A stretch of 64,000 nucleotides of DNA, taken from the NCBI RefSeq assembly GCF_024298765.1, contig NZ_CP101210.1; one strand, given 5' to 3'. Below, one piece after another: positions 1-64,000 of this stretch. The position numbers were made by a program, and so were the translations under genes. Under the pieces are notes generated by a model. It had not been told where the DNA came from. It saw nothing but the letters and a program-made list of their open reading frames with translations, and ran no database searches. Each line of letters opens with the position of its first letter. Within the stretch, counting starts at the first letter, position 1. Source of the stretch: Escherichia coli (GTDB taxonomy: Bacteria > Pseudomonadota > Gammaproteobacteria > Enterobacterales > Enterobacteriaceae).

Positions 1-92
1 GTGCAACATCGTGGTCCAACATACGTAAACCAGTATCGACAGGCAGTGTAAGGGTAAGGTGCTGGTGTTGCGCTCCTTAATAAGGAGAGCGG

Positions 93-182
93 ATGGACAC
101 GCTGACACAAAAGTTAACCGTGCTCATTGCTGTACTGGAGCTATTAGTGGCTCTGTTACGGTTGATTGATTTGTTGAAGTAA
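93..182 (+). CDS. 29-aa hydrophobic type I toxin-like peptide (ZorO/ZorP-like), copy 1
   Basis: ATG at 93 preceded by RBS AGGAGAG; translation MDTLTQKLTVLIAVLELLVALLRLIDLLK; single predicted TM helix; long leader; hairpin 206-225 downstream. Family assignment from memory of the EHEC zor-orz locus. Confidence 0.6.
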   Translation: MDTLTQKLTVLIAVLELLVALLRLIDLLK

Positions 183-205
183 CGGGCAAATTGAAACGCA
201 TCTAA

Positions 206-235
206 GGGGGAAAACCGCTTCCCCCTTTAATAAAA
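206..235 (+). terminator. Stem-loop (GGGGGAA/TTCCCCC) with short T-tract after peptide copy 1
   Basis: Perfect 7-bp inverted repeat 206-212/219-225, loop AACCGC, followed by TTTAATAAAA. Confidence 0.5.
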
Positions 236-379
236 TGATTACTGTTTTTATTAATTCATCATATAACTCATTTTTATTTATAAATTCATCGATTTTATAT
301 TCAACGCACCATTTGACCGGGATGTGAATATTTATGGTGGGCTATTGGCAAAAAATATCTGGAAAGTAGATCGCAGAAA

Positions 380-462
380 ATAAAAAAACCTGCTGGTGAG
401 GCAGGTTCTTTTATTTACTACTTTGATGTTAAGTTACTGATAGTGCAACATGGCATCTCAAC
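380..462 (-). ncRNA. Candidate antisense antitoxin sRNA (Orz-like), about 83 nt
   Basis: Minus-strand sigma70-like promoter (TTGCAA-17-TATAAT; -10 at plus coordinates 469-474), and an intrinsic terminator (hairpin 388-407 then T-run on the minus strand). The 5' part is complementary, with mismatches, to the motif GTGCAACATGGC...CTCAAC.AACG found in both peptide leaders (1-25, 607-631). Confidence 0.5.
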
Positions 463-468
463 GAACGA

Positions 469-519
469 ATTATAACCACCTCTGGACAGTGTTGCAATTA
501 AGATAATGAGATTTATAAT
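469..519. promoter_or_regulatory. Back-to-back sigma70-like promoters sharing one palindromic -35 (TTGCAA at 492-497)
   Basis: Plus strand: TTGCAA(492-497)-16 nt-TATAAT(514-519), predicted TSS near 527, giving a ~174-nt leader before the ATG at 701. Minus strand: same TTGCAA, 17-nt spacer, TATAAT (469-474 read on the minus strand). Confidence 0.5.
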
Positions 520-700
520 CCTGACTGTTGGGAAGTTGCGCCGGATCGAACCCATTTCAAGTCCTGGCTACCGGACGGGTGGTGCCGCAGGTAGTGCTCT
601 GATCCGGAGTGCAACATGGCGACTCAACAAACGTAAACCAGTATCGACAGGCAGTGTAAGGGTAAGGTGCTGGTGTTGCGCTCCTTAATAAGGAGAGCGG

Positions 701-790
701 ATGGACACGCTGACACAAAAGTTAACCGTGCTCATTGCCGTACTGGAGCTATTAGTGTCTCTGTTACGGTTGATTGATTTGTTGAAGTAA
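701..790 (+). CDS. 29-aa hydrophobic type I toxin-like peptide (ZorO/ZorP-like), copy 2
   Basis: Translation MDTLTQKLTVLIAVLELLVSLLRLIDLLK, one A>S change versus copy 1; same RBS and the same downstream hairpin at 814-833. The listed 60-aa ORF 506-688 is a frame artefact of the leader. Confidence 0.6.
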   Translation: MDTLTQKLTVLIAVLELLVSLLRLIDLLK

Positions 791-813
791 TGGGCAAATT
801 GAAACGCAACTAA

Positions 814-836
814 GGGGGAAAACCGCTTCCCCCTTT
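814..836 (+). terminator. Stem-loop after peptide copy 2
   Basis: Same GGGGGAA/TTCCCCC hairpin as at 206-225. Confidence 0.5.
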
Positions 837-842
837 AATAAA

Positions 843-1163
843 CTAATATTCTATTAGTTGGTTGAATATATTCTGTAGTTCACGATTAAAAATTGCTATT
901 ACAGTTTCAGGTGATTCACCTCGTAATTTCCGCTCATCAATACACTCATCTCTTATATAAATCAACGCATCATTTATTAGCGGGTCAGCATCTTCTCGAT
1001 CACGTTGATGAAATGTTGGACGTAGCCGGAATCGCTCCAGTCGATAGACGGAACCTGTAAATAATTCAGAGCATTTATGGATCTCAAGTCTGAAGGAAAA
1101 CGGATCTTCAGGTACAGGGACCTCATAATCGTAAATAGCAACCAGCTCTTTTTGCACGATCAT
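843..1163 (-). CDS. yehK: YehK, small uncharacterised protein
   Basis: 106-aa ORF; recalled as YehK from its position downstream of yehI and its length. Confidence 0.7.
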   Translation of the reverse strand: MIVQKELVAIYDYEVPVPEDPFSFRLEIHKCSELFTGSVYRLERFRLRPTFHQRDREDADPLINDALIYIRDECIDERKLRGESPETVIAIFNRELQNIFNQLIEY

Positions 1164-1223
1164 CGCTTTCCCCGCTGGTAAGTCGTGTTGATAACGGGCA
1201 GTTGCATCACTGCCCGCTGTGTT

Positions 1224-4200
1224 TTAATGGAAAATGACGTCAGGTGCGCTTAACGCCTCACTCAAATCAAACACATCAAGTTCGGCAAAAGTGACGGATT
1301 TATTGTCACTGTACACTCGAAGAGAACGGAAGCTCATTAGCGCTTTGCTATCAACATTGTAGTGGTTAAAACCGGGTGAAAACTTAAGGACCAGCCGGTA
1401 CTCACCCAGGTCATAGACAAATGCGTCCTCATAGCCTGACTCCCAGCCTTTGTATCGCATTCCCATAAGTTGCCCAACGGTAGCAGATTTACCTTCCCAG
1501 CGATTCAAACTATTACTGGCTGACTCGTCAGGCGTGAGCAGCACCGTGCGCCGTGTCAACTGGCGAAGTGGCGGTATAATTTCGTAATCGGCAAAAAGCT
1601 GGGCAAATTCACTGCGCATTTCTGCTGTCATTTCTAACGGGTGGGCAATGCCAATCAGAGCATCCGCAGGCAGGTCAATTGGCTCATCCTGCGCATTGCA
1701 GAACTCCCCCTCTGCGGCCACACGAAAGGCGTTGAGTAAACGACGCGGTTCATTTGCCGGATACACGCCCCATATGAATCGCTGGGTAACCAGGCGGGTA
1801 AAGGGATGATTAACAAACAGAGTATGAAAATCTGCCAGCGACCAGCGTCGGGTGGTACGTAGGGCAGCTTCAAGACGCGGGAGCAGGTTTTTGCTCACCT
1901 GAGTAGCATCTTTTTTTAGCCCTTTTAGTCGGGCCAGTGCCTCGGGCGCTTTCAGTTGATCGTCATCGGCGCGCAACCGGGGAACGCTTTTCTGGCGAAC
2001 GTTTTGCTGATCAAAGATAACCGGGTTGAGGTTTTCATCGAAGCGAACGGTAAACTGCCGGGGACCAAAATCAAAACTCAACGCCTGCGGATCATCAAGG
2101 CCCAGGGTTGGGACTAATCTGTCCGCTAGCTCTTCCTGGCTTAGCCCGCGATTTTCTGCGACCACCTGAAGAAATTCCGCCGCGTTATCACGTAAGGGGC
2201 GGGATTTAGCCCGTTGCGATATATGATGCAGCTGTATCAGCGCCATATCATTATTCATCAGGGTAAGGATGTTCAGGCCGCTGACAGCACGGGCAGATTT
2301 GCCTTCTTGTGGCCAGGCGAGGATCTGTGTCGTCAGATCCCGTGCCGTGCTTTCGTCACCAAAGAGACTTAACGCCAGAAATGCCCAGTTGTCTTTTGCG
2401 GGGGCACCAGCTTGTTGCCACGCAGTGAAGAGATCCCAGGCAAAAGCTGCCAGCGTTTGTGGCTGGCAGAACGTTTTCAGTTGTTCCAGCCCGCTATAAA
2501 AACGTCCCCCCTGGGTAAAGCGCAGCATTTCGCCGATAATTTCCAGAGCGTCACCGGTAACAGGCTGATTATTAGTGATAAGTCGAGGCCTGGACCACAT
2601 TGCCGGATGCCAGAAATCAGGGGCTTTTGGAATGCGTGCCGGGTAAATGTCCATTGGACCCTGTTTAAGCAACTGCTCCAGGGCAGACCATACATCTGTA
2701 CGCTGCCAGCGGTTTGCCACGGTTTGTAGCAATTCGCCATGTCCCTGTTCGTACAGTAAACGCAGGGCAAGTAATGCGGCTTCGCTATTATCGCTGGGTT
2801 TGGTAAAGACAAGAGGGATAAGTGCACTAGCCGTATGTTCCGGCCATTGTAAAATCCACTGGCGAGCCAGATCACGCTGCGCCGCGAAACGTCGCCAGAC
2901 GCGGGCAACAGGCAGCGCCAGTTCTGTTGCGCCAAAATTTAAAATTAACGGAAATGTTTCTTTTGGACGATGTGAAAAAGCCAACAGCAGACCTGGTAGC
3001 GCATCCAATCCGAGGATACTGAGAAAATAGTCCTCACCCGCGAACAGATGCTTTTTCTCAATGATACGCAGCCAGAAGGTCAAAGCCATCTCACGCGGCA
3101 ACTGTGCCAATAAATACAGGTTCCAGACACTCTTTTCCGGACGATAACGTGAGAAGTTGTCATTTTCCCATATGTTAATTAACGCTTCTATGTGACCGCT
3201 GCGGAGCGCCTGTTCTGCTAATTGTGCTTGCGGGGAGTTCCAGCCATTCAGGATCTCTTCAACCCGCCCCTGGTAGTAATGCCACTGAACAATGAGTGAA
3301 TTGCGTGCAGCATCCAGTTTTCCGGGGAGTATATAATTCAGAAACAGCCATACATCATCCCCAAAACCCAGTTCCTGTAATACAACTCGTCCACTTTTTT
3401 GTTCCATGCGTTCCGCAAGAGATTCCGTGCTGAAATAACGGGCAGACTCAGTGGCGGCAAGCCTCTCTTGTTCGCCTGGTTGCCAGTAAATTTGCGGAGT
3501 TAATTCGAGCGGTGCCAAATCAAGACGTGGAGCTGTCATTTTTTTCTTACTACGCCACGGTGGTGAAACGAGCATTTCAGGCAGACTGCTGTTATCGGTG
3601 CTATCAATAACCGGTTTTGGCGGTGCCGATAAATAACTATTCAGCACTGCCCTGGCTTGAGTACTTAACCACGGCATCACCCTTTCTGCTAGTTGTGGCT
3701 GCGATGCTATCAGCGTTTGTAACAGCGTACGCCAGTATTCATCGCGTGCTTTTTGCTGTGCAGGCAGCTTTTTGTCTTCGATGATTGGATAACCTGGGCG
3801 GGCTGGTGGTTCTTTTAACGCCAGCAGTTCTGCCAGTGCGGCGAGTGTCGCATGGGGGAAGTTTTTACTGTATTTAGCCACACGTTGCAGGCTGGGTTTG
3901 TTTTTATCAGCAACTAACAGCAAGGTGCGGATGACTTGCGGATGGTTAATTTGTACCAGCAGACTGCCGCAATCTTCTTTATGGGCATATATCGCGAGGC
4001 GCGGAACGGCTGCCAGTCCTTGTTCGCGCAAAAGGGCGGCGCAGGCCGCGTAGCCGAAGTGGTTTTCATGCGACATGTAGCTGGCTTCTCGATCGCTAAA
4101 TACGTCCAGGCCCCAGCATCGTTCGAGTTTTTTTACCGCCGTATTATCAGTAGCAATGACCTTTAACCACTCCTTTGAATGGAGACTTGACCGGGAGCTT

Positions 4201-4856
4201 TCAAGACTGGCGAGTTCATTGGCTATTTCAGGTTTTTCCGGGAGGAGTAGTGCAATAAAAGGACGGCGAATTTTGGGTATTCCTGGCAGTGCGGCAATGA
4301 GTTTGTCGGCGCAACGCTGCCAGCTGCTTTCCTCTGCCAGAGAGAGATGCTTACGCAGTCGGAGATCGAATTCGTTATAGGTTTCTGAGCGATAACCATA
4401 GCCATAATCCTCGTCCTGATACTGCAATGTCACTAGCAGAGGATCACTCTCATAACATCGTGTAATAAACTGGCGTGCAATCACCACCTCAGTCGCATAT
4501 TCCAGCCCCTCTTGTTGGACGATTTCGTCGAGCAACTGTTGGCTGTCCTTTTGCGCGATACAGGCTAGCACCGCCATTGTGCGGGCCGGGACTGAGGGTT
4601 TGTGTTCGCCGATCAAGTTGATGGCCTGCGTAATGGCGGACTGCCACTCCAGTGAAAAATTTTCATAACGCCAGACAATGTTTTTTTTCTTCTCAGCTTT
4701 TTGTAGCAATTCATCACCCAGTGTCTGAATGATGCTTTCAGTGATAACAGGCACCGGTTCGCCCGGCCAATTGCGATGGCTGAGTGGTGTTTTGCCTTTT
4801 TTATATTTCAGTTCCAGTTGAGCGTTATCCGCCAGCCACGGTAATTCCTTGTCCAT
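1224..4856 (-). CDS. yehI: YehI, large DUF4132-family protein (1210 aa), paralog of MolR without the N-terminal WGR region
   Basis: 1210-aa ORF; long blocks near-identical to the upstream ORF (e.g. FDLRLRKHLSLAEES...LIALLLPEKPEIA); 9-bp gap to molR suggests an operon. Confidence 0.85.
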   Translation of the reverse strand: MDKELPWLADNAQLELKYKKGKTPLSHRNWPGEPVPVITESIIQTLGDELLQKAEKKKNIVWRYENFSLEWQSAITQAINLIGEHKPSVPARTMAVLACIAQKDSQQLLDEIVQQEGLEYATEVVIARQFITRCYESDPLLVTLQYQDEDYGYGYRSETYNEFDLRLRKHLSLAEESSWQRCADKLIAALPGIPKIRRPFIALLLPEKPEIANELASLESSRSSLHSKEWLKVIATDNTAVKKLERCWGLDVFSDREASYMSHENHFGYAACAALLREQGLAAVPRLAIYAHKEDCGSLLVQINHPQVIRTLLLVADKNKPSLQRVAKYSKNFPHATLAALAELLALKEPPARPGYPIIEDKKLPAQQKARDEYWRTLLQTLIASQPQLAERVMPWLSTQARAVLNSYLSAPPKPVIDSTDNSSLPEMLVSPPWRSKKKMTAPRLDLAPLELTPQIYWQPGEQERLAATESARYFSTESLAERMEQKSGRVVLQELGFGDDVWLFLNYILPGKLDAARNSLIVQWHYYQGRVEEILNGWNSPQAQLAEQALRSGHIEALINIWENDNFSRYRPEKSVWNLYLLAQLPREMALTFWLRIIEKKHLFAGEDYFLSILGLDALPGLLLAFSHRPKETFPLILNFGATELALPVARVWRRFAAQRDLARQWILQWPEHTASALIPLVFTKPSDNSEAALLALRLLYEQGHGELLQTVANRWQRTDVWSALEQLLKQGPMDIYPARIPKAPDFWHPAMWSRPRLITNNQPVTGDALEIIGEMLRFTQGGRFYSGLEQLKTFCQPQTLAAFAWDLFTAWQQAGAPAKDNWAFLALSLFGDESTARDLTTQILAWPQEGKSARAVSGLNILTLMNNDMALIQLHHISQRAKSRPLRDNAAEFLQVVAENRGLSQEELADRLVPTLGLDDPQALSFDFGPRQFTVRFDENLNPVIFDQQNVRQKSVPRLRADDDQLKAPEALARLKGLKKDATQVSKNLLPRLEAALRTTRRWSLADFHTLFVNHPFTRLVTQRFIWGVYPANEPRRLLNAFRVAAEGEFCNAQDEPIDLPADALIGIAHPLEMTAEMRSEFAQLFADYEIIPPLRQLTRRTVLLTPDESASNSLNRWEGKSATVGQLMGMRYKGWESGYEDAFVYDLGEYRLVLKFSPGFNHYNVDSKALMSFRSLRVYSDNKSVTFAELDVFDLSEALSAPDVIFH

Positions 4857-4865
4857 GCTCTTTCC

Positions 4866-7800
4866 TTATTCAAACAGGGCTTCAATATCGTTAATTAGCT
4901 CGCTGGCGGTGATGGCATCGAGTACGGAGAACTGCGCTTCCTGTGTTGAATTACTCCCCCAGCCATAGCTTTCTGCTTTGCCTTCCCATAGCCACAGCTT
5001 GCTTAAGAGCTGCTCGGCACTCAGTTCGGCTGGCGACATGCCTACCGCAAAACCTTCGTCGATTTCCATGATTAACGACCAGCGACCGAGAGGTTTGATC
5101 ATCCAGCCGATCCAGCCTCCATCCTGCGGGGTGCCCTTTATCCAGCCTTTATTCGCCAGCCCCATGACCCGACCGCTCGGGCATTTTCTGCCTGCCCAGC
5201 GGGTCAGTTCGCTGGCGTTGCGCTCGGCTTCTGTCAGGGCGTAACTGTTACGGTCAAGCTGACGGAACGGTGGTAGCAGTTCGTAGTCGGCAAAAAGCTG
5301 ACCAAAGGCGGCAGCATCCGTCGGTGATATTTCCAGAACGTGAGGAATGCCAACAGAGATATCGCCTTCCGGCAGGGTGAAAAGATCATCGTCAGCGGTG
5401 CTGTAGCTGTTATCTTCCGCCACGCGGAAGCACGTCAGTAGCTGGTTTTCGGTGCTATAAACGCCCCAAATCAGACGGCGGGTTAAGTGGCGTACCAGTG
5501 GATGTTCAACCAGGAAGAGCTGAAAGTTTTCTGGCGACCAGCGGCGACGCAGGCACATGGCGGATTCCAGCCTTGCTACCTGCTGGGCGGCGACGGTACG
5601 CGCATCTTTTTTCAGCAGTTTGTAGCGGTTAACAGCATCGTTCGCCTGTGATTCATCATCGCTTTTGTTTGGTTTGGGCAGGTCTTTCAGACGGCTGCCG
5701 GAAGCGTCACGCACAAACGGTTTTAAGGTTTCATCAAAGCTGACGGTGAACTGGCGTGGGCCGAAATCCAGCAGCAACGAACCGTTATCATCCAGACCGA
5801 GATCTGGTGCTAACCGATCTTCAAGCTCCGCCACTGTCAGTTCGCGACTTTCGGCAATGTCGGCAATTTTCTCTTTCGCCCGCTCCTGTAATGCTTTGAA
5901 TTTCAGTTTCTGGGCAATGCCGTTAAGCTGCATCAGGGCTATATCACTACCGATAGCGGCGAGAATATCCAACCCAACGGTGGCGCGTTTATGCTGAGAT
6001 TCGCCAGGCCAGGCGCGGATTAATGGCGTCAGTTTGCGGGCGGTGTCATCGTTACCGAGAACGCCTAACGCAGTGAACGCCCAACTCTCTCTCGACGGCG
6101 CGCCAGCGGTCTGCCAGGCGGTAAACAGATCCCAGGCAAATTCAGCCAGTGAGTCGGCGGTACAGGCATCTTTCACCTGCAATAATCCCGGATACAGAGC
6201 CTCTTCCTGAGGGAAGCGGAGCATTTCGCCGAGGTGGAGGAGGGCGCTATCTGGCAGTGATTGGGCGTTTGCTTTTAATACCGGGCGCGTCCAGAGCGAT
6301 GGCTGATAAAAGGCCGGAAGAGTGGGGATTTTTGTCGGGTGATTATCTAAGGGATCGAGCGCAAGCAGAGCGTTCACCGCGTCGGTTACTTCCGGCTGGT
6401 TATAACGCCGGGCGATTTCTTGCAGTAATGGCTGATGACCGTTTTCGCTAAGCATACGCAAGGCAGCGCGGGCGTTATCCTGAGCTTCATCGGCTTTGCC
6501 GAGCGCAGCAGGCAGCAGGCCGGTAATGGCGTGTTCCGGGTATTTCAGCAGCCAGCTACGGGCGTCTTGTCGTAGAGTTTTGAGTTTGTTGAAGGCGCGG
6601 GCGACGGCAGGTGCCAGCTCACTCGCTGCGAAGTAATTCGTGATGGGCAAGGCTTCCTGTGGATAGCGTGCAAGTGAGTTTACTAACCCAGGTAACCCTT
6701 TGAGTCCAAAATGTAACATGGCGTATTCGGTATCGGTATGTGGAGATAGGGTAAGGGCATTCCATGCTTTTACTGCTTTCTCCAGCGGCAATGTTGTCAA
6801 AATCCCCAACTGCCAATAATGCCCGGTAGGTGAATGAAACACCTTAAATTCACTTAGTAAGGTTGAATAATCTTCATTTAGCCATGCCTCAACTACCGCT
6901 TCGGGAGCTTTAATATATGTACCAGCGATCCGTCGTTGAAAACCCATTCTTGCCAACAGGTTGGCAGTACTTTCTTCATGGCTAACCGTGATGTGTTTTG
7001 AATACCAGATATATTTCGCCAAAAGTTGATTACTGATTTCTTCTGTCAGATAACAGATTGGCTCAATGCCTAATGGCGCTAACTCCAGCACCGGAATCGT
7101 CGCTTTTTTCTTTTTCGAAAGCCATGGTGGGGAGACTACTATGGCAGGCAGTAGATCGGCGCAGGCATGGTTTGAGGGCTGTGTCAGTTGTTGCTGGCAT
7201 GATTTCAGTACGGCAACTGCGGGTGTCGAGAGCCAGGGAATGACCTGTTCTGCCAGTGCTGGTTGTGAGATAAGCATTGTCATTAGCATAATGCGCCAAC
7301 TGTTCTCTTCTTTTTGCCCAAGAAGTTCCGTCAGTGCCGCCATTGCTGCATGTGGGAACGCAGCAATGGCTTTCGTCATCCGATCGTGACAGCGTTTAGT
7401 TTGCCCGGCTACACGTATAAGCAGTGTCAATGCGAACGGATGATTGATATGACGCAACACATCGGCGCAGTAGTCACTTGCGGCATAGGGAGCAAATCGG
7501 GGCAGGGCTGCAACACCTTGCTCCTGTAATACGGTGGCTGACCATATCGCACCACAATAGTAATCATCAAAAATGGCATATGGCTCGTGATATTTTTCTA
7601 ATGAGGCAAGAATGTGCTCATCAGTCGCCACTATTTTTAACCACTCAAGCGAGGGTAATTTTTTTTGCCCCAGTAGACGCTGGGCAATTTCATGTGCAAT
7701 TTCTGGTTTTTCGGGTAATAACAAAGCAATTAATGGTTGCCGCCATTCTGGAATATGTGGAATTGCGGCAATAAGTTTTTGTGTACATTTTTGCCAGAGA

Positions 7801-8660
7801 GACTCTTCCGCCAGTGATAAATGTTTACGTAGGCGTAATTCAAATCTGGAATATTGCTCCAAGTAGTCAGGTGCAATGCCAGACGGCAGAATAATAATGA
7901 CATTATTCGCATAATCCCATTTAATATCAATCTGTTGAAGGTGTATTATTACATCAGTAGCATATTCCAGACCGCCCTCCTGGACGATCTGATCCATAAC
8001 ATCCTCACGCACTTTATATCTTGTGCATTTCATTTCAAGTGCCGTGAGTACAGCCATTACTGGTGATGGTAGCTGTGTTGTTTTCAGGCCGTCGATCTGA
8101 CTGATCGCCTGGGCGACGGTGTTTTGCCATTCTAAAGAACAGGCGCTGAAGTCAAATGTGGCTGTTTTATTATCCCGTTGCGACACACTACAGGCTAAGC
8201 GACGTAATTGGGTCAATTTGTCTGCTTGCTGAACAGGAACTCCGGGAAAGCGGCGATGACTTAACGTGGTGTGTACAACTTCGGGCGGAAAAACGACAGC
8301 AATATCTTTTGCCAGCCACGGTAAAACAGCATCTGTATTTTTGTCAGGCGCACGGGTTTCTGCTACGAAAGAGGGGTGTTCCTGAATAATGGTGAATAAG
8401 TCCGCTACCTTGAGAGAGCCCGTTACCGTTTGGGAAGGTTGCAAAGAATTATCCTTCGCTTGCTCCACATACCCCTTCTTCACCTTCTCCGCAATCAGCT
8501 TAAGCTCCGCTTTTGCCACTGCCGCAGCATCTGAAAAACTTTTTATCTGGCTTTGCCCTTTGGTGCCAACTTTTCCCCAACTGATATGCAACTCGTTTCC
8601 CTGTTGCTCAACTGCCCAGAATTTATGTGATTTTTCGTCCTGATAGATAAAGTGTCTCAT
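4866..8660 (-). CDS. molR: MolR (YehH), intact 1264-aa protein with N-terminal WGR-like domain
   Basis: N-terminus MRHFIYQDEKSHKFWAVEQQGNELHISWGKVGTKGQ fits the WGR-domain pattern; remainder paralogous to YehI. Reading frame uninterrupted here. Confidence 0.85.
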   Translation of the reverse strand: MRHFIYQDEKSHKFWAVEQQGNELHISWGKVGTKGQSQIKSFSDAAAVAKAELKLIAEKVKKGYVEQAKDNSLQPSQTVTGSLKVADLFTIIQEHPSFVAETRAPDKNTDAVLPWLAKDIAVVFPPEVVHTTLSHRRFPGVPVQQADKLTQLRRLACSVSQRDNKTATFDFSACSLEWQNTVAQAISQIDGLKTTQLPSPVMAVLTALEMKCTRYKVREDVMDQIVQEGGLEYATDVIIHLQQIDIKWDYANNVIIILPSGIAPDYLEQYSRFELRLRKHLSLAEESLWQKCTQKLIAAIPHIPEWRQPLIALLLPEKPEIAHEIAQRLLGQKKLPSLEWLKIVATDEHILASLEKYHEPYAIFDDYYCGAIWSATVLQEQGVAALPRFAPYAASDYCADVLRHINHPFALTLLIRVAGQTKRCHDRMTKAIAAFPHAAMAALTELLGQKEENSWRIMLMTMLISQPALAEQVIPWLSTPAVAVLKSCQQQLTQPSNHACADLLPAIVVSPPWLSKKKKATIPVLELAPLGIEPICYLTEEISNQLLAKYIWYSKHITVSHEESTANLLARMGFQRRIAGTYIKAPEAVVEAWLNEDYSTLLSEFKVFHSPTGHYWQLGILTTLPLEKAVKAWNALTLSPHTDTEYAMLHFGLKGLPGLVNSLARYPQEALPITNYFAASELAPAVARAFNKLKTLRQDARSWLLKYPEHAITGLLPAALGKADEAQDNARAALRMLSENGHQPLLQEIARRYNQPEVTDAVNALLALDPLDNHPTKIPTLPAFYQPSLWTRPVLKANAQSLPDSALLHLGEMLRFPQEEALYPGLLQVKDACTADSLAEFAWDLFTAWQTAGAPSRESWAFTALGVLGNDDTARKLTPLIRAWPGESQHKRATVGLDILAAIGSDIALMQLNGIAQKLKFKALQERAKEKIADIAESRELTVAELEDRLAPDLGLDDNGSLLLDFGPRQFTVSFDETLKPFVRDASGSRLKDLPKPNKSDDESQANDAVNRYKLLKKDARTVAAQQVARLESAMCLRRRWSPENFQLFLVEHPLVRHLTRRLIWGVYSTENQLLTCFRVAEDNSYSTADDDLFTLPEGDISVGIPHVLEISPTDAAAFGQLFADYELLPPFRQLDRNSYALTEAERNASELTRWAGRKCPSGRVMGLANKGWIKGTPQDGGWIGWMIKPLGRWSLIMEIDEGFAVGMSPAELSAEQLLSKLWLWEGKAESYGWGSNSTQEAQFSVLDAITASELINDIEALFE

Positions 8661-8761
8661 TCTGCATCCCTGTGATTTTATCCAGTTGAATGCAGATGCT
8701 ACCAGTATTTATGCGGGTTAGAGAGAGACAAAATCGCAAGAAAACAACTTTAGGAATTTAT

Positions 8762-8792
8762 AAAGAAAAGGCGCTGTCGATGCAGCGCCTTA
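8762..8792 (-). terminator. Intrinsic terminator downstream of metG
   Basis: Hairpin AAGGCGCTG...CAGCGCCTT at 8766-8791 followed on the minus strand by a T-rich run. Confidence 0.6.
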
Positions 8793-8800
8793 AAGGGGGA

Positions 8801-10834
8801 TTATTTCACCTGATGGCCTGGTTTAGCACCAGCATCCGGGCTTAACAGGAAGATATCTTTCCCGCCAGGACCAGCAGCCATTACCATGCCTTCGGAGATA
8901 CCAAAGCGCATTTTACGCGGTGCCAGGTTGGCCACCATAATGGTGTGACGCCCGATCAGTGCCTGCGGATCCGGGTAGGCAGAACGAATACCGGAGAAGA
9001 CATTGCGTTTTTCACCGCCGAGATCCAGTGTCAGGCGCAGCAGTTTGTCAGAACCTTCAACAAACTCTGCGTTTTCGATCAGCGCCACGCGCAGGTCAAC
9101 TTTTGCGAAGTCGTCAAAGGTGATGGTTTCCTGAATCGGATCATCTGCCAGTGGGCCAGTAACTGGCGCGGCAGCTGCTTTCACTTCTTCTTTAGACGCT
9201 TCCACCAGTGCTTCAACCTGCTTCATATCGATGCGGTTATACAGCGCTTTGAACGGATTCACTTTGTGGCCCAGCAGCGGTTGCTGGATACCATCCCAGG
9301 TCAGTTCTGTATTGAGGAATGCTTCTGCGCGCTCGGTCAGTTTCGGCAGTACCGGCTTCAGGTAAGTCATCAGCACGCGGAACAGGTTTATGCCCATTGA
9401 GCAAATTGCCTGCAGGTCGGCATCGCGGCCTTCCTGTTTTGCCACCACCCACGGAGCCTGCTCGTCGACATAGCGGTTAGCCAGATCAGCCAGCGCCATG
9501 ATTTCGCGCACTGCTTTACCAAATTCGCGGCTTTCCCACGCTTCACCAATCACTTCAGCGGCATCAGTGAAGGTTTTGTACAACTGCGGGTCAGCCAATT
9601 CGCTTGCCAGCACGCCGTCAAAACGCTTGTTGATAAAGCCCGCATTACGAGAGGCCAGGTTAACCACTTTGTTCACGATATCGGCATTCACACGCTGAAC
9701 GAAATCCTCCAGGTTGAGATCGATATCATCAATGCGCGAAGAGAGTTTCGCAGTGTAGTAGTAACGCAGGCTGTCAGCGTCAAAATGATTCAGCCAGGTG
9801 CTGGCTTTAATAAAGGTGCCGCGAGACTTGGACATCTTTGCGCCGTTCACCGTCACATAGCCATGAACAAACAGGTTGGTCGGCTTGCGGAAGTTGCTGC
9901 CTTCCAGCATGGCAGGCCAGAACAGGCTGTGGAAGTAAACAATATCTTTACCGATGAAGTGGTACAGCTCGGCGGTGGAGTCTTTCTTCCAGTATTCATC
10001 GAAGCTTACGCTGTCGCCGCGCTTGTCGCACAGATTCTTGAAAGAACCCATGTAGCCAATCGGTGCGTCCAGCCAGACGTAGAAATATTTGCCCGGCGCG
10101 TTCGGAATTTCAAAACCAAAGTATGGCGCGTCGCGGGAGATATCCCACTGTTGCAGGCCGGATTCAAACCACTCCTGCATTTTATTTGCCACCTGCTCCT
10201 GCAACGCACCGCTGCGGGTCCATGCCTGCAACATTTCGCTGAAAGAGGGCAGATCAAAGAAGAAGTGTTCAGAATCACGCATTACCGGCGTAGCGCCAGA
10301 AACCACCGATTTCGGCTCGATCAATTCAGTCGGGCTGTAGGTCGCGCCGCAGACTTCGCAGTTATCGCCGTATTGATCCGGGGATTTACATTTCGGGCAG
10401 GTGCCTTTCACAAAACGGTCCGGCAGGAACATGCCTTTTTCCGGATCGTACAGCTGAGAGATGGTGCGGTTTTTAATAAAACCGTTCTCTTTCAGGCGAG
10501 AGTAGATAAGTTCTGACAACTGGCGGTTCTCTTCGCTGTGCGTCGAGTGATAGTTGTCATAGCTGATGTTAAAGCCTGCGAAATCAGTCTGATGCTCCTG
10601 ACTCATTTCGCCAATCATCTGCTCCGGGGTGATACCAAGCTGCTGAGCTTTCAGCATGATCGGTGTACCGTGGGCATCGTCGGCGCAGATGAAGTTGACC
10701 TCGTGGCCGCGCATTCGCTGGTAACGGACCCAGACATCAGCCTGGATGTGCTCCAGCATATGGCCGAGGTGGATTGAGCCGTTAGCGTACGGCAGTGCGC
10801 ACGTCACCAGAATTTTCTTCGCGACTTGAGTCAT
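8801..10834 (-). CDS. metG: Methionine--tRNA ligase
   Basis: ORF translation contains [27 protein letters not shown] (HIGH-type motif) and a C-terminal tRNA-binding region; start trimmed to the ATG at 10834, giving 677 aa. Confidence 0.95.
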
Positions 10835-10965
10835 AGTAGGCATTACTTCTTAATAGTGAAAAGGGGTTAGATAGTACCAAATGGGAAAATGTTAAGTAAG
10901 TACTTCTCTATATTCTTCAGGTAAACTATCAGCTGATGGTTTATCTATACAAAAAAGGAGTCGGG

Positions 10966-12075
10966 ATGAACGAACAATCCCAGGCCAAATCACCAGAAGC
11001 CTTGCGCGCAATGGTCGCCGGGACACTGGCCAATTTTCAGCACCCAACCCTGAAGCATAACCTCACCACGCTGAAAGCGTTGCACCATGTCGCCTGGATG
11101 GACGACACGTTGCATGTGGAACTGGTTATGCCATTCGTCTGGCATAGCGCGTTTGAAGAGTTAAAAGAGCAATGTAGCGCCGAACTGCTGCGTATCACCG
11201 GGGCGAAAGCTATCGACTGGAAACTGTCGCACAATATCGCCACCTTAAAACGCGTGAAGAATCAGCCGGGTATTAATGGTGTGAAGAACATCATTGCGGT
11301 CAGTTCCGGTAAAGGCGGCGTGGGTAAATCCTCCACGGCGGTAAACCTGGCGCTGGCACTGGCGGCGGAAGGGGCGAAAGTCGGCATTCTGGACGCCGAT
11401 ATCTACGGCCCATCAATTCCCACCATGCTGGGCGCAGAAAATCAGCGTCCAACTTCGCCGGACGGTACCCATATGGCACCGATTATGTCTCATGGCCTGG
11501 CAACCAATTCAATTGGTTATCTGGTCACTGACGACAATGCGATGGTGTGGCGTGGACCGATGGCGAGCAAGGCGTTAATGCAGATGTTGCAGGAAACCTT
11601 GTGGCCGGATCTCGACTATCTGGTGCTTGATATGCCGCCAGGCACCGGTGACATTCAATTGACGCTGGCGCAAAACATTCCAGTAACTGGTGCAGTCGTG
11701 GTCACCACCCCGCAGGACATCGCGTTGATCGATGCGAAAAAAGGCATTGTGATGTTCGAGAAAGTCGAGGTTCCGGTGCTTGGTATTGTCGAGAACATGA
11801 GTGTGCATATTTGCAGTAACTGTGGTCACCATGAACCGATTTTCGGTACCGGTGGTGCAGAGAAACTGGCTGAAAAATACCACACACAGCTGCTGGGGCA
11901 GATGCCGTTACACATTTCCTTACGTGAGGATCTCGATAAAGGCACGCCAACGGTTATCAGCCGTCCGGAGAGCGAATTTACCGCTATCTACCGCCAGCTG
12001 GCTGACCGCGTTGCAGCTCAGCTCTACTGGCAGGGTGAAGTCATTCCAGGCGAGATTTCCTTCCGCGCGGTCTAA
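10966..12075 (+). CDS. apbC: Fe-S cluster carrier ATPase ApbC/Mrp
   Basis: P-loop SGKGGVGKS, CxxC motif; start set at MNEQSQ (10966), 369 aa; divergent from metG. Confidence 0.9.
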   Translation: MNEQSQAKSPEALRAMVAGTLANFQHPTLKHNLTTLKALHHVAWMDDTLHVELVMPFVWHSAFEELKEQCSAELLRITGAKAIDWKLSHNIATLKRVKNQPGINGVKNIIAVSSGKGGVGKSSTAVNLALALAAEGAKVGILDADIYGPSIPTMLGAENQRPTSPDGTHMAPIMSHGLATNSIGYLVTDDNAMVWRGPMASKALMQMLQETLWPDLDYLVLDMPPGTGDIQLTLAQNIPVTGAVVVTTPQDIALIDAKKGIVMFEKVEVPVLGIVENMSVHICSNCGHHEPIFGTGGAEKLAEKYHTQLLGQMPLHISLREDLDKGTPTVISRPESEFTAIYRQLADRVAAQLYWQGEVIPGEISFRAV

Positions 12076-12337
12076 CGCCTATTAACCATTCTGGTTATTC
12101 TTCATACACCGCAGAGATGTTACATTGATGCGGTGTATTAGTTTTTGCCGCATTAATGAACACTTATTTAATACTGCGAATATTCTGCGGACCTTCGTCC
12201 GAAACTCTACAAAGTCGATTGATCATACAGGCAATGCTTCATTATCATCCTTCGTGGCTGTGTAGTGGATGTACAGCTATAGTTTGTTATGCACTCATTC
12301 TATCCAGGCATAACCTTTACTACAGGGATAACGTTCA

Positions 12338-12619
12338 ATGAATAAGTATTGGCTGTCAGGAATTATTTTTCTTGCCTATGGATTGGCTTCTCCCGCATTC
12401 TCTTCAGAGACTGCCACATTAACGATTAATGGCAGGATCAGTCCCCCAACATGCAGTATGGCTATGGTTAATAGTCAACCACAACAGCATTGTGGTCAGT
12501 TAACGTATAATGTTGACACCCGTCATCAGGTTTCTTCGCCCGTCAAAGGTGTTACGACAGAAGTGGTTGTTGCAGGTAGCGATAGCAAACGTCGAATCGT
12601 GTTAAATCGCTACGATTAA
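12338..12619 (+). CDS. yehE: YehE, small secreted protein upstream of the yeh fimbrial operon
   Basis: 93-aa ORF with N-terminal signal peptide. Confidence 0.7.
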   Translation: MNKYWLSGIIFLAYGLASPAFSSETATLTINGRISPPTCSMAMVNSQPQQHCGQLTYNVDTRHQVSSPVKGVTTEVVVAGSDSKRRIVLNRYD

Positions 12620-12650
12620 TTTGGCAACCTGATTTTAATTGCATTTAGAA

Positions 12651-12690
12651 AGCCGAAATCATTTATATAAATGATTTCGGCTTTTTTATT
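12651..12690 (+). terminator. Intrinsic terminator after yehE
   Basis: 13-bp inverted repeat AGCCGAAATCATT/AATGATTTCGGCT followed by TTTTTT. Confidence 0.7.
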
Positions 12691-12911
12691 GATATCAACA
12701 ATACCATTTACATAAATCTACATTAATTAATAGATGCGATAAATAGTTAATACTCTTAAATATTTGTTGTATTTATATTGCATTGGTTAATTTATTTTAA
12801 ATCAATAAAACAATATGTTTACATTGCGGCAACTTTTTTGATGTGAGAAATTTGTTTCCAAGAGATACAGACTCTTAACAACCAAAAATAAATTTTATTA
12901 AGGAACATATT

Positions 12912-13454
12912 ATGAAACGTTCAATTATTGCTGCCGCTGTCTTTTCTTCTTTTTTTATGAGCGCTGGAGTATTTGCTGCAGACGTTGATACCGGAACATT
13001 AACCATTAAAGGAAATATTGCAGAATCTCCGTGTAAATTCGAAGCGGGTGGTGATTCAGTAAGTATTAATATGCCGACTGTACCAACCACTGTCTTTGAA
13101 GGTAAAGCTAAATATTCTACCTATGATGATGCAGTCGGTGTAACCAGCAGCATGTTAAAAATTAGCTGCCCGAAAGAAGTTGCTGGTGTAAAACTCTCGT
13201 TGATTACCAACGACAAAATAACCGGCAACGATAAGGCGATAGCCAGTAGCAACGATACCGTGGGTTACTATCTCTATTTAGGTGATAACAGCGATGTCCT
13301 GGATGTTTCTGCACCTTTTAATATTGAGAGTTATAAAACAGCGGAAGGTCAATATGCTATTCCGTTTAAAGCAAAATACCTGAAACTAACAGATAACTCA
13401 GTGCAATCAGGTGATGTGTTATCTTCTCTGGTTATGCGTGTGGCGCAGGATTAA
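12912..13454 (+). CDS. yehD: Fimbrial major subunit (chaperone-usher type)
   Basis: 180 aa, signal peptide, fimbrial subunit-like; first gene of yehDCBA. Confidence 0.85.
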   Translation: MKRSIIAAAVFSSFFMSAGVFAADVDTGTLTIKGNIAESPCKFEAGGDSVSINMPTVPTTVFEGKAKYSTYDDAVGVTSSMLKISCPKEVAGVKLSLITNDKITGNDKAIASSNDTVGYYLYLGDNSDVLDVSAPFNIESYKTAEGQYAIPFKAKYLKLTDNSVQSGDVLSSLVMRVAQD

Positions 13455-13488
13455 TAAATAAAATTGCAAGTTTCTCCAGGTAATAAAC

Positions 13489-14208
13489 ATGGCCGCTATC
13501 CCATGGCGGCCTTTTAATTTAAGAGGCATTAAAATGAAAGGATTATTATCTTTACTCATTTTTTCTATGGTCCTTCCTGCACATGCCGGAATTGTTATCT
13601 ACGGGACGCGCATTATTTACCCGGCAGAAAATAAAGAAGTTATGGTGCAGTTGATGAACCAGGGAAATCGTTCTTCGCTGCTGCAGGCGTGGATTGATGA
13701 TGGCGATACGTCGTTACCACCAGAAAAAATTCAGGTTCCTTTCATGTTAACGCCACCAGTTGCAAAAATAGGGGCAAATTCCGGGCAGCAAGTAAAAATC
13801 AAAATTATGCCGAATAAACTGCCCACTAATAAAGAAAGCATTTTTTATCTGAATGTTCTGGATATTCCACCAAATAGTCCAGAACAAGAAGGTAAGAATG
13901 CACTGAAGTTTGCGATGCAAAACAGAATCAAATTGTTTTACCGGCCGGCGGGTATTGCTCCGGTAAATAAAGCGACCTTTAAAAAGTTACTGGTAAATCG
14001 CAGTGGCAATGGATTGGTGATAAAAAATGACTCAGCTAATTGGGTGACGATTTCGGATGTCAAAGCTAATAATGTCAAAGTCAATTATGAAACTATAATG
14101 ATTGCCCCCTTAGAAAGTCAGAGTGTTAATGTCAAAAGTAATAATGCAAATAACTGGTATCTGACCATTATCGATGACCACGGCAACTATATTAGTGACA
14201 AAATTTAA
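13489..14208 (+). CDS. yehC: Periplasmic fimbrial chaperone
   Basis: 239 aa, PapD-like chaperone features (signal peptide, IYGTRIIYP motif). Confidence 0.85.
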   Translation: MAAIPWRPFNLRGIKMKGLLSLLIFSMVLPAHAGIVIYGTRIIYPAENKEVMVQLMNQGNRSSLLQAWIDDGDTSLPPEKIQVPFMLTPPVAKIGANSGQQVKIKIMPNKLPTNKESIFYLNVLDIPPNSPEQEGKNALKFAMQNRIKLFYRPAGIAPVNKATFKKLLVNRSGNGLVIKNDSANWVTISDVKANNVKVNYETIMIAPLESQSVNVKSNNANNWYLTIIDDHGNYISDKI

Positions 14209-14223
14209 TTGCAGGAGCTGCCT

Positions 14224-16704
14224 ATGTTGAGAATGACCCCACTTGCATCAGCAATCGTAGCGTTATTGCTCGGCATTGAAGCTTATGCAGCTGAAGAAAC
14301 CTTTGATACCCATTTTATGATAGGTGGAATGAAAGACCAGCAGGTTGCAAATATTCGTCTTGATGATAATCAACCCTTACCGGGGCAGTATGACATTGAT
14401 ATTTATGTCAATAAGCAATGGCGCGGGAAATATGAGATTATTGTTAAAGACAACCCGCAAGAAACATGTTTATCAAGAGAAGTTATCAAGCGGTTAGGCA
14501 TTAATAGCGATAACTTCGCCAGCGGTAAGCAATGTTTAACATTTGAGCAACTTGTTCAGGGTGGGAGCTATACCTGGGATATCGGGGTTTTTCGTCTCGA
14601 TTTCAGTGTCCCGCAGGCCTGGGTGGAAGAACTGGAAAGTGGCTATGTTCCACCGGAAAACTGGGAGCGGGGTATTAATGCGTTTTATACCTCTTATTAT
14701 GTGAGTCAGTATTACAGTGACTATAAAGCGTCGGGTAATAGTAAGAGTACATATGTACGTTTTAACAGCGGGTTAAATTTACTGGGGTGGCAACTGCATT
14801 CTGATGCCAGTTTCAGTAAAACAAATAACAATCCAGGGGTGTGGAAAAGCAATACCCTGTATCTGGAACGTGGATTTGCCCAACTTCTCGGCACGCTTCG
14901 CGTGGGTGATATGTACACATCAAGCGATATTTTTGATTCTGTTCGCTTCAGAGGTGTGCGGTTGTTTCGTGATATGCAGATGTTGCCTAACTCGAAACAA
15001 AATTTTACGCCACGGGTGCAGGGGATTGCTCAGAGTAACGCGCTGGTAACTATTGAACAGAATGGTTTTGTGGTTTATCAGAAAGAGGTTCCTCCTGGCC
15101 CGTTTGCGATTACAGATTTGCAGTTGGCCGGTGGTGGAGCAGATCTTGATGTCAGCGTGAAAGAGGCGGACGGTTCGGTAACCACCTATCTGGTGCCTTA
15201 TGCAGCGGTGCCAAATATGCTGCAACCCGGCGTGTCGAAATATGATTTTGCGGCGGGTCGTAGCCATATTGAAGGGGCGAGCAAACATAGTGATTTTGTC
15301 CAGGCGGGTTATCAGTATGGTTTTAATAACTTATTGACGTTGTATGGTGGCTCGATGGTTGCGAATAATTATTACGCGTTCACTCTGGGGACTGGCTGGA
15401 ATACACGCATTGGTGCCATTTCCGTCGATGCCACGAAGTCGCATAGTAAACAAGACAACGGCGATGTGTTTGACGGGCAAAGTTATCAAATTGCCTACAA
15501 CAAATTTGTGAGCCAAACGTCGACGCGTTTTGGTCTGGCGGCCTGGCGTTATTCGTCGCGTGATTACCGGACATTTAACGATCACGTTTGGGCAAACAAT
15601 AAAGATAATTATCGCCGTGATGAAAACGATGTCTATGACATTGCCGATTATTACCAGAATGATTTTGGTCGCAAAAATAGCTTTTCCGCCAATATGAGCC
15701 AGTCATTGCCAGAAGGTTGGGGGTCTGTGTCATTAAGTACGTTATGGCGAGATTACTGGGGGCGTAGCGGCAGTAGTAAGGATTATCAGTTGAGTTATTC
15801 CAACAACCTGCGACGGATAAGCTATACCCTCGCGGCAAGCCAGGCTTATGACGAGAATCATCATGAAGAGAAACGTTTTAATATTTTTATATCGATTCCC
15901 TTTGATTGGGGTGATGACGTTTCGACGCCTCGTCGGCAAATATATATGTCTAACTCAACGACGTTTGATGATCAGGGGTTTGCCTCAAATAATACGGGAT
16001 TATCAGGAACAGTAGGGAGTCGGGATCAGTTCAATTATGGTGTCAACCTGAGTCATCAACATCAGGGAAATGAAACGACAGCTGGGGCGAATTTGACCTG
16101 GAACGCGCCGGTGGCAACAGTGAATGGCAGTTATAGTCAGTCGAGTACTTATCGACAGGCTGGAGCCAGTGTTTCAGGGGGCATTGTCGCCTGGTCGGGT
16201 GGCGTTAATCTGGCGAACCGTCTTTCCGAAACGTTTGCTGTGATGAATGCGCCAGGAATTAAAGATGCTTATGTCAATGGGCAAAAATATCGCACAACAA
16301 ACCGTAATGGAGTGGTGGTATACGACGGAATGACACCTTATCGGGAAAATCACCTGATGCTGGATGTGTCGCAAAGCGATAGCGAAGCAGAATTACGTGG
16401 CAACCGGAAAATTGCCGCACCTTATCGCGGCGCGGTTGTACTGGTTAATTTTGATACCGATCAGCGCAAGCCCTGGTTTATAAAAGCGTTAAGAGCGGAT
16501 GGGCAACCATTAATGTTTGGTTATGAAGTCAATGATATCCATGGTCATAATATTGGCGTTGTCGGTCAGGGAAGCCAGTTATTTATTCGCACCAATGAAG
16601 TACCGCCATCGGTTAATGTGGCAATTGATAAGCAACAAGGACTTTCATGCACAATCACCTTCGGTAAAGAGATTGATGAAAGTAGAAATTATATTTGCCA
16701 GTAA
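14224..16704 (+). CDS. yehB: Outer-membrane fimbrial usher
   Basis: Usher-family protein; start set at the ATG at 14224 (RBS AGGAG at 14213-14217) rather than the upstream TTG, giving 826 aa. Confidence 0.9.
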   Translation: MLRMTPLASAIVALLLGIEAYAAEETFDTHFMIGGMKDQQVANIRLDDNQPLPGQYDIDIYVNKQWRGKYEIIVKDNPQETCLSREVIKRLGINSDNFASGKQCLTFEQLVQGGSYTWDIGVFRLDFSVPQAWVEELESGYVPPENWERGINAFYTSYYVSQYYSDYKASGNSKSTYVRFNSGLNLLGWQLHSDASFSKTNNNPGVWKSNTLYLERGFAQLLGTLRVGDMYTSSDIFDSVRFRGVRLFRDMQMLPNSKQNFTPRVQGIAQSNALVTIEQNGFVVYQKEVPPGPFAITDLQLAGGGADLDVSVKEADGSVTTYLVPYAAVPNMLQPGVSKYDFAAGRSHIEGASKHSDFVQAGYQYGFNNLLTLYGGSMVANNYYAFTLGTGWNTRIGAISVDATKSHSKQDNGDVFDGQSYQIAYNKFVSQTSTRFGLAAWRYSSRDYRTFNDHVWANNKDNYRRDENDVYDIADYYQNDFGRKNSFSANMSQSLPEGWGSVSLSTLWRDYWGRSGSSKDYQLSYSNNLRRISYTLAASQAYDENHHEEKRFNIFISIPFDWGDDVSTPRRQIYMSNSTTFDDQGFASNNTGLSGTVGSRDQFNYGVNLSHQHQGNETTAGANLTWNAPVATVNGSYSQSSTYRQAGASVSGGIVAWSGGVNLANRLSETFAVMNAPGIKDAYVNGQKYRTTNRNGVVVYDGMTPYRENHLMLDVSQSDSEAELRGNRKIAAPYRGAVVLVNFDTDQRKPWFIKALRADGQPLMFGYEVNDIHGHNIGVVGQGSQLFIRTNEVPPSVNVAIDKQQGLSCTITFGKEIDESRNYICQ

Positions 16705-16719
16705 TAGTCAGGTGGTTCT

Positions 16720-17754
16720 ATGGAAATTCGCATAATGCTATTTATATTAATGATGATGGTTATGCCTGTGAGCTATGCGGCATGTTATAGTGAGTTATCT
16801 GTTCAGCACAACTTGGTTGTTCAGGGGGATTTTGCACTTACTCAAACACAAATGGCGACATATGAGCATAATTTTAATGATTCGTCATGCGTAAGTACAA
16901 ATACTATCACCCCTATGAGCCCGTCGGATATTATTGTTGGACTTTATAACGATACCATAAAATTAAATTTACATTTTGAATGGACCAATAAAAACAACAT
17001 CACGTTGTCAAATAATCAGACCAGTTTCACCAGTGGTTATTCAGTTACGGTGACACCTGCGGCCAGTAATGCAAAAGTGAATGTTTCTGCGGGGGGCGGC
17101 GGTTCAGTGATGATTAATGGTGTTGCGACATTATCCAGTGCTTCATCATCGACACGCGGGAGTGCCGCAGTACAATTTCTACTGTGTTTATTAGGTGGCA
17201 AGTCATGGGATGCATGTGTAAATAGCTACAGAAATGCATTGGCACAAAATGCAGGTGTCTATTCCTTTAATCTGACATTGTCATACAACCCGATAACCAC
17301 AACCTGCAAACCGGACGATTTATTAATTACTTTAGACAGTATTCCCGTTTCACAATTACCAGCCACAGGTAACAAAGCAACAATAAATAGTAAACAAGGG
17401 GATATTATTCTGCGTTGTAAAAATTTATTAGGTCAACAAAATCAAACATCACGGAAAATGCAGGTGTATTTATCAAGTTCTGACTTGTTAACCAACAGCA
17501 ACACAATACTGAAAGGTGCGGAAGATAATGGCGTAGGATTTATTCTTGAAAGTAATGGTTCGTCAGTCACACTTTTAAATATCACTAACAGCAGTAAAGG
17601 ATACACAAATTTAAAAGAAATTGCGGCAAAGTCAAAACTTACAGATACAACGGTTTCAATTCCGATAACAGCCAGTTACTACGTCTACGATACAAACAAA
17701 GTTAAATCTGGCGCACTGGAGGCAACCGCATTAATCAACGTGAAATACGACTAA
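16720..17754 (+). CDS. yehA: Fimbrial adhesin-like subunit
   Basis: 344 aa, signal peptide; last gene of the operon. Confidence 0.8.
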   Translation: MEIRIMLFILMMMVMPVSYAACYSELSVQHNLVVQGDFALTQTQMATYEHNFNDSSCVSTNTITPMSPSDIIVGLYNDTIKLNLHFEWTNKNNITLSNNQTSFTSGYSVTVTPAASNAKVNVSAGGGGSVMINGVATLSSASSSTRGSAAVQFLLCLLGGKSWDACVNSYRNALAQNAGVYSFNLTLSYNPITTTCKPDDLLITLDSIPVSQLPATGNKATINSKQGDIILRCKNLLGQQNQTSRKMQVYLSSSDLLTNSNTILKGAEDNGVGFILESNGSSVTLLNITNSSKGYTNLKEIAAKSKLTDTTVSIPITASYYVYDTNKVKSGALEATALINVKYD

Positions 17755-17810
17755 TAACAAGCAAGACGAGCAAGTGGCTAATAATAAAAAATAACAAGGT
17801 GTCTGCATTT

Positions 17811-17837
17811 CCCCCTCATGATGAGGGGGCTTTTTTT
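17811..17837. terminator. Terminator shared by the convergent yehA and rcnB
   Basis: Hairpin CCCCCTCATGATGAGGGGG at 17811-17829 followed by CTTTTTTT; sits between the yehA stop (17754) and the rcnB stop (17836). Confidence 0.65.
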
Positions 17838-18174
17838 AGCGATGATAAAAAATCTCACCGTCGTAGGCTTTAATGATTTTACCGTCGGTGTCGCTGATCA
17901 ACACGTACGCGCCACCCATATAGGTCCAGTGCGTCCCGGCATCAGGCGCGGGCAGGTTACGTAACTGCCACTGCTTAATGTTGTACTCATCGGTGCGGTA
18001 CATCTCTGGGACGGTATCGCCTGGTTTGAAATGCTTAAAGTCAGCAATGAAACTGCTTAACTCATACTTAGAAATTCCCGAGGTATTGGTCGAACCCGCG
18101 GTGGCTGGTGCGGCCCAGGCGGCATTGGTAACCAGCAAAAGCGCACCCAGCAACATCTTATTTTTAATGGTCAT
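17836..18174 (-). CDS. rcnB: Periplasmic Ni/Co homeostasis protein RcnB
   Basis: Start trimmed to MTIKNKMLLGALLLVTNAAWA (signal peptide), 112 aa; downstream of rcnA. Confidence 0.85.
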   Translation of the reverse strand: MTIKNKMLLGALLLVTNAAWAAPATAGSTNTSGISKYELSSFIADFKHFKPGDTVPEMYRTDEYNIKQWQLRNLPAPDAGTHWTYMGGAYVLISDTDGKIIKAYDGEIFYHR

Positions 18175-18392
18175 AAACTCTCCACTTTGGGGATCTGTAA
18201 TATCAGTCGCATATCTTTCCTGCCATACAATATAACTGACAAGCGATATTTTGTTAGTGATCCCATGATTTCGTAAAAAGTGTAAATGAAAGGATGCCCT
18301 AAAAGCATCCTTAGCGAGCAGAGAGTCAGCGGAAATAGCTGATTTAAGAATCATCCTGGGCTGAAGATAACATGCAAGCCTAAAGGATTGAG

Positions 18393-19217
18393 TTATCGCA
18401 TTATGCCCATGAAGCCATGTACGCCCATATACACACCGACTAAGCCAATCAACAGACTGGAAAAATAGGGGGCGCGTTTAGCGAGAGTGTTAAATCCGCT
18501 CCAGCGTTTTGCGACCTGCTGAACGCTGATTGCTGCGCCAACGCCTACGGTGACAAGCGTTAACGCCAGGCCAATGCTGAAACTGACGACCAGTGTTGCG
18601 CCCAGTGTCAGGGCTTTCAACTGAATGCAAATCAACAGCACGGTAATTGCTGCCGGACAGGGGATAAGACCACCTGTTAAGCCAAATAACAAAATTTGCC
18701 AGTTGGTGACCTCTCTACCATCAAAGCGTCGTTTAATATCATTGGCATGGGCTCGTGCATGGGCATCCTGATACTCGCCATGTTCGTGATGGTGATGATG
18801 TCCATGGTCGTGGTGATCTTCGTGATCGTGGTGATGATGTTCATGATCATACTCGTGCATATTCTCCAGCCAGTTGCGTTCGCCGCGCCAGGTACGCCAG
18901 AACATCCAGAACGCGGTGCCAATAATGATCACTGCGGAAATCAGCTGGAGCCACGGTTCTGCTGATTGAGCAGTAAAGCGCTTGCTGATCACCATCCCGC
19001 CAAAGGCAATTAACCAGACCACTGCGGTATGCGAAATAGTTGCTGCCAGTCCGAGCATCACCGCCTGTTTAATGGTGCCTTTGATGGCGATGATAAACGC
19101 CGCCATCATCGTTTTTGAGTGCCCTGGTTCCAGGCCATGAAGCGCACCAAGTAAGATGGCGCTGGGGATGAAGAACCAGGCGTTTCCTTGCTGAAGAAGA
19201 GTTGTAAATTCGGTCAT
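18393..19217 (-). CDS. rcnA: Nickel/cobalt efflux protein RcnA
   Basis: 274-aa membrane protein with a histidine-rich loop HEYDHEHHHHDHEDHHDHGHHHHHEHGEY. Confidence 0.95.
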   Translation of the reverse strand: MTEFTTLLQQGNAWFFIPSAILLGALHGLEPGHSKTMMAAFIIAIKGTIKQAVMLGLAATISHTAVVWLIAFGGMVISKRFTAQSAEPWLQLISAVIIIGTAFWMFWRTWRGERNWLENMHEYDHEHHHHDHEDHHDHGHHHHHEHGEYQDAHARAHANDIKRRFDGREVTNWQILLFGLTGGLIPCPAAITVLLICIQLKALTLGATLVVSFSIGLALTLVTVGVGAAISVQQVAKRWSGFNTLAKRAPYFSSLLIGLVGVYMGVHGFMGIMR

Positions 19218-19254
19218 GATAATAATTCTTAGTATTAATTCGGCAATCTGATTC

Positions 19255-19289
19255 TACTCCCCCCCAGTACCTGATACTACCCCCCAGTA
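19255..19289. promoter_or_regulatory. Two RcnR operator sites (TACT-G/C tract-AGTA) in the rcnA-rcnR divergent promoter region
   Basis: TACTCCCCCCCAGTA (19255-19269) and TACTACCCCCCAGTA (19276-19289) read directly; matches the known RcnR operator architecture. Confidence 0.85.
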
Positions 19290-19337
19290 GATTAATAGTG
19301 CTATGATTTTTCATATTCTTGTTAACCAGGTGTTGCC

Positions 19338-19610
19338 ATGTCTCATACAATCCGTGATAAACAGAAACTGAAAGCGCGTGCCAGTAAGATTCAGGGCCAG
19401 GTCGTGGCGCTCAAGAAAATGCTCGACGAGCCGCACGAATGCGCTGCAGTTTTACAACAGATTGCTGCTATCCGTGGCGCGGTAAACGGTCTGATGCGGG
19501 AAGTGATTAAAGGTCATCTGACGGAACACATCGTTCACCAGGGGGATGAGCTAAAACGTGAAGAAGATCTGGATGTCGTTCTGAAGGTGCTGGATTCATA
19601 TATCAAATAA
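19338..19610 (+). CDS. rcnR: Ni/Co-responsive repressor RcnR (CsoR/RcnR family)
   Basis: 90-aa protein, divergent from rcnA. Confidence 0.95.
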
Positions 19611-19689
19611 TTTATTAACGCGATTGTAAAACTGCCGTTTTTCCTCGTTTACAACGCGTGCGCTGGACATTACCATCCTCCTCTGCGAT

Positions 19690-19832
19690 TTATCATCGCA
19701 ACCAAACGACTCGGGGTGCCCTTCTGCGTGAAGGCTGAGAAATACCCGTATCACCTGATCTGGATAATGCCAGCGTAGGGAAGTCACGGACCACCAGGTC
19801 ATTGCTTCTTCACGTTATGGCAGGAGCAAACT
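19690..19832 (+). ncRNA. TPP riboswitch (thi-box) in the thiM leader
   Basis: Conserved thi-box core CTGAGA within GGGGTGCCCTTCTGCGTGAAGGCTGAGAAATACCCGTATCACCTGATCTGGATAATGCCAGCGTAGGGAAG, directly upstream of thiM. Confidence 0.9.
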
Positions 19833-20621
19833 ATGCAAGTCGACCTGCTGGGTTCAGCGCAATCTGCGCACGCGTTACACCTTTTTCACCAACATTCCCC
19901 TCTTGTGCACTGCATGACCAATGATGTGGTGCAAACCTTTACCGCCAATACCTTGCTGGCGCTCGGTGCATCGCCAGCGATGGTTATCGAAACCGAAGAG
20001 GCCAGTCAGTTTGCGGCTATCGCCAGTGCCTTGTTGATTAACGTTGGCACACTGACGCAGCCACGCGCTCAGGCGATGCGTGCTGCCGTTGAGCAAGCAA
20101 AAAGCTCTCAAACACCCTGGACGCTTGATCCAGTAGCGGTGGGTGCGCTCGATTATCGCCGCCATTTTTGTCATGAACTTTTATCTTTTAAACCGGCAGC
20201 GATACGTGGTAATGCTTCGGAAATCATGGCATTAGCTGGCATTGCTAATGGCGGACGGGGAGTGGATACCACTGACGCCGCAGCTAACGCGATACCCGCT
20301 GCACAAACACTGGCACGGGAAACTGGCGCAATCGTCGTGGTCACTGGCGAGATGGATTATGTTACCGATGGACATCGTATCATTGGTATTCACGGTGGTG
20401 ATCCGTTAATGACCAAAGTGGTAGGAACTGGCTGTGCATTATCGGCGGTTGTCGCTGCCTGCTGTGCGTTACCAGGCGATACGCTGGAAAATGTCGCATC
20501 TGCCTGTCACTGGATGAAACAAGCCGGAGAACGCGCAGTCGCCAGAAGCGAGGGGCCAGGCAGTTTTGTTCCACATTTCCTTGATGCGCTCTGGCAATTG
20601 ACGCAGGAGGTGCAGGCATGA
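19833..20621 (+). CDS. thiM: Hydroxyethylthiazole kinase
   Basis: 262 aa; ThiM family; overlaps the thiD start by 4 bp. Confidence 0.95.
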
Positions 20622-21418
20622 AACGAATTAACGCTCTGACGATTGCCGGTACTGATCCGAGTGGTGGTGCGGGGATTCAGGCCGATCTTAAAACCTTCTC
20701 GGCACTTGGCGCTTATGGTTGCTCAGTTATTACTGCACTGGTGGCGCAAAATACCCGTGGCGTACAGTCGGTGTATCGCATTGAGCCTGATTTTGTCGCC
20801 GCCCAGCTCGATTCGGTGTTCAGCGATGTGCGAATCGATACCACTAAAATCGGTATGCTGGCGGAAACCGATATTGTTGAAGCGGTGGCAGAACGGTTGC
20901 AACGTTATCAGATCCAAAACGTGGTACTCGACACCGTTATGCTGGCAAAAAGCGGCGACCCGCTGCTTTCACCTTCGGCGGTTGCTACGCTGCGCAGTCG
21001 ATTATTGCCACAGGTTTCATTAATAACGCCAAACTTGCCCGAAGCTGCCGCCTTGCTCGACGCGCCACACGCGCGCACCGAACAGGAAATGCTGGAACAA
21101 GGGCGATCGCTGTTGGCGATGGGCTGTGGCGCAGTGCTAATGAAAGGTGGTCATCTGGATGATGAGCAAAGCCCGGACTGGCTGTTTACCCGCGAGGGTG
21201 AACAACGGTTTACCGCACCGCGCATTATGACCAAAAACACCCACGGCACTGGTTGTACACTCTCTGCGGCGTTGGCTGCACTACGCCCGCGCCATACAAA
21301 CTGGGCTGACACCGTACAGGAGGCAAAAAGCTGGCTTTCATCGGCGTTAGCCCAGGCCGACACGCTGGAAGTTGGTCACGGTATTGGTCCGGTTCACCAC
21401 TTCCACGCCTGGTGGTGA
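20618..21418 (+). CDS. thiD: Hydroxymethylpyrimidine / phosphomethylpyrimidine kinase
   Basis: 266 aa; ribokinase-like fold motifs. Confidence 0.95.
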
Positions 21419-21473
21419 GCACCGTACTATAGCTGCTTTGGTTATTGTCAGCCTTTGGCACTGACATTCAGGG

Positions 21474-22301
21474 ATGAAACCAATGCAGCTAAGAATTACC
21501 AGTCGAAAAAAACTCACCTCTCTATTATGCGCTCTTGGGCTAATTTCCATCGTTGCAATTTATCCGCGTCAGACGGTGAATTTTTTCTATTCGACAGCAG
21601 TTCAGATTACAGACTACATCCACTTCTACGGTTATCGCCCGGTTAAATCTTTCGCTATTCGCATTCCTGCCAGTTACACCATTCACGGAATAGATGTTTC
21701 GCGCTGGCAGGAGCGGATCGACTGGCAGCGGGTGGCAAAAATGCGCGACAACGGTATCCGCTTACAGTTTGCTTTTATTAAGGCGACGGAAGGCGAAAAG
21801 CTGGTGGACCCCTATTTTTCGCGTAACTGGCAACTAAGCCGCGAAAATGGCCTGCTGCGTGGGGCGTATCATTATTTCTCCCCGTCGGTATCCGCTTCAG
21901 TTCAGGCGAGATTATTTCTGCAAACGGTGGATTTCTCACAAGGCGATTTCCCTGCCGTGCTGGACGTAGAAGAACGGGGAAAATTATCGGCAAAAGAATT
22001 ACGCAAGCGGGTAAGTCAGTGGCTAAAAATGGTCGAAAAAAGTACGGGGAAAAAGCCGATTATTTACTCAGGAGCCGTTTTTTATCACACCAATCTGGCG
22101 GGCTATTTCAATGAATATCCGTGGTGGGTGGCTCACTACTATCAACGTCGTCCGGACAATGACGGAATGGCCTGGCGCTTCTGGCAGCATTCCGACCGTG
22201 GACAGGTAGATGGCATCAATGGTCCGGTGGATTTTAATGTATTTAATGGCACGGTGGAGGAGTTGCAGGCATTCGTTGATGGGATTAAAGAAACGCCTTA
22301 A
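21474..22301 (+). CDS. yegX: Glycoside hydrolase family 25 (lysozyme-like) protein YegX
   Basis: 275-aa ORF with N-terminal hydrophobic segment; the true start may be a few codons downstream. Confidence 0.8.
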   Translation: MKPMQLRITSRKKLTSLLCALGLISIVAIYPRQTVNFFYSTAVQITDYIHFYGYRPVKSFAIRIPASYTIHGIDVSRWQERIDWQRVAKMRDNGIRLQFAFIKATEGEKLVDPYFSRNWQLSRENGLLRGAYHYFSPSVSASVQARLFLQTVDFSQGDFPAVLDVEERGKLSAKELRKRVSQWLKMVEKSTGKKPIIYSGAVFYHTNLAGYFNEYPWWVAHYYQRRPDNDGMAWRFWQHSDRGQVDGINGPVDFNVFNGTVEELQAFVDGIKETP

Positions 22302-22352
22302 ATAAGAAGCAGTGATATACTCCCACCAGACTCCTCGGCAGGAAAAAGACAA

Positions 22353-23099
22353 ATGGAACAAGCGCATACCCAGCTGATTGCCCAACTGAACGAGCGTATT
22401 TTAGCGGCGGATAACACGCCGCTTTATATTAAGTTTGCCGAAACGGTAAAAAATGCCGTGCGCAGCGGGGTGCTGGAGCATGGCAATATTTTGCCCGGTG
22501 AGCGTGATTTAAGTCAGTTAACCGGCGTTTCGCGCATTACGGTGCGCAAGGCGATGCAGGCGCTGGAAGAAGAGGGTGTGGTGACGCGTTCGCGCGGTTA
22601 CGGCACGCAGATCAACAACATCTTCGAATACTCGTTGAAAGAAGCGCGAGGTTTTTCTCAGCAGGTGGTATTGCGCGGGAAAAAGCCCGATACGCTATGG
22701 GTTAACAAGCGTGTCGTGAAATGTCCCGAAGAAGTCGCGCAGCAGCTGGCGGTCGAAGCAGGAAGTGATGTCTTTTTGCTTAAGCGTATTCGCTATGTCG
22801 ATGAAGAAGCGGTATCGATTGAGGAATCGTGGGTTCCGGCGCATTTAATTCATGATGTTGATGCCATCGGGATTTCACTTTATGACTATTTCCGCAGCCA
22901 GCACATTTACCCACAACGTACGCGTTCCCGCGTTAGCGCCCGGATGCCGGATGCCGAGTTTCAGTCACATATTCAGTTAGATAGCAAAATACCGGTGCTG
23001 GTGATCAAGCAAGTGGCGCTTGACCAACAGCAACGGCCTATTGAGTACAGCATTAGCCACTGTCGCAGCGATCTATACGTTTTTGTGTGCGAGGAGTAG
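22353..23099 (+). CDS. yegW: GntR-family (HutC-like) transcriptional regulator YegW
   Basis: N-terminal winged-HTH, C-terminal UTRA-like region; 248 aa. Confidence 0.85.
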   Translation: MEQAHTQLIAQLNERILAADNTPLYIKFAETVKNAVRSGVLEHGNILPGERDLSQLTGVSRITVRKAMQALEEEGVVTRSRGYGTQINNIFEYSLKEARGFSQQVVLRGKKPDTLWVNKRVVKCPEEVAQQLAVEAGSDVFLLKRIRYVDEEAVSIEESWVPAHLIHDVDAIGISLYDYFRSQHIYPQRTRSRVSARMPDAEFQSHIQLDSKIPVLVIKQVALDQQQRPIEYSISHCRSDLYVFVCEE

Positions 23100-24038
23100 T
23101 TCCTCGCGCGTTGGCGCACAATCACCGCCCCGATGCCCGACAACCCACGACGCCACTGCATTGCCCAGTAATACGGCATCCGCCAGTGGCAGACCAGAGG
23201 CCAGCCCGGCAAGTACGCCACCGGCATGACTGTCGCCCGCCCCAATGGTGTCGACAACTTGCGTTGGAAATGCCGGAATGCAGCCAGAAGCGTCGTTGCT
23301 GAAATACCATGCGCCTTCTTTATCGAGACGAACGATCAACGGCGCGGCAAATTTCTCCTGCCATTGCTTGCCAAGTGTTGTTATCTCTGCGGATAAAGCA
23401 AAACGTTCGGCGGCAATCTCAGCCTCTTGACGATTGAGCGACACTAAAGGTCGACAGGCCATGATCCGCGCCAGTAATGCATCCGGGATATCGCCAATAC
23501 GTGGGCCAAAATCGATAAACGGCGTCACGTCTTGCAGCTCTTCCAGCCATTCCACTAACAATTCGCCGCAGGGCGAGGCCAGTTGATAACCGGAAAAATA
23601 GAGCAGGCTGCCAGGCGCAACGGTTAATCGCGCCAGCCACTGGCGATTCCACTGATTTTCAACACCGCTGAATGACATAAAAGTGCGTTCGCCATCCGGC
23701 TCAACCAGCGCCAGACACCAGCCGTTATCACCTTCGGCGTTATCGATCAGGCTGATTAAGCCCTCTTTTGCCATCCGGTTGCGAATAATCTCCGCCCACA
23801 CGCCCTGACCGAGCGGCAAGGCATTACCCGCTTCGATGCCGAGGCGCTTTAACGCCACGGCAATATTCAGTGCGCAGCCGCCAACGTTAACGCTCTGCTG
23901 CTTCAGTTCGATATCGCACCCACGCCAGGGGAGGGCATAAGCGTCGGCGATCACATCAATGACCGCCGCGCCGACGACCATCACCGGCTGACGCGAGGTT
24001 AATTCAGGCAGCAGCGTGTGTAATCGAGCGCCGCTCAT
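23073..24038 (-). CDS. yegV: PfkB-family sugar/nucleoside kinase YegV
   Basis: 321 aa; GAGD motif (DTIGAGDSHAGG) typical of the ribokinase family. Confidence 0.85.
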   Translation of the reverse strand: MSGARLHTLLPELTSRQPVMVVGAAVIDVIADAYALPWRGCDIELKQQSVNVGGCALNIAVALKRLGIEAGNALPLGQGVWAEIIRNRMAKEGLISLIDNAEGDNGWCLALVEPDGERTFMSFSGVENQWNRQWLARLTVAPGSLLYFSGYQLASPCGELLVEWLEELQDVTPFIDFGPRIGDIPDALLARIMACRPLVSLNRQEAEIAAERFALSAEITTLGKQWQEKFAAPLIVRLDKEGAWYFSNDASGCIPAFPTQVVDTIGAGDSHAGGVLAGLASGLPLADAVLLGNAVASWVVGHRGGDCAPTREELLLAHKNV

Positions 24039-25039
24039 ACCGCCTCCCGTTGTTGACGATATTTCGCCAGCGCTGTGGCATAGCGGTTGAAATCAAGCTG
24101 ATTTACCGCATCCAGTTCCGCCTTTAATGCAGGATCGATAGCGTTAACGCCATGCAACGCGCCGCAAATCGCCGTCGCCATAGCGCCGATGGTGTCTGTG
24201 TCGCCGCCAAGGTTAGCGCACAGGACGGCGCAGCGATTCGGGTCGGTTTGTGCCAGTTCAACCAGCGCAATGGCGCACGGAACGGACTCAATAGTGCTGG
24301 TACCTGCGCCAACGACCTGGTAAAGCTGTTCGCTGGCGGATTCGGTGCCGTCGGCATTGCGCACAATTTTCAGCGCAATCTCCAGACGTGCTGCCAGTGA
24401 GGCGCTGAAGGTAGTGATGCGTTTTTGCTGTGCATGTCGCGCAATTGAAGGCAGGGAATCAACAATCGCTGACCAGCTTTCTCCGTCAATGGCACGAGAA
24501 ATCGCCCATGCGATGACTACCGCACCTGCAACTGCCAGATCGGATTTATGGGTCGGGCTCGACGCCAGCGCCACATCATCAATAAAGGAATCAACATCAC
24601 GCGCCGGAAGCAAACAACCTAATGGCGAGACGCGCATCGCTGCGCCGTTGGTCACGCCGTTGTTTTCCAGTTCAGCAACGGGTTTACCGTCGCGAATGGC
24701 GTTAAGCGCAATCTTCGAGGTCGGACCTAGTACGTTTTTGTTAAAGGCGTCGAAACGCAGCGCCCAGTCGAGAATATTACGCCCAATCAGATCCGGATCG
24801 ATCTTGCCTTCACGTTCCAGTAACGCATCCGCCAGACACAGCGCCATCGAGGTATCGTCGGTGAATTCGGCGCGGTTAAAATAACAGGCCGCGTTATTCT
24901 CCTTTGGTCCAGGAAGAAAACGGTCAATCCAGCCAAAGTGTGCTTTAACGCGGCTGCGTGGCCAAAGCTCGGAGGGCATCCCCATCGCATCCCCTAACGC
25001 CTGCCCATAAAGAGCACCGAGAATACGTTCTGTTTTCAT
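24035..25039 (-). CDS. yegU: ADP-ribosylglycohydrolase-family protein YegU
   Basis: 334 aa; start overlaps the yegT stop, stop overlaps the yegV start. Confidence 0.8.
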   Translation of the reverse strand: MKTERILGALYGQALGDAMGMPSELWPRSRVKAHFGWIDRFLPGPKENNAACYFNRAEFTDDTSMALCLADALLEREGKIDPDLIGRNILDWALRFDAFNKNVLGPTSKIALNAIRDGKPVAELENNGVTNGAAMRVSPLGCLLPARDVDSFIDDVALASSPTHKSDLAVAGAVVIAWAISRAIDGESWSAIVDSLPSIARHAQQKRITTFSASLAARLEIALKIVRNADGTESASEQLYQVVGAGTSTIESVPCAIALVELAQTDPNRCAVLCANLGGDTDTIGAMATAICGALHGVNAIDPALKAELDAVNQLDFNRYATALAKYRQQREAV

Positions 25040-26313
25040 TTAACTTCCCCTTGTGTCAACGCAATATCGCGATCATCGACCTTGATAGCCGTAATTTCGT
25101 TGTCGGATTCGCGGAAAAAAATCATGAACAGCACGGCGATAATGGCAATCATCACCGCGCCGAAAGTCCACATCCCGGACCAGTTGAAAGTCAGTCCGTT
25201 TACCGGTTCCTGATAAGCGAACATCTTTTCCATCATCACACCGCCAAGACGATAGCCGAGCAAACTGCCGAAGCCCTGGCAGCAGAGCGTGATCAGCCCC
25301 TGCGCAGCGGTACGCATATGCACGGGGGCTTTTTTATCGACATAGATGTAAGCGGTAACGTAGTAAAAATCGTAACTTACGCCGTGAAGCAAAATACCGA
25401 GGAACAGTAACGCGTAGGTGAAATATTCATCCGCACTACCGTAAATAAAGAAGCCATAGCGGATCGCAGCGGTGACCAGACCAAGCAATAATACCTTTTT
25501 GATACCAAAGCGTTTAGTGAAAAACGGCAATGCCAGCATAAAGAAGATTTCAGAGAACTGGCCGAGCGTCATCCAGCCGGTGGCGTTTTTCATGCCAACT
25601 TCGGTCAGATAACCGTTGGCAAAGATGTAATAGAACGCTAGTGGCATCGCAAACAGGAATGAACAGAAGAAAAAGACGAGGAAGTTTTTATCGCGCAGCA
25701 GGATCAGCGCATCCAGGCCGAGCATGACTTTAATATCCATTTTGCCGGTGCTTTTTGGTGGCGTGTCGGGCAGGAAAAACGCAAACACACCGAGCAGAGC
25801 AGAACTTCCGGCGGTAATCAGCAGCGGGATGTTAGTCGGTGAGATATCGGCATACCCCAGTATTTGCGGCAAGAAACCACATGCCAGACCGGAGGCAATC
25901 CAGCCGATAGTGCCCATCACACGAATGCGCGGGAAATCACGCTCAACATCCGGCACGTTGGCAAAAGCGATGCTGTTAGTCAGCGCAATGGTCGGCATAT
26001 AGGTTAGCGAGTAGGCCAGCAGTAACGGGAAGAACCCGGCAAAAGTGGTCTGTTGCGCAGCGAAATACATCAGCAGCGCGCCTGCGAACATCAATACCGC
26101 CAGCACTTTCTGCGCCGAGAAAAAGCGGTCAGTGATGGAGCCAACCAGAATTGGCGACAGGATCGCCGCAATGGCGGTACAGGCATACGACCAGCCAATT
26201 TCTCCGGCACTAAAACCGCTTTTACTTAACCACAAGCACAATGGCACAAACCACGCGCCCCAGATAAACCATTCAACAAACATCATGAACGACAGCTTTG
26301 CTGTTGTTTTCAT
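25036..26313 (-). CDS. yegT: MFS nucleoside transporter-like protein YegT
   Basis: 425 aa, 12-TM profile, NupG/XapB-like. Confidence 0.85.
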   Translation of the reverse strand: MKTTAKLSFMMFVEWFIWGAWFVPLCLWLSKSGFSAGEIGWSYACTAIAAILSPILVGSITDRFFSAQKVLAVLMFAGALLMYFAAQQTTFAGFFPLLLAYSLTYMPTIALTNSIAFANVPDVERDFPRIRVMGTIGWIASGLACGFLPQILGYADISPTNIPLLITAGSSALLGVFAFFLPDTPPKSTGKMDIKVMLGLDALILLRDKNFLVFFFCSFLFAMPLAFYYIFANGYLTEVGMKNATGWMTLGQFSEIFFMLALPFFTKRFGIKKVLLLGLVTAAIRYGFFIYGSADEYFTYALLFLGILLHGVSYDFYYVTAYIYVDKKAPVHMRTAAQGLITLCCQGFGSLLGYRLGGVMMEKMFAYQEPVNGLTFNWSGMWTFGAVMIAIIAVLFMIFFRESDNEITAIKVDDRDIALTQGEVK

Positions 26314-26569
26314 CTTTTAATTCCTTCATGACAGGTAATGTAAGGTACGCGATGACAATACCACTTAATGATACCTTTTAAATACCTTTGCGGTGAAAAC
26401 TTGACCGCGCTAACATTTTTTCTGATGAATCGAGCCAACAGAAAACGCTGAAAAAACATCCAAAAGATGGAAAAACTCGCCCGTAACGACCAGGATTATG
26501 ATTGCCCGCAAAAGGCGGGCCAGGAAAATCCATAGCCGATATCCAATCGGAATTTACGGGAGCATAGTA

Positions 26570-27622
26570 ATGACAGATATTGCGCAGTTGCTTGGCAAAG
26601 ACGCCGACAACCTTTTACAGCACCGTTGTATGACTATTCCTTCTGACCAGCTTTATCTCCCCGGACATGACTACGTAGACCGCGTGATGATTGACAATAA
26701 TCGCCCGCCTGCGGTGTTACGTAATATGCAGACGTTGTACAACACCGGGCGTCTGGCTGGCACAGGATATCTTTCTATTCTGCCGGTTGACCAGGGCGTT
26801 GAGCACTCTGCCGGAGCTTCATTTGCTGCTAACCCGCTCTACTTTGACCCGAAAAACATTGTTGAACTGGCGATCGAAGCGGGCTGTAACTGTGTGGCGT
26901 CAACTTACGGCGTGCTGGCGTCGGTATCGCGGCGTTATGCGCATCGCATTCCATTCCTCGTCAAACTTAATCACAACGAGACGCTAAGTTACCCAAACAC
27001 CTACGATCAGACGCTGTATGCCAGCGTGGAGCAGGCGTTCAACATGGGCGCGGTGGCGGTTGGTGCGACTATCTATTTTGGCTCGGAAGAGTCACGTCGC
27101 CAGATTGAAGAAATTTCTGCGGCTTTTGAACGTGCGCACGAGCTGGGCATGGTGACAGTGCTGTGGGCCTATTTGCGTAACTCCGCCTTTAAGAAAGATG
27201 GCGTTGATTACCATGTCTCCGCCGACCTGACTGGTCAGGCGAACCATCTGGCGGCAACCATAGGTGCAGATATCGTCAAACAAAAAATGGCGGAAAATAA
27301 CGGCGGCTATAAAGCGATTAATTACGGTTATACCGACGATCGCGTGTACAGCAAGTTAACCAGCGAAAACCCGATTGATCTGGTGCGTTATCAGTTAGCT
27401 AACTGCTATATGGGCCGGGCTGGGTTGATAAACTCCGGCGGTGCTGCGGGCGGTGAAACTGACCTCAGTGATGCAGTGCGTACTGCGGTTATCAACAAAC
27501 GCGCTGGCGGAATGGGGCTGATTCTTGGACGTAAAGCGTTCAAGAAATCGATGGCTGACGGCGTGAAACTGATTAACGCCGTGCAGGACGTTTATCTCGA
27601 TAGCAAAATTACTATCGCCTGA
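26570..27622 (+). CDS. fbaB: Fructose-bisphosphate aldolase class I
   Basis: Start set at [10 protein letters not shown] (26570), 350 aa. Confidence 0.9.
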
Positions 27623-27644
27623 TACGCCTTATACGAACAACACC

Positions 27645-27766
27645 ACCCCGTAGGACGGATAAGGCGTTTACGCTGCATCCGGCAACCTATGCCTGATGCG
27701 ACGCTGAAGCGTCTTATCATGCCTACATAGCACTGCCACGTATGTTTACACCGCATCCGGCATAAA
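27645..27766. repeat. REP/BIME cluster (at least three REP units)
   Basis: Repeated REP-like palindromes GTAGGACGGATAAGGCG / GCATCCGGCA / GCCTGATGCGACGCTG / CCGCATCCGGCA. Confidence 0.8.
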
Positions 27767-27873
27767 AACACGCGCACTTTGCTACGGCTTCCCCCGGGAG
27801 GCCGTTTTTTTTGCCTGTCATTCTGGATTAATTTTCACATTGTCGTTTTTGTGATCGTTATCTCGACATTTAA

Positions 27874-28798
<925 letters not shown>

Positions 28799-28799
28799 T

Positions 28800-30073
<1,274 letters not shown>

Positions 30074-30082
30074 GGACGGTAT

Positions 30083-30535
30083 ATGACTAACCTGTTTGTT
30101 CGTAGCGGAATTTCTTTTGTCGATCGTAGCGAAGTTTTAACCCATATCGGTAATGAGATGCTCGCGAAAGGTGTGGTTTATGATACCTGGCCACAGGCAT
30201 TAATTGCCAGAGAAGCAGAATTCCCTACCGGGATAATGCTTGAGCAGCACGCCATTGCTATACCGCATTGTGAGGCGATTCATGCTAAGTCGTCAGCCAT
30301 TTATCTGTTAAGGCCAACAAATAAAGTTCATTTTCAGCAAGCGGATGATGATAACGACGTGGAGGTGTCGTTGGTTATTGCGTTGATTGTGGAAAATCCG
30401 CAGCAGCAATTGAAACTTTTACGCTGTTTATTTGGCAAGTTACAACAGCCCGATATCGTCGAGACACTAATTACTCTTCCTGAAACTCAGTTAAAGGAAT
30501 ACTTCACAAAGTATGTTTTAGATTCAGACGAATAA
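30083..30535 (+). CDS. gatA: PTS galactitol-specific EIIA
   Basis: 150 aa. Confidence 0.9.
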   Translation: MTNLFVRSGISFVDRSEVLTHIGNEMLAKGVVYDTWPQALIAREAEFPTGIMLEQHAIAIPHCEAIHAKSSAIYLLRPTNKVHFQQADDDNDVEVSLVIALIVENPQQQLKLLRCLFGKLQQPDIVETLITLPETQLKEYFTKYVLDSDE

Positions 30536-30565
30536 ATCCCTCTGTAACAATAAAAAGGACTATTT

Positions 30566-30850
30566 ATGAAACGCAAGATTATTGTCGCTTGCGGAGGCGC
30601 GGTTGCGACCTCTACGATGGCGGCGGAAGAAATTAAAGAGTTGTGTCAGAATCATAATATTCCTGTTGAATTAATCCAGTGTCGGGTTAATGAAATAGAA
30701 ACCTATATGGATGGTGTGCATTTGATATGCACCACTGCCAAAGTGGATCGTAGTTTTGGCGATATTCCGTTAGTTCACGGCATGCCTTTTATTTCTGGTG
30801 TCGGTATCGAAGCATTACAAAATAAAATTCTGACTATCTTACAGGGGTGA
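30566..30850 (+). CDS. gatB: PTS galactitol-specific EIIB
   Basis: 94 aa; active-site Cys near the N-terminus ([11 protein letters not shown]). Confidence 0.9.
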
Positions 30851-30853
30851 CCT

Positions 30854-32209
30854 ATGTTTTCAGAAGTCATGCGTTATATTCTCGACCTCGGCCCTACGGT
30901 GATGCTTCCGATTGTCATCATTATTTTTTCTAAAATATTAGGCATGAAGGCAGGCGATTGCTTTAAAGCGGGTCTGCATATCGGGATTGGCTTTGTTGGC
31001 ATTGGCCTTGTGATTGGCTTAATGCTGGATTCCATTGGCCCGGCGGCGAAAGCGATGGCGGAAAATTTCGACCTGAATCTGCATGTGGTCGATGTTGGCT
31101 GGCCGGGCTCTTCACCAATGACCTGGGCGTCGCAAATTGCGCTGGTGGCGATTCCGATTGCGATTCTGGTTAACGTGGCGATGTTACTGACCCGTATGAC
31201 GCGGGTGGTAAATGTTGATATCTGGAATATCTGGCATATGACCTTCACCGGCGCGTTGCTGCATCTGGCAACCGGTTCATGGATGATAGGGATGGCAGGT
31301 GTGGTAATTCACGCGGCGTTTGTTTATAAGCTCGGCGACTGGTTTGCCCGCGATACCCGAAATTTCTTTGAGCTGGAAGGTATTGCTATTCCGCACGGTA
31401 CGTCGGCGTATATGGGGCCGATTGCGGTGCTGGTCGATGCTATCATCGAGAAAATCCCAGGCGTTAACCGAATTAAATTTAGCGCCGACGATATTCAGCG
31501 CAAATTTGGTCCATTTGGCGAGCCTGTCACCGTGGGTTTTGTGATGGGGCTGATTATCGGCATCCTCGCGGGTTACGATGTCAAAGGTGTATTGCAGCTG
31601 GCGGTAAAAACGGCGGCAGTGATGCTGCTAATGCCACGGGTGATTAAACCCATCATGGATGGTTTAACGCCCATCGCTAAGCAGGCTCGTAGTCGTTTAC
31701 AGGCGAAGTTCGGCGGTCAGGAGTTCCTGATTGGCCTTGATCCGGCGTTGCTGCTGGGACATACGGCGGTGGTATCGGCAAGCCTGATTTTTATCCCACT
31801 CACCATTTTAATTGCTGTTTGTGTGCCGGGTAATCAGGTGCTGCCGTTTGGCGATCTTGCCACCATCGGCTTCTTCGTGGCGATGGCGGTCGCCGTGCAT
31901 CGTGGAAATCTGTTCCGCACCTTAATCTCGGGTGTCATCATTATGAGCATCACCCTGTGGATCGCGACGCAAACTATTGGTTTGCACACCCAACTGGCGG
32001 CTAATGCTGGGGCGTTAAAAGCCGGGGGTATGGTGGCTTCAATGGATCAGGGCGGTTCTCCCATTACCTGGTTACTGATTCAGGTTTTCTCCCCGCAAAA
32101 TATTCCCGGTTTCATTATTATCGGTGCAATTTATCTGACCGGTATTTTCATGACCTGGCGTAGAGCGCGTGGCTTTATTAAACAAGAGAAAGTCGTTCTC
32201 GCAGAATAA
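30854..32209 (+). CDS. gatC: PTS galactitol-specific EIIC
   Basis: 451-aa polytopic membrane protein. Confidence 0.9.
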   Translation: MFSEVMRYILDLGPTVMLPIVIIIFSKILGMKAGDCFKAGLHIGIGFVGIGLVIGLMLDSIGPAAKAMAENFDLNLHVVDVGWPGSSPMTWASQIALVAIPIAILVNVAMLLTRMTRVVNVDIWNIWHMTFTGALLHLATGSWMIGMAGVVIHAAFVYKLGDWFARDTRNFFELEGIAIPHGTSAYMGPIAVLVDAIIEKIPGVNRIKFSADDIQRKFGPFGEPVTVGFVMGLIIGILAGYDVKGVLQLAVKTAAVMLLMPRVIKPIMDGLTPIAKQARSRLQAKFGGQEFLIGLDPALLLGHTAVVSASLIFIPLTILIAVCVPGNQVLPFGDLATIGFFVAMAVAVHRGNLFRTLISGVIIMSITLWIATQTIGLHTQLAANAGALKAGGMVASMDQGGSPITWLLIQVFSPQNIPGFIIIGAIYLTGIFMTWRRARGFIKQEKVVLAE

Positions 32210-32256
32210 TTTTTACCTGAGGGGGAGGTTATCCCCCTTAACAATCAGGAGTTTTT

Positions 32257-33297
32257 ATGAAATCAGTGGTGAATGATACTGATGGTATCGTGCGCGTTGC
32301 AGAAAGCGTCATTCCTGAAATTAAACATCAGGATGAGGTGCGGGTAAAAATTGCCAGCTCGGGCTTATGTGGTTCCGATTTACCCAGGATATTTAAAAAT
32401 GGTGCACATTATTATCCAATAACGTTAGGCCATGAATTTAGCGGCTATATTGATGCGGTGGGATCCGGTGTTGATGATTTACACCCTGGCGATGCGGTTG
32501 CCTGTGTGCCGTTATTACCCTGTTTTACTTGTCCAGAGTGTCTGAAAGGGTTTTATTCCCAGTGCGCAAAATATGATTTTATTGGCTCGCGGCGTGATGG
32601 TGGATTTGCTGAATATATTGTCGTTAAGCGAAAAAATGTCTTTGCTCTACCCACGGATATGCCTATTGAGGATGGGGCTTTTATTGAGCCGATTACCGTT
32701 GGTCTGCATGCTTTTCATTTAGCGCAAGGTTGTGAGAATAAAAACGTTATTATTATTGGTGCCGGAACCATTGGCCTGCTGGCCATTCAGTGCGCTGTCG
32801 CGCTGGGAGCAAAGAGTGTGACGGCGATCGACATTAGTTCAGAAAAACTGGCACTGGCAAAATCTTTCGGTGCGATGCAAACATTTAACAGTAGCGAAAT
32901 GAGCGCGCCGCAAATGCAGAGCGTTTTACGCGAACTGCGCTTTAATCAGCTTATCCTCGAGACGGCTGGCGTACCGCAAACTGTCGAACTGGCGGTAGAG
33001 ATTGCCGGTCCTCATGCCCAACTGGCGCTGGTGGGCACGTTGCATCAGGATCTGCATTTAACATCGGCAACGTTTGGCAAAATATTGCGTAAAGAGCTGA
33101 CGGTTATCGGCAGTTGGATGAACTACTCCAGCCCTTGGCCGGGGCAGGAGTGGGAAACGGCGAGCCGGTTGCTGACAGAACGTAAGTTAAGCCTGGAGCC
33201 ATTAATCGCTCACCGTGGAAGCTTTGAAAGCTTCGCCCAGGCGGTGCGTGACATCGCTCGTAATGCTATGCCGGGCAAAGTGTTGCTCATTCCCTGA
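32257..33297 (+). CDS. gatD: Galactitol-1-phosphate 5-dehydrogenase (Zn-dependent MDR family)
   Basis: 346 aa; GHEFSG zinc-ligand motif and Rossmann GAGTIG. Confidence 0.9.
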   Translation: MKSVVNDTDGIVRVAESVIPEIKHQDEVRVKIASSGLCGSDLPRIFKNGAHYYPITLGHEFSGYIDAVGSGVDDLHPGDAVACVPLLPCFTCPECLKGFYSQCAKYDFIGSRRDGGFAEYIVVKRKNVFALPTDMPIEDGAFIEPITVGLHAFHLAQGCENKNVIIIGAGTIGLLAIQCAVALGAKSVTAIDISSEKLALAKSFGAMQTFNSSEMSAPQMQSVLRELRFNQLILETAGVPQTVELAVEIAGPHAQLALVGTLHQDLHLTSATFGKILRKELTVIGSWMNYSSPWPGQEWETASRLLTERKLSLEPLIAHRGSFESFAQAVRDIARNAMPGKVLLIP

Positions 33298-33396
33298 AAC
33301 CGCGGGCCAGCGTGATGCTGGCCCGGTATTGTGCAAAACAGATCATTCACCAATGGTCCCCCTTCGTTTACACTAGCCACAATTGAATATGGGTAA

Positions 33397-34176
33397 ATGA
33401 CGATGAATTCATTCGAGCGAAGGAATAAGATCATCCAATTAGTGAATGAACAGGGAACCGTGCTTGTTCAGGATCTGGCGGGAGTATTTGCTGCCTCGGA
33501 AGCGACAATCCGTGCCGATTTGCGCTTTCTCGAACAAAAAGGCGTGGTTACGCGCTTTCATGGCGGTGCGGCGAAAATAATGTCTGGTAATAGTGAAACC
33601 GAGACCCAGGAAGTCGGGTTTAAAGAGCGATTTCAGCTCGCCAGCGCGCCAAAAAACAGAATAGCGCAGGCGGCAGTCAAAATGATCCACGAAGGGATGA
33701 CCGTTATTCTCGACAGCGGAAGTACGACAATGCTTATCGCCGAAGGATTAATGACCGCCAAAAATATCACGGTGATTACCAACAGTCTCCCGGCAGCGTT
33801 TGCCCTTTCCGAAAATAAAGACATTACTCTGGTCGTCTGTGGTGGCACGGTCCGCCATAAAACGCGCTCGATGCATGGTTCCATTGCCGAGCGTTCATTA
33901 CAGGATATTAATGCCGATTTAATGTTTGTCGGTGCTGATGGTATTGATGCGGTTAATGGTATTACGACCTTTAATGAAGGTTATTCTATTAGCGGTGCGA
34001 TGGTCACAGCCGCTAATAAAGTGATTGCCGTTCTCGATTCATCGAAATTTAACCGTCGCGGTTTTAATCAGGTACTACCAATCGAAAAAATTGACATTAT
34101 TATTACCGATGATGCTGTGTCAGAGGTGGATAAACTGGCATTGCAGAAGACGCGGGTAAAATTAATTACGGTGTAG
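33397..34176 (+). CDS. gatR: DeoR-family repressor of the gat operon (intact)
   Basis: 259 aa, N-terminal HTH plus sugar-binding domain; uninterrupted here. Confidence 0.85.
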   Translation: MTMNSFERRNKIIQLVNEQGTVLVQDLAGVFAASEATIRADLRFLEQKGVVTRFHGGAAKIMSGNSETETQEVGFKERFQLASAPKNRIAQAAVKMIHEGMTVILDSGSTTMLIAEGLMTAKNITVITNSLPAAFALSENKDITLVVCGGTVRHKTRSMHGSIAERSLQDINADLMFVGADGIDAVNGITTFNEGYSISGAMVTAANKVIAVLDSSKFNRRGFNQVLPIEKIDIIITDDAVSEVDKLALQKTRVKLITV

Positions 34177-34185
34177 TATTGTTCT

Positions 34186-34222
34186 GTATGCCGGATAAGG
34201 TGTTTACACCGCATCCGGCATT
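34186..34222. repeat. REP element
   Basis: TGCCGGATAAGGTGTTTACACCGCATCCGGCA palindrome. Confidence 0.75.
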
Positions 34223-34257
34223 ACGGATTCTCCCTGGTTCAAGAGAGAATAGTTTGA

Positions 34258-35157
34258 TTAACGCAACAGTGGACAATCTGGTGGTAATCGACAACGCAAC
34301 GCTGCCGGAAGTATTTCAATATGAAAATTTTGCCCACTCAACGGTTCGCCATCAAGATTAAAGGTGATGTCGTGTGGTGCCTGAATATCAAACCACGACG
34401 AAGCGCCTTCGATAATATTCGGGTTATCTTCGTCAGATTTTAAGGTTGATACGAGAGCCGGAAGTATTTCATCGCCGGTAAAAATGCGCAGTTGCAGCAA
34501 GCCATCGTTAATTAACGCGTTCGGACACAATTGCTGACCGCCACCGGCCTGACGCCCGTTACCAATACCAATGACCAGGGCGTCACCTTGCCAGTGAAAG
34601 TTTTCACCGCGGATTTCACAACGGTCCGGTTGCAGAGTATCCATACGCATTAAGCCATGAATGATGTAAGAGACGCTACCCAGCGCGGCTTTTAATTTTT
34701 CCGGCGTTTCTGTGGTAATACGCGTCCCAAATCCGCCTGTCGCCATATTAATAAAACAGGTTTGTTTGTTGACCTGCGCCATATCTATCGCAATGGCGTC
34801 ACCGGCAATTGCCAGTTTCAGCGCCTTATCCAGTGCCTCAGGAATCCCTACACTGGTGGCAAAATCATTGGCGGTTCCTAATGGCAAAATTCCCAGCGCG
34901 GGTATGTCATCCCCCTCACACTGAATCAACGCCGTAGAAACTTCATTAATGGTGCCATCGCCACCACCGGCAATCACCGTTGCGACGCCCAACTTCCGGG
35001 CCTCCTCTACATATCGTGCGGCATCGCCTTTCTCCCAGGTGACCCGCACATGGATCGTCATTCCTTCCTCACGCAACAGCATAATTGCTTCGCGCAAGGG
35101 TAGATTGTCAGTACTTTTGCCATTAAGAATCAGTAAGCTGGCGGGAAATTCTGCCAT
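34258..35157 (-). CDS. yegS: Lipid kinase YegS (DAG-kinase-like fold)
   Basis: 299 aa; GGDGT motif (GGGDGTINE). Confidence 0.9.
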
Positions 35158-35562
35158 GATCGTATGTGCCTTTATGATTGGTCTGTAGATAGTGTAGAGC
35201 AGAAAACAAAAGGTGGAGTCAGAACAGGATGAAAGTCGGAGGATAAAAAGTCAGTTCAAGTATGGAGGATTCAGTGGTTACCACCAGGAGCTTGCAATGG
35301 GGACAGCGAATACTAACGGCTGCCACCGATAAATTTCAAAAAAGAGCATATACCTAATATTCAACTAAACAGTGGCATCTTCAATATAATATATTAAAGC
35401 CCCCATGGAGTTACCCTGAAGGGCCTCAATGTCCGTAATTCCTACTTATGTAGGAAATGTTGTACAGAACATTTATTATAATCCTATTCAATTATAATAA
35501 TCATGCCATTATTATATTTAAACACTAGAGAGTGTCGTTGGTATTTAATGGGGGAAGGTGAG

Positions 35563-35880
35563 ATGAAAAAGATAGCTGCTATATCATTAATTAGTATTTT
35601 TATTATGTCTGGTTGTGCTGTGCATAATGATGAGACAAGTATCGGTAAATTTGGTCTTGCATATAAAAGTAATATTCAGCGTAAACTTGATAACCAATAC
35701 TACACCGAAGCCGAAGCTTCTTTAGCCAGGGGTAGAATATCTGGTGCAGAAAATATAGTAAAAAATGATGCAACTCATTTCTGTGTTACTCAGGGCAAAA
35801 AAATGCAAATAGTTGAGCTGAAGACAGAAGGTGTAGGATTACATGGTGTCGCTCGTCTGACATTCAAATGTGGAGAGTGA
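35563..35880 (+). CDS. yegR: Small putative lipoprotein YegR
   Basis: Start set at MKKIAAISLISIFIMSGC (lipobox-like MSGC), 105 aa; RBS GGGGAAGGTGAG upstream. Confidence 0.75.
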   Translation: MKKIAAISLISIFIMSGCAVHNDETSIGKFGLAYKSNIQRKLDNQYYTEAEASLARGRISGAENIVKNDATHFCVTQGKKMQIVELKTEGVGLHGVARLTFKCGE

Positions 35881-36039
35881 GAATATTTTTTGGTAAGCGT
35901 CAAATATGCGCGTTCTGGCTGTGCGTAGCCGGAACCTGTGGGAGCACGATGCCGATAAGTGAAAGGCATCGTGCTATGAAGGAGGATTCTATCGATGTGG
36001 TCAATGGAAGACGGTTACCAGAGATAGGGCTTATGCATA

Positions 36040-36126
36040 AAAAAATAAGCCCGTGTAAGGGAGATTACACAGGCTAAGGAGGTGGTTCCTGGTACAGCTA
36101 GCATTTTATGGGTTATGTTTTTCAGC
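36040..36126 (-). ncRNA. cyaR: CyaR (RyeE) Hfq-dependent sRNA
   Basis: Minus-strand sequence GCTGAAAAACATAACCCATAAAATGCTAGCTGTACCAGGAACCACCTCCTTAGCCTGTGTAATCTCCCTTACACGGGCTTATTTTTTT matches the CyaR sequence as I remember it, including the terminator; lies immediately downstream of yegQ. Confidence 0.85.
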
Positions 36127-36160
36127 GAAACGGATGATAACCTTAATAAATGCAGCTGTA

Positions 36161-36176
36161 TGTGATCGGTTTCTAA
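36161..36176. promoter_or_regulatory. Candidate CRP site (TGTGA-N6-TCTAA) centred about -42 from the cyaR start
   Basis: Half-site TGTGA plus a degenerate second half; position fits a class II CRP promoter; CyaR is known to be CRP-activated. Confidence 0.45.
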
Positions 36177-36210
36177 GAATTTTCCATCCGGGAAAAATAA
36201 TCGAAATTAA

Positions 36211-37572
36211 TCACTTACCGTGTGGGTTACGCGTGGTTTCCCCGGAGAAATTACGCATCAGCAGAGCGTAATTGAGCTCAAGATCCTGCGGGACCGGGAG
36301 CCACACAGTATAACCATCGCCTGGTGCGACCGGCATCGCTTCACCTTTGGCGTTTTCCATGTGCTCAAGGGTAAAGTTAATGTTGCCTTGCGGCGTCATC
36401 AGCTCAAGGCTGTCGCCAACGGAGAATTTATTTTTCACCGCTACCGCCGCGAGGTCCCCCTTGCGCTCACCGGTAAACTCACCAACAAACTGCTGGCGGT
36501 CAGAAACTGAATAACCGTATTCGTAGTTCTGATAATCGTCGTGAGTATGACGACGCAGGAAACCTTCGGTATAGCCACGATGCGCCAGACCTTCCAGAGT
36601 TTCCAGCAGGCTGGTATCGAACGGTTTGCCCGCAGCGGCGTCATCGATAGCTTTACGGTAAACCTGTGCGGTGCGTGCGCAATAGTAGAAAGATTTAGTA
36701 CGGCCTTCGATTTTCAGCGAATGCACGCCCATTTTGGTCAGGCGTTCTACATGGGCGATGGCGCGCAGATCTTTCGAGTTCATGATGTAAGTGCCGTGCT
36801 CATCTTCAAACGCGGTCATATACTCGCCCGGACGCTGGGCTTCTTCGATCATAAACACTTTGTCGGTTGGCGCGCCGATACCCAGCGTCGGCTCAACATT
36901 TTGCACCGGAATCGGCTCGTACTTGTGTACGATGTTGCCAACGTCATCTTCTTTCCCTTCCTGGACGTTGTACTCCCAGCGGCAGGCGTTGGTGCAGGTA
37001 CCCTGGTTCGGATCGCGCTTGTTGATATAGCCAGAGAGCAGGCAGCGACCGGAGTAGGCCATGCACAGTGCGCCGTGAACGAAGATCTCGATCTCCATAT
37101 CCGGCACCTGATTGCGGATCTCTTCAATCTCTTCCAGCGACAGCTCGCGAGAGAGGATCACGCGGGTCAGGCCCATTTGCTGCCAGAATTTCACCGTCGC
37201 CCAGTTTACGGCGTTAGCCTGCACCGAGAGGTGGATCGGCATTTCAGGGAAGTGCTCACGCACCAGCATAATCAGCCCTGGATCGGACATAATCAGCGCA
37301 TCCGGCCCCATTTCCACCACCGGTTTCAGGTCACGGATAAAGGTTTTCAGCTTGGCGTTGTGCGGTGCAATGTTGACCACGACATAAAACTTTTTCCCCA
37401 GCGCGTGGGCTTCATTGATGCCGAGCTGAAGATTTTCGTGGTTGAATTCGTTGTTGCGCACACGCAGGGAGTAACGCGGCTGGCCCGCATAAACAGCATC
37501 TGCGCCATAAGCGAAAGCGTAACGCATATTTTTCAGCGTTCCCGCCGGGGAAAGGAGTTCCGGTTTAAACAT
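36211..37572 (-). CDS. yegQ: Peptidase U32-family protein YegQ (TrhP, tRNA ho5U34 hydroxylation)
   Basis: 453 aa; U32-family cysteine motifs. Confidence 0.85.
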   Translation of the reverse strand: MFKPELLSPAGTLKNMRYAFAYGADAVYAGQPRYSLRVRNNEFNHENLQLGINEAHALGKKFYVVVNIAPHNAKLKTFIRDLKPVVEMGPDALIMSDPGLIMLVREHFPEMPIHLSVQANAVNWATVKFWQQMGLTRVILSRELSLEEIEEIRNQVPDMEIEIFVHGALCMAYSGRCLLSGYINKRDPNQGTCTNACRWEYNVQEGKEDDVGNIVHKYEPIPVQNVEPTLGIGAPTDKVFMIEEAQRPGEYMTAFEDEHGTYIMNSKDLRAIAHVERLTKMGVHSLKIEGRTKSFYYCARTAQVYRKAIDDAAAGKPFDTSLLETLEGLAHRGYTEGFLRRHTHDDYQNYEYGYSVSDRQQFVGEFTGERKGDLAAVAVKNKFSVGDSLELMTPQGNINFTLEHMENAKGEAMPVAPGDGYTVWLPVPQDLELNYALLMRNFSGETTRNPHGK

Positions 37573-37718
37573 AATTCTCTCGTTCTGATGACAGGTCAGA
37601 TCCGCTTCACCTGATGAAGCGGTTAGGGGAGTGCCCCCACTTTAAGGGCGGGCATTGTAGCGCTGTGGGGGGATCTGGTAAAGCGCCGGACGCCAACAAC
37701 CCACGCCCGGCATCGTAA

Positions 37719-38051
37719 TTACGTATTGTCTTTCACCGTCTGGCTTGTGCCATTGGCTTTAACGGAGGCAATCCCGGTTTCACGAGATTGCGCGGTGGCG
37801 TACATCTGGCTGGAGCCGATAATTTGATGATTAGCGGCTTTCAGATTGAAATAGAATTTGCCGTTACTTGCCGTTTTTTTCTCATAGCGTTCTTCTTGCG
37901 GGCTGTTGCTACGCACCGACGCGATGCCCTTTTCCGCAGAGGCTTTTGAGGTATAAAGCTCGCTGGTGAGGATAGTCTCACCATTGCCCGCTTTTAGCAC
38001 AAACCGGAACTGATTATCACTGCTCTTACTGAGTTCAAACCAACCAGCCAT
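37719..38051 (-). CDS. yegP: YegP (UPF0339 tandem-repeat protein)
   Basis: Start set at MAGWFELS (38051), 110 aa; two internal repeats. Confidence 0.75.
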   Translation of the reverse strand: MAGWFELSKSSDNQFRFVLKAGNGETILTSELYTSKASAEKGIASVRSNSPQEERYEKKTASNGKFYFNLKAANHQIIGSSQMYATAQSRETGIASVKANGTSQTVKDNT

Positions 38052-38241
38052 AATGACTCCTTGATTGAAATTGTGTATCGAAAACAGCATCTAAAGGTGC
38101 TGTTTACCGATTAAAGTATGAGCGATTTTCTGATGCCTGCCAGGGCGGAGAGATAATGTCAGTTTGCTGACCATGCGTGGGATAATGTTGCCGGATCTGG
38201 TCTGAACGCCATCTCCGGCTAACAAAATAATGTCGCTAAAA

Positions 38242-38964
38242 CTAAACGATGCGGCAGGCGTCGGCTTCCCAGCGGTAACCGACGCCATAAACGGCGCGGA
38301 TAAATGACTGTTCGGCGTCGAGAGATTCCAGCTTGCGGCGCAGGTTTTTAATGTGGCTGTCGATGGTGCGGTCGGTTACTACGCGGTAGTCGTCATAAAG
38401 ATGATTGAGCAATTGCTCGCGGGAGAACACTTTTCCTGGTTCGTGAGAGAGCGTTTTCAGCAGACGAAATTCCGCAGGCGTCAGGTCAAGCATTTTACCG
38501 CGCCATGAAGCCTGAAAACGACCTTCGTCGATAATCAACGGGCTTTCAGCATCCTGTTGCTGCAACTCGCGCTGCGGTTTGCAACGGCGCAAAATGGTTT
38601 TGACGCGCGCTACCACTTCCCGTGGGCTGTACGGCTTACAGATATAATCATCTGCGCCAATCTCCAGCCCCAGCAGGCGATCGATCTCTTCGATTTTTGC
38701 CGTCACCATCACGATCGGAATGTCAGAAAAACGACGAATTTCCCGGCACAGCGTCAGGCCATCGGTGCCAGGGAGCATCAGATCTAACAGGATCAGATCC
38801 GGTGGTGTCTGGCGCACATACGGCAGTACCTGATCGCCGTGGCTGATAAGCGTCGGCGCATAGCTCGCAGCACGCAGATAATCAATGAGCAACTGCCCCA
38901 GCTTCGGTTCATCTTCCACGATCAAAATACGCGGTGTGTTTTCGTCGATTGGTAACTCGGTCAT
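38242..38964 (-). CDS. baeR: Two-component response regulator BaeR (OmpR family)
   Basis: 240 aa; receiver domain plus winged-helix. Confidence 0.95.
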
Positions 38965-40364
38965 ACTTCTCTCTGTAAATCCCGTTCCAGCGGTAACTCT
39001 ACTGTAATGCTTACCCCGCCAAAAGGCGAATGGGCAGCAATAATGCGACCATTATGTGCTTCAACAATGTTCAGGCAAATCGCCAGCCCCAGCCCGGAAC
39101 CGCCGCTGGCACGGTTGCGGGAACCTTCGGTGCGATAAAAACGTTCAAACAATTTTTGTAGCTGATCGTCACTGACACCTGGCGCACTGTCGGCAAAGGT
39201 CAGTCGCACCGTTTTGTCGCGCTGCCCGGCAGAGATTTGCAGGCTGCCGCCGCTGTCAGTGTAGCGCAGGCTGTTTTCCAGTAAGTTATTGAATAACTGC
39301 ATTAAACGGTCGCGATCGCCAAATACGGTAATACTGTCTGGCAGGGAAAATTGCAGTTTCAGGCCACGACTGGCGAATCGTTCGCGAAATGCGCCGCCCG
39401 CCACTTCCAGCAGTGGGATCAAATCTACCGGTGCTTTTTGATAGGCGAGAGCGCCTTCATCAGACATCGACAACTGATGGAGATCGTCAACCAGTTTGGT
39501 CAGTGTACCGACCTCCGCCTGTAAAGACGCCACCGTCTCCGGCGTGAATTTACGCACGCCATCCTGAATGGCTTCCAGTTCACCGCGCAGCACCGCTAAT
39601 GGCGTACGCAGTTCGTGAGAAATATCGGCCATAAAATCGCGCCGCATTTGCTGGTTTTTCTCCAGTGTGCTGGCAAGCTGGTTGAAGTCTTGCGCCAGTT
39701 TGCCCAGTTCATCTTCACTGGTGGGCGTTACGCGGGTAGTGAAATCGCCCGCCGCCAGTTTGTGCGTGCCATCGACAAGTCGTTTTACCGGTGCCAGTAA
39801 ACCGCGCGCCAGCAGAAAAGTGGCAAGTGCCGCGAGTAACGTTGCCAGGGCGACAATCAACCAGCTGGTTTGCCGCTGTTGTTTATCGAAATTGATATCA
39901 GTATTGCGCGTTAACCGCTCAACGGGGGAGGCGATCACCGCGCCCACTTCCGCACCGTTGACCAGAATGGGTCGCCGTGTACCGTCAGGTGGAATCGGCG
40001 CTCGTGGACCAACCAGCACTTTGTTGTTTTGATCAACCACCCAGAACTGGGTACGCCAGCCGTGCGGTGGCATACCCGGGCCGGGTTTATCTTCCGAATT
40101 ATCGTGTTCAAATGAACGCAGGATCTGAAAGACAAAGCGATCATTGTTGCGCAGGAAGCGCCAGTTGCCATGCTGCGCATACTGCTCGCCAAGCGCATCA
40201 CTTAACAGTTGTAATCGCTGTTCATTACCATGCTTGATGTAATCAATAAAGCCACGCTCAAAACTGATACGCACCGCCCAGTGCATACTGATCAGCAAGA
40301 CAATGCAGGTGGCGAAAATCGCCAGAAACAGTTTGCCGGTAATACCAGGTCGCCAGAACTTCAT
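38961..40364 (-). CDS. baeS: Sensor histidine kinase BaeS
   Basis: 467 aa; H-box [12 protein letters not shown] and ATPase motifs; stop overlaps the baeR start. Confidence 0.95.
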
Positions 40365-41776
40365 TGCGCGCTCCTTTTTCGCCGCGAAATAGCTACATTT
40401 TGATGCGTATCGTTCGGCACTCTGGCAAAGATGAACGCCGGAAGGGCGATGATAAACGCCATGCTAAGCCAGGTGTACATAAAGACGGTTTGTGTGGTGC
40501 CGCTGTCGACGCTGACATGCTGCGAACCAAAAAGTCCCAGCAACAGCCCGGCGATGGTGACGCCGATACTCATCGACAATTGCATAATCATCGACAGCAG
40601 GCTGTTTCCGCTGCTCGCCAGATTGTCCGGGAGATCTTTCAGCGTCAGGGTGTTCATGGAGGAGAAACGCGTCGAGTTGACCATCCCTTGTAAAAACAGG
40701 ACGAACGGCAAAACGTAGTACCAGCCCAGCAGAGCGGTAGTCATAAACAACAGGGTGACCAGCGACAGACCCAGCGTGGTCGCTACCAGTACCCGACGAT
40801 AACCAAAGCGATTCACCACCTGTACCACAATTCGCTTCATTCCCATGCTGCCAAGCACCATCGGGATCATCATCAGTCCGGCATGAAACGGCGAGAAACC
40901 GAGGCCAATTTGCAGGAAAACCGGTGTCATAAAGGGCAACATGCCACTGCCAATACGTCCGGCAAAGCTCCCCGCCAGGCCCAGCGAAAAGGTACGAGTA
41001 CGGAACAGTTTCAGACTGAACAGGGCACGGTTGTTATTTCTGGCGTGCAGCAGATAAAGCACCAGTGCCACCACGCCAACTGCGACCAGGCCTGCAATCG
41101 TCAGCGGCGATAAACCTGTACCTTTACTGCCGTCCAGCGCCAGGGTTAATACCGCCATGCCAACCGCCAGCAATAAAAATCCGGAGAGATCAAAGCGCCG
41201 CGTCTGCATGGTGTAGTTTGGCATTAACAGCAATGTGGCGATCGCACCGATAATCCCCACCGGAATGTTGATCAAAAAGATACAGTGCCACGATGCGTAC
41301 TCCACCAGCAGACCGCCGAGCGCCGGACCGAGCAGCGGACCGACCTGACCGGGTAACGTGACAAAGGTCATCGCCGCCATATATTGCTCGCGCGGTACGA
41401 TTTTCATCACCGTCAATCTGCCGACCGGCACCATCATCGCGCCGCCAACGCCCTGTAACGCGCGTGCCAGCAACAGTTCGTTCAGCGTGCCGGAAAGCGC
41501 GCAAAACAGTGAACCGAGAGTAAACAGCACGATGGCGGTAAAGAAAATATTGCGCACGCCGACTTTGTCCGCCAGCCAGCCGCTGGCGGGCAGCATCACC
41601 GCCACGGTCAGCACATAAGAGACAATGACCATGTGCATATGCAACGGACTTTCCCCGAGGCTTTGCGCCATTGAGGGAAGGGCGGTGTTTACGATGGTGG
41701 TGTCCAGCGACTGCATAAAGAAGCCGAAAGCCACAATCCACAATTGCCAACGGGTGCTGTCGGGAAGATCTGTCAT
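40361..41776 (-). CDS. mdtD: MFS transporter MdtD
   Basis: 471 aa, 14-TM MFS profile; stop overlaps the baeS start. Confidence 0.9.
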
Positions 41777-44700
41777 TTACTCGGTTACCGTTTGTTTAGG
41801 TTTACGCGAAAAACGCAGCCGCAGACGGTCGAAAAAGAGATACACCACCGGCGTGGTATACAGCGTAAGGAGCTGGCTCATTACCAGTCCGCCGACAATG
41901 GTGATCCCCAGGGGTTGCCGCAGCTCCGAGCCGTCGCCGCCCGACAATACCAGCGGCAGCGCACCAAACAGCGCCGCCAGGGTAGTCATCATAATCGGGC
42001 GAAAACGCAGCAGACAGGCCTGGAAAATAGCTTCCTGCGGCGTCAGGTTACCGTGCCGTTGGGCTTCAAGCGCAAAATCGACCATCATAATGGCGTTTTT
42101 CTTCACGATGCCGATTAATAGCATGATCCCTATCAGGGCGATTAGGCTGAACGGGGCATTGAACAGCTCCAGCGCCAACAGCGCTCCAACGCCCGCCGAG
42201 GGCAGGGTGGAGAGAATCGTCAGCGGATGTACGTAACTCTCGTAAAGGATACCCAGCACGATATACACCGTGGCGATGGCGGCGATAATCAGGATCACCT
42301 GCGAGTTCATCGTCTCCTGGAACACCTGCGCCGTGCCGGCAAAACTGCCGCGCACCGTCGAAGGCACACCAAGCTGGGTCATTGCGCGATCGATCGCCGC
42401 ACTGGCGTCCGAGAGCGATTTTCCGGTCGGCAGGTTAAACGAAATGGTCGAGGCCGCCGATAATCCCTGATGATTCACCGATAGTGGGGCATTCGCCGGT
42501 TGCCATTTAGCGAAATACGACAGCGGGATCGCTTTGCCTTCGTTATTGATAACGAACATTTTTTCCAGCGCACTGATGTCCTGGGTATAGCGCGGATCCA
42601 CTTCCATCACCACTTTATACTGGTTCATCGGCTGGTAAATGGTCGAGATTTGCCGCTGACCGAAGGCGTTATTTAACAGACTGTTGGCGGCTTGTACGTC
42701 GATTCCCAGCCGTGCCATGGTGTCGCGGTCGTAAACCAGATTCATCTCCGCGCCGTTATCCTGCTGATCGGAGTTCACGTCCGCCAGTTCCGGCAACGTC
42801 GCCAGTTTTTTGCGGATTTTCGGCTCCCATTCTCGCAGTGCCGCCAGGTCGTCGGATAACAACGTGTACTGGTAGCTGGCGTTCGACTGACGCCCACCAA
42901 CGCGAATATCCTGTACCGCCATCAGGAACAGATTCGCCCCCGGTTCTTTCGCCAGTTTTACGCGCAGACGGTCGATAATTTGCTGCGCCGTTTCGCTGCG
43001 TTCGTCGCGTGGCTTGAGGGTGATAAACATCATCCCGCTGTTCACTCGCGAACCGCCTGTAAAGCCGGTGACATTATCCACTGCCGGATCGTCACGGATA
43101 ATTTTCATGAAATCCTGCAACTTGCCGCGCATCGCCTGAAACGAAATACTCTGATCCGCCTGTATCCCGCCCATCAACACGCCGGTGTCCTGCTCCGGGA
43201 AGAAGGTTTTCGGGATCGAGATATATAGCCAGATATTCAAAGCAATGGTGCCAAGCAGCACCACGCCCACCAGACGGGTATGATTGAGCACCCATTTCAG
43301 TGACTTACCATAGCCTTGTTGCAGGGCTACCAACATGCGACCAAAACCACGCAGTCGCTTTTGCTCGCGCGGCTTGCTGGCTTTCAGCATCCAGCCACAC
43401 ATCATTGGCGTTAATGTCAGAGAAACCAGCAACGAAATACCAATGGCGACAGAAAGCGTCACGGCAAACTCGCGTAACAGTCGGCCCGGCAATCCGCCCA
43501 TCAACAGCAGCGGCAGGAACACCGCCACCAGTGACAGACTCATCGACAGCACCGTAAAGCCGACTTCGCGAGTACCTTGCAGTGCGGCTTGCAACGGTTT
43601 CATTCCCGCTTCCAGATGACGTGCAATGTTTTCCAGCACCACGATGGCGTCATCCACCACGAAACCAGTAGCAATGGTGAGCGCCATCAGCGAAAGATTA
43701 TTGAGACTGAATCCGCAAAGGTACATCGCCGCAAACGTACCAATCAGCGAAACCGGCACCGCAACGGCGGGAATAATAGTGGCGCGACCCGAGCGCAGGA
43801 ATAAAAAGACCACCAGAATCACCAGCGCCACCGAGATAATCAGCGTTTGTTCGACTTCCTCCAGCGAGGCGCGAATGGTGGGGGAGCGATCCTGGGCAAT
43901 TTGCAGATCAATCGCCGCCGGAATGGTCTCCTGCAACTCCGGTAATTTTGCCCGGATGCTGTCTACCGTCTGGATAATATTGGCTTCCGGCAGCTTGCGG
44001 ATCATCAGCAAAATAGCCGGTTTGGCGTTGGTCATCCCGGCGTTGCGCACATCCTGCACTGAGTCGGTCACCGTCGCCACATCGCCCAGACGAACCGCGC
44101 CGCCGTTGTTGTAGTGAATAATCAGCGGCTGATATTCAGCGGCGGTTTTCAGTTCATCGTTGGTCTGGATCTGCCAGCGGTGAGTGCCATCTTCCAGCGC
44201 CCCCTGCGGTTTACGCACGTTGGCATTGCTGATGGCAGTGCGTACGTCGTCCAGCGACACGCCCTGATTAAACAGCGCCTGCGGGTTCAGCCCGACGCGC
44301 ACGGCGGGCAGCGAGCTGCCGCCGACATCGACATCACCGACACCGTCGATTTGCGAAATCGTCGGAGCCAGCTGCGTCGAGGCGAAATCGTACAGTTCAC
44401 CCTGCGAATAAGTATCGGATGTCAGCGTGAGGATCATAATTGGCGCATCCGACGGGTTCGCTTTGCGATAGGTCGGGCGGCTGGGCATCCCACTGGGCAG
44501 CAAACTTTGTGCAGCGTTGATCGCCGCCTGCACATCACGCGCTGCGCCGTTGATATCCCGGTCAAAATCAAACTGCAAAATAATACGCGTGCTGCCGAGC
44601 GAACTGCTGGAGGTCATTTCACTGACTCCGGCAATGCGCCCAAGTGAGCGCTCCAGCGGCGTGGCAACGGAAGACGCCATTGTTTCTGGTGACGCACCGG

Positions 44701-44854
44701 GCAGCGAGGCGCTGACCATAATCACCGGAAAATCGACCTGCGGCAGCGGGGCGACCGGCAGCATACGGAAGCCCAGTATGCCGCACAGGGTAATGGCAAC
44801 CGACAGTAAAATCGTCGCCACCGGACGGTAAATGAAGAGGGCAAAAAACTTCAC
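41777..44854 (-). CDS. mdtC: RND multidrug efflux pump subunit MdtC
   Basis: 1025 aa, RND permease. Confidence 0.95.
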
Positions 44855-47800
44855 TTACGCCTCCTCTTCATGACGGGCAAAGCGGCTTTTGGTCCACAAT
44901 GCCAGGCGGTCGAACAGCAGATAAATCACCGGCGTGGTGAACAGCGTCAGCACCTGGCTGACAATCAGGCCGCCGACCATGCCGATACCTAACGGACGAC
45001 GCAGTTCCGCGCCGACCCCGGTACTCAACATCAGCGGCAGCGCGCCAAGCAGAGCCGCCAGGGTGGTCATCAGGATCGGACGAAAACGCAACAGACAAGC
45101 CTGGTAGATTGCATCGCGCGGCGACATGCCTTGCTCGCGCTCAGCAGCCAGCGCGAAGTCGATCATCATGATGGCGTTCTTCTTCACGATACCGATCAGC
45201 AAAATAATGCCGATAATCGCAATCACATCCAGTTCGCTACCGGCAATCATTAACGCCAGCAGGGCGCCAACACCTGCCGTGGGTAGCGTCGAGAGAATGG
45301 TGATCGGGTGAATAAAGCTCTCGTACAGAATGCCGAGCACGATATACATCGCCACCACCGCCGCGACAATCAGCCAGACAGTGCTGCCCAGCGCCGACTG
45401 GAAGGCGAGGGTGCTGCCCTGGAACTGCGTGGTGATATCCACCGGCAGATTCAGCGTCTTTTCGGTGTCCATAATCGCCTGCACCGCATCGCCCAGCGAA
45501 TAGTTATCTGGCACGTTAAAAGAGATGGTCGTTACCGGGAACTGATCCAGATGGTTGATGGAAAGCGGCGCAAAACGCTGTTCAACTTTGGCAATTGAGC
45601 TTAACGGCACCACGCCGCCGTCGCTGCTGGTCAGGCGAATGGTATCTAGCGCCGCAAGCCCTGGGGTATTTTCGGTGTTGTGCTCCAGCACCACGCGATA
45701 CTGGTTGGCCTGAGTATAAATAGTGGAAATCAGCCGCTGACCAAACGCGTTGTACAGGGCGTTATCGACATCCGCCATGCTGATCCCCAGACGGCTGGCG
45801 CTGTCGCGATCAACATTGACATACGCCACCAGCCCTTTGTCCTGCCAGTCGCTGGAGACATCAGAAAGCTGTGGCAGTTGCTGGAGTTTTTCCATCAACT
45901 GTGGCACCCAGGTACTGAGCGCATCCAGTGACGTGGCCTGCAAGGTAAACTGGTACTGGGTGCGGCTGACCTGAGTATCAATAGTCAGATCCTGCGTTGG
46001 TTGCAGGAAGAGATCGACGCCCGGCACTTTATCTACCGCCGTTTGCAGACGGGCGATGACTTTTTGCACCCGATCATCACGTTCATCCAACGGTTTGAGG
46101 TTGATTTGTAAACGTGCACTGTTCAGCGACGGGTTAGTGCCATCAACGCCAACAAATGAGGTCAGGCTTTGCACTGCCGGATCCTGCAAAATCACGTCCG
46201 CGACCTGGCGTTGTCGCTGGGCCATATTGGCAAAGGAGCTGGATTGCGGTGCCTGCAAAGTGCCCTGAATAATGCCATTGTCCTGTACCGGGAAGAAACC
46301 TTTCGGAATGAACACCCACAGCAGCACGCTAAGCAGCAGCGTGCTGAGTGCCACGCTTAAGGTCAGCCACGGATGATTCAGCACTTTCGCCAGTCCACGA
46401 CCATAGGCGGCGATTATCCTGTCGAACATTTTTTCCGAGGCACGGGAGAAGCGGTTCTGTTTACGCAACGACTCCTGGCTGAGCATCCGCGCGCACATCA
46501 TCGGTGTCAGGGTCAGCGACACCACCGCTGAGATCAAAATCGCTACCGCCAGGGTAATAGCAAATTCGCGGAACAGCCGCCCGACGATATCGCCCATAAA
46601 CAGCAGTGGGATCAACACCGCAATCAGTGAGAAGGTCAGCGAGATAATGGTAAAGCCGATTTCACCTGCGCCCTTGAGCGCCGCCGCCAACGGTTTTTCG
46701 CCTTTTTCGATATAGCGGGAAATGTTTTCGATCACCACGATGGCGTCATCGACCACGAATCCGGTGGCGATAGTTAACGCCATCAGTGTCAGGTTATTGA
46801 TTGAAAAATCGAGAAACACCATAACCGCGAAAGTGCCGATTAACGACAGCGGTACAGCAACACCGGGAATGATGGTCGCCGGAATATTGCGCAAAAACAG
46901 GTAGATAATCATGACTACCAGCGCGATAGCCATCATCAATTCAAACTGAGTATCATCGACGGATGCGCGGATATTGGTGGTGCGATCGGAAAGCACTGTC
47001 ACCTTCACCGATTTCGGCAGACTCTCGGTGAGCTGTGGCAGCATCTGCCGGATGCTGTCGGCGGTGGAGATAATGTTAGCACCGGGCTGGCGCTGAACAT
47101 TCATCACAATGGCCTGTTCTTTGTTCGCCCACGCGCCGAGCCAGCTGTTTTCTGCACCTTGCTCTACAGTTGCGACATCGCCCAGACGAATTGGCGCGCC
47201 GTTCTGGTAGGCGATGATTAGCTGGCGATACTCTTCGGCGGATTGCATCTGGTCGTTCGCGGAAAGCGTGACCGCACGGGAAGGGCCGTCGAGGCTACCT
47301 TTTGCCGAGTTAACGTTAGCGCCGGTAATGGCGGTGCGCACGGTTTCGCTGGTCAGGCCGAGGGCGGCAATCGCCTGAGCGTTAAGTTTGACGCGAACAG
47401 CCGGACGCTGACCGCCGGAAAGCGTCACCAGGCCGACGCCGGAAATCTGCGAGATTTTCTGCGCGACGCGGGTTTCCACCATATCTTCCACTTGCGTCAT
47501 CGGCATGGCGGTTGAGGTGACGGCGAGCGTCATGATCGGCGGATCTGCCGGGTTCACTTTGCTGTAAACCGGCGGGTTAGGCAGATCGCTCGGCAACAAG
47601 TTGGTCGCAGCGTTAATCGCGGCCTGCACTTCCTGCTCGGCGACATCGAGCGGTAATGTTAGCTGGAACTGCAAAGTGATAACTGACGCACCGCCGGAAC
47701 TTTGCGACGACATCTGTTTCAGGCCAGACATCTGCCCGAACTGGCGTTCTAGCGGCGCGGTAACGGCAGAGGTCATGACATCCGGGCTGGCACCTGGGTA

Positions 47801-47977
47801 GAGCGTGACCACCTGAATGGTCGGATAGTCCACTTCCGGCAGCGCCGAAACGGGCAGGGCGCGATAACCGATAATCCCGGCGAGTAAGATCGCCACCATC
47901 AGCAGCGTGGTGGCCACAGGACGCATAATAAACAGGCGCGACGGGCCGCCTGTGCTGCTCGGGGGTAACACCTGCAT
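44855..47977 (-). CDS. mdtB: RND multidrug efflux pump subunit MdtB
   Basis: 1040 aa, RND permease paralogous to MdtC. Confidence 0.95.
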
Positions 47978-49224
47978 CAGGAGAGTGCTCCTTTTTTCGC
48001 GTATTCGCGGCTGGTGGCTTTCTCTTCCGGAGTAGTGGCGCTCTGGGCTTCCACCACTTCCACTTTCGCCCCTTCGGTCAGGCGATCAATGCCGTCTGTC
48101 ACCACGCGATCGCCCGCAGAAATACCTGCACGGATCACCACTTTCTGACTGTCCTGAATGCCCGGCGTCACCAGATGTTTGCTGACCTTGTTTTCGCTAT
48201 TCAGCACCCAGACAAAATGGCCTTCATTGCCCATTTGCAGGGCGGCTGTTGGGATCACTACGGCGTTTTGTTCGGTGTCGACTAACATGCGCGCGTTAAC
48301 AAACTGATTGGGAAACAGCGCATCATCCTGATTATTAAAGCGTGCTTTCACTTTAATCGTACCGGTAGTGGCATCGATTTGGTTATCTAGACTTAACAGC
48401 GTGCCTTCACTTAATTTCTTCGAGTTGGTGCGATCCCAGGCTTCTACCACCAGCGGTTTTCCGGCTTTCTGCGCCTGCACTACGGTAGCGATATCGCTTT
48501 CCGGCAGGGTAAAGACTAAATCGATAGGATGCGTCTGGGTGATCACCACGATCCCGGTGGTATCACCACTGGAGATTTGGTTACCAACATCAACCTGCTT
48601 GAGACCAACGCGACCATCGACTGGTGCGGTAATCCGGCTCCAGTCGAGTTGCAGCTGCGCGCTGGCAACGCTTGCTTCATCAGCCTTAATGGTGCCTTCG
48701 GTTTCACTGACCAGCGCCTGTTGGGCATCCAGCTCCTGGCGGGAAACGAGATTGGTTTTTGCCAGTTGTTGATAACGCGCCAGGTCACGGCGGGCGTTGG
48801 CAAGCGTGGCTTTATCTTTTGCCAGTTGGCCCTGGGCTTGTGCTAATGCAACTTTGAACTGGCTGGGGTCAATTTCTGCCAGTAAATCGCCTGCTTTGAC
48901 CTGCTGGCCTTCCTGGAAATGTAACGCTATCAGTTGGCCGTCCACGCGGCTGCGCACCGTAACGGTATTAGCGGCGGTAATGGTGCCAAGCCCGGTGAGG
49001 TAACGCGGAACTGCCTGTTCTACGGCGGTCGCCGCCTGAACCGGGGCTAATGGGCCGGAACGCATACCACGTCGACCACCCGCTGGCGATTGCTGCGCTT
49101 GTTTCGTCGCCCCTGGGGCTGCACTCCGGGAGTCATTGCGGCCTTGCCAGAACCAGAATGCGGCGATGGCGGCGATAACCACCACGATTACGATTACCCA
49201 ACGGGATTTATAACTACCTTTCAT
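47977..49224 (-). CDS. mdtA: Membrane fusion (periplasmic adaptor) protein MdtA
   Basis: Start set at [12 protein letters not shown] (49224), 415 aa; the listed ORF extends 49 codons upstream with no RBS. Confidence 0.9.
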
Positions 49225-49277
49225 CGTTAAGAGTTTCTCTTCCTGAAACGTTTCGCGGAATGATACTAGTGTAGCCA

Positions 49278-49295
49278 GCCAATAAGGGAGAAAAA
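49278..49295 (-). promoter_or_regulatory. BaeR box upstream of mdtA
   Basis: Minus strand reads TTTTTCTCCCTTATTGGC, matching the BaeR consensus TTTTTCTCCATDATTGGC at 16 of 18 positions, about 55 bp upstream of the mdtA start. Confidence 0.75.
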
Positions 49296-49444
49296 TGGAG
49301 GAATTATGAAACACTGTCGGGAATCGTCTGAATGACGGGCACATTTGCGAGCACGCATCCAGTAATAACACAGGAAACTATTTTATCTACGCGTTAGCGA
49401 TAGACTGCTTGCATGGCGAAAGGAGGTAAGCCGCAGATTTCAGC

Positions 49445-49590
49445 CGGATGCTGAAACGGGAAAGCCCCTCCCGAGGAAGGGGCCTTAAATAAGGAAAGGG
49501 TCATGATGAAGCTACTCATCATCGTGGTGCTCTTAGTCATAAGCTTCCCCGCTTACTAAGACTACCAGGGCGGGGGAAACCCCGCTCTAC
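49445..49590 (-). ncRNA. sibB: SibB-like antisense sRNA (antitoxin of ibsB)
   Basis: Minus-strand promoter TTGACA-17-TACTTT downstream of the ibsB stop, and hairpin GCCCCT...AGGGGC at about 49465-49485 as terminator; fully overlaps ibsB. Ends are approximate. Confidence 0.5.
49503..49559 (+). CDS. ibsB: Ibs type I toxin peptide (18 aa)
   Basis: RBS AAGGAAAGGG then ATGATG...; translation MMKLLIIVVLLVISFPAY. Confidence 0.75.
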   Translation: MMKLLIIVVLLVISFPAY

Positions 49591-49847
49591 CCTCACTCCT
49601 GAAAGTATGCCTTCACGATAAGATTGTCAATCCGCAGGCTTTGTAGTCTGCGATCCTGCCAGCAAATATTCTTTGCGAGTCGTTACGCAATAATCACAGA
49701 GGAAACTATTTTATTCACGCGTTAGCGATAGACTGCATTCAGGGCGAAAGGAGGTAAGCCGATGATTTCAGCGGGACGCTGAAACGGGAAAGCCTCTCCC
49801 TGTACTGCACCCATTTTGTTGGACGATGAAATGGAATAGCCCCTAAT

Positions 49848-50369
49848 ATGTCAAAGCCAAAATACCCTTTTGAAAAGCGCCTTGAAGTCGTGAATCACTA
49901 CTTCACAACTGATGATGGTTACAGGATCATCTCGGCACGTTTTGGTGTCCCCCGAACCCAGGTCAGGACATGGGTTGCCCTCTATGAAAAACATGGAGAA
50001 AAAGGTTTAATTCCCAAACCTAAAGGCGTTAGTGCTGATCCAGAGTTGCGTATTAAGGTCGTGAAAGCTGTGATCGAGCAGCACATGTCCCTTAATCAGG
50101 CTGCTGCTCACTTTATGCTTGCTGGTAGTGGTTCTGTAGCCAGGTGGCTGAAGGTCTATGAAGAGCGCGGAGAAGCTGGTTTACGCGCGCTCAAGATTGG
50201 CACCAAAAGAAACATTGCAATATCAGTTGATCCAGAAAAAGCGGCATCAGCATTGGAGCTGTCAAAAGACCGACGCATTGAGGATCTTGAAAGGCAAGTT
50301 CGATTTCTTGAAACGCGGCTTGTGTATCTAAAAAAGCTGAAAGCCTTAGCTCATCCCACGAAAAAGTGA
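49848..50369 (+). CDS. insJ: IS150 OrfA (InsJ) transposase DNA-binding subunit
   Basis: 173 aa, HTH-containing IS3-family OrfA. Confidence 0.9.
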   Translation: MSKPKYPFEKRLEVVNHYFTTDDGYRIISARFGVPRTQVRTWVALYEKHGEKGLIPKPKGVSADPELRIKVVKAVIEQHMSLNQAAAHFMLAGSGSVARWLKVYEERGEAGLRALKIGTKRNIAISVDPEKAASALELSKDRRIEDLERQVRFLETRLVYLKKLKALAHPTKK

Positions 50370-51217
50370 AAGTACTCAACGAGCTAAGGCAGTTTTATCC
50401 TCTTGATGAGCTTCTCAGGGCTGCGGAGATACCGCGCAGTACGTTTTATTACCATCTAAAGGCTCTCAGCAAGCCTGACAAGTATGCGGACGTTAAAAAG
50501 CGTATTGGTGAGATTTATCATGAGAATAGAGGCCGATACGGATACCGTAGGGTAACGCTGTCTCTTCATCGAGAAGGGAAACAGATTAACCATAAAGCTG
50601 TTCAGCGCCTGATGGGAATCCTCTCACTGAAGGCAGCGATTAAGGTCAAGCGATACCGCTCTTACAGAGGAGAGGTAGGGCAAACCGCCCCCAATGTTCT
50701 CCAAAGAGATTTCAAGGCTACGCGGCCAAACGAGAAGTGGGTTACCGATGTTACTGAATTTGCAGTCAATGGGCGCAAGCTGTATTTGTCTCCAGTAATA
50801 GATCTCTTCAACAACGAAGTTATTTCTTACAGCCTTTCGGAAAGACCAGTGATGAACATGGTCGAGAATATGCTCGATCAGGCATTCAAAAAGCTTAATC
50901 CTCACGAGCATCCTGTTCTGCACTCTGACCAGGGATGGCAGTATCGTATGAGAAGATATCAAAATATCCTTAAAGAACATGGTATTAAACAAAGCATGTC
51001 CAGAAAAGGCAATTGTCTGGATAATGCTGTGGTGGAGTGTTTCTTTGGAACCTTAAAGTCGGAGTGTTTTTATCTTGATGAGTTCAGTAATATAAGCGAG
51101 CTGAAGGATGCTGTTACGGAATATATTGAATACTACAACAGCAGAAGAATTAGCCTGAAATTAAAAGGTCTGACTCCAATTGAATATCGGAATCAGACCT
51201 ATATGCCTCGTGTTTAA
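50366..51217 (+). CDS. insK: IS150 OrfB (InsK) transposase catalytic subunit (DDE)
   Basis: 283 aa, DDE/integrase core; normally expressed as an OrfAB fusion by -1 frameshifting. Confidence 0.9.
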
Positions 51218-51243
51218 CTGTCCAACTTTTTGGGGTCAGTACA

Positions 51244-51400
51244 CCCGGAGAAGAGGGCTTTTAATAAGGAAAGGGTTATGATGAAGCACGTCATCATACT
51301 GGTGATACTCTTAGTGATTAGCTTCCAGGCTTACTAAGAACACCAGGGGGAGGGGGAAACCTCTCCCTAACCCTCACTCCTGAAATTATGTCACTCCGCC
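51244..51400 (-). ncRNA. sibA: SibA-like antisense sRNA, 3' region interrupted by IS150
   Basis: Minus-strand promoter TTGACA-17-TAATTT downstream of the ibsA stop; its expected terminator (by comparison with the sibB copy) is where IS150 sits. Ends are approximate. Confidence 0.4.
51278..51337 (+). CDS. ibsA: Ibs type I toxin peptide (19 aa), separated from its native leader by IS150
   Basis: RBS AAGGAAAGGG then ATGATG...; translation MMKHVIILVILLVISFQAY. Confidence 0.7.
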   Translation: MMKHVIILVILLVISFQAY

Positions 51401-51557
51401 CTTAGTGTCAATCGACGGCTCTCCGTTCTTGCGAGGCGAATAGCAAAATTTTCTGCGCCGCCGGGCCTAATTCTGAAAGTTTCTTCGTTTGTTCTTATTT
51501 CATTATTGCAGTCGGTATGATACCGGACCTCAATAATTCTCTAAGAAAGGATTTCTT

Positions 51558-52217
51558 ATGAGCGAACAAATCACGTTTGCCACCAGCGATTTTGCCAGTA
51601 ACCCGGAACCACGTTGCCCCTGCATTTTGCTGCTGGATGTTTCTGGCTCGATGAGCGGCAGACCTATTAATGAACTTAACGCCGGATTGGTGACCTTTCG
51701 TGATGAACTGCTTGCCGATCCGCTGGCTTTAAAAAGAGTGGAACTCGGCATTGTGACGTTCGGCCCGGTGCATGTGGAACAACCCTTTACCAGCGCCGCT
51801 AACTTTTTCCCGCCCATCCTGTTTGCCCAGGGGGATACGCCAATGGGGGCCGCCATTACCAAAGCCCTGGATATGGTTGAAGAGAGGAAACGTGAGTACC
51901 GCGCAAATGGTATTTCGTATTATCGCCCGTGGATTTTCCTGATCACCGATGGCGCTCCAACCGATGAGTGGCAGGCTGCCGCCAACAAAGTGTTTCAGGG
52001 GGAAGAAGATAAGAAGTTTGCCTTCTTTTCCATCGGTGTTCAGGGGGCGGATATGAAGACGCTGGCACAAATCAGCGTTCGTCAGCCTTTGCCTCTGCAA
52101 GGATTACAATTCCGTGAACTGTTTAGCTGGTTATCCAGTTCGCTGCGTTCGGTTTCCCGCTCCACGCCGGGAACGGAAGTTGTGCTGGAAGCGCCAAAAG
52201 GCTGGACGTCAGTGTGA
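51558..52217 (+). CDS. yegL: von Willebrand factor A (vWA) domain protein YegL
   Basis: 219 aa; MIDAS-like DxSxS motif ([11 protein letters not shown]). Confidence 0.85.
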
Positions 52218-52975
52218 GCTGGCGTCTGGTTTATGCATCCGCTGTTGGAACGTCGCACATTAGCGCTGATTTACCTTGTCAGGATGCCTGCCAGATGCAG
52301 GTTGCCTGGTTAAACGATCAGCAACCATTACTGGTGATGTTTCTTGCTGATGGTGCAGGCAGCGTCTCGCAGGGTGGCGAAGGCGCGATGCTCGCCGTCA
52401 ATGAAGCGATGGCTTATATGTCGCAAAAAGTGCAGGGTGGGGAATTGGGGCTTAATGATATCCTCGCCACGGATATTGTGCTGACTATTCGTCAGCGACT
52501 TTTTGCCGAGGCAGAGGCCAAAGAATTAGCGGTTCGCGATTTTGCCTGCACGTTTATGGGATTGATTTCATCGGCTAATGGCACCTTGATTATGCAGATT
52601 GGCGATGGCGGCGTGGTGGTAGATTTCGGTCATGGTCTGCAATTGCCGCTTACGCCGATGGTGGGTGAATATGCCAATATGACGCACTTCATTACCGATG
52701 AAGATGCCGTTTCCAGACTGGAAACTTTCACCAGCACTGAGCGTGTGCATAAAGTTGCAGCATTTACGGATGGTATCCAGCGACTGGCGTTAAATATGTT
52801 GGATAATTCTCCACATGTGCCTTTCTTTACCCCGTTTTTCAATGGACTGGCGTCAGCAACGCAGGAACAACTCGATTTATTACCTGAATTGTTAAAGCAG
52901 TTTTTGTCCAGCCCAGCGGTAAACGAGCGTACCGATGATGATAAAACGTTAGCACTGGCGCTGTGGGCAGAGTGA
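52214..52975 (+). CDS. pphC: PP2C-family Ser/Thr protein phosphatase PphC (YegK)
   Basis: 253 aa; start overlaps the yegL stop. Confidence 0.8.
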
Positions 52976-53039
52976 GTTTCTCATGGCGGTTGAAGACAAC
53001 AATTCAACCGCCAGTTTAAACAATAAATATAACGGCTGA

Positions 53040-53501
53040 TTAGCGAACTAATTTTGCTCTAAGCTCGTCGGCTTCTTCTTTTGGATAGGTGACCAATAAA
53101 GGATCAATGGTATAACCGCCGTAAATTTTATCCCCGCGCGTATACATCCAGTCTGAAATATCTTCTTTCTTGATTTTCCACTCCTGGCCATATTCTACGT
53201 TTGTAACAATACCAGGGTCATTGCTGATTACGCCAATAAACATGCCGTTAGAATAAGTGACATCCGTGAGCCAGAAATGCTCGGTTCTTCCGTGATCGGT
53301 TATCGGGGCTTTGACTGCGAAAGTATCGGCATCTTTTTTATTCATAACCTCGATGAATTTATCGGTTTCTTTCCGCGCATGTTTAATCGCGTCAGACATC
53401 GCTTGTTTATCATAACCTTCTGTCACTAACGTATCCGAAACTTCACTAAAGCCCGCGGTAGTAAAAAATAGCAGGCTCAACATGAGTAATATCTTTTTCA
53501 T
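53040..53501 (-). CDS. yegJ: YegJ, secreted DUF2314-like protein
   Basis: 153 aa with signal peptide. Confidence 0.75.
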   Translation of the reverse strand: MKKILLMLSLLFFTTAGFSEVSDTLVTEGYDKQAMSDAIKHARKETDKFIEVMNKKDADTFAVKAPITDHGRTEHFWLTDVTYSNGMFIGVISNDPGIVTNVEYGQEWKIKKEDISDWMYTRGDKIYGGYTIDPLLVTYPKEEADELRAKLVR

Positions 53502-53536
53502 TTTTTCTCCAGAATCTCTGTGTAGTAAAAGTTAGG

Positions 53537-54730
<1,194 letters not shown>

Positions 54731-54897
54731 TTAGCAAAACCTGTGGAAGTGAATCATTATCAGGTTGGAATTGAATTGTATCCTGATGAAATTACATTAT
54801 CATTTTTATTCTTGAGTGGGCTCTTCCCATATAGAAATAATTATAATGGGCAGTGTTATTATTCATTGAAATATAATATTGCTGCCCTTGAAACATT

Positions 54898-56844
54898 ATG
54901 AAGACAAATATAAAAGTATTTACATCAACAGGTGAAATGACCACTCTCGGTCTTGAACTGGGCAAAGGCGGTGAAGGCGCGGTTTATGATATCAATGAGT
55001 TTGTCGATAGCGTCGCCAAGATTTATCACACGCCGCCACCCGCCTTAAAACAGGACAAACTTGCCTTTATGGCTGCGACAGCTGACGCGCAATTGTTGAA
55101 TTATGTCGCCTGGCCGCAGGCAACGCTTCACGGTGGACGAGGCGGAAAAGTTATCGGTTTTATGATGCCAAAAGTTTCTGGTAAAGAACCGATTCATATG
55201 ATCTATAGCCCGGCACATCGTCGTCAACGTTACCCTCATTGGGCGTGGGATTTTCTACTCTATGTTGCGCGCAATATTGCTTCATCTTTTGCTACGGTTC
55301 ACGAGCACGGGCACGTCGTGGGTGACGTAAACCAGAACAGTTTTATGGTAGGTCGCGACAGCAAAGTGGTGTTGATTGATAGCGACTCCTTTCAGATTAA
55401 CGCCAATGGCACACTGCATTTATGCGAAGTCGGCGTGTCGCATTTTACGCCGCCAGAGCTACAAACCTTGTCGTCATTTGTCGGCTTTGAACGCACAGAA
55501 AATCACGATAATTTTGGCCTTGCGTTGCTGATTTTTCACGTCTTGTTTGGTGGCCGGCATCCTTATTCTGGTGTGCCGCTTATCTCTGATGCGGGTAATG
55601 CGCTGGAGACGGATATTACCCATTTCCGTTATGCCTACGCGTCAGATAATCAGCGACGTGGTTTAAAACCGCCGCCACGATCGATTCCGCTATCGATGTT
55701 ACCGAGTGATGTTGAAGCCATGTTTCAGCAGGCATTCACGGAAAGTGGCGTGGCAACCGGGCGTCCGACGGCTAAAGCGTGGGTAGCGGCACTTGATTCT
55801 CTGCGCCAACAGTTAAAGAAATGTACCGTTTCGGCAATGCATGTTTATCCCGGTCATTTGGCTGACTGCCCATGGTGTGCGCTGGATAATCAAGGTGTTA
55901 TCTATTTTATTGATCTCGGCGAAGAGGTCATTACCACCGGCGGGGATTTTGTGCTGGCAAAAGTCTGGGCGATGGTGATGGCGTCAGTAGCACCGCCAGC
56001 ATTGCAACTGCCATTACCCGATCATTTCCCACCGACTGGCAGGCCGCTTCCTTTAGGCCTGTTACGGCGCGAATACATCATTCTGCTTGAGATCGCACTG
56101 TCAGCATTATCGCTGCTGCTTTGCGGCCTTCAGGCAGAACCGCGTTATATTATTTTGGTTCCTGTGCTGGCGGCTATCTGGATTATTGGCAGTCTGACAA
56201 GCAAAGCGTACAAAGCAGAAGTTCAGCAACGCCGTGAGGCATTTAATCGTGCGAAAATGGACTATGACCATTTAGTCCGCCAGATCCAGCAGGTAGGCGG
56301 CCTGGAAGGTTTTATCGCCAAACGGACGATGCTCGAAAAAATGAAGGACGAAATTCTCGGGTTACCGGAAGAAGAGAAACGCGCTCTGGCAGCACTTCAT
56401 GACACTGCAAGGGAACGGCAGAAGCAGAAGTTTCTGGAGGGATTTTTTATTGATGTTGCCTCTATTCCCGGCGTTGGCCCTGCGCGTAAAGCGGCGTTAC
56501 GGTCTTTTGGTATTGAAACAGCCGCAGACGTTACCCGTCGTGGCGTTAAGCAAGTGAAAGGGTTTGGCGACCATCTGACCCAGGCGGTTATCGACTGGAA
56601 AGCGAGCTGTGAACGCCGTTTTGTGTTCAGGCCGAATGAAGCGATAACGCCAGCAGACAGACAAGCGGTAATGGCGAAAATGACCGCCAAACGACATCGG
56701 CTGGAATCGACGTTGACTGTCGGCGCGACAGAGTTGCAGCGATTCCGCCTTCATGCTCCAGCACGGACCATGCCGTTGATGGAACCTTTACGTCAGGCGG
56801 CAGAAAAACTGGCTCAGGCGCAGGCAGATTTAAGCCGCTGCTGA
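54898..56844 (+). CDS. yegI: Eukaryote-like Ser/Thr protein kinase YegI
   Basis: 648 aa; N-terminal kinase-like domain (glycine-rich LGKGGEGAVY, catalytic-loop-like HVVGDVNQNSFMV), central TM segments, C-terminal domain. Confidence 0.8.
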   Translation: MKTNIKVFTSTGEMTTLGLELGKGGEGAVYDINEFVDSVAKIYHTPPPALKQDKLAFMAATADAQLLNYVAWPQATLHGGRGGKVIGFMMPKVSGKEPIHMIYSPAHRRQRYPHWAWDFLLYVARNIASSFATVHEHGHVVGDVNQNSFMVGRDSKVVLIDSDSFQINANGTLHLCEVGVSHFTPPELQTLSSFVGFERTENHDNFGLALLIFHVLFGGRHPYSGVPLISDAGNALETDITHFRYAYASDNQRRGLKPPPRSIPLSMLPSDVEAMFQQAFTESGVATGRPTAKAWVAALDSLRQQLKKCTVSAMHVYPGHLADCPWCALDNQGVIYFIDLGEEVITTGGDFVLAKVWAMVMASVAPPALQLPLPDHFPPTGRPLPLGLLRREYIILLEIALSALSLLLCGLQAEPRYIILVPVLAAIWIIGSLTSKAYKAEVQQRREAFNRAKMDYDHLVRQIQQVGGLEGFIAKRTMLEKMKDEILGLPEEEKRALAALHDTARERQKQKFLEGFFIDVASIPGVGPARKAALRSFGIETAADVTRRGVKQVKGFGDHLTQAVIDWKASCERRFVFRPNEAITPADRQAVMAKMTAKRHRLESTLTVGATELQRFRLHAPARTMPLMEPLRQAAEKLAQAQADLSRC

Positions 56845-56855
56845 GCCATTTTCTT

Positions 56856-64000: not shown

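Follow-up and report, generated by a model that had tools for sequence, protein, structure and literature searches.

Results

An unoccupied P2-type attachment site between yegR and cyaR

The junction between yegR and cyaR in this Escherichia coli chromosome, at positions 35881-36066 of the window (the whole 64,000-nucleotide stretch of DNA that was analysed), is in all likelihood an unoccupied attB for P2-type phages at the 3′ end of the cyaR small-RNA gene, with the perfect hairpin of the junction lying outside the attachment site and the host arm representing an older scar. We put the probability of this reading at about 0.8. The anatomy of the locus, the insertion point, the arm homology and the frequencies in the population, which are described below, were observed directly. 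The features of the locus are as follows.

34258-35157, minus strand, yegS
35243-35271, plus strand, weak candidate for a decayed att core copy (ATAAAAAGTCAGTTCAAGTATGGAGGATT) bordering the islet on the left
35250-36039, no strand assigned, yegR islet, an inserted block of 790 bp that ends exactly at the left edge of the P2 core
35563-35880, plus strand, yegR, 105 aa, Pfam PF27694 (YegR), present as an ORF and in the RefSeq annotation of the same sequence
35912-35935, plus strand, stem-loop hp1, GTTCTGGCTG-TGCG-TAGCCGGAAC, 10 pairs including two G-U pairs, from plus- and minus-strand folds
35943-35975, plus strand, stem-loop hp2, 11 bp of perfect pairing around an 11-nt loop, lacking a U-tract
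35992-36039, plus strand, relic of a P2-type attP P arm, consisting of the integrase arm-type repeat TGTGGTCA and then a shortened equivalent of the IHF region
36040-36066, crossover site, P2 attachment core AAAAAATAAGCCCGTGTAAGGGAGATT, 27 bp, doubling as the 3′ half of the cyaR terminator
36043-36128, minus strand, cyaR small-RNA gene (Rfam RF00112, with 100.7 bits where the gathering score is 47)
36075-36048, minus strand, stem-loop of the cyaR intrinsic terminator, followed by a U-tract, from the terminator scan
36211-37572, minus strand, yegQ/trhP

The TGA stop codon of yegR occupies 35878-35880, and the spacer that separates it from the 3′ end of cyaR (35881-36042) measures 162 bp, in agreement with the spacing of about 160 bp given in an earlier account that was made without database searches (referred to here as the sequence-only reading). 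Two open reading frames in the spacer were considered and judged not credible. One is a 69-aa frame (35868-36077), which should be broken by a length difference in a run of A residues and by the 169-bp difference described below, and the other is a frame of 10 codons that follows the sequence AAGGAGG.

Two observations concern the wider neighborhood. A gene for a DeoR-family regulator, which we take to be gatR, lies upstream of yegS (33397-34176) and is intact in the window (259 aa), whereas the same gene is annotated as an N-terminally truncated pseudogene in the K-12-like genome ATCC BAA-196. On the other side of the junction, yegQ/trhP and yegP are separated by a ParD/ParE toxin-antitoxin pair in some E. 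coli strains (loci L144, 7026-7629, and L165, 4231-4825); the corresponding gap in the window is only about 146 bp long (37573-37718).

The core at 36040-36066 is identical at all 27 positions to the annotated attP Int core site of phage P2 (AF063097, 24356-24382). Occupancy of the locus was surveyed by comparing a 666-bp query, which extends from yegR to cyaR, with 5,426 complete E. coli genomes. The yegR-cyaR locus was found in 5,423 of these genomes, being contiguous or nearly so in 4,562 and split in about 861 (about 16%). When the locus was split, the left piece ended at query position 522 and the right piece started at position 496, and the overlap of the two (query 496-522) is 27 bp long and corresponds to 36040-36066 of the window. 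The unoccupied junction was present in about 78% of the 5,426 genomes and the junction with the K-12-type remnant in 356 (6.6%). The short junction is therefore the ordinary form of this locus, a usual and already described state, and K-12 is a minority exception. The gene ryeE, which is the same as cyaR, is a known phage target (PMC3603311).

The orientation of the resident phages could be read from lysogens. An integrase gene follows the core on the yegR side in the lysogenic strain E47 (attL, locus L003), whereas ogr, the P arm, the core and cyaR follow one another in that order at an attR (locus L159); an attR is also found in K-12. The attL flanks collected from IMG/VR (for example, loci L035, L085 and L128) show at least three kinds of phage-side arm at the core. 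In the P2 type (92 of 98 flanks) the identity to the host stops after ...GGGAGATT; in six flanks it stops after ...GTAAGGG and in one after ...GTGTA, and the last of these endpoints coincides with the left junction of the K-12 element PR-X. We propose that the integrase exchanges strands within the 27-bp core and that the phage therefore inserts there, in which case the incoming phage would restore the cyaR terminator with the core copy that it carries.

The hairpin lies outside the crossover

The MG1655 chromosome carries an element annotated as "cryptic prophage PR-X" (2167183-2167811), with ogrK and the pseudogene yegZ, between cyaR and yegR, and yegZ is annotated as a fragment of a D-family protein in a K-12-like genome. 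This annotation confirms what the sequence-only reading had stated of K-12, namely a phage remnant with ogrK and a D-protein fragment between the two genes. PR-X is flanked by two copies of the core, the left of which is partial (2167812-2167829). The hairpin is intact in MG1655 (2167894-2167926), 64 nt outside the left partial core copy, and the hairpin of the window likewise ends 64 nt before the core. Because this distance is found both in K-12 and in the window, we conclude that the hairpin lies outside the crossover; it would be expected to stay with yegR in the left (B) arm whatever fills the site. The sequence-only reading had proposed that the hairpin could be an unoccupied attachment site or else a recognition element for a protein or an RNase, and the first of these proposals has to be divided. 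It holds for the junction, which contains the P2 core and is split there in about 861 genomes, but it fails for the hairpin, since the K-12 insertion point leaves it 64 nt away, an outcome that the sequence-only reading had itself named as refuting.

One could still envision that hp2 itself is an unoccupied attachment or recognition site for some mobile element, because palindromes serve some integrases and transposases and because an IS3 element is inserted immediately beside the hp2 stem in NZ_CP149543.1. The IS3 insertion, however, was seen in a single strain and looks sporadic, and the segment from hp1 to hp2 is uninterrupted in 5,408 of 5,414 genomes. The recurrent insertions map to the core at 36040-36066 instead, the P2 junctions in K-12 and in the lysogens leave the hairpin untouched, and the 169-bp length difference maps to the yegR stop codon and reflects a pseudogene remnant (see below). 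We give almost no credence to this role of the hairpin, and we return to the junction as the attachment site.

The yegR islet ends at the core

The origin of the host arm was approached through a survey in which one genome per species was scanned with a pattern for the 3′ end of cyaR, and the boundaries of the block were placed by BLAST comparison with Escherichia relatives and E. albertii. Homology to E. whittamii stops at 35238 and homology to Escherichia sp. E1V33 and strain E69 stops at 35249; it resumes at 36039/36040. The yegR gene, the hairpin and the arm relic were all absent in E. whittamii, Escherichia sp. E1V33, strain E69, Enterobacter, Kosakonia and Silvania, and in these six islet-free taxa the start codon of yegS lies about 100 bp from the end of cyaR. 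Because the islet is absent from sister Escherichia species, where yegS abuts cyaR, it must have been inserted exactly at the edge of the core. This insertion point, together with the P-arm homology described in the next section, leads us to regard the "empty" site as the scar of an earlier integration. The B arm would accordingly be debris of that integration, the yegR block having probably entered at the core edge in the E. coli lineage, and the last 48 bp of the islet would be the decayed P arm of a P2-like attP.

A weak candidate for a decayed core copy, ATAAAAAGTCAGTTCAAGTATGGAGGATT, is located at the left edge of the islet. When an anchored extension was used to compare it with the islet-free sister junctions, 9 of 500, 13 of 300 and 2 of 300 shuffles scored as high as the real sequence, whereas a strict local scoring gave no significant match.

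Other occupants of the same position were identified. E. albertii NBRC 107761 (locus L149, 4957-8321) has a different block of 3.4 kb at the same two points. It contains the cytolethal distending toxin genes cdtA, cdtB and cdtC (identified with Pfam), along with an IS fragment and a P-arm relic that is well preserved. Since this is a different islet at the same point, a combination of cargo and arm scar appears to be a recurring outcome at the site. In Kluyvera ascorbata ATCC 33433 (locus L158, 1115-1943), the space from yegS to the cyaR core is taken up by yet another block, about 830 bp long.

With respect to the cargo itself, yegR makes up the body of the islet and is AT-rich, with a GC content of 31-40%, and PF27694 is listed for all YegR homologs. 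We considered whether yegR could be a phage moron, that is, a non-essential cargo gene, and rejected this candidate: YegR is not encoded by any genuine phage record, and its homologs, which have about 46-83% identity and occur in other contexts (one of them an Enterobacter chromosome), lie in non-phage neighborhoods outside prophages. Of the features that mark an attR-type scar, the segment displays two, namely absence from relatives with boundaries at the att core and homology to a phage arm, and neither phage genes nor phage-internal homologs of yegR, hp1 or hp2 were found in it.

The DNA immediately downstream of yegR differs in length among strains. In 947 of the 5,426 genomes, including ST131, 169 extra bp are found right after the yegR stop codon (between 35880 and 35881; locus L002, 1843-2011). 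These 169 bp are what is left, in decayed form, of the N-terminal part of a second lipoprotein gene, which follows yegR in metagenomic contigs from other chromosomal contexts; the comparison with that gene gave a tblastn E value of 6e-7 and a nucleotide score of 78 versus 31 ± 5.5. The window and K-12 have lost the remnant, and the length difference at the yegR stop is one of a retained pseudogene remnant and not of an insertion. The possibility that the hairpin is the 3′ part of this decayed lipoprotein gene was rejected (score 25 versus 23.7 ± 3.7), and the terminators of the donor-type loci are unrelated to the hairpin.

A relic of a P2-type P arm adjoins the core

In the P2 annotation, the ogr stop codon is followed by a Rho-independent terminator (24265-24288), the integrase P-arm site (24293-24320), the IHF site and the core. 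The region of the window from 35992 to 36026 (TCGATGTGGTCAATGGAAGACGGTTACCAGAGATA) was aligned locally to the P2 P arm (TCGATGTGGTCAATGTGTGGACGTGACCAGAAATA) with a score of 38, whereas shuffled sequences gave 14.8 ± 2.2 with a maximum of 26, and none of 2000 shuffles reached 38. Within the relic is TGTGGTCA, identical to the first arm-type repeat of P2 itself; repeats of this type have the consensus tgTGGaCa (PMC3448106). The phage-arm homology that adjoins the core therefore includes an integrase arm-type repeat.

The host arm is polymorphic in length at 36022-36027, where some E. coli alleles (loci L041, L072, L086 and L100) have about 12-14 extra bases. These bases (CAATCCGTATTTAC or CAATCCGTCTCTAT; ...GGGATCAATCCGTATTTACAG...) restore likeness to the IHF-site region of the P2 P arm, and the gap between the repeat and the core is 59 nt in the long alleles as compared with 63 nt in P2. 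A multiple alignment of P2, PR-X, E. albertii and the divergent Escherichia lineage described below showed one homologous arm with varied decay.

A more elaborate history can be imagined, in which hp2 and the 11-mer TAAGGGAGATT are what is left of an older att core, so that the B arm would record two integrations as an old core, a P arm and the current core. In ST131-type alleles TAAGGGAGATT equals the right end of the core and is positioned 3 nt upstream of the arm relic, and the score of this allele was reached by 7 and 26 of 1000 shuffles. The commonest (E47-type) allele has AAGGGAGATT at that place, with a score reached by 26 and 60 of 1000 shuffles. The window allele, however, carries AAGGAGGATT, with a score no better than chance, the left half of the core shows no similarity, and the match, which was noticed post hoc, is marginal and dependent on the allele. 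We therefore think that two successive integrations are quite unlikely and retain a single scar, with one arm relic, as the preferred reading of the B arm.

No variation was seen at 35985-36011 (27 nt, which include TGTGGTCA) in 26 haplotypes, as compared with about 0.2 variable sites per nt in the surroundings, although this sample is partly biased, having been obtained in two pattern-based scans that favor exact matches in the hairpin or the arm. The 16-mer of the arm was exact in every assembled haplotype, and all 85 of the IMG/VR flanks selected with the hairpin hold at least CGATGTGG within the 40 nt downstream. It is conceivable, if highly improbable, that the host-side P-arm relic is kept for a function rather than just decaying and that the hairpin is a bend or boundary element of the same complex. 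A host arm site of this kind would make attB and the resulting attL resemble attP, and it could explain the preference of P2-type phages for the site or could alter excision.

Structure and copy number of the hairpin

The arms of hp2, AGCACGATGCC (35943-35953) and GGCATCGTGCT (35965-35975), are 100% complementary and enclose an 11-nt loop. The stem runs into ATGAAGGAGG when read along the plus strand and into CCCACAGG along the minus strand, and a T-tract is found on neither. A terminator scan of 35300-36400 called the cyaR terminator alone and did not call hp2. With a U-tract absent on both strands, an intrinsic (Rho-independent) terminator was rejected as an identity for hp2. The arm match and the scan together uphold the description in the sequence-only reading of a perfect inverted repeat at 35943-35975 that has no T-tract and is not an obvious intrinsic terminator.

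The predicted RNA fold of hp2 has a free energy of -24.1 kcal/mol (z = -6.4) for the plus strand and of -20.4 kcal/mol (z = -7.4) for the minus strand. Four distinct repeats of this class (perfect, 11 bp or longer, with a loop of 3-20 nt) occur in the 64-kb window, against a mean of about 0.5 in 20 shuffles. The hairpin is thus real and stable, yet it is one among several such hairpins in the window. The strongest palindrome, at 12649-12690, is perfect, with arms of at least 16 bp that start with AAAGCCGAAATCATTT and a loop of about 4 nt, and other palindromes of the window begin at 7339 and 52984.

Two further identities for hp2 were tried and rejected. A dispersed repeat, such as a palindrome of the REP/BIME type, does not agree with its copy number, as hp2 is single-copy in 5,414 of 5,426 genomes (median 1, maximum 2 places per genome), and a search of the window that allowed up to 3 mismatches gave one match. 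A known RNA family was rejected on the result of the Rfam search, which placed hp2 in no family; cyaR was the sole passing match, and the best of the others had E values of at least 0.5 and scores far below the gathering scores.

Origin of the hairpin

The neighboring stem-loop hp1 contains two G-U pairs, so that only RNA of the plus strand can pair along its full length. Up to CCTGTGCGA, the 169-bp remnant and hp1 are also present in the divergent Escherichia lineage SCPM-O-B-8794; beyond CCTGTGCGA this lineage has a different module of about 135 nt, which also ends in a P-arm relic. The start of hp2 is the exact point at which SCPM-O-B-8794 diverges, and because hp2 begins at that switch, we assign it to the right-hand, phage-derived module. 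The hairpin is located 18-50 nt upstream of the arm repeat, and the ogr terminator of P2 is located 21-46 nt upstream; hp2 would thus appear to sit where P2 has the terminator of the ogr/late operon. From this arrangement we infer a phage origin of hp2 itself. The hp2 sequence was found inside no phage in the phage collection or in IMG/VR, where all 85 of the 85 matches are host flanks beside yegR.

A possible role of the hairpin in RNA

The position of hp2 past the yegR stop codon raises the question of what it would do in a transcript. Together with the upstream hp1, it would form a structured 3′ end of the yegR mRNA, and a stem-loop that lacks a U-tract would be expected to block 3′-to-5′ exonucleases and not to terminate transcription efficiently. 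In E. coli, transcripts whose termination depends on Rho have their 3′ ends marked and protected by stable stem-loops that lack a U-tract (PMC6061677). In this respect hp2 resembles a protective 3′ stem-loop, being stable (-24.1 kcal/mol, z = -6.4), devoid of a U-tract and located downstream of a gene. The 67 nt downstream of hp2 contain 20 G and 8 C residues and are unlike a Rho utilisation (rut) site. In MG1655 exposed to glutathione, expression of yegR rose 11.9-fold and that of the downstream ogrK 6.6-fold (PMC5811628), and since the two genes rise together, this result suggests that transcription reads through past hp2 in MG1655. No entry for the yegR 3′ end was found in supplements of published 3′-end maps. 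We tentatively consider hp2 to be the 3′-end stem-loop of yegR, with a chance that is about even at best.

The variation of hp2 among the 26 haplotypes affects 5 of the 22 arm positions and 4 of the 11 loop positions. Three of the arm variants are C-to-T changes, after which a G-U pair can still form in plus-strand RNA, the other two are G-to-A changes that break pairs, and no compensatory double changes were seen in these haplotypes. Because the stem varies like its flanks and shows no compensatory pair, selection on the structure is not demonstrated, and we rejected it as a conclusion from the population variation.

One hypothesis that takes these results at face value is that hp2 is a functionless relic, the decayed stem of a terminator that came either from a lost phage or from an imported yegR cassette, which is now drifting neutrally. 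Variable sites are as frequent in the stem and the loop as in the flanks, and some of them break pairs; the hairpin has neither a U-tract nor an Rfam family; and the neighboring DNA is itself decaying, as seen from the pseudogene remnant that is kept in 947 genomes and deleted here and from a 12-column length difference in the arm. On the other hand, the perfect 11-bp stem is kept in both of the major E. coli alleles despite 8 differences in the 88-position segment, although the chance that none of the 8 would fall in the hp2 arms is about 0.1, and three of the five stem variants are of the kind that keeps pairing in plus-strand RNA. A relic without function is possible but somewhat doubtful in our judgment, and a 3′-end stem-loop of yegR is the role that we favor, with the reserve expressed above.

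Discussion

The identification of this attachment site is a finding of little importance in itself, and the evolutionary reading is a by-product of it. The "empty" site would hold a layered scar, in which the yegR islet is joined by a second gene in decay and by the relic of a P arm, and Escherichia lineages hold different cargo at the same core, namely yegR, cdtABC and PR-X. The locus illustrates how the 3′ ends of small-RNA genes may collect phage debris, and it warns against reading the flanks of an attB as native host DNA. The scar reading also offers a concrete hypothesis for the origin of yegR, an orphan acid-response gene.

Several known systems can be compared with the junction described here. 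The protective 3′ stem-loops of Dar and Sorek (2018, PMC6061677) resemble hp2 in that they are stable, are located past a stop codon and have no U-rich tract, but hp2 differs from those of Rho-dependent transcripts in that the DNA downstream of it is G-rich and not rut-like.

As compared with the P2 attB, the core of the window is without differences, and P2-like prophages fill the site in about 16% of the genomes, with int facing yegR and ogr facing cyaR; the hairpin is not a part of this attB. The attB at the 3′ end of cyaR is presumably "locI", the primary P2 site of E. coli C.

K-12 PR-X is what remains of the right end of a P2-like prophage, located at the core that the window also has. 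Its deletion endpoint lies inside the left copy of the core, and its P arm is intact beside cyaR. The window, in contrast, is without PR-X, and its own scar is older and far more reduced, with only a 48-bp decayed P arm and no ogr or D sequence.

The cdtABC islet of E. albertii differs from the islet of the window in that it carries toxin genes as cargo instead of yegR, contains an IS fragment and has a much better kept arm. It is nevertheless like the window in its overall plan, with cargo and a P2-type P-arm relic placed against the same core and within the same yegS and cyaR boundaries.

What the first reader, a model, noticed from the sequence alone, without database searches (positions are those of the whole stretch)
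49372..49700. Intact ibsB/sibB type I toxin-antitoxin unit next to the BaeR-regulated mdtA promoter
The 18-aa hydrophobic peptide (MMKLLIIVVLLVISFPAY) has a strong RBS and a convergent antisense promoter plus a terminator hairpin on the opposite strand. It lies about 280 bp from the mdtA start and about 210 bp from the BaeR box, so antisense or leader transcription could interact with envelope-stress-induced mdtABCD transcription on the same minus strand.
Basis: partly seen in the sequence, partly recalled or inferred. Interest (0 to 1): 0.35.

Follow-up and report, generated by a model that had tools for sequence, protein, structure and literature searches.

The report
Known ibsB/sibB toxin-antitoxin locus
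This is the ordinary, already described E. coli ibsB/sibB small-toxin/antisense-RNA pair in its usual place upstream of mdtA, and public K-12 RNA-end data give no support for the suggested cross-talk with mdtA.

Summary
Window 49503-49559 (+) encodes MMKLLIIVVLLVISFPAY, identical to E. coli K-12 IbsB. The opposite strand matches Rfam SIB_RNA (RF00113) at 142 bits against a gathering score of 56. By K-12 coordinates SibB runs 49594->49459 (-) and covers the whole ORF and its ribosome-binding site. The sibB promoter, the terminator hairpin, the BaeR box (17 of 18 bases) and the stated distances (279 and 208 bp) all check out. The 207 bp on the ibsB 5' side (49296-49502) occur in 5,408 of 5,426 complete E. 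coli genomes, so this is a core, annotated, well-studied type I toxin-antitoxin unit.

The proposed interplay with mdtA is not supported. In published K-12 data SibB ends at its terminator with a 1-minus-readthrough statistic of 0.95-0.98. The weak residual transcript ends 48 nt upstream of the BaeR box. No held paper mentions both sibB and mdtA.

Two side observations stand out. No sigma-70-like promoter for ibsB is recognisable, which fits reports that its mRNA is nearly undetectable. The neighbouring sibA/ibsA unit is split by an IS150 inserted in the SibA terminator loop. That arrangement is shared by only 74 of 5,426 genomes.

Novelty: already known. Interest: low.

The parts
49503..49559 (+). 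ibsB ORF: 18 codons plus stop, MMKLLIIVVLLVISFPAY
   Evidence: identical to K-12 IbsB. RefSeq annotates an Ibs family toxin at the same place in a genome identical over the locus.
49490..49495 (+). ibsB Shine-Dalgarno-like UAAGGA, 7 nt upstream of the AUG
   Evidence: Sequence. Invariant across the strains aligned.
49459..49594 (-). SibB antitoxin sRNA (136 nt by K-12 coordinates). It covers the whole ibsB ORF and its SD.
   Evidence: Rfam RF00113, 142 bits. K-12 sibB 2153646-2153781 mapped without indels. Fold -62.5 kcal/mol, z = -4.4.
49602..49630 (-). sibB promoter: -35 TTGACA (49630-49625), 17-bp spacer, -10 TACTTT (49607-49602), +1 G at 49594
   Evidence: Family alignment and my own scan. 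+1 G for sibB stated in PMC12956327.
49461..49486 (-). SibB terminator hairpin (11-bp stem, 4-nt loop) followed by UUUCCCGUUUC. The same DNA forms a hairpin in the ibsB 5' UTR.
   Evidence: K-12 primary 3' terminus 2153783 = window 49457, R = 0.95-0.98.
49437..49457 (-). Second hairpin directly after the SibB terminator. It is 8 bp with a 5-nt loop here and 9 bp with a 3-nt loop in K-12.
   Evidence: The substitutions at 49445 and 49449 relative to K-12 fall in it.
49491..49491 (-). Position equivalent to the dominant Term-seq 3' end of SibB in K-12 (2153749), giving the short form of about 104 nt
   Evidence: The short and long Sib forms are described in PMC4147584.
49405..49439 (+). Position homologous to the mapped ibsC promoter and start site: CTGCTT, 16-bp spacer, TAAGCC, expected +1 near 49439. 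It matches only 2 of 6 bases in each hexamer.
   Evidence: Alignment. ibsC mRNA has an 18-nt 5' overhang beyond SibC. No sigma-70-like site of at least 7/12 on the + strand of 49330-49510.
49343..49343 (-). Position equivalent to the weak 'orphan' Term-seq 3' end in K-12 (2153897), where residual read-through from sibB ends
49278..49295 (-). BaeR box TTTTTCTCCCTTATTGGC of the mdtA promoter
   Evidence: 1 mismatch; 0.3 matches expected per window at up to 3 mismatches. Consensus quoted in PMC3799227.
47977..49224 (-). mdtA coding sequence (AUG at 49224)
49344..49671 (.). First unit (ibsB/sibB) of the tandem SIB duplication, period 328 bp
   Evidence: the repeat finder D1: 49344-49472 against 49672-49800, 84% identity, spacing 328.

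Best explanation
The region is the canonical chromosomal ibsB/sibB type I toxin-antitoxin unit of E. coli. It is the mdtA-proximal copy of the tandem sibA-sibB ('QUAD1') duplication between yegL and mdtA.

Shown here:
- An 18-codon hydrophobic ORF identical to K-12 IbsB lies on the + strand.
- An approximately 136-nt structured sRNA gene (SibB) lies on the - strand and overlaps the whole ORF and its ribosome-binding site.
- SibB has its own strong -35 box and a stable terminator hairpin.

Inferred from published work on the family (SibC/ibsC, SibD/ibsD and Salmonella IbsA), not tested here:
- SibB is made constitutively and in large excess, and is bound by ProQ.
- SibB pairs with the rare ibsB mRNA through two recognition regions, one in the ORF and one over the translation initiation region.
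- Pairing blocks ribosome binding and exposes the duplex to RNase III. This also yields the short form of SibB, about 104 nt.
- If IbsB were made, it would insert in the inner membrane and depolarise it, or inhibit FoF1 ATP synthase as reported for Salmonella IbsA.

Its position next to mdtA is a matter of synteny. SibB transcription is largely stopped by its own terminator about 160 bp before the BaeR box, and mdtABCD is driven from its own BaeR-dependent promoter.
For: - Peptide identical to K-12 IbsB.
- Rfam SIB_RNA 142 bits against a gathering score of 56.
- Only 6 substitutions and no indels relative to K-12 across 49225-49800.
- Fold z = -4.4, with the Rfam consensus architecture.
- Promoter geometry shared with all five K-12 sib genes.
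- The same gene order mdtA / Ibs toxin / Ibs toxin in the four genomes whose annotation was read (K-12, CP048107, BEC1-S17, G6/7). Their ibsB ORFs are intact and 18 codons long, with variation concentrated in codons 4-5.
- The 207 bp between the BaeR box and the ibsB AUG are present in 5,408 of 5,426 complete E. coli genomes.
- Residues Lys3 and Leu11, reported as functionally required positions in Ibs toxins, are present.
- Mechanism from PMC2943612 and PMC4147584.
- SibB binds ProQ.
- SibB is abundant and the ibsB transcript nearly undetectable.
- SibB 3' ends in K-12.
Against: - IbsB toxicity is labelled only 'putative' in the K-12 annotation. I found no direct test of IbsB or of SibB-on-ibsB repression in the papers I could read.
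- No sigma-70-like ibsB promoter is recognisable, so the toxin half may be nearly silent.
- The SibB terminator has a poor U-tract (UUUCCCGUUUC) and failed the simple terminator scan.
- All expression data come from K-12, not from this strain. This strain differs at 49485 inside SibB and at four positions just downstream of it.
Confidence: 0.93

Rival explanations
1. Cross-talk reading. Strong constitutive SibB transcription is co-directional with mdtA and upstream of it. It would read through into the mdtA promoter region, or the divergent ibsB promoter would interfere with it, and so modulate basal or BaeR-induced mdtABCD expression.
For: - SibB and mdtA are on the same strand, and the SibB 3' end lies 162-164 bp from the BaeR box.
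- The terminator U-tract is weak.
- A small amount of same-strand RNA does extend past the terminator to K-12 2153897.
- Sequence variation in the ibsB-mdtA intergenic region has been found host-informative.
Against: - The TRS statistic of 0.95-0.98 at the SibB terminus means little steady-state signal downstream.
- The read-through 3' end carries 0.16-0.25% of the SibB peak and lies 48 nt before the BaeR box, so most residual transcripts stop before the promoter.
- Two consecutive hairpins follow SibB.
- ibsB mRNA is nearly undetectable, and no ibsB promoter is recognisable.
- No held paper links sibB and mdtA.
Confidence: 0.06
2. Silent-toxin reading. ibsB is no longer expressed at a meaningful level because it lacks a functional promoter. 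SibB would then be retained for another reason, for example cross-repression of ibsA or simply as an abundant ProQ ligand.
For: - No sigma-70-like promoter on the + strand upstream of ibsB. The position homologous to the mapped ibsC promoter matches only 2 of 6 bases in each hexamer.
- The ibsB transcript is nearly undetectable.
- IbsB is annotated only as 'putative'.
- ibsA mRNA is reported to be recognised by non-cognate Sib RNAs.
Against: - The ORF, start codon and SD are intact in the window, K-12 and two further genomes. The only non-silent changes are in codons 4-5, and there are silent third-position changes elsewhere. This looks like purifying selection on a coding sequence, although the overlapping sRNA also constrains these bases.
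- Toxin mRNAs of type I systems are typically scarce when the antitoxin is present.
Confidence: 0.2
3. Chance reading. A short hydrophobic ORF and hairpins arise by chance in an intergenic region.
For: An 18-codon ORF alone is not evidence of a gene. The mechanical list gives 45 ORFs of at least 20 aa in 3.5 kb.
Against: Rfam E = 2.2e-30. Identity to an annotated K-12 gene pair. The flanking 207 bp are conserved in 99.7% of complete E. coli genomes.
Confidence: 0.005

Closest known systems
E. coli K-12 ibsB (b4668) / sibB (b4437, formerly RyeD / QUAD1b)
   Same: Identical peptide. Same length and position of the sRNA relative to the ORF. Same promoter and terminator. Same neighbours (mdtA on one side, sibA/ibsA on the other).
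   Different: One substitution inside SibB: 49485, T here and A in K-12. It lengthens the terminator stem from 9 to 11 bp. Four substitutions fall at 49434-49449, just downstream of the SibB 3' end, and shorten the second hairpin by one pair. About 9% of records (478) are at least 99% identical to this allele over 49296-49502.
SibC/ibsC and SibD/ibsD (the experimentally dissected family members)
   Same: Same Rfam family and same antisense layout. Same sib promoter geometry (-35, 17-bp spacer, -10). ORF of 18-19 hydrophobic residues.
   Different: - ibsC and ibsD have recognisable, mapped promoters (TTGTGT-16-TACGAT; TTGCGT-17-AACAAT), while ibsB has none at the homologous place.
- SibB starts with G and is not NAD-capped, unlike SibC, SibD and SibE.
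- IbsB is one residue shorter.
Other chromosomal type I systems with cis-antisense antitoxins (hok/sok, ldr/rdl, symE/symR)
   Same: A small toxin mRNA repressed by an abundant antisense RNA that blocks translation.
   Different: In Ibs/Sib the antitoxin spans the entire ORF plus the ribosome-binding site. No leader ORF or mRNA-processing step is known for this family.

Membership tests
Ibs/Sib type I toxin-antitoxin (Rfam RF00113 SIB_RNA plus Ibs toxin) | sRNA matches the SIB_RNA covariance model above the curated gathering score | tested here: met
   142 bits against 56, E = 2.2e-30, full-length model match 1-147 at 49488-49630 (-).
Ibs/Sib type I toxin-antitoxin (Rfam RF00113 SIB_RNA plus Ibs toxin) | 18-19-residue hydrophobic ORF on the opposite strand, with ORF and ribosome-binding site lying wholly inside the sRNA gene | tested here: met
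   ORF 49503-49559 and SD 49490-49495 lie inside SibB 49459-49594. The peptide is identical to K-12 IbsB.
Ibs/Sib type I toxin-antitoxin (Rfam RF00113 SIB_RNA plus Ibs toxin) | Basic residue at position 3 and Leu at position 11 of the toxin | tested here: met
   K3 and L11 in MMKLLIIVVLLVISFPAY. The positions are described as required or conserved in bioRxiv 10.1101/2025.05.26.656083.
Ibs/Sib type I toxin-antitoxin (Rfam RF00113 SIB_RNA plus Ibs toxin) | Autonomous sib promoter and intrinsic terminator | tested here: met
   TTGACA-17-TACTTT with +1 G, homologous in all five K-12 copies. 11-bp terminator hairpin. K-12 3' terminus maps to window 49457. The simple consensus scan missed both.
Ibs/Sib type I toxin-antitoxin (Rfam RF00113 SIB_RNA plus Ibs toxin) | Toxin gene has its own promoter and a detectable mRNA | tested here: inconclusive
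   No sigma-70-like site of at least 7/12 upstream on the + strand. The homologous site is degenerate. The transcript is 'nearly undetectable' in K-12. No start-site data set could be reached.
Ibs/Sib type I toxin-antitoxin (Rfam RF00113 SIB_RNA plus Ibs toxin) | Over-expression of the peptide is toxic, and the cognate Sib RNA rescues | not testable with these tools
   K-12 annotation says 'putative toxic peptide IbsB'. Toxicity is shown for other members.
BaeR-activated mdtA promoter | Match to the BaeR box consensus TTTTTCTCCATDATTGGC just upstream of mdtA | tested here: met
   17 of 18 bases at 49295-49278 (-), 54 bp upstream of the mdtA AUG. Consensus quoted from Nishino 2005 in PMC3799227.
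IS150 (IS3 family), for the neighbouring insertion | About 1.44-kb element with orfA/orfB joined by a programmed frameshift, terminal TGTACTG...CAGTACA, and a 3-bp target duplication | tested here: met
   49801-51243 = 1443 bp. orfA 49848-50369 and orfB 50366-51217. CCC duplicated at 49798-49800 and 51244-51246 relative to the uninterrupted K-12 sequence. RefSeq annotates 'IS3-like element IS150 family transposase, programmed frameshift'.

The most novel reading that the evidence does not exclude
The residual read-through from the strong, constitutive sibB promoter would supply a BaeR-independent trickle of transcription into the mdtA promoter, or occlude it. This read-through is seen in K-12 as a weak 3' end 48 nt before the BaeR box. 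Strain-specific changes might matter: here, a longer terminator stem, a weakened second hairpin, and IS150 in the upstream sibA unit. Together they would tune basal mdtABCD efflux expression.
Probability: 0.06. Interest if true: 0.35.

Novelty: already known. Interest (0 to 1): 0.07.

Why it matters
It matters little as a discovery. The ibsB/sibB pair is annotated in K-12, has an Rfam family, and SibB serves as a model ProQ ligand. The check is useful mainly as a negative result: the proximity to the BaeR-controlled mdtA promoter is conserved synteny, and published K-12 RNA 3'-end maps indicate that SibB transcription is largely insulated from mdtA.

The more informative feature is next door. 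A lineage-restricted IS150 insertion removes the terminator (the proposed ProQ-binding end) of SibA and separates ibsA from its upstream region. It is a natural variant in which to ask whether a Sib antitoxin needs its own terminator.

Tried and rejected
- The founding paper (Fozo 2008, PMC2597788 / PMID 18710431) and the dRNA-seq start-site paper (Thomason 2015, PMC4288677) are not held. I therefore could not read mapped ibsB or mdtA start sites.
- The Cappable-seq supplement is truncated when stored and does not reach 2.15 Mb.
- The SMRT-Cappable-seq supplements mention none of mdtA, ibsA/B or sibA/B.
- The built-in promoter/terminator scan found neither the sibB promoter nor its terminator. 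Its one hit near mdtA (TTCAGA-18-CATAAT, 49332-49303) would put the BaeR box downstream of the -10, so I do not take it as the mdtA promoter.
- A CpxR-box search (GTAAA-N5-GTAAA, up to 2 mismatches) gave no site between mdtA and ibsB and was barely above chance window-wide (65 found, 50 expected).
- The weak + strand SIB_RNA hit (22.6 bits) and a mir-15 hit inside IS150 are below gathering scores and are dismissed.
- I assumed the window might be strain 201609 (CP048107). It is not. Outside 37685-50000 identity is 93-98% with indels, and that strain's ParDE pair is absent from the window.
- IbsB is too short (18 aa) for the protein-family and homology tools, so membership rests on identity to K-12 and on the RNA model.

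Full report
**What is in the sequence.**
- The + strand of 49503-49559 reads ATGATGAAGCTACTCATCATCGTGGTGCTCTTAGTCATAAGCTTCCCCGCTTACTAA. This translates to MMKLLIIVVLLVISFPAY*.
- UAAGGA at 49490-49495 lies 7 nt before the AUG.
- On the - strand, Rfam's SIB_RNA model (RF00113) matches 49488-49630 over its full length at 142 bits (gathering score 56, E = 2.2e-30).
- A second copy matches at 51263-51411 with 149.5 bits.
- mdtA begins at 49224 on the - strand.
- The BaeR box TTTTTCTCCCTTATTGGC sits at 49295-49278 (-), one mismatch from the published consensus.

**Comparison with K-12.**
- MG1655 annotates yegL, sibA/ibsA, sibB/ibsB and mdtA in this order.
- With IS150 and one copy of its target duplication removed, the window aligns to the K-12 yegL-mdtA spacer without internal gaps. 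In 49225-49800 there are six substitutions: 49319, 49434, 49435, 49445, 49449 and 49485.
- K-12 coordinates therefore transfer directly. SibB is 49594->49459 (-) and ibsB is 49503-49559 (+), and the peptides are identical.
- SibB folds into the Rfam architecture at -62.5 kcal/mol (z = -4.4), with a terminal 11-bp hairpin at 49486-49461.
- Only 49485 lies inside SibB. It lengthens the terminator stem from 9 to 11 bp.
- The four changes at 49434-49449 lie just downstream. Two of them (49445 and 49449) cost one pair of a second hairpin at 49457-49437.

**Promoters.**
- I aligned the window unit with all five K-12 units. This shows a common sib promoter: -35 TTGAC(A/G), a 17-bp spacer, -10 TAATTT / TACTTT / TAAAGT, and a start 8 nt later.
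- For sibB this is TTGACA 49630-49625, TACTTT 49607-49602 and +1 G at 49594. A G start for sibA and sibB is stated in PMC12956327.
- The toxin promoter is a different matter. For ibsC the mapped start lies 18 nt beyond the SibC 3' end, which identifies TTGTGT-16-TACGAT in the alignment.
- At the homologous place ibsB has CTGCTT-16-TAAGCC, matching 2 of 6 bases in each hexamer.
- A permissive scan found no sigma-70-like site (at least 7/12, with A2 and T6 in the -10) anywhere on the + strand of 49330-49510.
- This agrees with the report that ibsA and ibsB transcripts are 'nearly undetectable' while SibA and SibB are abundant (PMC5389530).

**How it works (inferred from the family).**
- Sib RNAs overlap the whole ibs ORF and the ribosome-binding site.
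- Two recognition domains, one in the ORF and one over the initiation region, start the pairing.
- Translation is blocked and RNase III acts on the duplex.
- A long and a short Sib form exist (PMC2943612, PMC4147584).
- K-12 Term-seq puts the dominant SibB 3' end at 2153749, which is window 49491, right after the anti-SD. This corresponds to the short form of about 104 nt.
- SibB is a strong ProQ ligand.
- Over-expressed Ibs toxins depolarise the membrane. Salmonella IbsA is reported to inhibit FoF1 ATP synthase and to need His3 and Leu11. IbsB has Lys3 and Leu11.
- IbsB's own toxicity remains 'putative' in the K-12 annotation.

**Is there cross-talk with mdtA?**
- SibB is co-directional with mdtA and ends 162-164 bp before the BaeR box.
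[quoted passage not shown] Its statistic is R = 0.95-0.98, defined as L/(L+D), that is 1 minus local read-through.
- Term-seq lists one further same-strand 3' end at 2153897 (window 49343). It scores 789-1,217 against about 490,000 for SibB, or 0.16-0.25%. It lies 48 nt upstream of the BaeR box.
- So a little transcription escapes the terminator, but most of it ends before the mdtA promoter.
- No paper in the library mentions both sibB and mdtA.
- The only link found is that sequence variation in the ibsB-(mdtABCD-baeSR) spacer has been used as a host-source marker.
- I rate the cross-talk idea at about 6%.

**Population context.**
- The 207 bp between the BaeR box and the ibsB AUG occur in 5,408 of 5,426 complete E. 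coli genomes. Most copies are 95-99% identical, and 478 records are at least 99% identical to this allele.
- In two divergent strains the ibsB ORF is intact and 18 codons long. Differences are concentrated in codons 4-5 (MMKILII..., MMKWIII...), with silent changes elsewhere.
- This matches the published view that the recognition domains sit in the variable parts of the family.

**The neighbouring unit.**
- The tandem repeat (period 328 bp; 49344-49472 against 49672-49800, 84% identity) is interrupted at 49801-51243 by an intact 1,443-bp IS150 with a 3-bp CCC duplication.
- The insertion lies in the loop of the SibA terminator hairpin, which is also the ibsA 5' UTR.
- SibA keeps 132 of its 144 nt (51375->51244). 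It loses the 3' arm and U-tract of its terminator, now at 49786-49797.
- The next terminator-like hairpin on that strand is inside IS150 at 51200-51166. It predicts a chimeric RNA of about 215 nt that is antisense to the end of the transposase gene.
- ibsA (51278-51337) is cut off from its upstream region and now lies 61 bp downstream of, and co-directional with, IS150 orfB.
- The exact junction is present in 74 of 5,426 complete genomes.
- Published work says cells lacking SibA survive ibsA expression, probably through another Sib RNA. That would explain why the insertion is tolerated.

**Verdict.** The feature is already known, and the proposed regulatory interplay is unsupported by the available data. 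Interest is low.

Noticed in passing
window 49801-51243 (IS150); duplications at 49798-49800 and 51244-51246; SibA remnant 51244-51375 (-); ibsA 51278-51337 (+): An intact IS150 sits in the loop of the SibA terminator hairpin, which is also the ibsA 5' UTR. SibA loses its terminator 3' arm and U-tract. ibsA is separated from its upstream region and placed 61 bp downstream of, and co-directional with, IS150 orfB. The exact junction occurs in only 74 of 5,426 complete E. coli genomes.
   Followed up: partly
window 49330-49510 (+), especially 49405-49439: No sigma-70-like promoter is recognisable for ibsB. The site homologous to the mapped ibsC promoter is degenerate (CTGCTT-16-TAAGCC). The ibsA and ibsB units share about 90 bp of upstream sequence that ibsC, ibsD and ibsE lack.
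   Followed up: partly
window 49748-49782 (+), and the equivalent 49420-49454: In the ibsA unit a perfect SD-like AAGGAGGT is followed 6 nt later by ATG ATT TCA GCG GGA CGC TGA (MISAGR*). This is also present in K-12. In the ibsB unit the ATG is CAG here and ACG in K-12. Whether this stretch is transcribed on the + strand is unknown.
   Followed up: no
window 49434, 49435, 49445, 49449, 49485: Five of the six differences from K-12 in the spacer cluster within 52 bp around the SibB 3' end. One lengthens the SibB terminator stem from 9 to 11 bp. Two (49445, 49449) remove the top pair of the following hairpin, and the other two (49434, 49435) lie just beyond it.
   Followed up: partly
window about 48723 (-), inside mdtA (K-12 2154517): A published Rho-termination region (Rho score 7.3, p = 2e-23) lies about 500 nt into mdtA in K-12. 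This suggests premature termination of uninduced mdtA transcripts (Adams 2021 supplementary file 2).
   Followed up: no
L007 1037-1093 and L008 1036-1092 (second Ibs unit in strains BEC1-S17-ESBL-07 and G6/7): In these strains the yegL-proximal unit encodes an 18-residue IbsB-like peptide (MMKILIIVVLLVISYPAY; MMKLLIIVVLLVISWPAY) instead of the 19-residue IbsA of K-12 and the window. The two tandem units therefore differ between lineages.
   Followed up: no
window 1-37684 compared with L005 (strain 201609, CP048107): The strain whose ibsB-IS150 region is 100% identical to the window is only 93-98% identical over the aligned stretches upstream, with indels. It carries a ParD/ParE pair between yegQ and yegP that the window lacks. 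The shared IS150 junction therefore sits in otherwise diverged backgrounds.
   Followed up: no

Follow-up and report, generated by a model that had tools for sequence, protein, structure and literature searches.

The closest described counterpart of the allele analysed here is the hokA/sokA locus of Escherichia coli K-12, where the single IS150 of MG1655 lies between truncated mokA/hokA and the sokA pseudogene (RefSeq), i.e., likewise within a type I system that combines a toxin with a cis-antisense RNA antitoxin; on its right, this copy is flanked by the 3' arm of the hairpin that terminates Sok (...TAGTCAGGTGGGGCTTTTCTC). Insertions of IS150 into the intergenic regulatory regions of type I toxin-antitoxin (TA) loci, in parallel and at identical positions, have also been reported by Finn et al. 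(2017, PMC5419217) for experimentally evolved E. coli B and by Durrant et al. (bioRxiv 10.1101/527788), with hok/sok as a hotspot for mobile elements; the loci listed are hok and ldr and not ibs/sib, the material consists of laboratory populations or short-read surveys, and a target motif is not stated in the portions of these reports considered here. When mapped in the present analysis, the two hokC positions of Finn et al. fall on the two arms of the hairpin that terminates SokC and adjoin GAGGC/GGGGC. Furthermore, IS1397 and ISKpn1, which belong to the IS3 family as does IS150, target the loops of palindromic units (REP/BIME), and the transposase has been held responsible for this specificity (Tobes and Pareja, 2006, PMC1525189, citing Clement 1999 and Wilde 2003).

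In the window, i.e., the whole 64,000-nucleotide stretch of E. coli DNA under study, a complete IS150 (49801-51243, 1443 bp, plus strand) separates ibsA from its promoter. This allele is a further case of a type I TA locus disrupted by an IS, as known from K-12 hokA::IS150: the same element, standing outside the toxin ORF, interrupts both the toxin leader and the antisense RNA in the stretch that they share. The two cases differ in the toxin, which is Hok (~50 aa) in K-12 and Ibs (19 aa) here, in the target duplication, which is not recognisable at K-12 hokA/sokA whereas the window copy is flanked by CCC, and in the state of the genes, given that the K-12 genes are annotated as pseudogenes whereas the window retains an intact ibsA ORF and most of sibA. 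With IS1397 and ISKpn1, the window copy shares the IS3 family membership and the location in a hairpin loop of the type for which those elements have a strong preference, the hairpin being short, GC-rich and extragenic; it is, however, an antisense-RNA terminator rather than a REP unit, and IS150 also enters coding DNA (e.g., brnQ), with a preference that is weaker and looks motif-based.

The element and its immediate flanks comprise the following features:

49798-49800, no strand: left copy of the target-site duplication CCC (sequence)
49801-49824, plus strand: left terminal inverted repeat of IS150 (end comparison)
49848-50369, plus strand: IS150 orfA, 173 aa, InsJ-like (ORF list and NCBIfam profile match)
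50330-50336, plus strand: slippery heptamer A AAA AAG for a -1 programmed frameshift (sequence; RefSeq "programmed frameshift" note on homologous elements)
50366-51217, plus strand: IS150 orfB, 283 aa, catalytic part of the IS3-family transposase (NCBIfam profile match)
51156-51200, minus strand: terminator-like 15-bp hairpin followed by UUUUAAUUU in the right end of IS150, the predicted sibA stop (terminator scan, RNA folding)
51220-51243, plus strand: right terminal inverted repeat of IS150 (end comparison)
51244-51246, no strand: right copy of the target-site duplication CCC (sequence)

The identification of the element as IS150 and the CCC duplication, both of which had been read from the sequence in the original prediction, hold up in every respect. 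The length of ~1.44 kb is that of IS150, and the ends, which open with TGTACTGCACCC at 49801 and close with GGGGTCAGTACA at 51243, form imperfect terminal inverted repeats that begin with TGTACTG and match at 19 of 24 positions. The overlapping orfA and orfB, with the -1 frameshift site, encode an IS3-type transposase, corresponding to positions 1-89 and 93-369, respectively, of the NCBIfam model NF033516 (IS3 transposase), against which orfB scores 348 bits (cut-off 160). The best RefSeq copies ("IS3-like element IS150 family transposase") are 99.8% identical to the window copy, and the K-12 MG1655 copy differs from it by 10 substitutions in 1443 bp, all at IS positions 522-1300. The ORFs, the frameshift site and the ends are intact in this copy, which may be capable of transposition.

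The interrupted module and the neighbouring intact one are organised as follows:

49488-49630, minus strand: sibB, Rfam SIB_RNA match of 142 bits, gathering score 56 (profile search)
49503-49559, plus strand: ibsB ORF, 18 aa, MMKLLIIVVLLVISFPAY, intact comparison copy (ORF list; annotated "Ibs family toxin" by RefSeq at the corresponding position of locus L001)
49768-49800, plus strand: ibsA 5' leader up to ~+33, still on the ibsA promoter side (start by homology to ibsC)
49786-49800, minus strand: orphaned sibA 3' end, nt 130-144, GGGAGAGGCUUUCCC, with the 3' arm of the terminator stem and the U tract (K-12 SibA 3' end)
51244-51277, plus strand: rest of the ibsA leader (34 nt), including the hairpin 3' arm GAGGGCTTTT and the Shine-Dalgarno region AAGGAAAGGG (sequence, alignment)
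51244-51375, minus strand: sibA nt 1-132, joined to the promoter and containing all complementarity to the ibsA ORF and ribosome-binding site (Rfam, K-12 annotation)
51278-51337, plus strand: ibsA ORF, 19 aa, MMKHVIILVILLVISFQAY, intact (ORF list; identical to K-12 ibsA)
51384-51412, minus strand: sibA promoter region, intact, with TTGACA at 51411-51406 and CATAAT/TAATTT at about 51390-51383 (boxes correspond to Rfam model positions 1-28)

The short hydrophobic ORF downstream of the element has the size of an Ibs toxin (18-19 aa), and the identical sequence is named "toxin IbsA" in RefSeq (WP_010723109.1). The fully overlapping antisense Sib gene has its own promoter and is matched by the Rfam SIB_RNA model on the minus strand (51411-51263, 149.5 bits, gathering score 56). 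The gene assignments made in the original prediction are borne out by the neighbourhood, the interrupted locus being ibsA, which adjoins yegL, and the intact comparison copy being ibsB, which adjoins mdtA. Deletion of the IS and one CCC in silico yields GAAACGGGAAAGCCTCTCCCGGAGAAGAGGGCTTTTAATAAGGAAAGGGTTATGATG, which can be aligned with the intact ibsB copy at 49460-49508, the parallel drawn in that prediction. The comparison with an IS-free ibsA-sibA locus that it proposed as a check gives an exact match: the emptied site is the ibsA/sibA sequence of K-12 MG1655 and also that of the IS-free locus of strain PEC148.

The insertion point is the loop of a hairpin common to the SibA terminator and the ibsA 5' leader. 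According to the K-12 annotation, SibA is 144 nt long with its 3' end at window position 49786, so that the IS splits it after nt 132; the last 12-15 nt, with the terminator's 3' arm and the U tract, are separated from nt 1-132, and the intrinsic terminator is no longer intact. The native terminal hairpin of SibA folds as expected. The SIB_RNA model stops short of this terminator, as seen also at sibB, where promoter and body are covered and the terminator (~49461-49487) is outside, and the "complete" sibA match is therefore misleading. On the plus strand, the ibsA ORF is no longer contiguous with its promoter and leader, as 1443 bp are inserted in between, with the right end of the IS 34 nt upstream of the ATG. 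Han et al. (2010, PMC2943612) mapped a start site for ibsC that overhangs the 3' end of SibC by 18 nt; this overhang was cross-checked against residues G50/G51/G53 of the same study and transferred to ibsA by alignment, which would place the ibsA start at ~49768 and the IS after ~+33 of a ~64-nt leader. Thus, the location in the ibsA 5' leader at the Sib terminator hairpin, as originally predicted, is supported by the K-12 SibA annotation and, through homology, by the ibsC start site.

Taking all these observations together, we consider it probable that IS150 entered the hairpin shared by the two genes at a site guided by a sequence motif, silencing ibsA, re-terminating SibA and giving rise to a near-neutral allele. 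The presence of a complete IS150 in the loop of the GC-rich SibA terminator/ibsA leader hairpin, with duplication of CCC, is directly observed, as are its junctions, the identity of the emptied site to K-12 and the position relative to the annotated SibA; the effects on expression and the choice of the site are predicted. The ibsA ORF and its Shine-Dalgarno region, now 1.44 kb from the promoter, would at most be reached by read-through of IS150, so that the toxin would be largely silenced. The sibA gene, which keeps its promoter and has lost the 3' arm of its terminator, would be transcribed ~85 nt into the right end of IS150 and probably stop at the 15-bp hairpin, the only terminator-like site, at 51200-51166 on the minus strand, that was found in a scan of 49200-51600. 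The resulting chimeric SibA of ~215 nt, which forms this hairpin and retains the internal SibA stems when folded, would have its 3' end near 51158, would replace the normal 144/110-nt SibA and should still be able to pair with ibsA transcripts. That ibsA is silent and that the chimera has this length are both predictions. The toxicity of IbsA and its repression by SibA are known from K-12 (PMC2943612, PMC4147584), where a shorter Sib form without the part complementary to the 5'-UTR still covers the ORF and the ribosome-binding site (Wen and Fozo, 2014, PMC4147584), a 3'-deleted SibC with a foreign terminator still represses, and ibsA is tolerated by cells without sibA (Han et al., 2010, PMC2943612). 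With the toxin largely silenced and SibA still able to pair, the allele would be tolerated and near neutral.

A survey of 5,426 complete E. coli genomes with IS150 junction queries built around the hairpin junctions shows that the window insertion is an ordinary strain polymorphism, not a unique allele. Overall, 2,864 complete E. coli genomes bear IS150; carriers of the insertion at the hairpin include LWY6, T16R and ST361 isolates. IS150 is present there in the same orientation in 75 genomes, of which 12 records have the identical junction and ~63 have the junction shifted by 6 bp, with a GAA duplication. The opposite orientation is found in 14 genomes, which add nine further junction types at ibsA or ibsB-like repeats, and ibsD contains IS150 in two genomes, one of which was found via a junction built beforehand from the target motif described below. 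Eleven junction types fall within ~35 bp of Ibs/Sib hairpins. The left-junction search recovered 67 genomes compared to 75 for the right junction, and the counts are lower bounds; strain T16R, for example, has both junctions intact yet is missing from the left-junction list. The emptied-site query was useless for counting disrupted loci owing to full-length matches from paralogous repeats. The differing duplications and orientations argue against the origin of all carriers from one insertion; the same hairpin has been struck by IS150 many separate times in E. coli. This recurrence lay beyond what the original prediction, made from one sequence, could see, and our literature search found no paper that joins IS150 with ibsA.

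A short motif outside the end of the element recurs among the IS150 sites. Of 29 distinct flanks of the right end, 14 have a GRGGC that begins at +5, i.e., 4 nt outside the element, and the number rises to 16 when starts from +4 to +6 are included, compared to a background expectation of 0.34%, although the sites with the motif include many hok/sok loci, which are homologous to one another and thus not fully independent. The motif is also found at unrelated sites (loci L048, L030, L124, L126 and L129, a P2-prophage terminator) and fits three of the four experimentally observed sites of the REL606 lineage with mappable coordinates. Among the REL4536 coordinates of Finn et al., only those of the hokC and brnQ sites were usable on REL606; the mokB, ldr and hokE coordinates were rejected as REL606 positions given that the respective regions are chaB, trg and cusA. 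In the window, the minus strand of the orphaned sibA 3' end reads GGG-A-GAGGC, i.e., contains the motif; here, GRGGC adjoins the left end, the sole such case among 66 left flanks, and the window copy therefore departs from the usual orientation rule. The site would have been picked through a preference of IS150 for positions 4 nt from GRGGC, which typically is the 3' arm of a GC-rich hairpin, as in GGG-A-GAGGC-UUU on the Sib strand.

The motif fits the IS150 sites better than structure alone. The emptied sites are weakly more structured than their shuffles (mean fold z-score of -1.6), and coding sites also occur. By blastn against loci with a confirmed Hok ORF, 24 of 51 distinct IS150 junctions sampled in public contigs are in hok/sok; a scan of species-representative genomes for the IS150 left end gave seven loci, three of them hok/sok sites, too few for statistics. 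We conclude that the target choice of IS150 is the likely reason for the recurrence at the Ibs/Sib hairpin. A literature search found no published IS150 target motif.

The recurrence might instead reflect selection, such that insertions uncoupling the toxin from its promoter while sparing the antitoxin are favoured, an explanation that we regard as unlikely. Finn et al. (2017, PMC5419217) read parallel IS150 insertions by hok and ldr in evolving REL4536 lines as loss of redundant TA functions, and Durrant et al. (bioRxiv 10.1101/527788) raised the possibility that the interruption of hok/sok by mobile elements is adaptive; the ~63 genomes with the GAA allele, apparently largely one successful clone, are compatible with such a view. 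However, identical IS150 insertions are noted by Finn et al. also for mutation-accumulation lines, in which selection is weak, and GRGGC at +5 is found at sites unrelated to toxins (brnQ, the P2 terminator, L048, L030 and L124). Moreover, the characterised ibs/sib insertions are all located in the ~35 bp of hairpin and leader and none in the ORF or promoter, even if others could be missed with queries derived from hairpin junctions; the toxin would be shut off just as well by an insertion at either of those places, so this clustering counts against selection. Every insertion recovered at the Ibs/Sib hairpin is IS150, the element whose junctions were searched.

How target choice is achieved could be related to the ends of the element itself. 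IS911, another member of the IS3 family, inserts next to sequences resembling its own right end. The ibsA leader (49775-49798) matches positions 21-44 of the IS150 left end at 18 of 24 bases (empirical p ~0.003), and the R1-type hok target resembles positions 31-51 of the right end (empirical p ~0.0004); this is a likeness in sequence only, and the two matches are placed differently with respect to the point of insertion. We tentatively propose, as a possibility somewhat short of an even chance, that IS150 has a sequence-directed specificity for positions 4 nt from GRGGC, possibly via likeness to subterminal transposase-binding regions, which would steer it into the terminator hairpins of Sok, on chromosomes and R1/F-type plasmids, and of Sib at several paralogous loci. 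IS150 would then be a main agent of decay of type I loci in enterobacteria, and these loci, particularly plasmid hok/sok, would serve as harmless travelling landing sites.

As for expression, the three outcomes envisaged in the original prediction fare differently: silencing of the toxin and an altered antitoxin 3' end are favoured by the sequence, whereas control by an outward promoter is unsupported because a consensus scan found no sigma-70-like promoter, hybrid or outward, at the right end of the IS toward ibsA. In a rival reading, ibsA would be activated rather than silenced, by transcripts of the transposase or by transcription that starts at the ibsA promoter and crosses the entire IS. 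The transposase and ibsA are co-oriented and no plus-strand terminator is predicted between orfB and ibsA, so that read-through could deliver some ibsA mRNA lacking the leader hairpin and the following UUUUAAU, which the insertion has destroyed. Strong transcription is not known for the IS150 transposase genes, however, and any such mRNA would still meet the antitoxin given that the sibA promoter and the whole complement of the ORF and ribosome-binding site are intact; persistence of the allele in many natural lineages is also hard to square with raised toxin synthesis, making activation very improbable. An assembly artefact is ruled out by the identical right junction in 12 complete-genome records.

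Taken alone, the insertion into ibsA is a strain-level polymorphism in a non-essential TA repeat. It nevertheless provides a natural allele, present in clinical lineages, in which a type I toxin is parted from its promoter and the antitoxin is predicted to end at a new terminator, so that carriers and non-carriers found in nature could serve to study the function of IbsA and SibA. Both genes are called intact by automated annotation and by the Rfam Sib model though neither transcription unit is. Together with the related loci, the insertion points to a target rule of IS150, which would explain the repeated insertions in hok/sok, and now ibs/sib, in nature and in evolution experiments.

The 1443 bp insert at 49801-51243 starts with TGTACTGCACCC, finishes with GGGGTCAGTACA and carries CCC on either side. 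The original prediction of IS150 at exactly these coordinates agrees with the termini, the CCC duplication, the open reading frames and the 99.8% identity to RefSeq copies annotated as IS150, and the presence of IS150 in ibsA/sibA is hence confirmed. The two ends of the element agree at 19 of 24 positions, and the overlapping orfA and orfB correspond, respectively, to positions 1-89 and to the final 277 positions of the NCBIfam IS3 transposase model (348 bits for orfB, with a cut-off of 160). Ten positions differ from the K-12 MG1655 copy, and a search of the window for a further IS150 copy found none. By sequence inspection, the plus-strand order across 49000-51800 is mdtA start, ibsB repeat, split repeat, insert, ibsA and yegL.

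Features of the ibsB-ibsA region (from sequence inspection unless another source is named)
up to ~49230, minus strand: start of mdtA
49503-49559, plus strand: ibsB ORF, in the intact Ibs/Sib repeat
49630-49488, minus strand: sibB, SIB_RNA (Rfam), 142 bits (gathering score 56)
49800/49801: interruption point of the second Ibs/Sib repeat
49848-50369, plus strand: IS150 orfA (NCBIfam)
50330-50336, plus strand: slippery sequence A AAA AAG
50366-51217, plus strand: IS150 orfB (NCBIfam)
51200-51166, minus strand: terminator-like 15-bp stem followed by TTTAATTT (terminator scan)
51278-51337, plus strand: ibsA ORF, in the remainder of the interrupted repeat
51411-51263, minus strand: sibA, SIB_RNA (Rfam), 149.5 bits (gathering score 56)
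from 51558: yegL

Alignment to an IS-free ibsA-sibA locus, proposed as a check along with the original prediction, shows that deletion of the IS and one CCC yields a sequence identical to the ibsA/sibA locus of K-12 MG1655 and to its uninterrupted counterpart in strain PEC148. In the K-12 annotation, the 144-nt SibA begins 38 nt past the ibsA stop codon and ends 46 nt before the ATG; mapped onto the window, it starts at 51375 and has its 3' end at 49786. SibA nucleotides 1-132 (51375-51244) stay joined to the promoter; 1.44 kb separate them from the last 12 nt (AGAGGCUUUCCC), which are found with the duplicated GGG at 49800-49786. In the predicted fold of native SibA, these 12 nt make up the U tract and the 3' arm of the terminal hairpin. 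For the paralogous toxin gene ibsC, the start has been mapped by primer extension, and the SibC-ibsC duplex leaves an 18-nt ibsC 5' overhang (Han et al., 2010, PMC2943612); this overhang rule puts ibsC G50, G51 and G53 on the GGAG of the Shine-Dalgarno sequence, in agreement with the same study. Transferred from ibsC by alignment, the ibsA start would be at ~49768, with a leader of ~64 nt, and IS150 would lie after about +33 of this leader; its right end is 34 nt upstream of the ibsA ATG in the window allele. The K-12 SibA ends and the ibsC-derived start support the predicted placing in the ibsA leader at the Sib terminator hairpin and, together with the identity of the emptied site, the overall interpretation.

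The sibA promoter is intact, and so is the entire stretch antisense to the ibsA ORF and ribosome-binding site. Transcription of sibA would run from this native promoter into the IS150 right end and stop anew at the 15-bp hairpin, the sole terminator-like site predicted within 49200-51600. The computed fold of the chimeric RNA (51375-51158) contains the IS150 hairpin and preserves the internal SibA stems, from which a chimeric SibA of ~215 nt is expected. A 3'-truncated SibC with a foreign terminator still represses ibsC (Han et al., 2010, PMC2943612), and a shorter Sib form occurs naturally without the segment antisense to the 5' UTR (Wen and Fozo, 2014, PMC4147584); these published data suggest that the chimeric SibA would remain functional.

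The toxin gene, for its part, would be cut off from its own promoter. The original prediction allowed for an IS-borne outward promoter driving ibsA; the promoter scan found none directed outward from the IS150 right end. The terminator scan predicted no plus-strand terminator downstream of orfB, so that some transcripts from the IS may read through into ibsA. Since K-12 cells without sibA tolerate ibsA (Han et al., 2010, PMC2943612), silencing and read-through are both expected to be viable. We infer that the toxin would be silenced and the antitoxin longer but working, with little or no effect on fitness.

The split sibA is scored as complete by Rfam because the SIB_RNA model, which has the sib promoter boxes at its start (model positions 1-28), ends short of the terminator. 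In other genomes with the same allele, RefSeq annotates IS150 and ibsA as adjacent and ibsA as intact, with no remark on disruption.

IS150 is present in 2,864 of 5,426 complete E. coli genomes, and at least 75 of these have the right junction seen in the window, with the same orientation at ibsA. The junction counts are lower bounds (67 genomes in the left search, 75 in the right one); T16R (L004) has both junctions intact, yet is absent from the left-junction list. Twelve records are junction-identical (e.g., LWY6, T16R, 201609, and 510016), and ~63 genomes match the right junction with a 6-base gap. In EC5 and HL15, fetched from the latter group, the IS lies 6 bp nearer ibsA and is flanked by a GAA duplication, i.e., this allele is a separate insertion event.

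A constructed hypothetical junction for the opposite orientation matched 14 genomes, and the nine loci fetched gave nine additional junction types. PRO_A-1412 has the same CCC site in reverse orientation, and PEC41 has the CCC site with an ibsB-type left flank joined to an ibsA right flank. The insertion is in the hairpin 3' arm in ET76, between the hairpin and the Shine-Dalgarno sequence in ET82, F1022 and 2017.02.03CC, and within the Shine-Dalgarno sequence in 14EC007. LR-31 (L021) and LT883142 (L023) are without target duplication and have flanks from differing positions or repeats, consistent with recombination of two IS150 copies in neighbouring repeats that deleted an Ibs/Sib repeat. Furthermore, a junction built beforehand for the terminator of the unlinked paralog sibD has an exact match in strain 65COLEC, and in ATCC 8739, the ibsD hairpin is separated from the Shine-Dalgarno sequence by IS150. 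Strains also differ in how many tandem Ibs/Sib repeats lie from mdtA to yegL: the window and K-12 have two, and PEC148, PRO_A-1412, LR-31 and F1022 have three or four (loci L006, L018, L021, and L026). The IS150 in the Ibs/Sib hairpin region is itself interrupted in 14EC007 (L019) and 2017.02.03CC (L025), in one strain by an IS3-family element and in the other by ISVsa5.

IS150 ends were also gathered from public metagenome, genome and viral contigs (loci L030-L129). The hok/sok loci hold 24 of the 51 distinct left junctions (58 of 98 contigs), many of plasmid R1 type; these insertions sit within the Sok gene near the terminator hairpin, and the Hok protein is encoded in the other flank wherever that flank is present. 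The motif GRGGC (G[AG]GGC), read outward from the IS150 right end, starts at +5, i.e., past the 3-bp duplication and one base, in 14 of 29 distinct right flanks, or 16 of 29 counting starts from +4 to +6 (~0.3% expected by chance). Among the 66 left-end flanks, it occurs in a single one, that of the window-type allele. GRGGC is also found at non-toxin sites (L048, L030, L124, L126, L129, and the P2-prophage terminator of L133). IS150 insertions in evolved E. coli have been mapped (Finn et al., 2017, PMC5419217); three of the four insertions placeable on REL606 fit GRGGC, namely hokC 16,972 and 16,989, one in each arm of the SokC terminator, and brnQ 388,543.

The Sib strand reads GGG-A-GAGGC-UUU in sibA and GGG-A-GGGGC-UUU in sibB, sibD and sibE, and, judged by the motif, these hairpin sequences are canonical IS150 sites. 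The orientation of IS150 at the Sib motif is the usual one in PRO_A-1412, PEC41 and 65COLEC and is reversed in the window. IS1397 and ISKpn1, which belong to the IS3 family like IS150, target REP hairpin loops (Tobes and Pareja, 2006, PMC1525189). Compared with shuffled sequences, the emptied IS150 sites show only a modest excess of structure (mean z -1.6), and in their predicted folds the target duplication is mostly at the 3' side of a loop; structure nevertheless appears to be a weaker predictor of IS150 sites than the GRGGC motif. Recurrence of IS150 at these loci is apparently motif-guided.

Two of the targets also resemble the inner ends of the element. The ibsA leader at 49775-49798 (GGACGCTGAAACGGGAAAGCCTCT) and IS150 left-end positions 21-44 (GGACGATGAAATGGAATAGCCCCT, 49821-49844) share 18 of 24 bases and run in the same direction, 46 bp apart (empirical p ~0.003-0.004), and an R1-type hok target resembles right-end positions 31-51 (empirical p ~0.0004). 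IS911 inserts beside sequences resembling its own end, and both sequence matches are reminiscent of this behavior.

With regard to its origin, the window IS150 differs from the same-site copies in other carriers, as from K-12, by ten substitutions, all confined to the right two thirds of its length (50322-51100; IS150 positions 522-1300). This combination is absent from the other complete IS150 copies collected, and five of the ten are found in a divergent IS150 lineage (77 differences), which suggests a mosaic generated by recombination among IS copies. Left of the IS, 6 kb (43800-49800) match LWY6, LP50-1 and other carriers at 100% identity, and the right flank from 51492 (to 57243) shows ~3% divergence from the LWY6/LP50-1 carriers and resembles PEC148 and BS74R-D-type strains, which places a recombination boundary in or just to the right of the IS. 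Given the ten differences and the mixed flanks, the window allele would be either a recombinant or a further independent insertion.

A second mobile element, of the IS5 family and ~1.2 kb long, lies 2.3 kb downstream of IS150, in the yegJ-yegI spacer (53533-54733; inverted repeats GGAAGGTGCGAACAAG; transposase ORF 53604-54584). The annotated ISKpn26 copy of PEC148 is inside pphC, not in this spacer.

A similar arrangement is hokA::IS150 of K-12, where IS150 is located between truncated mokA/hokA and the sokA pseudogene, adjoining the SokA terminator arm. In two other studies, parallel IS150 insertions are described next to hok and ldr loci (Finn et al., 2017, PMC5419217) and hok/sok loci as insertion hotspots (Durrant et al., bioRxiv 10.1101/527788). 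A literature search that covered few subscription journals found no paper on IS150 at ibs/sib or on an IS150 target motif. The window insertion is another IS-disrupted type I toxin-antitoxin locus; as a single event it is ordinary, and its modest interest lies in the recurrent, apparently motif-guided pattern to which it belongs.
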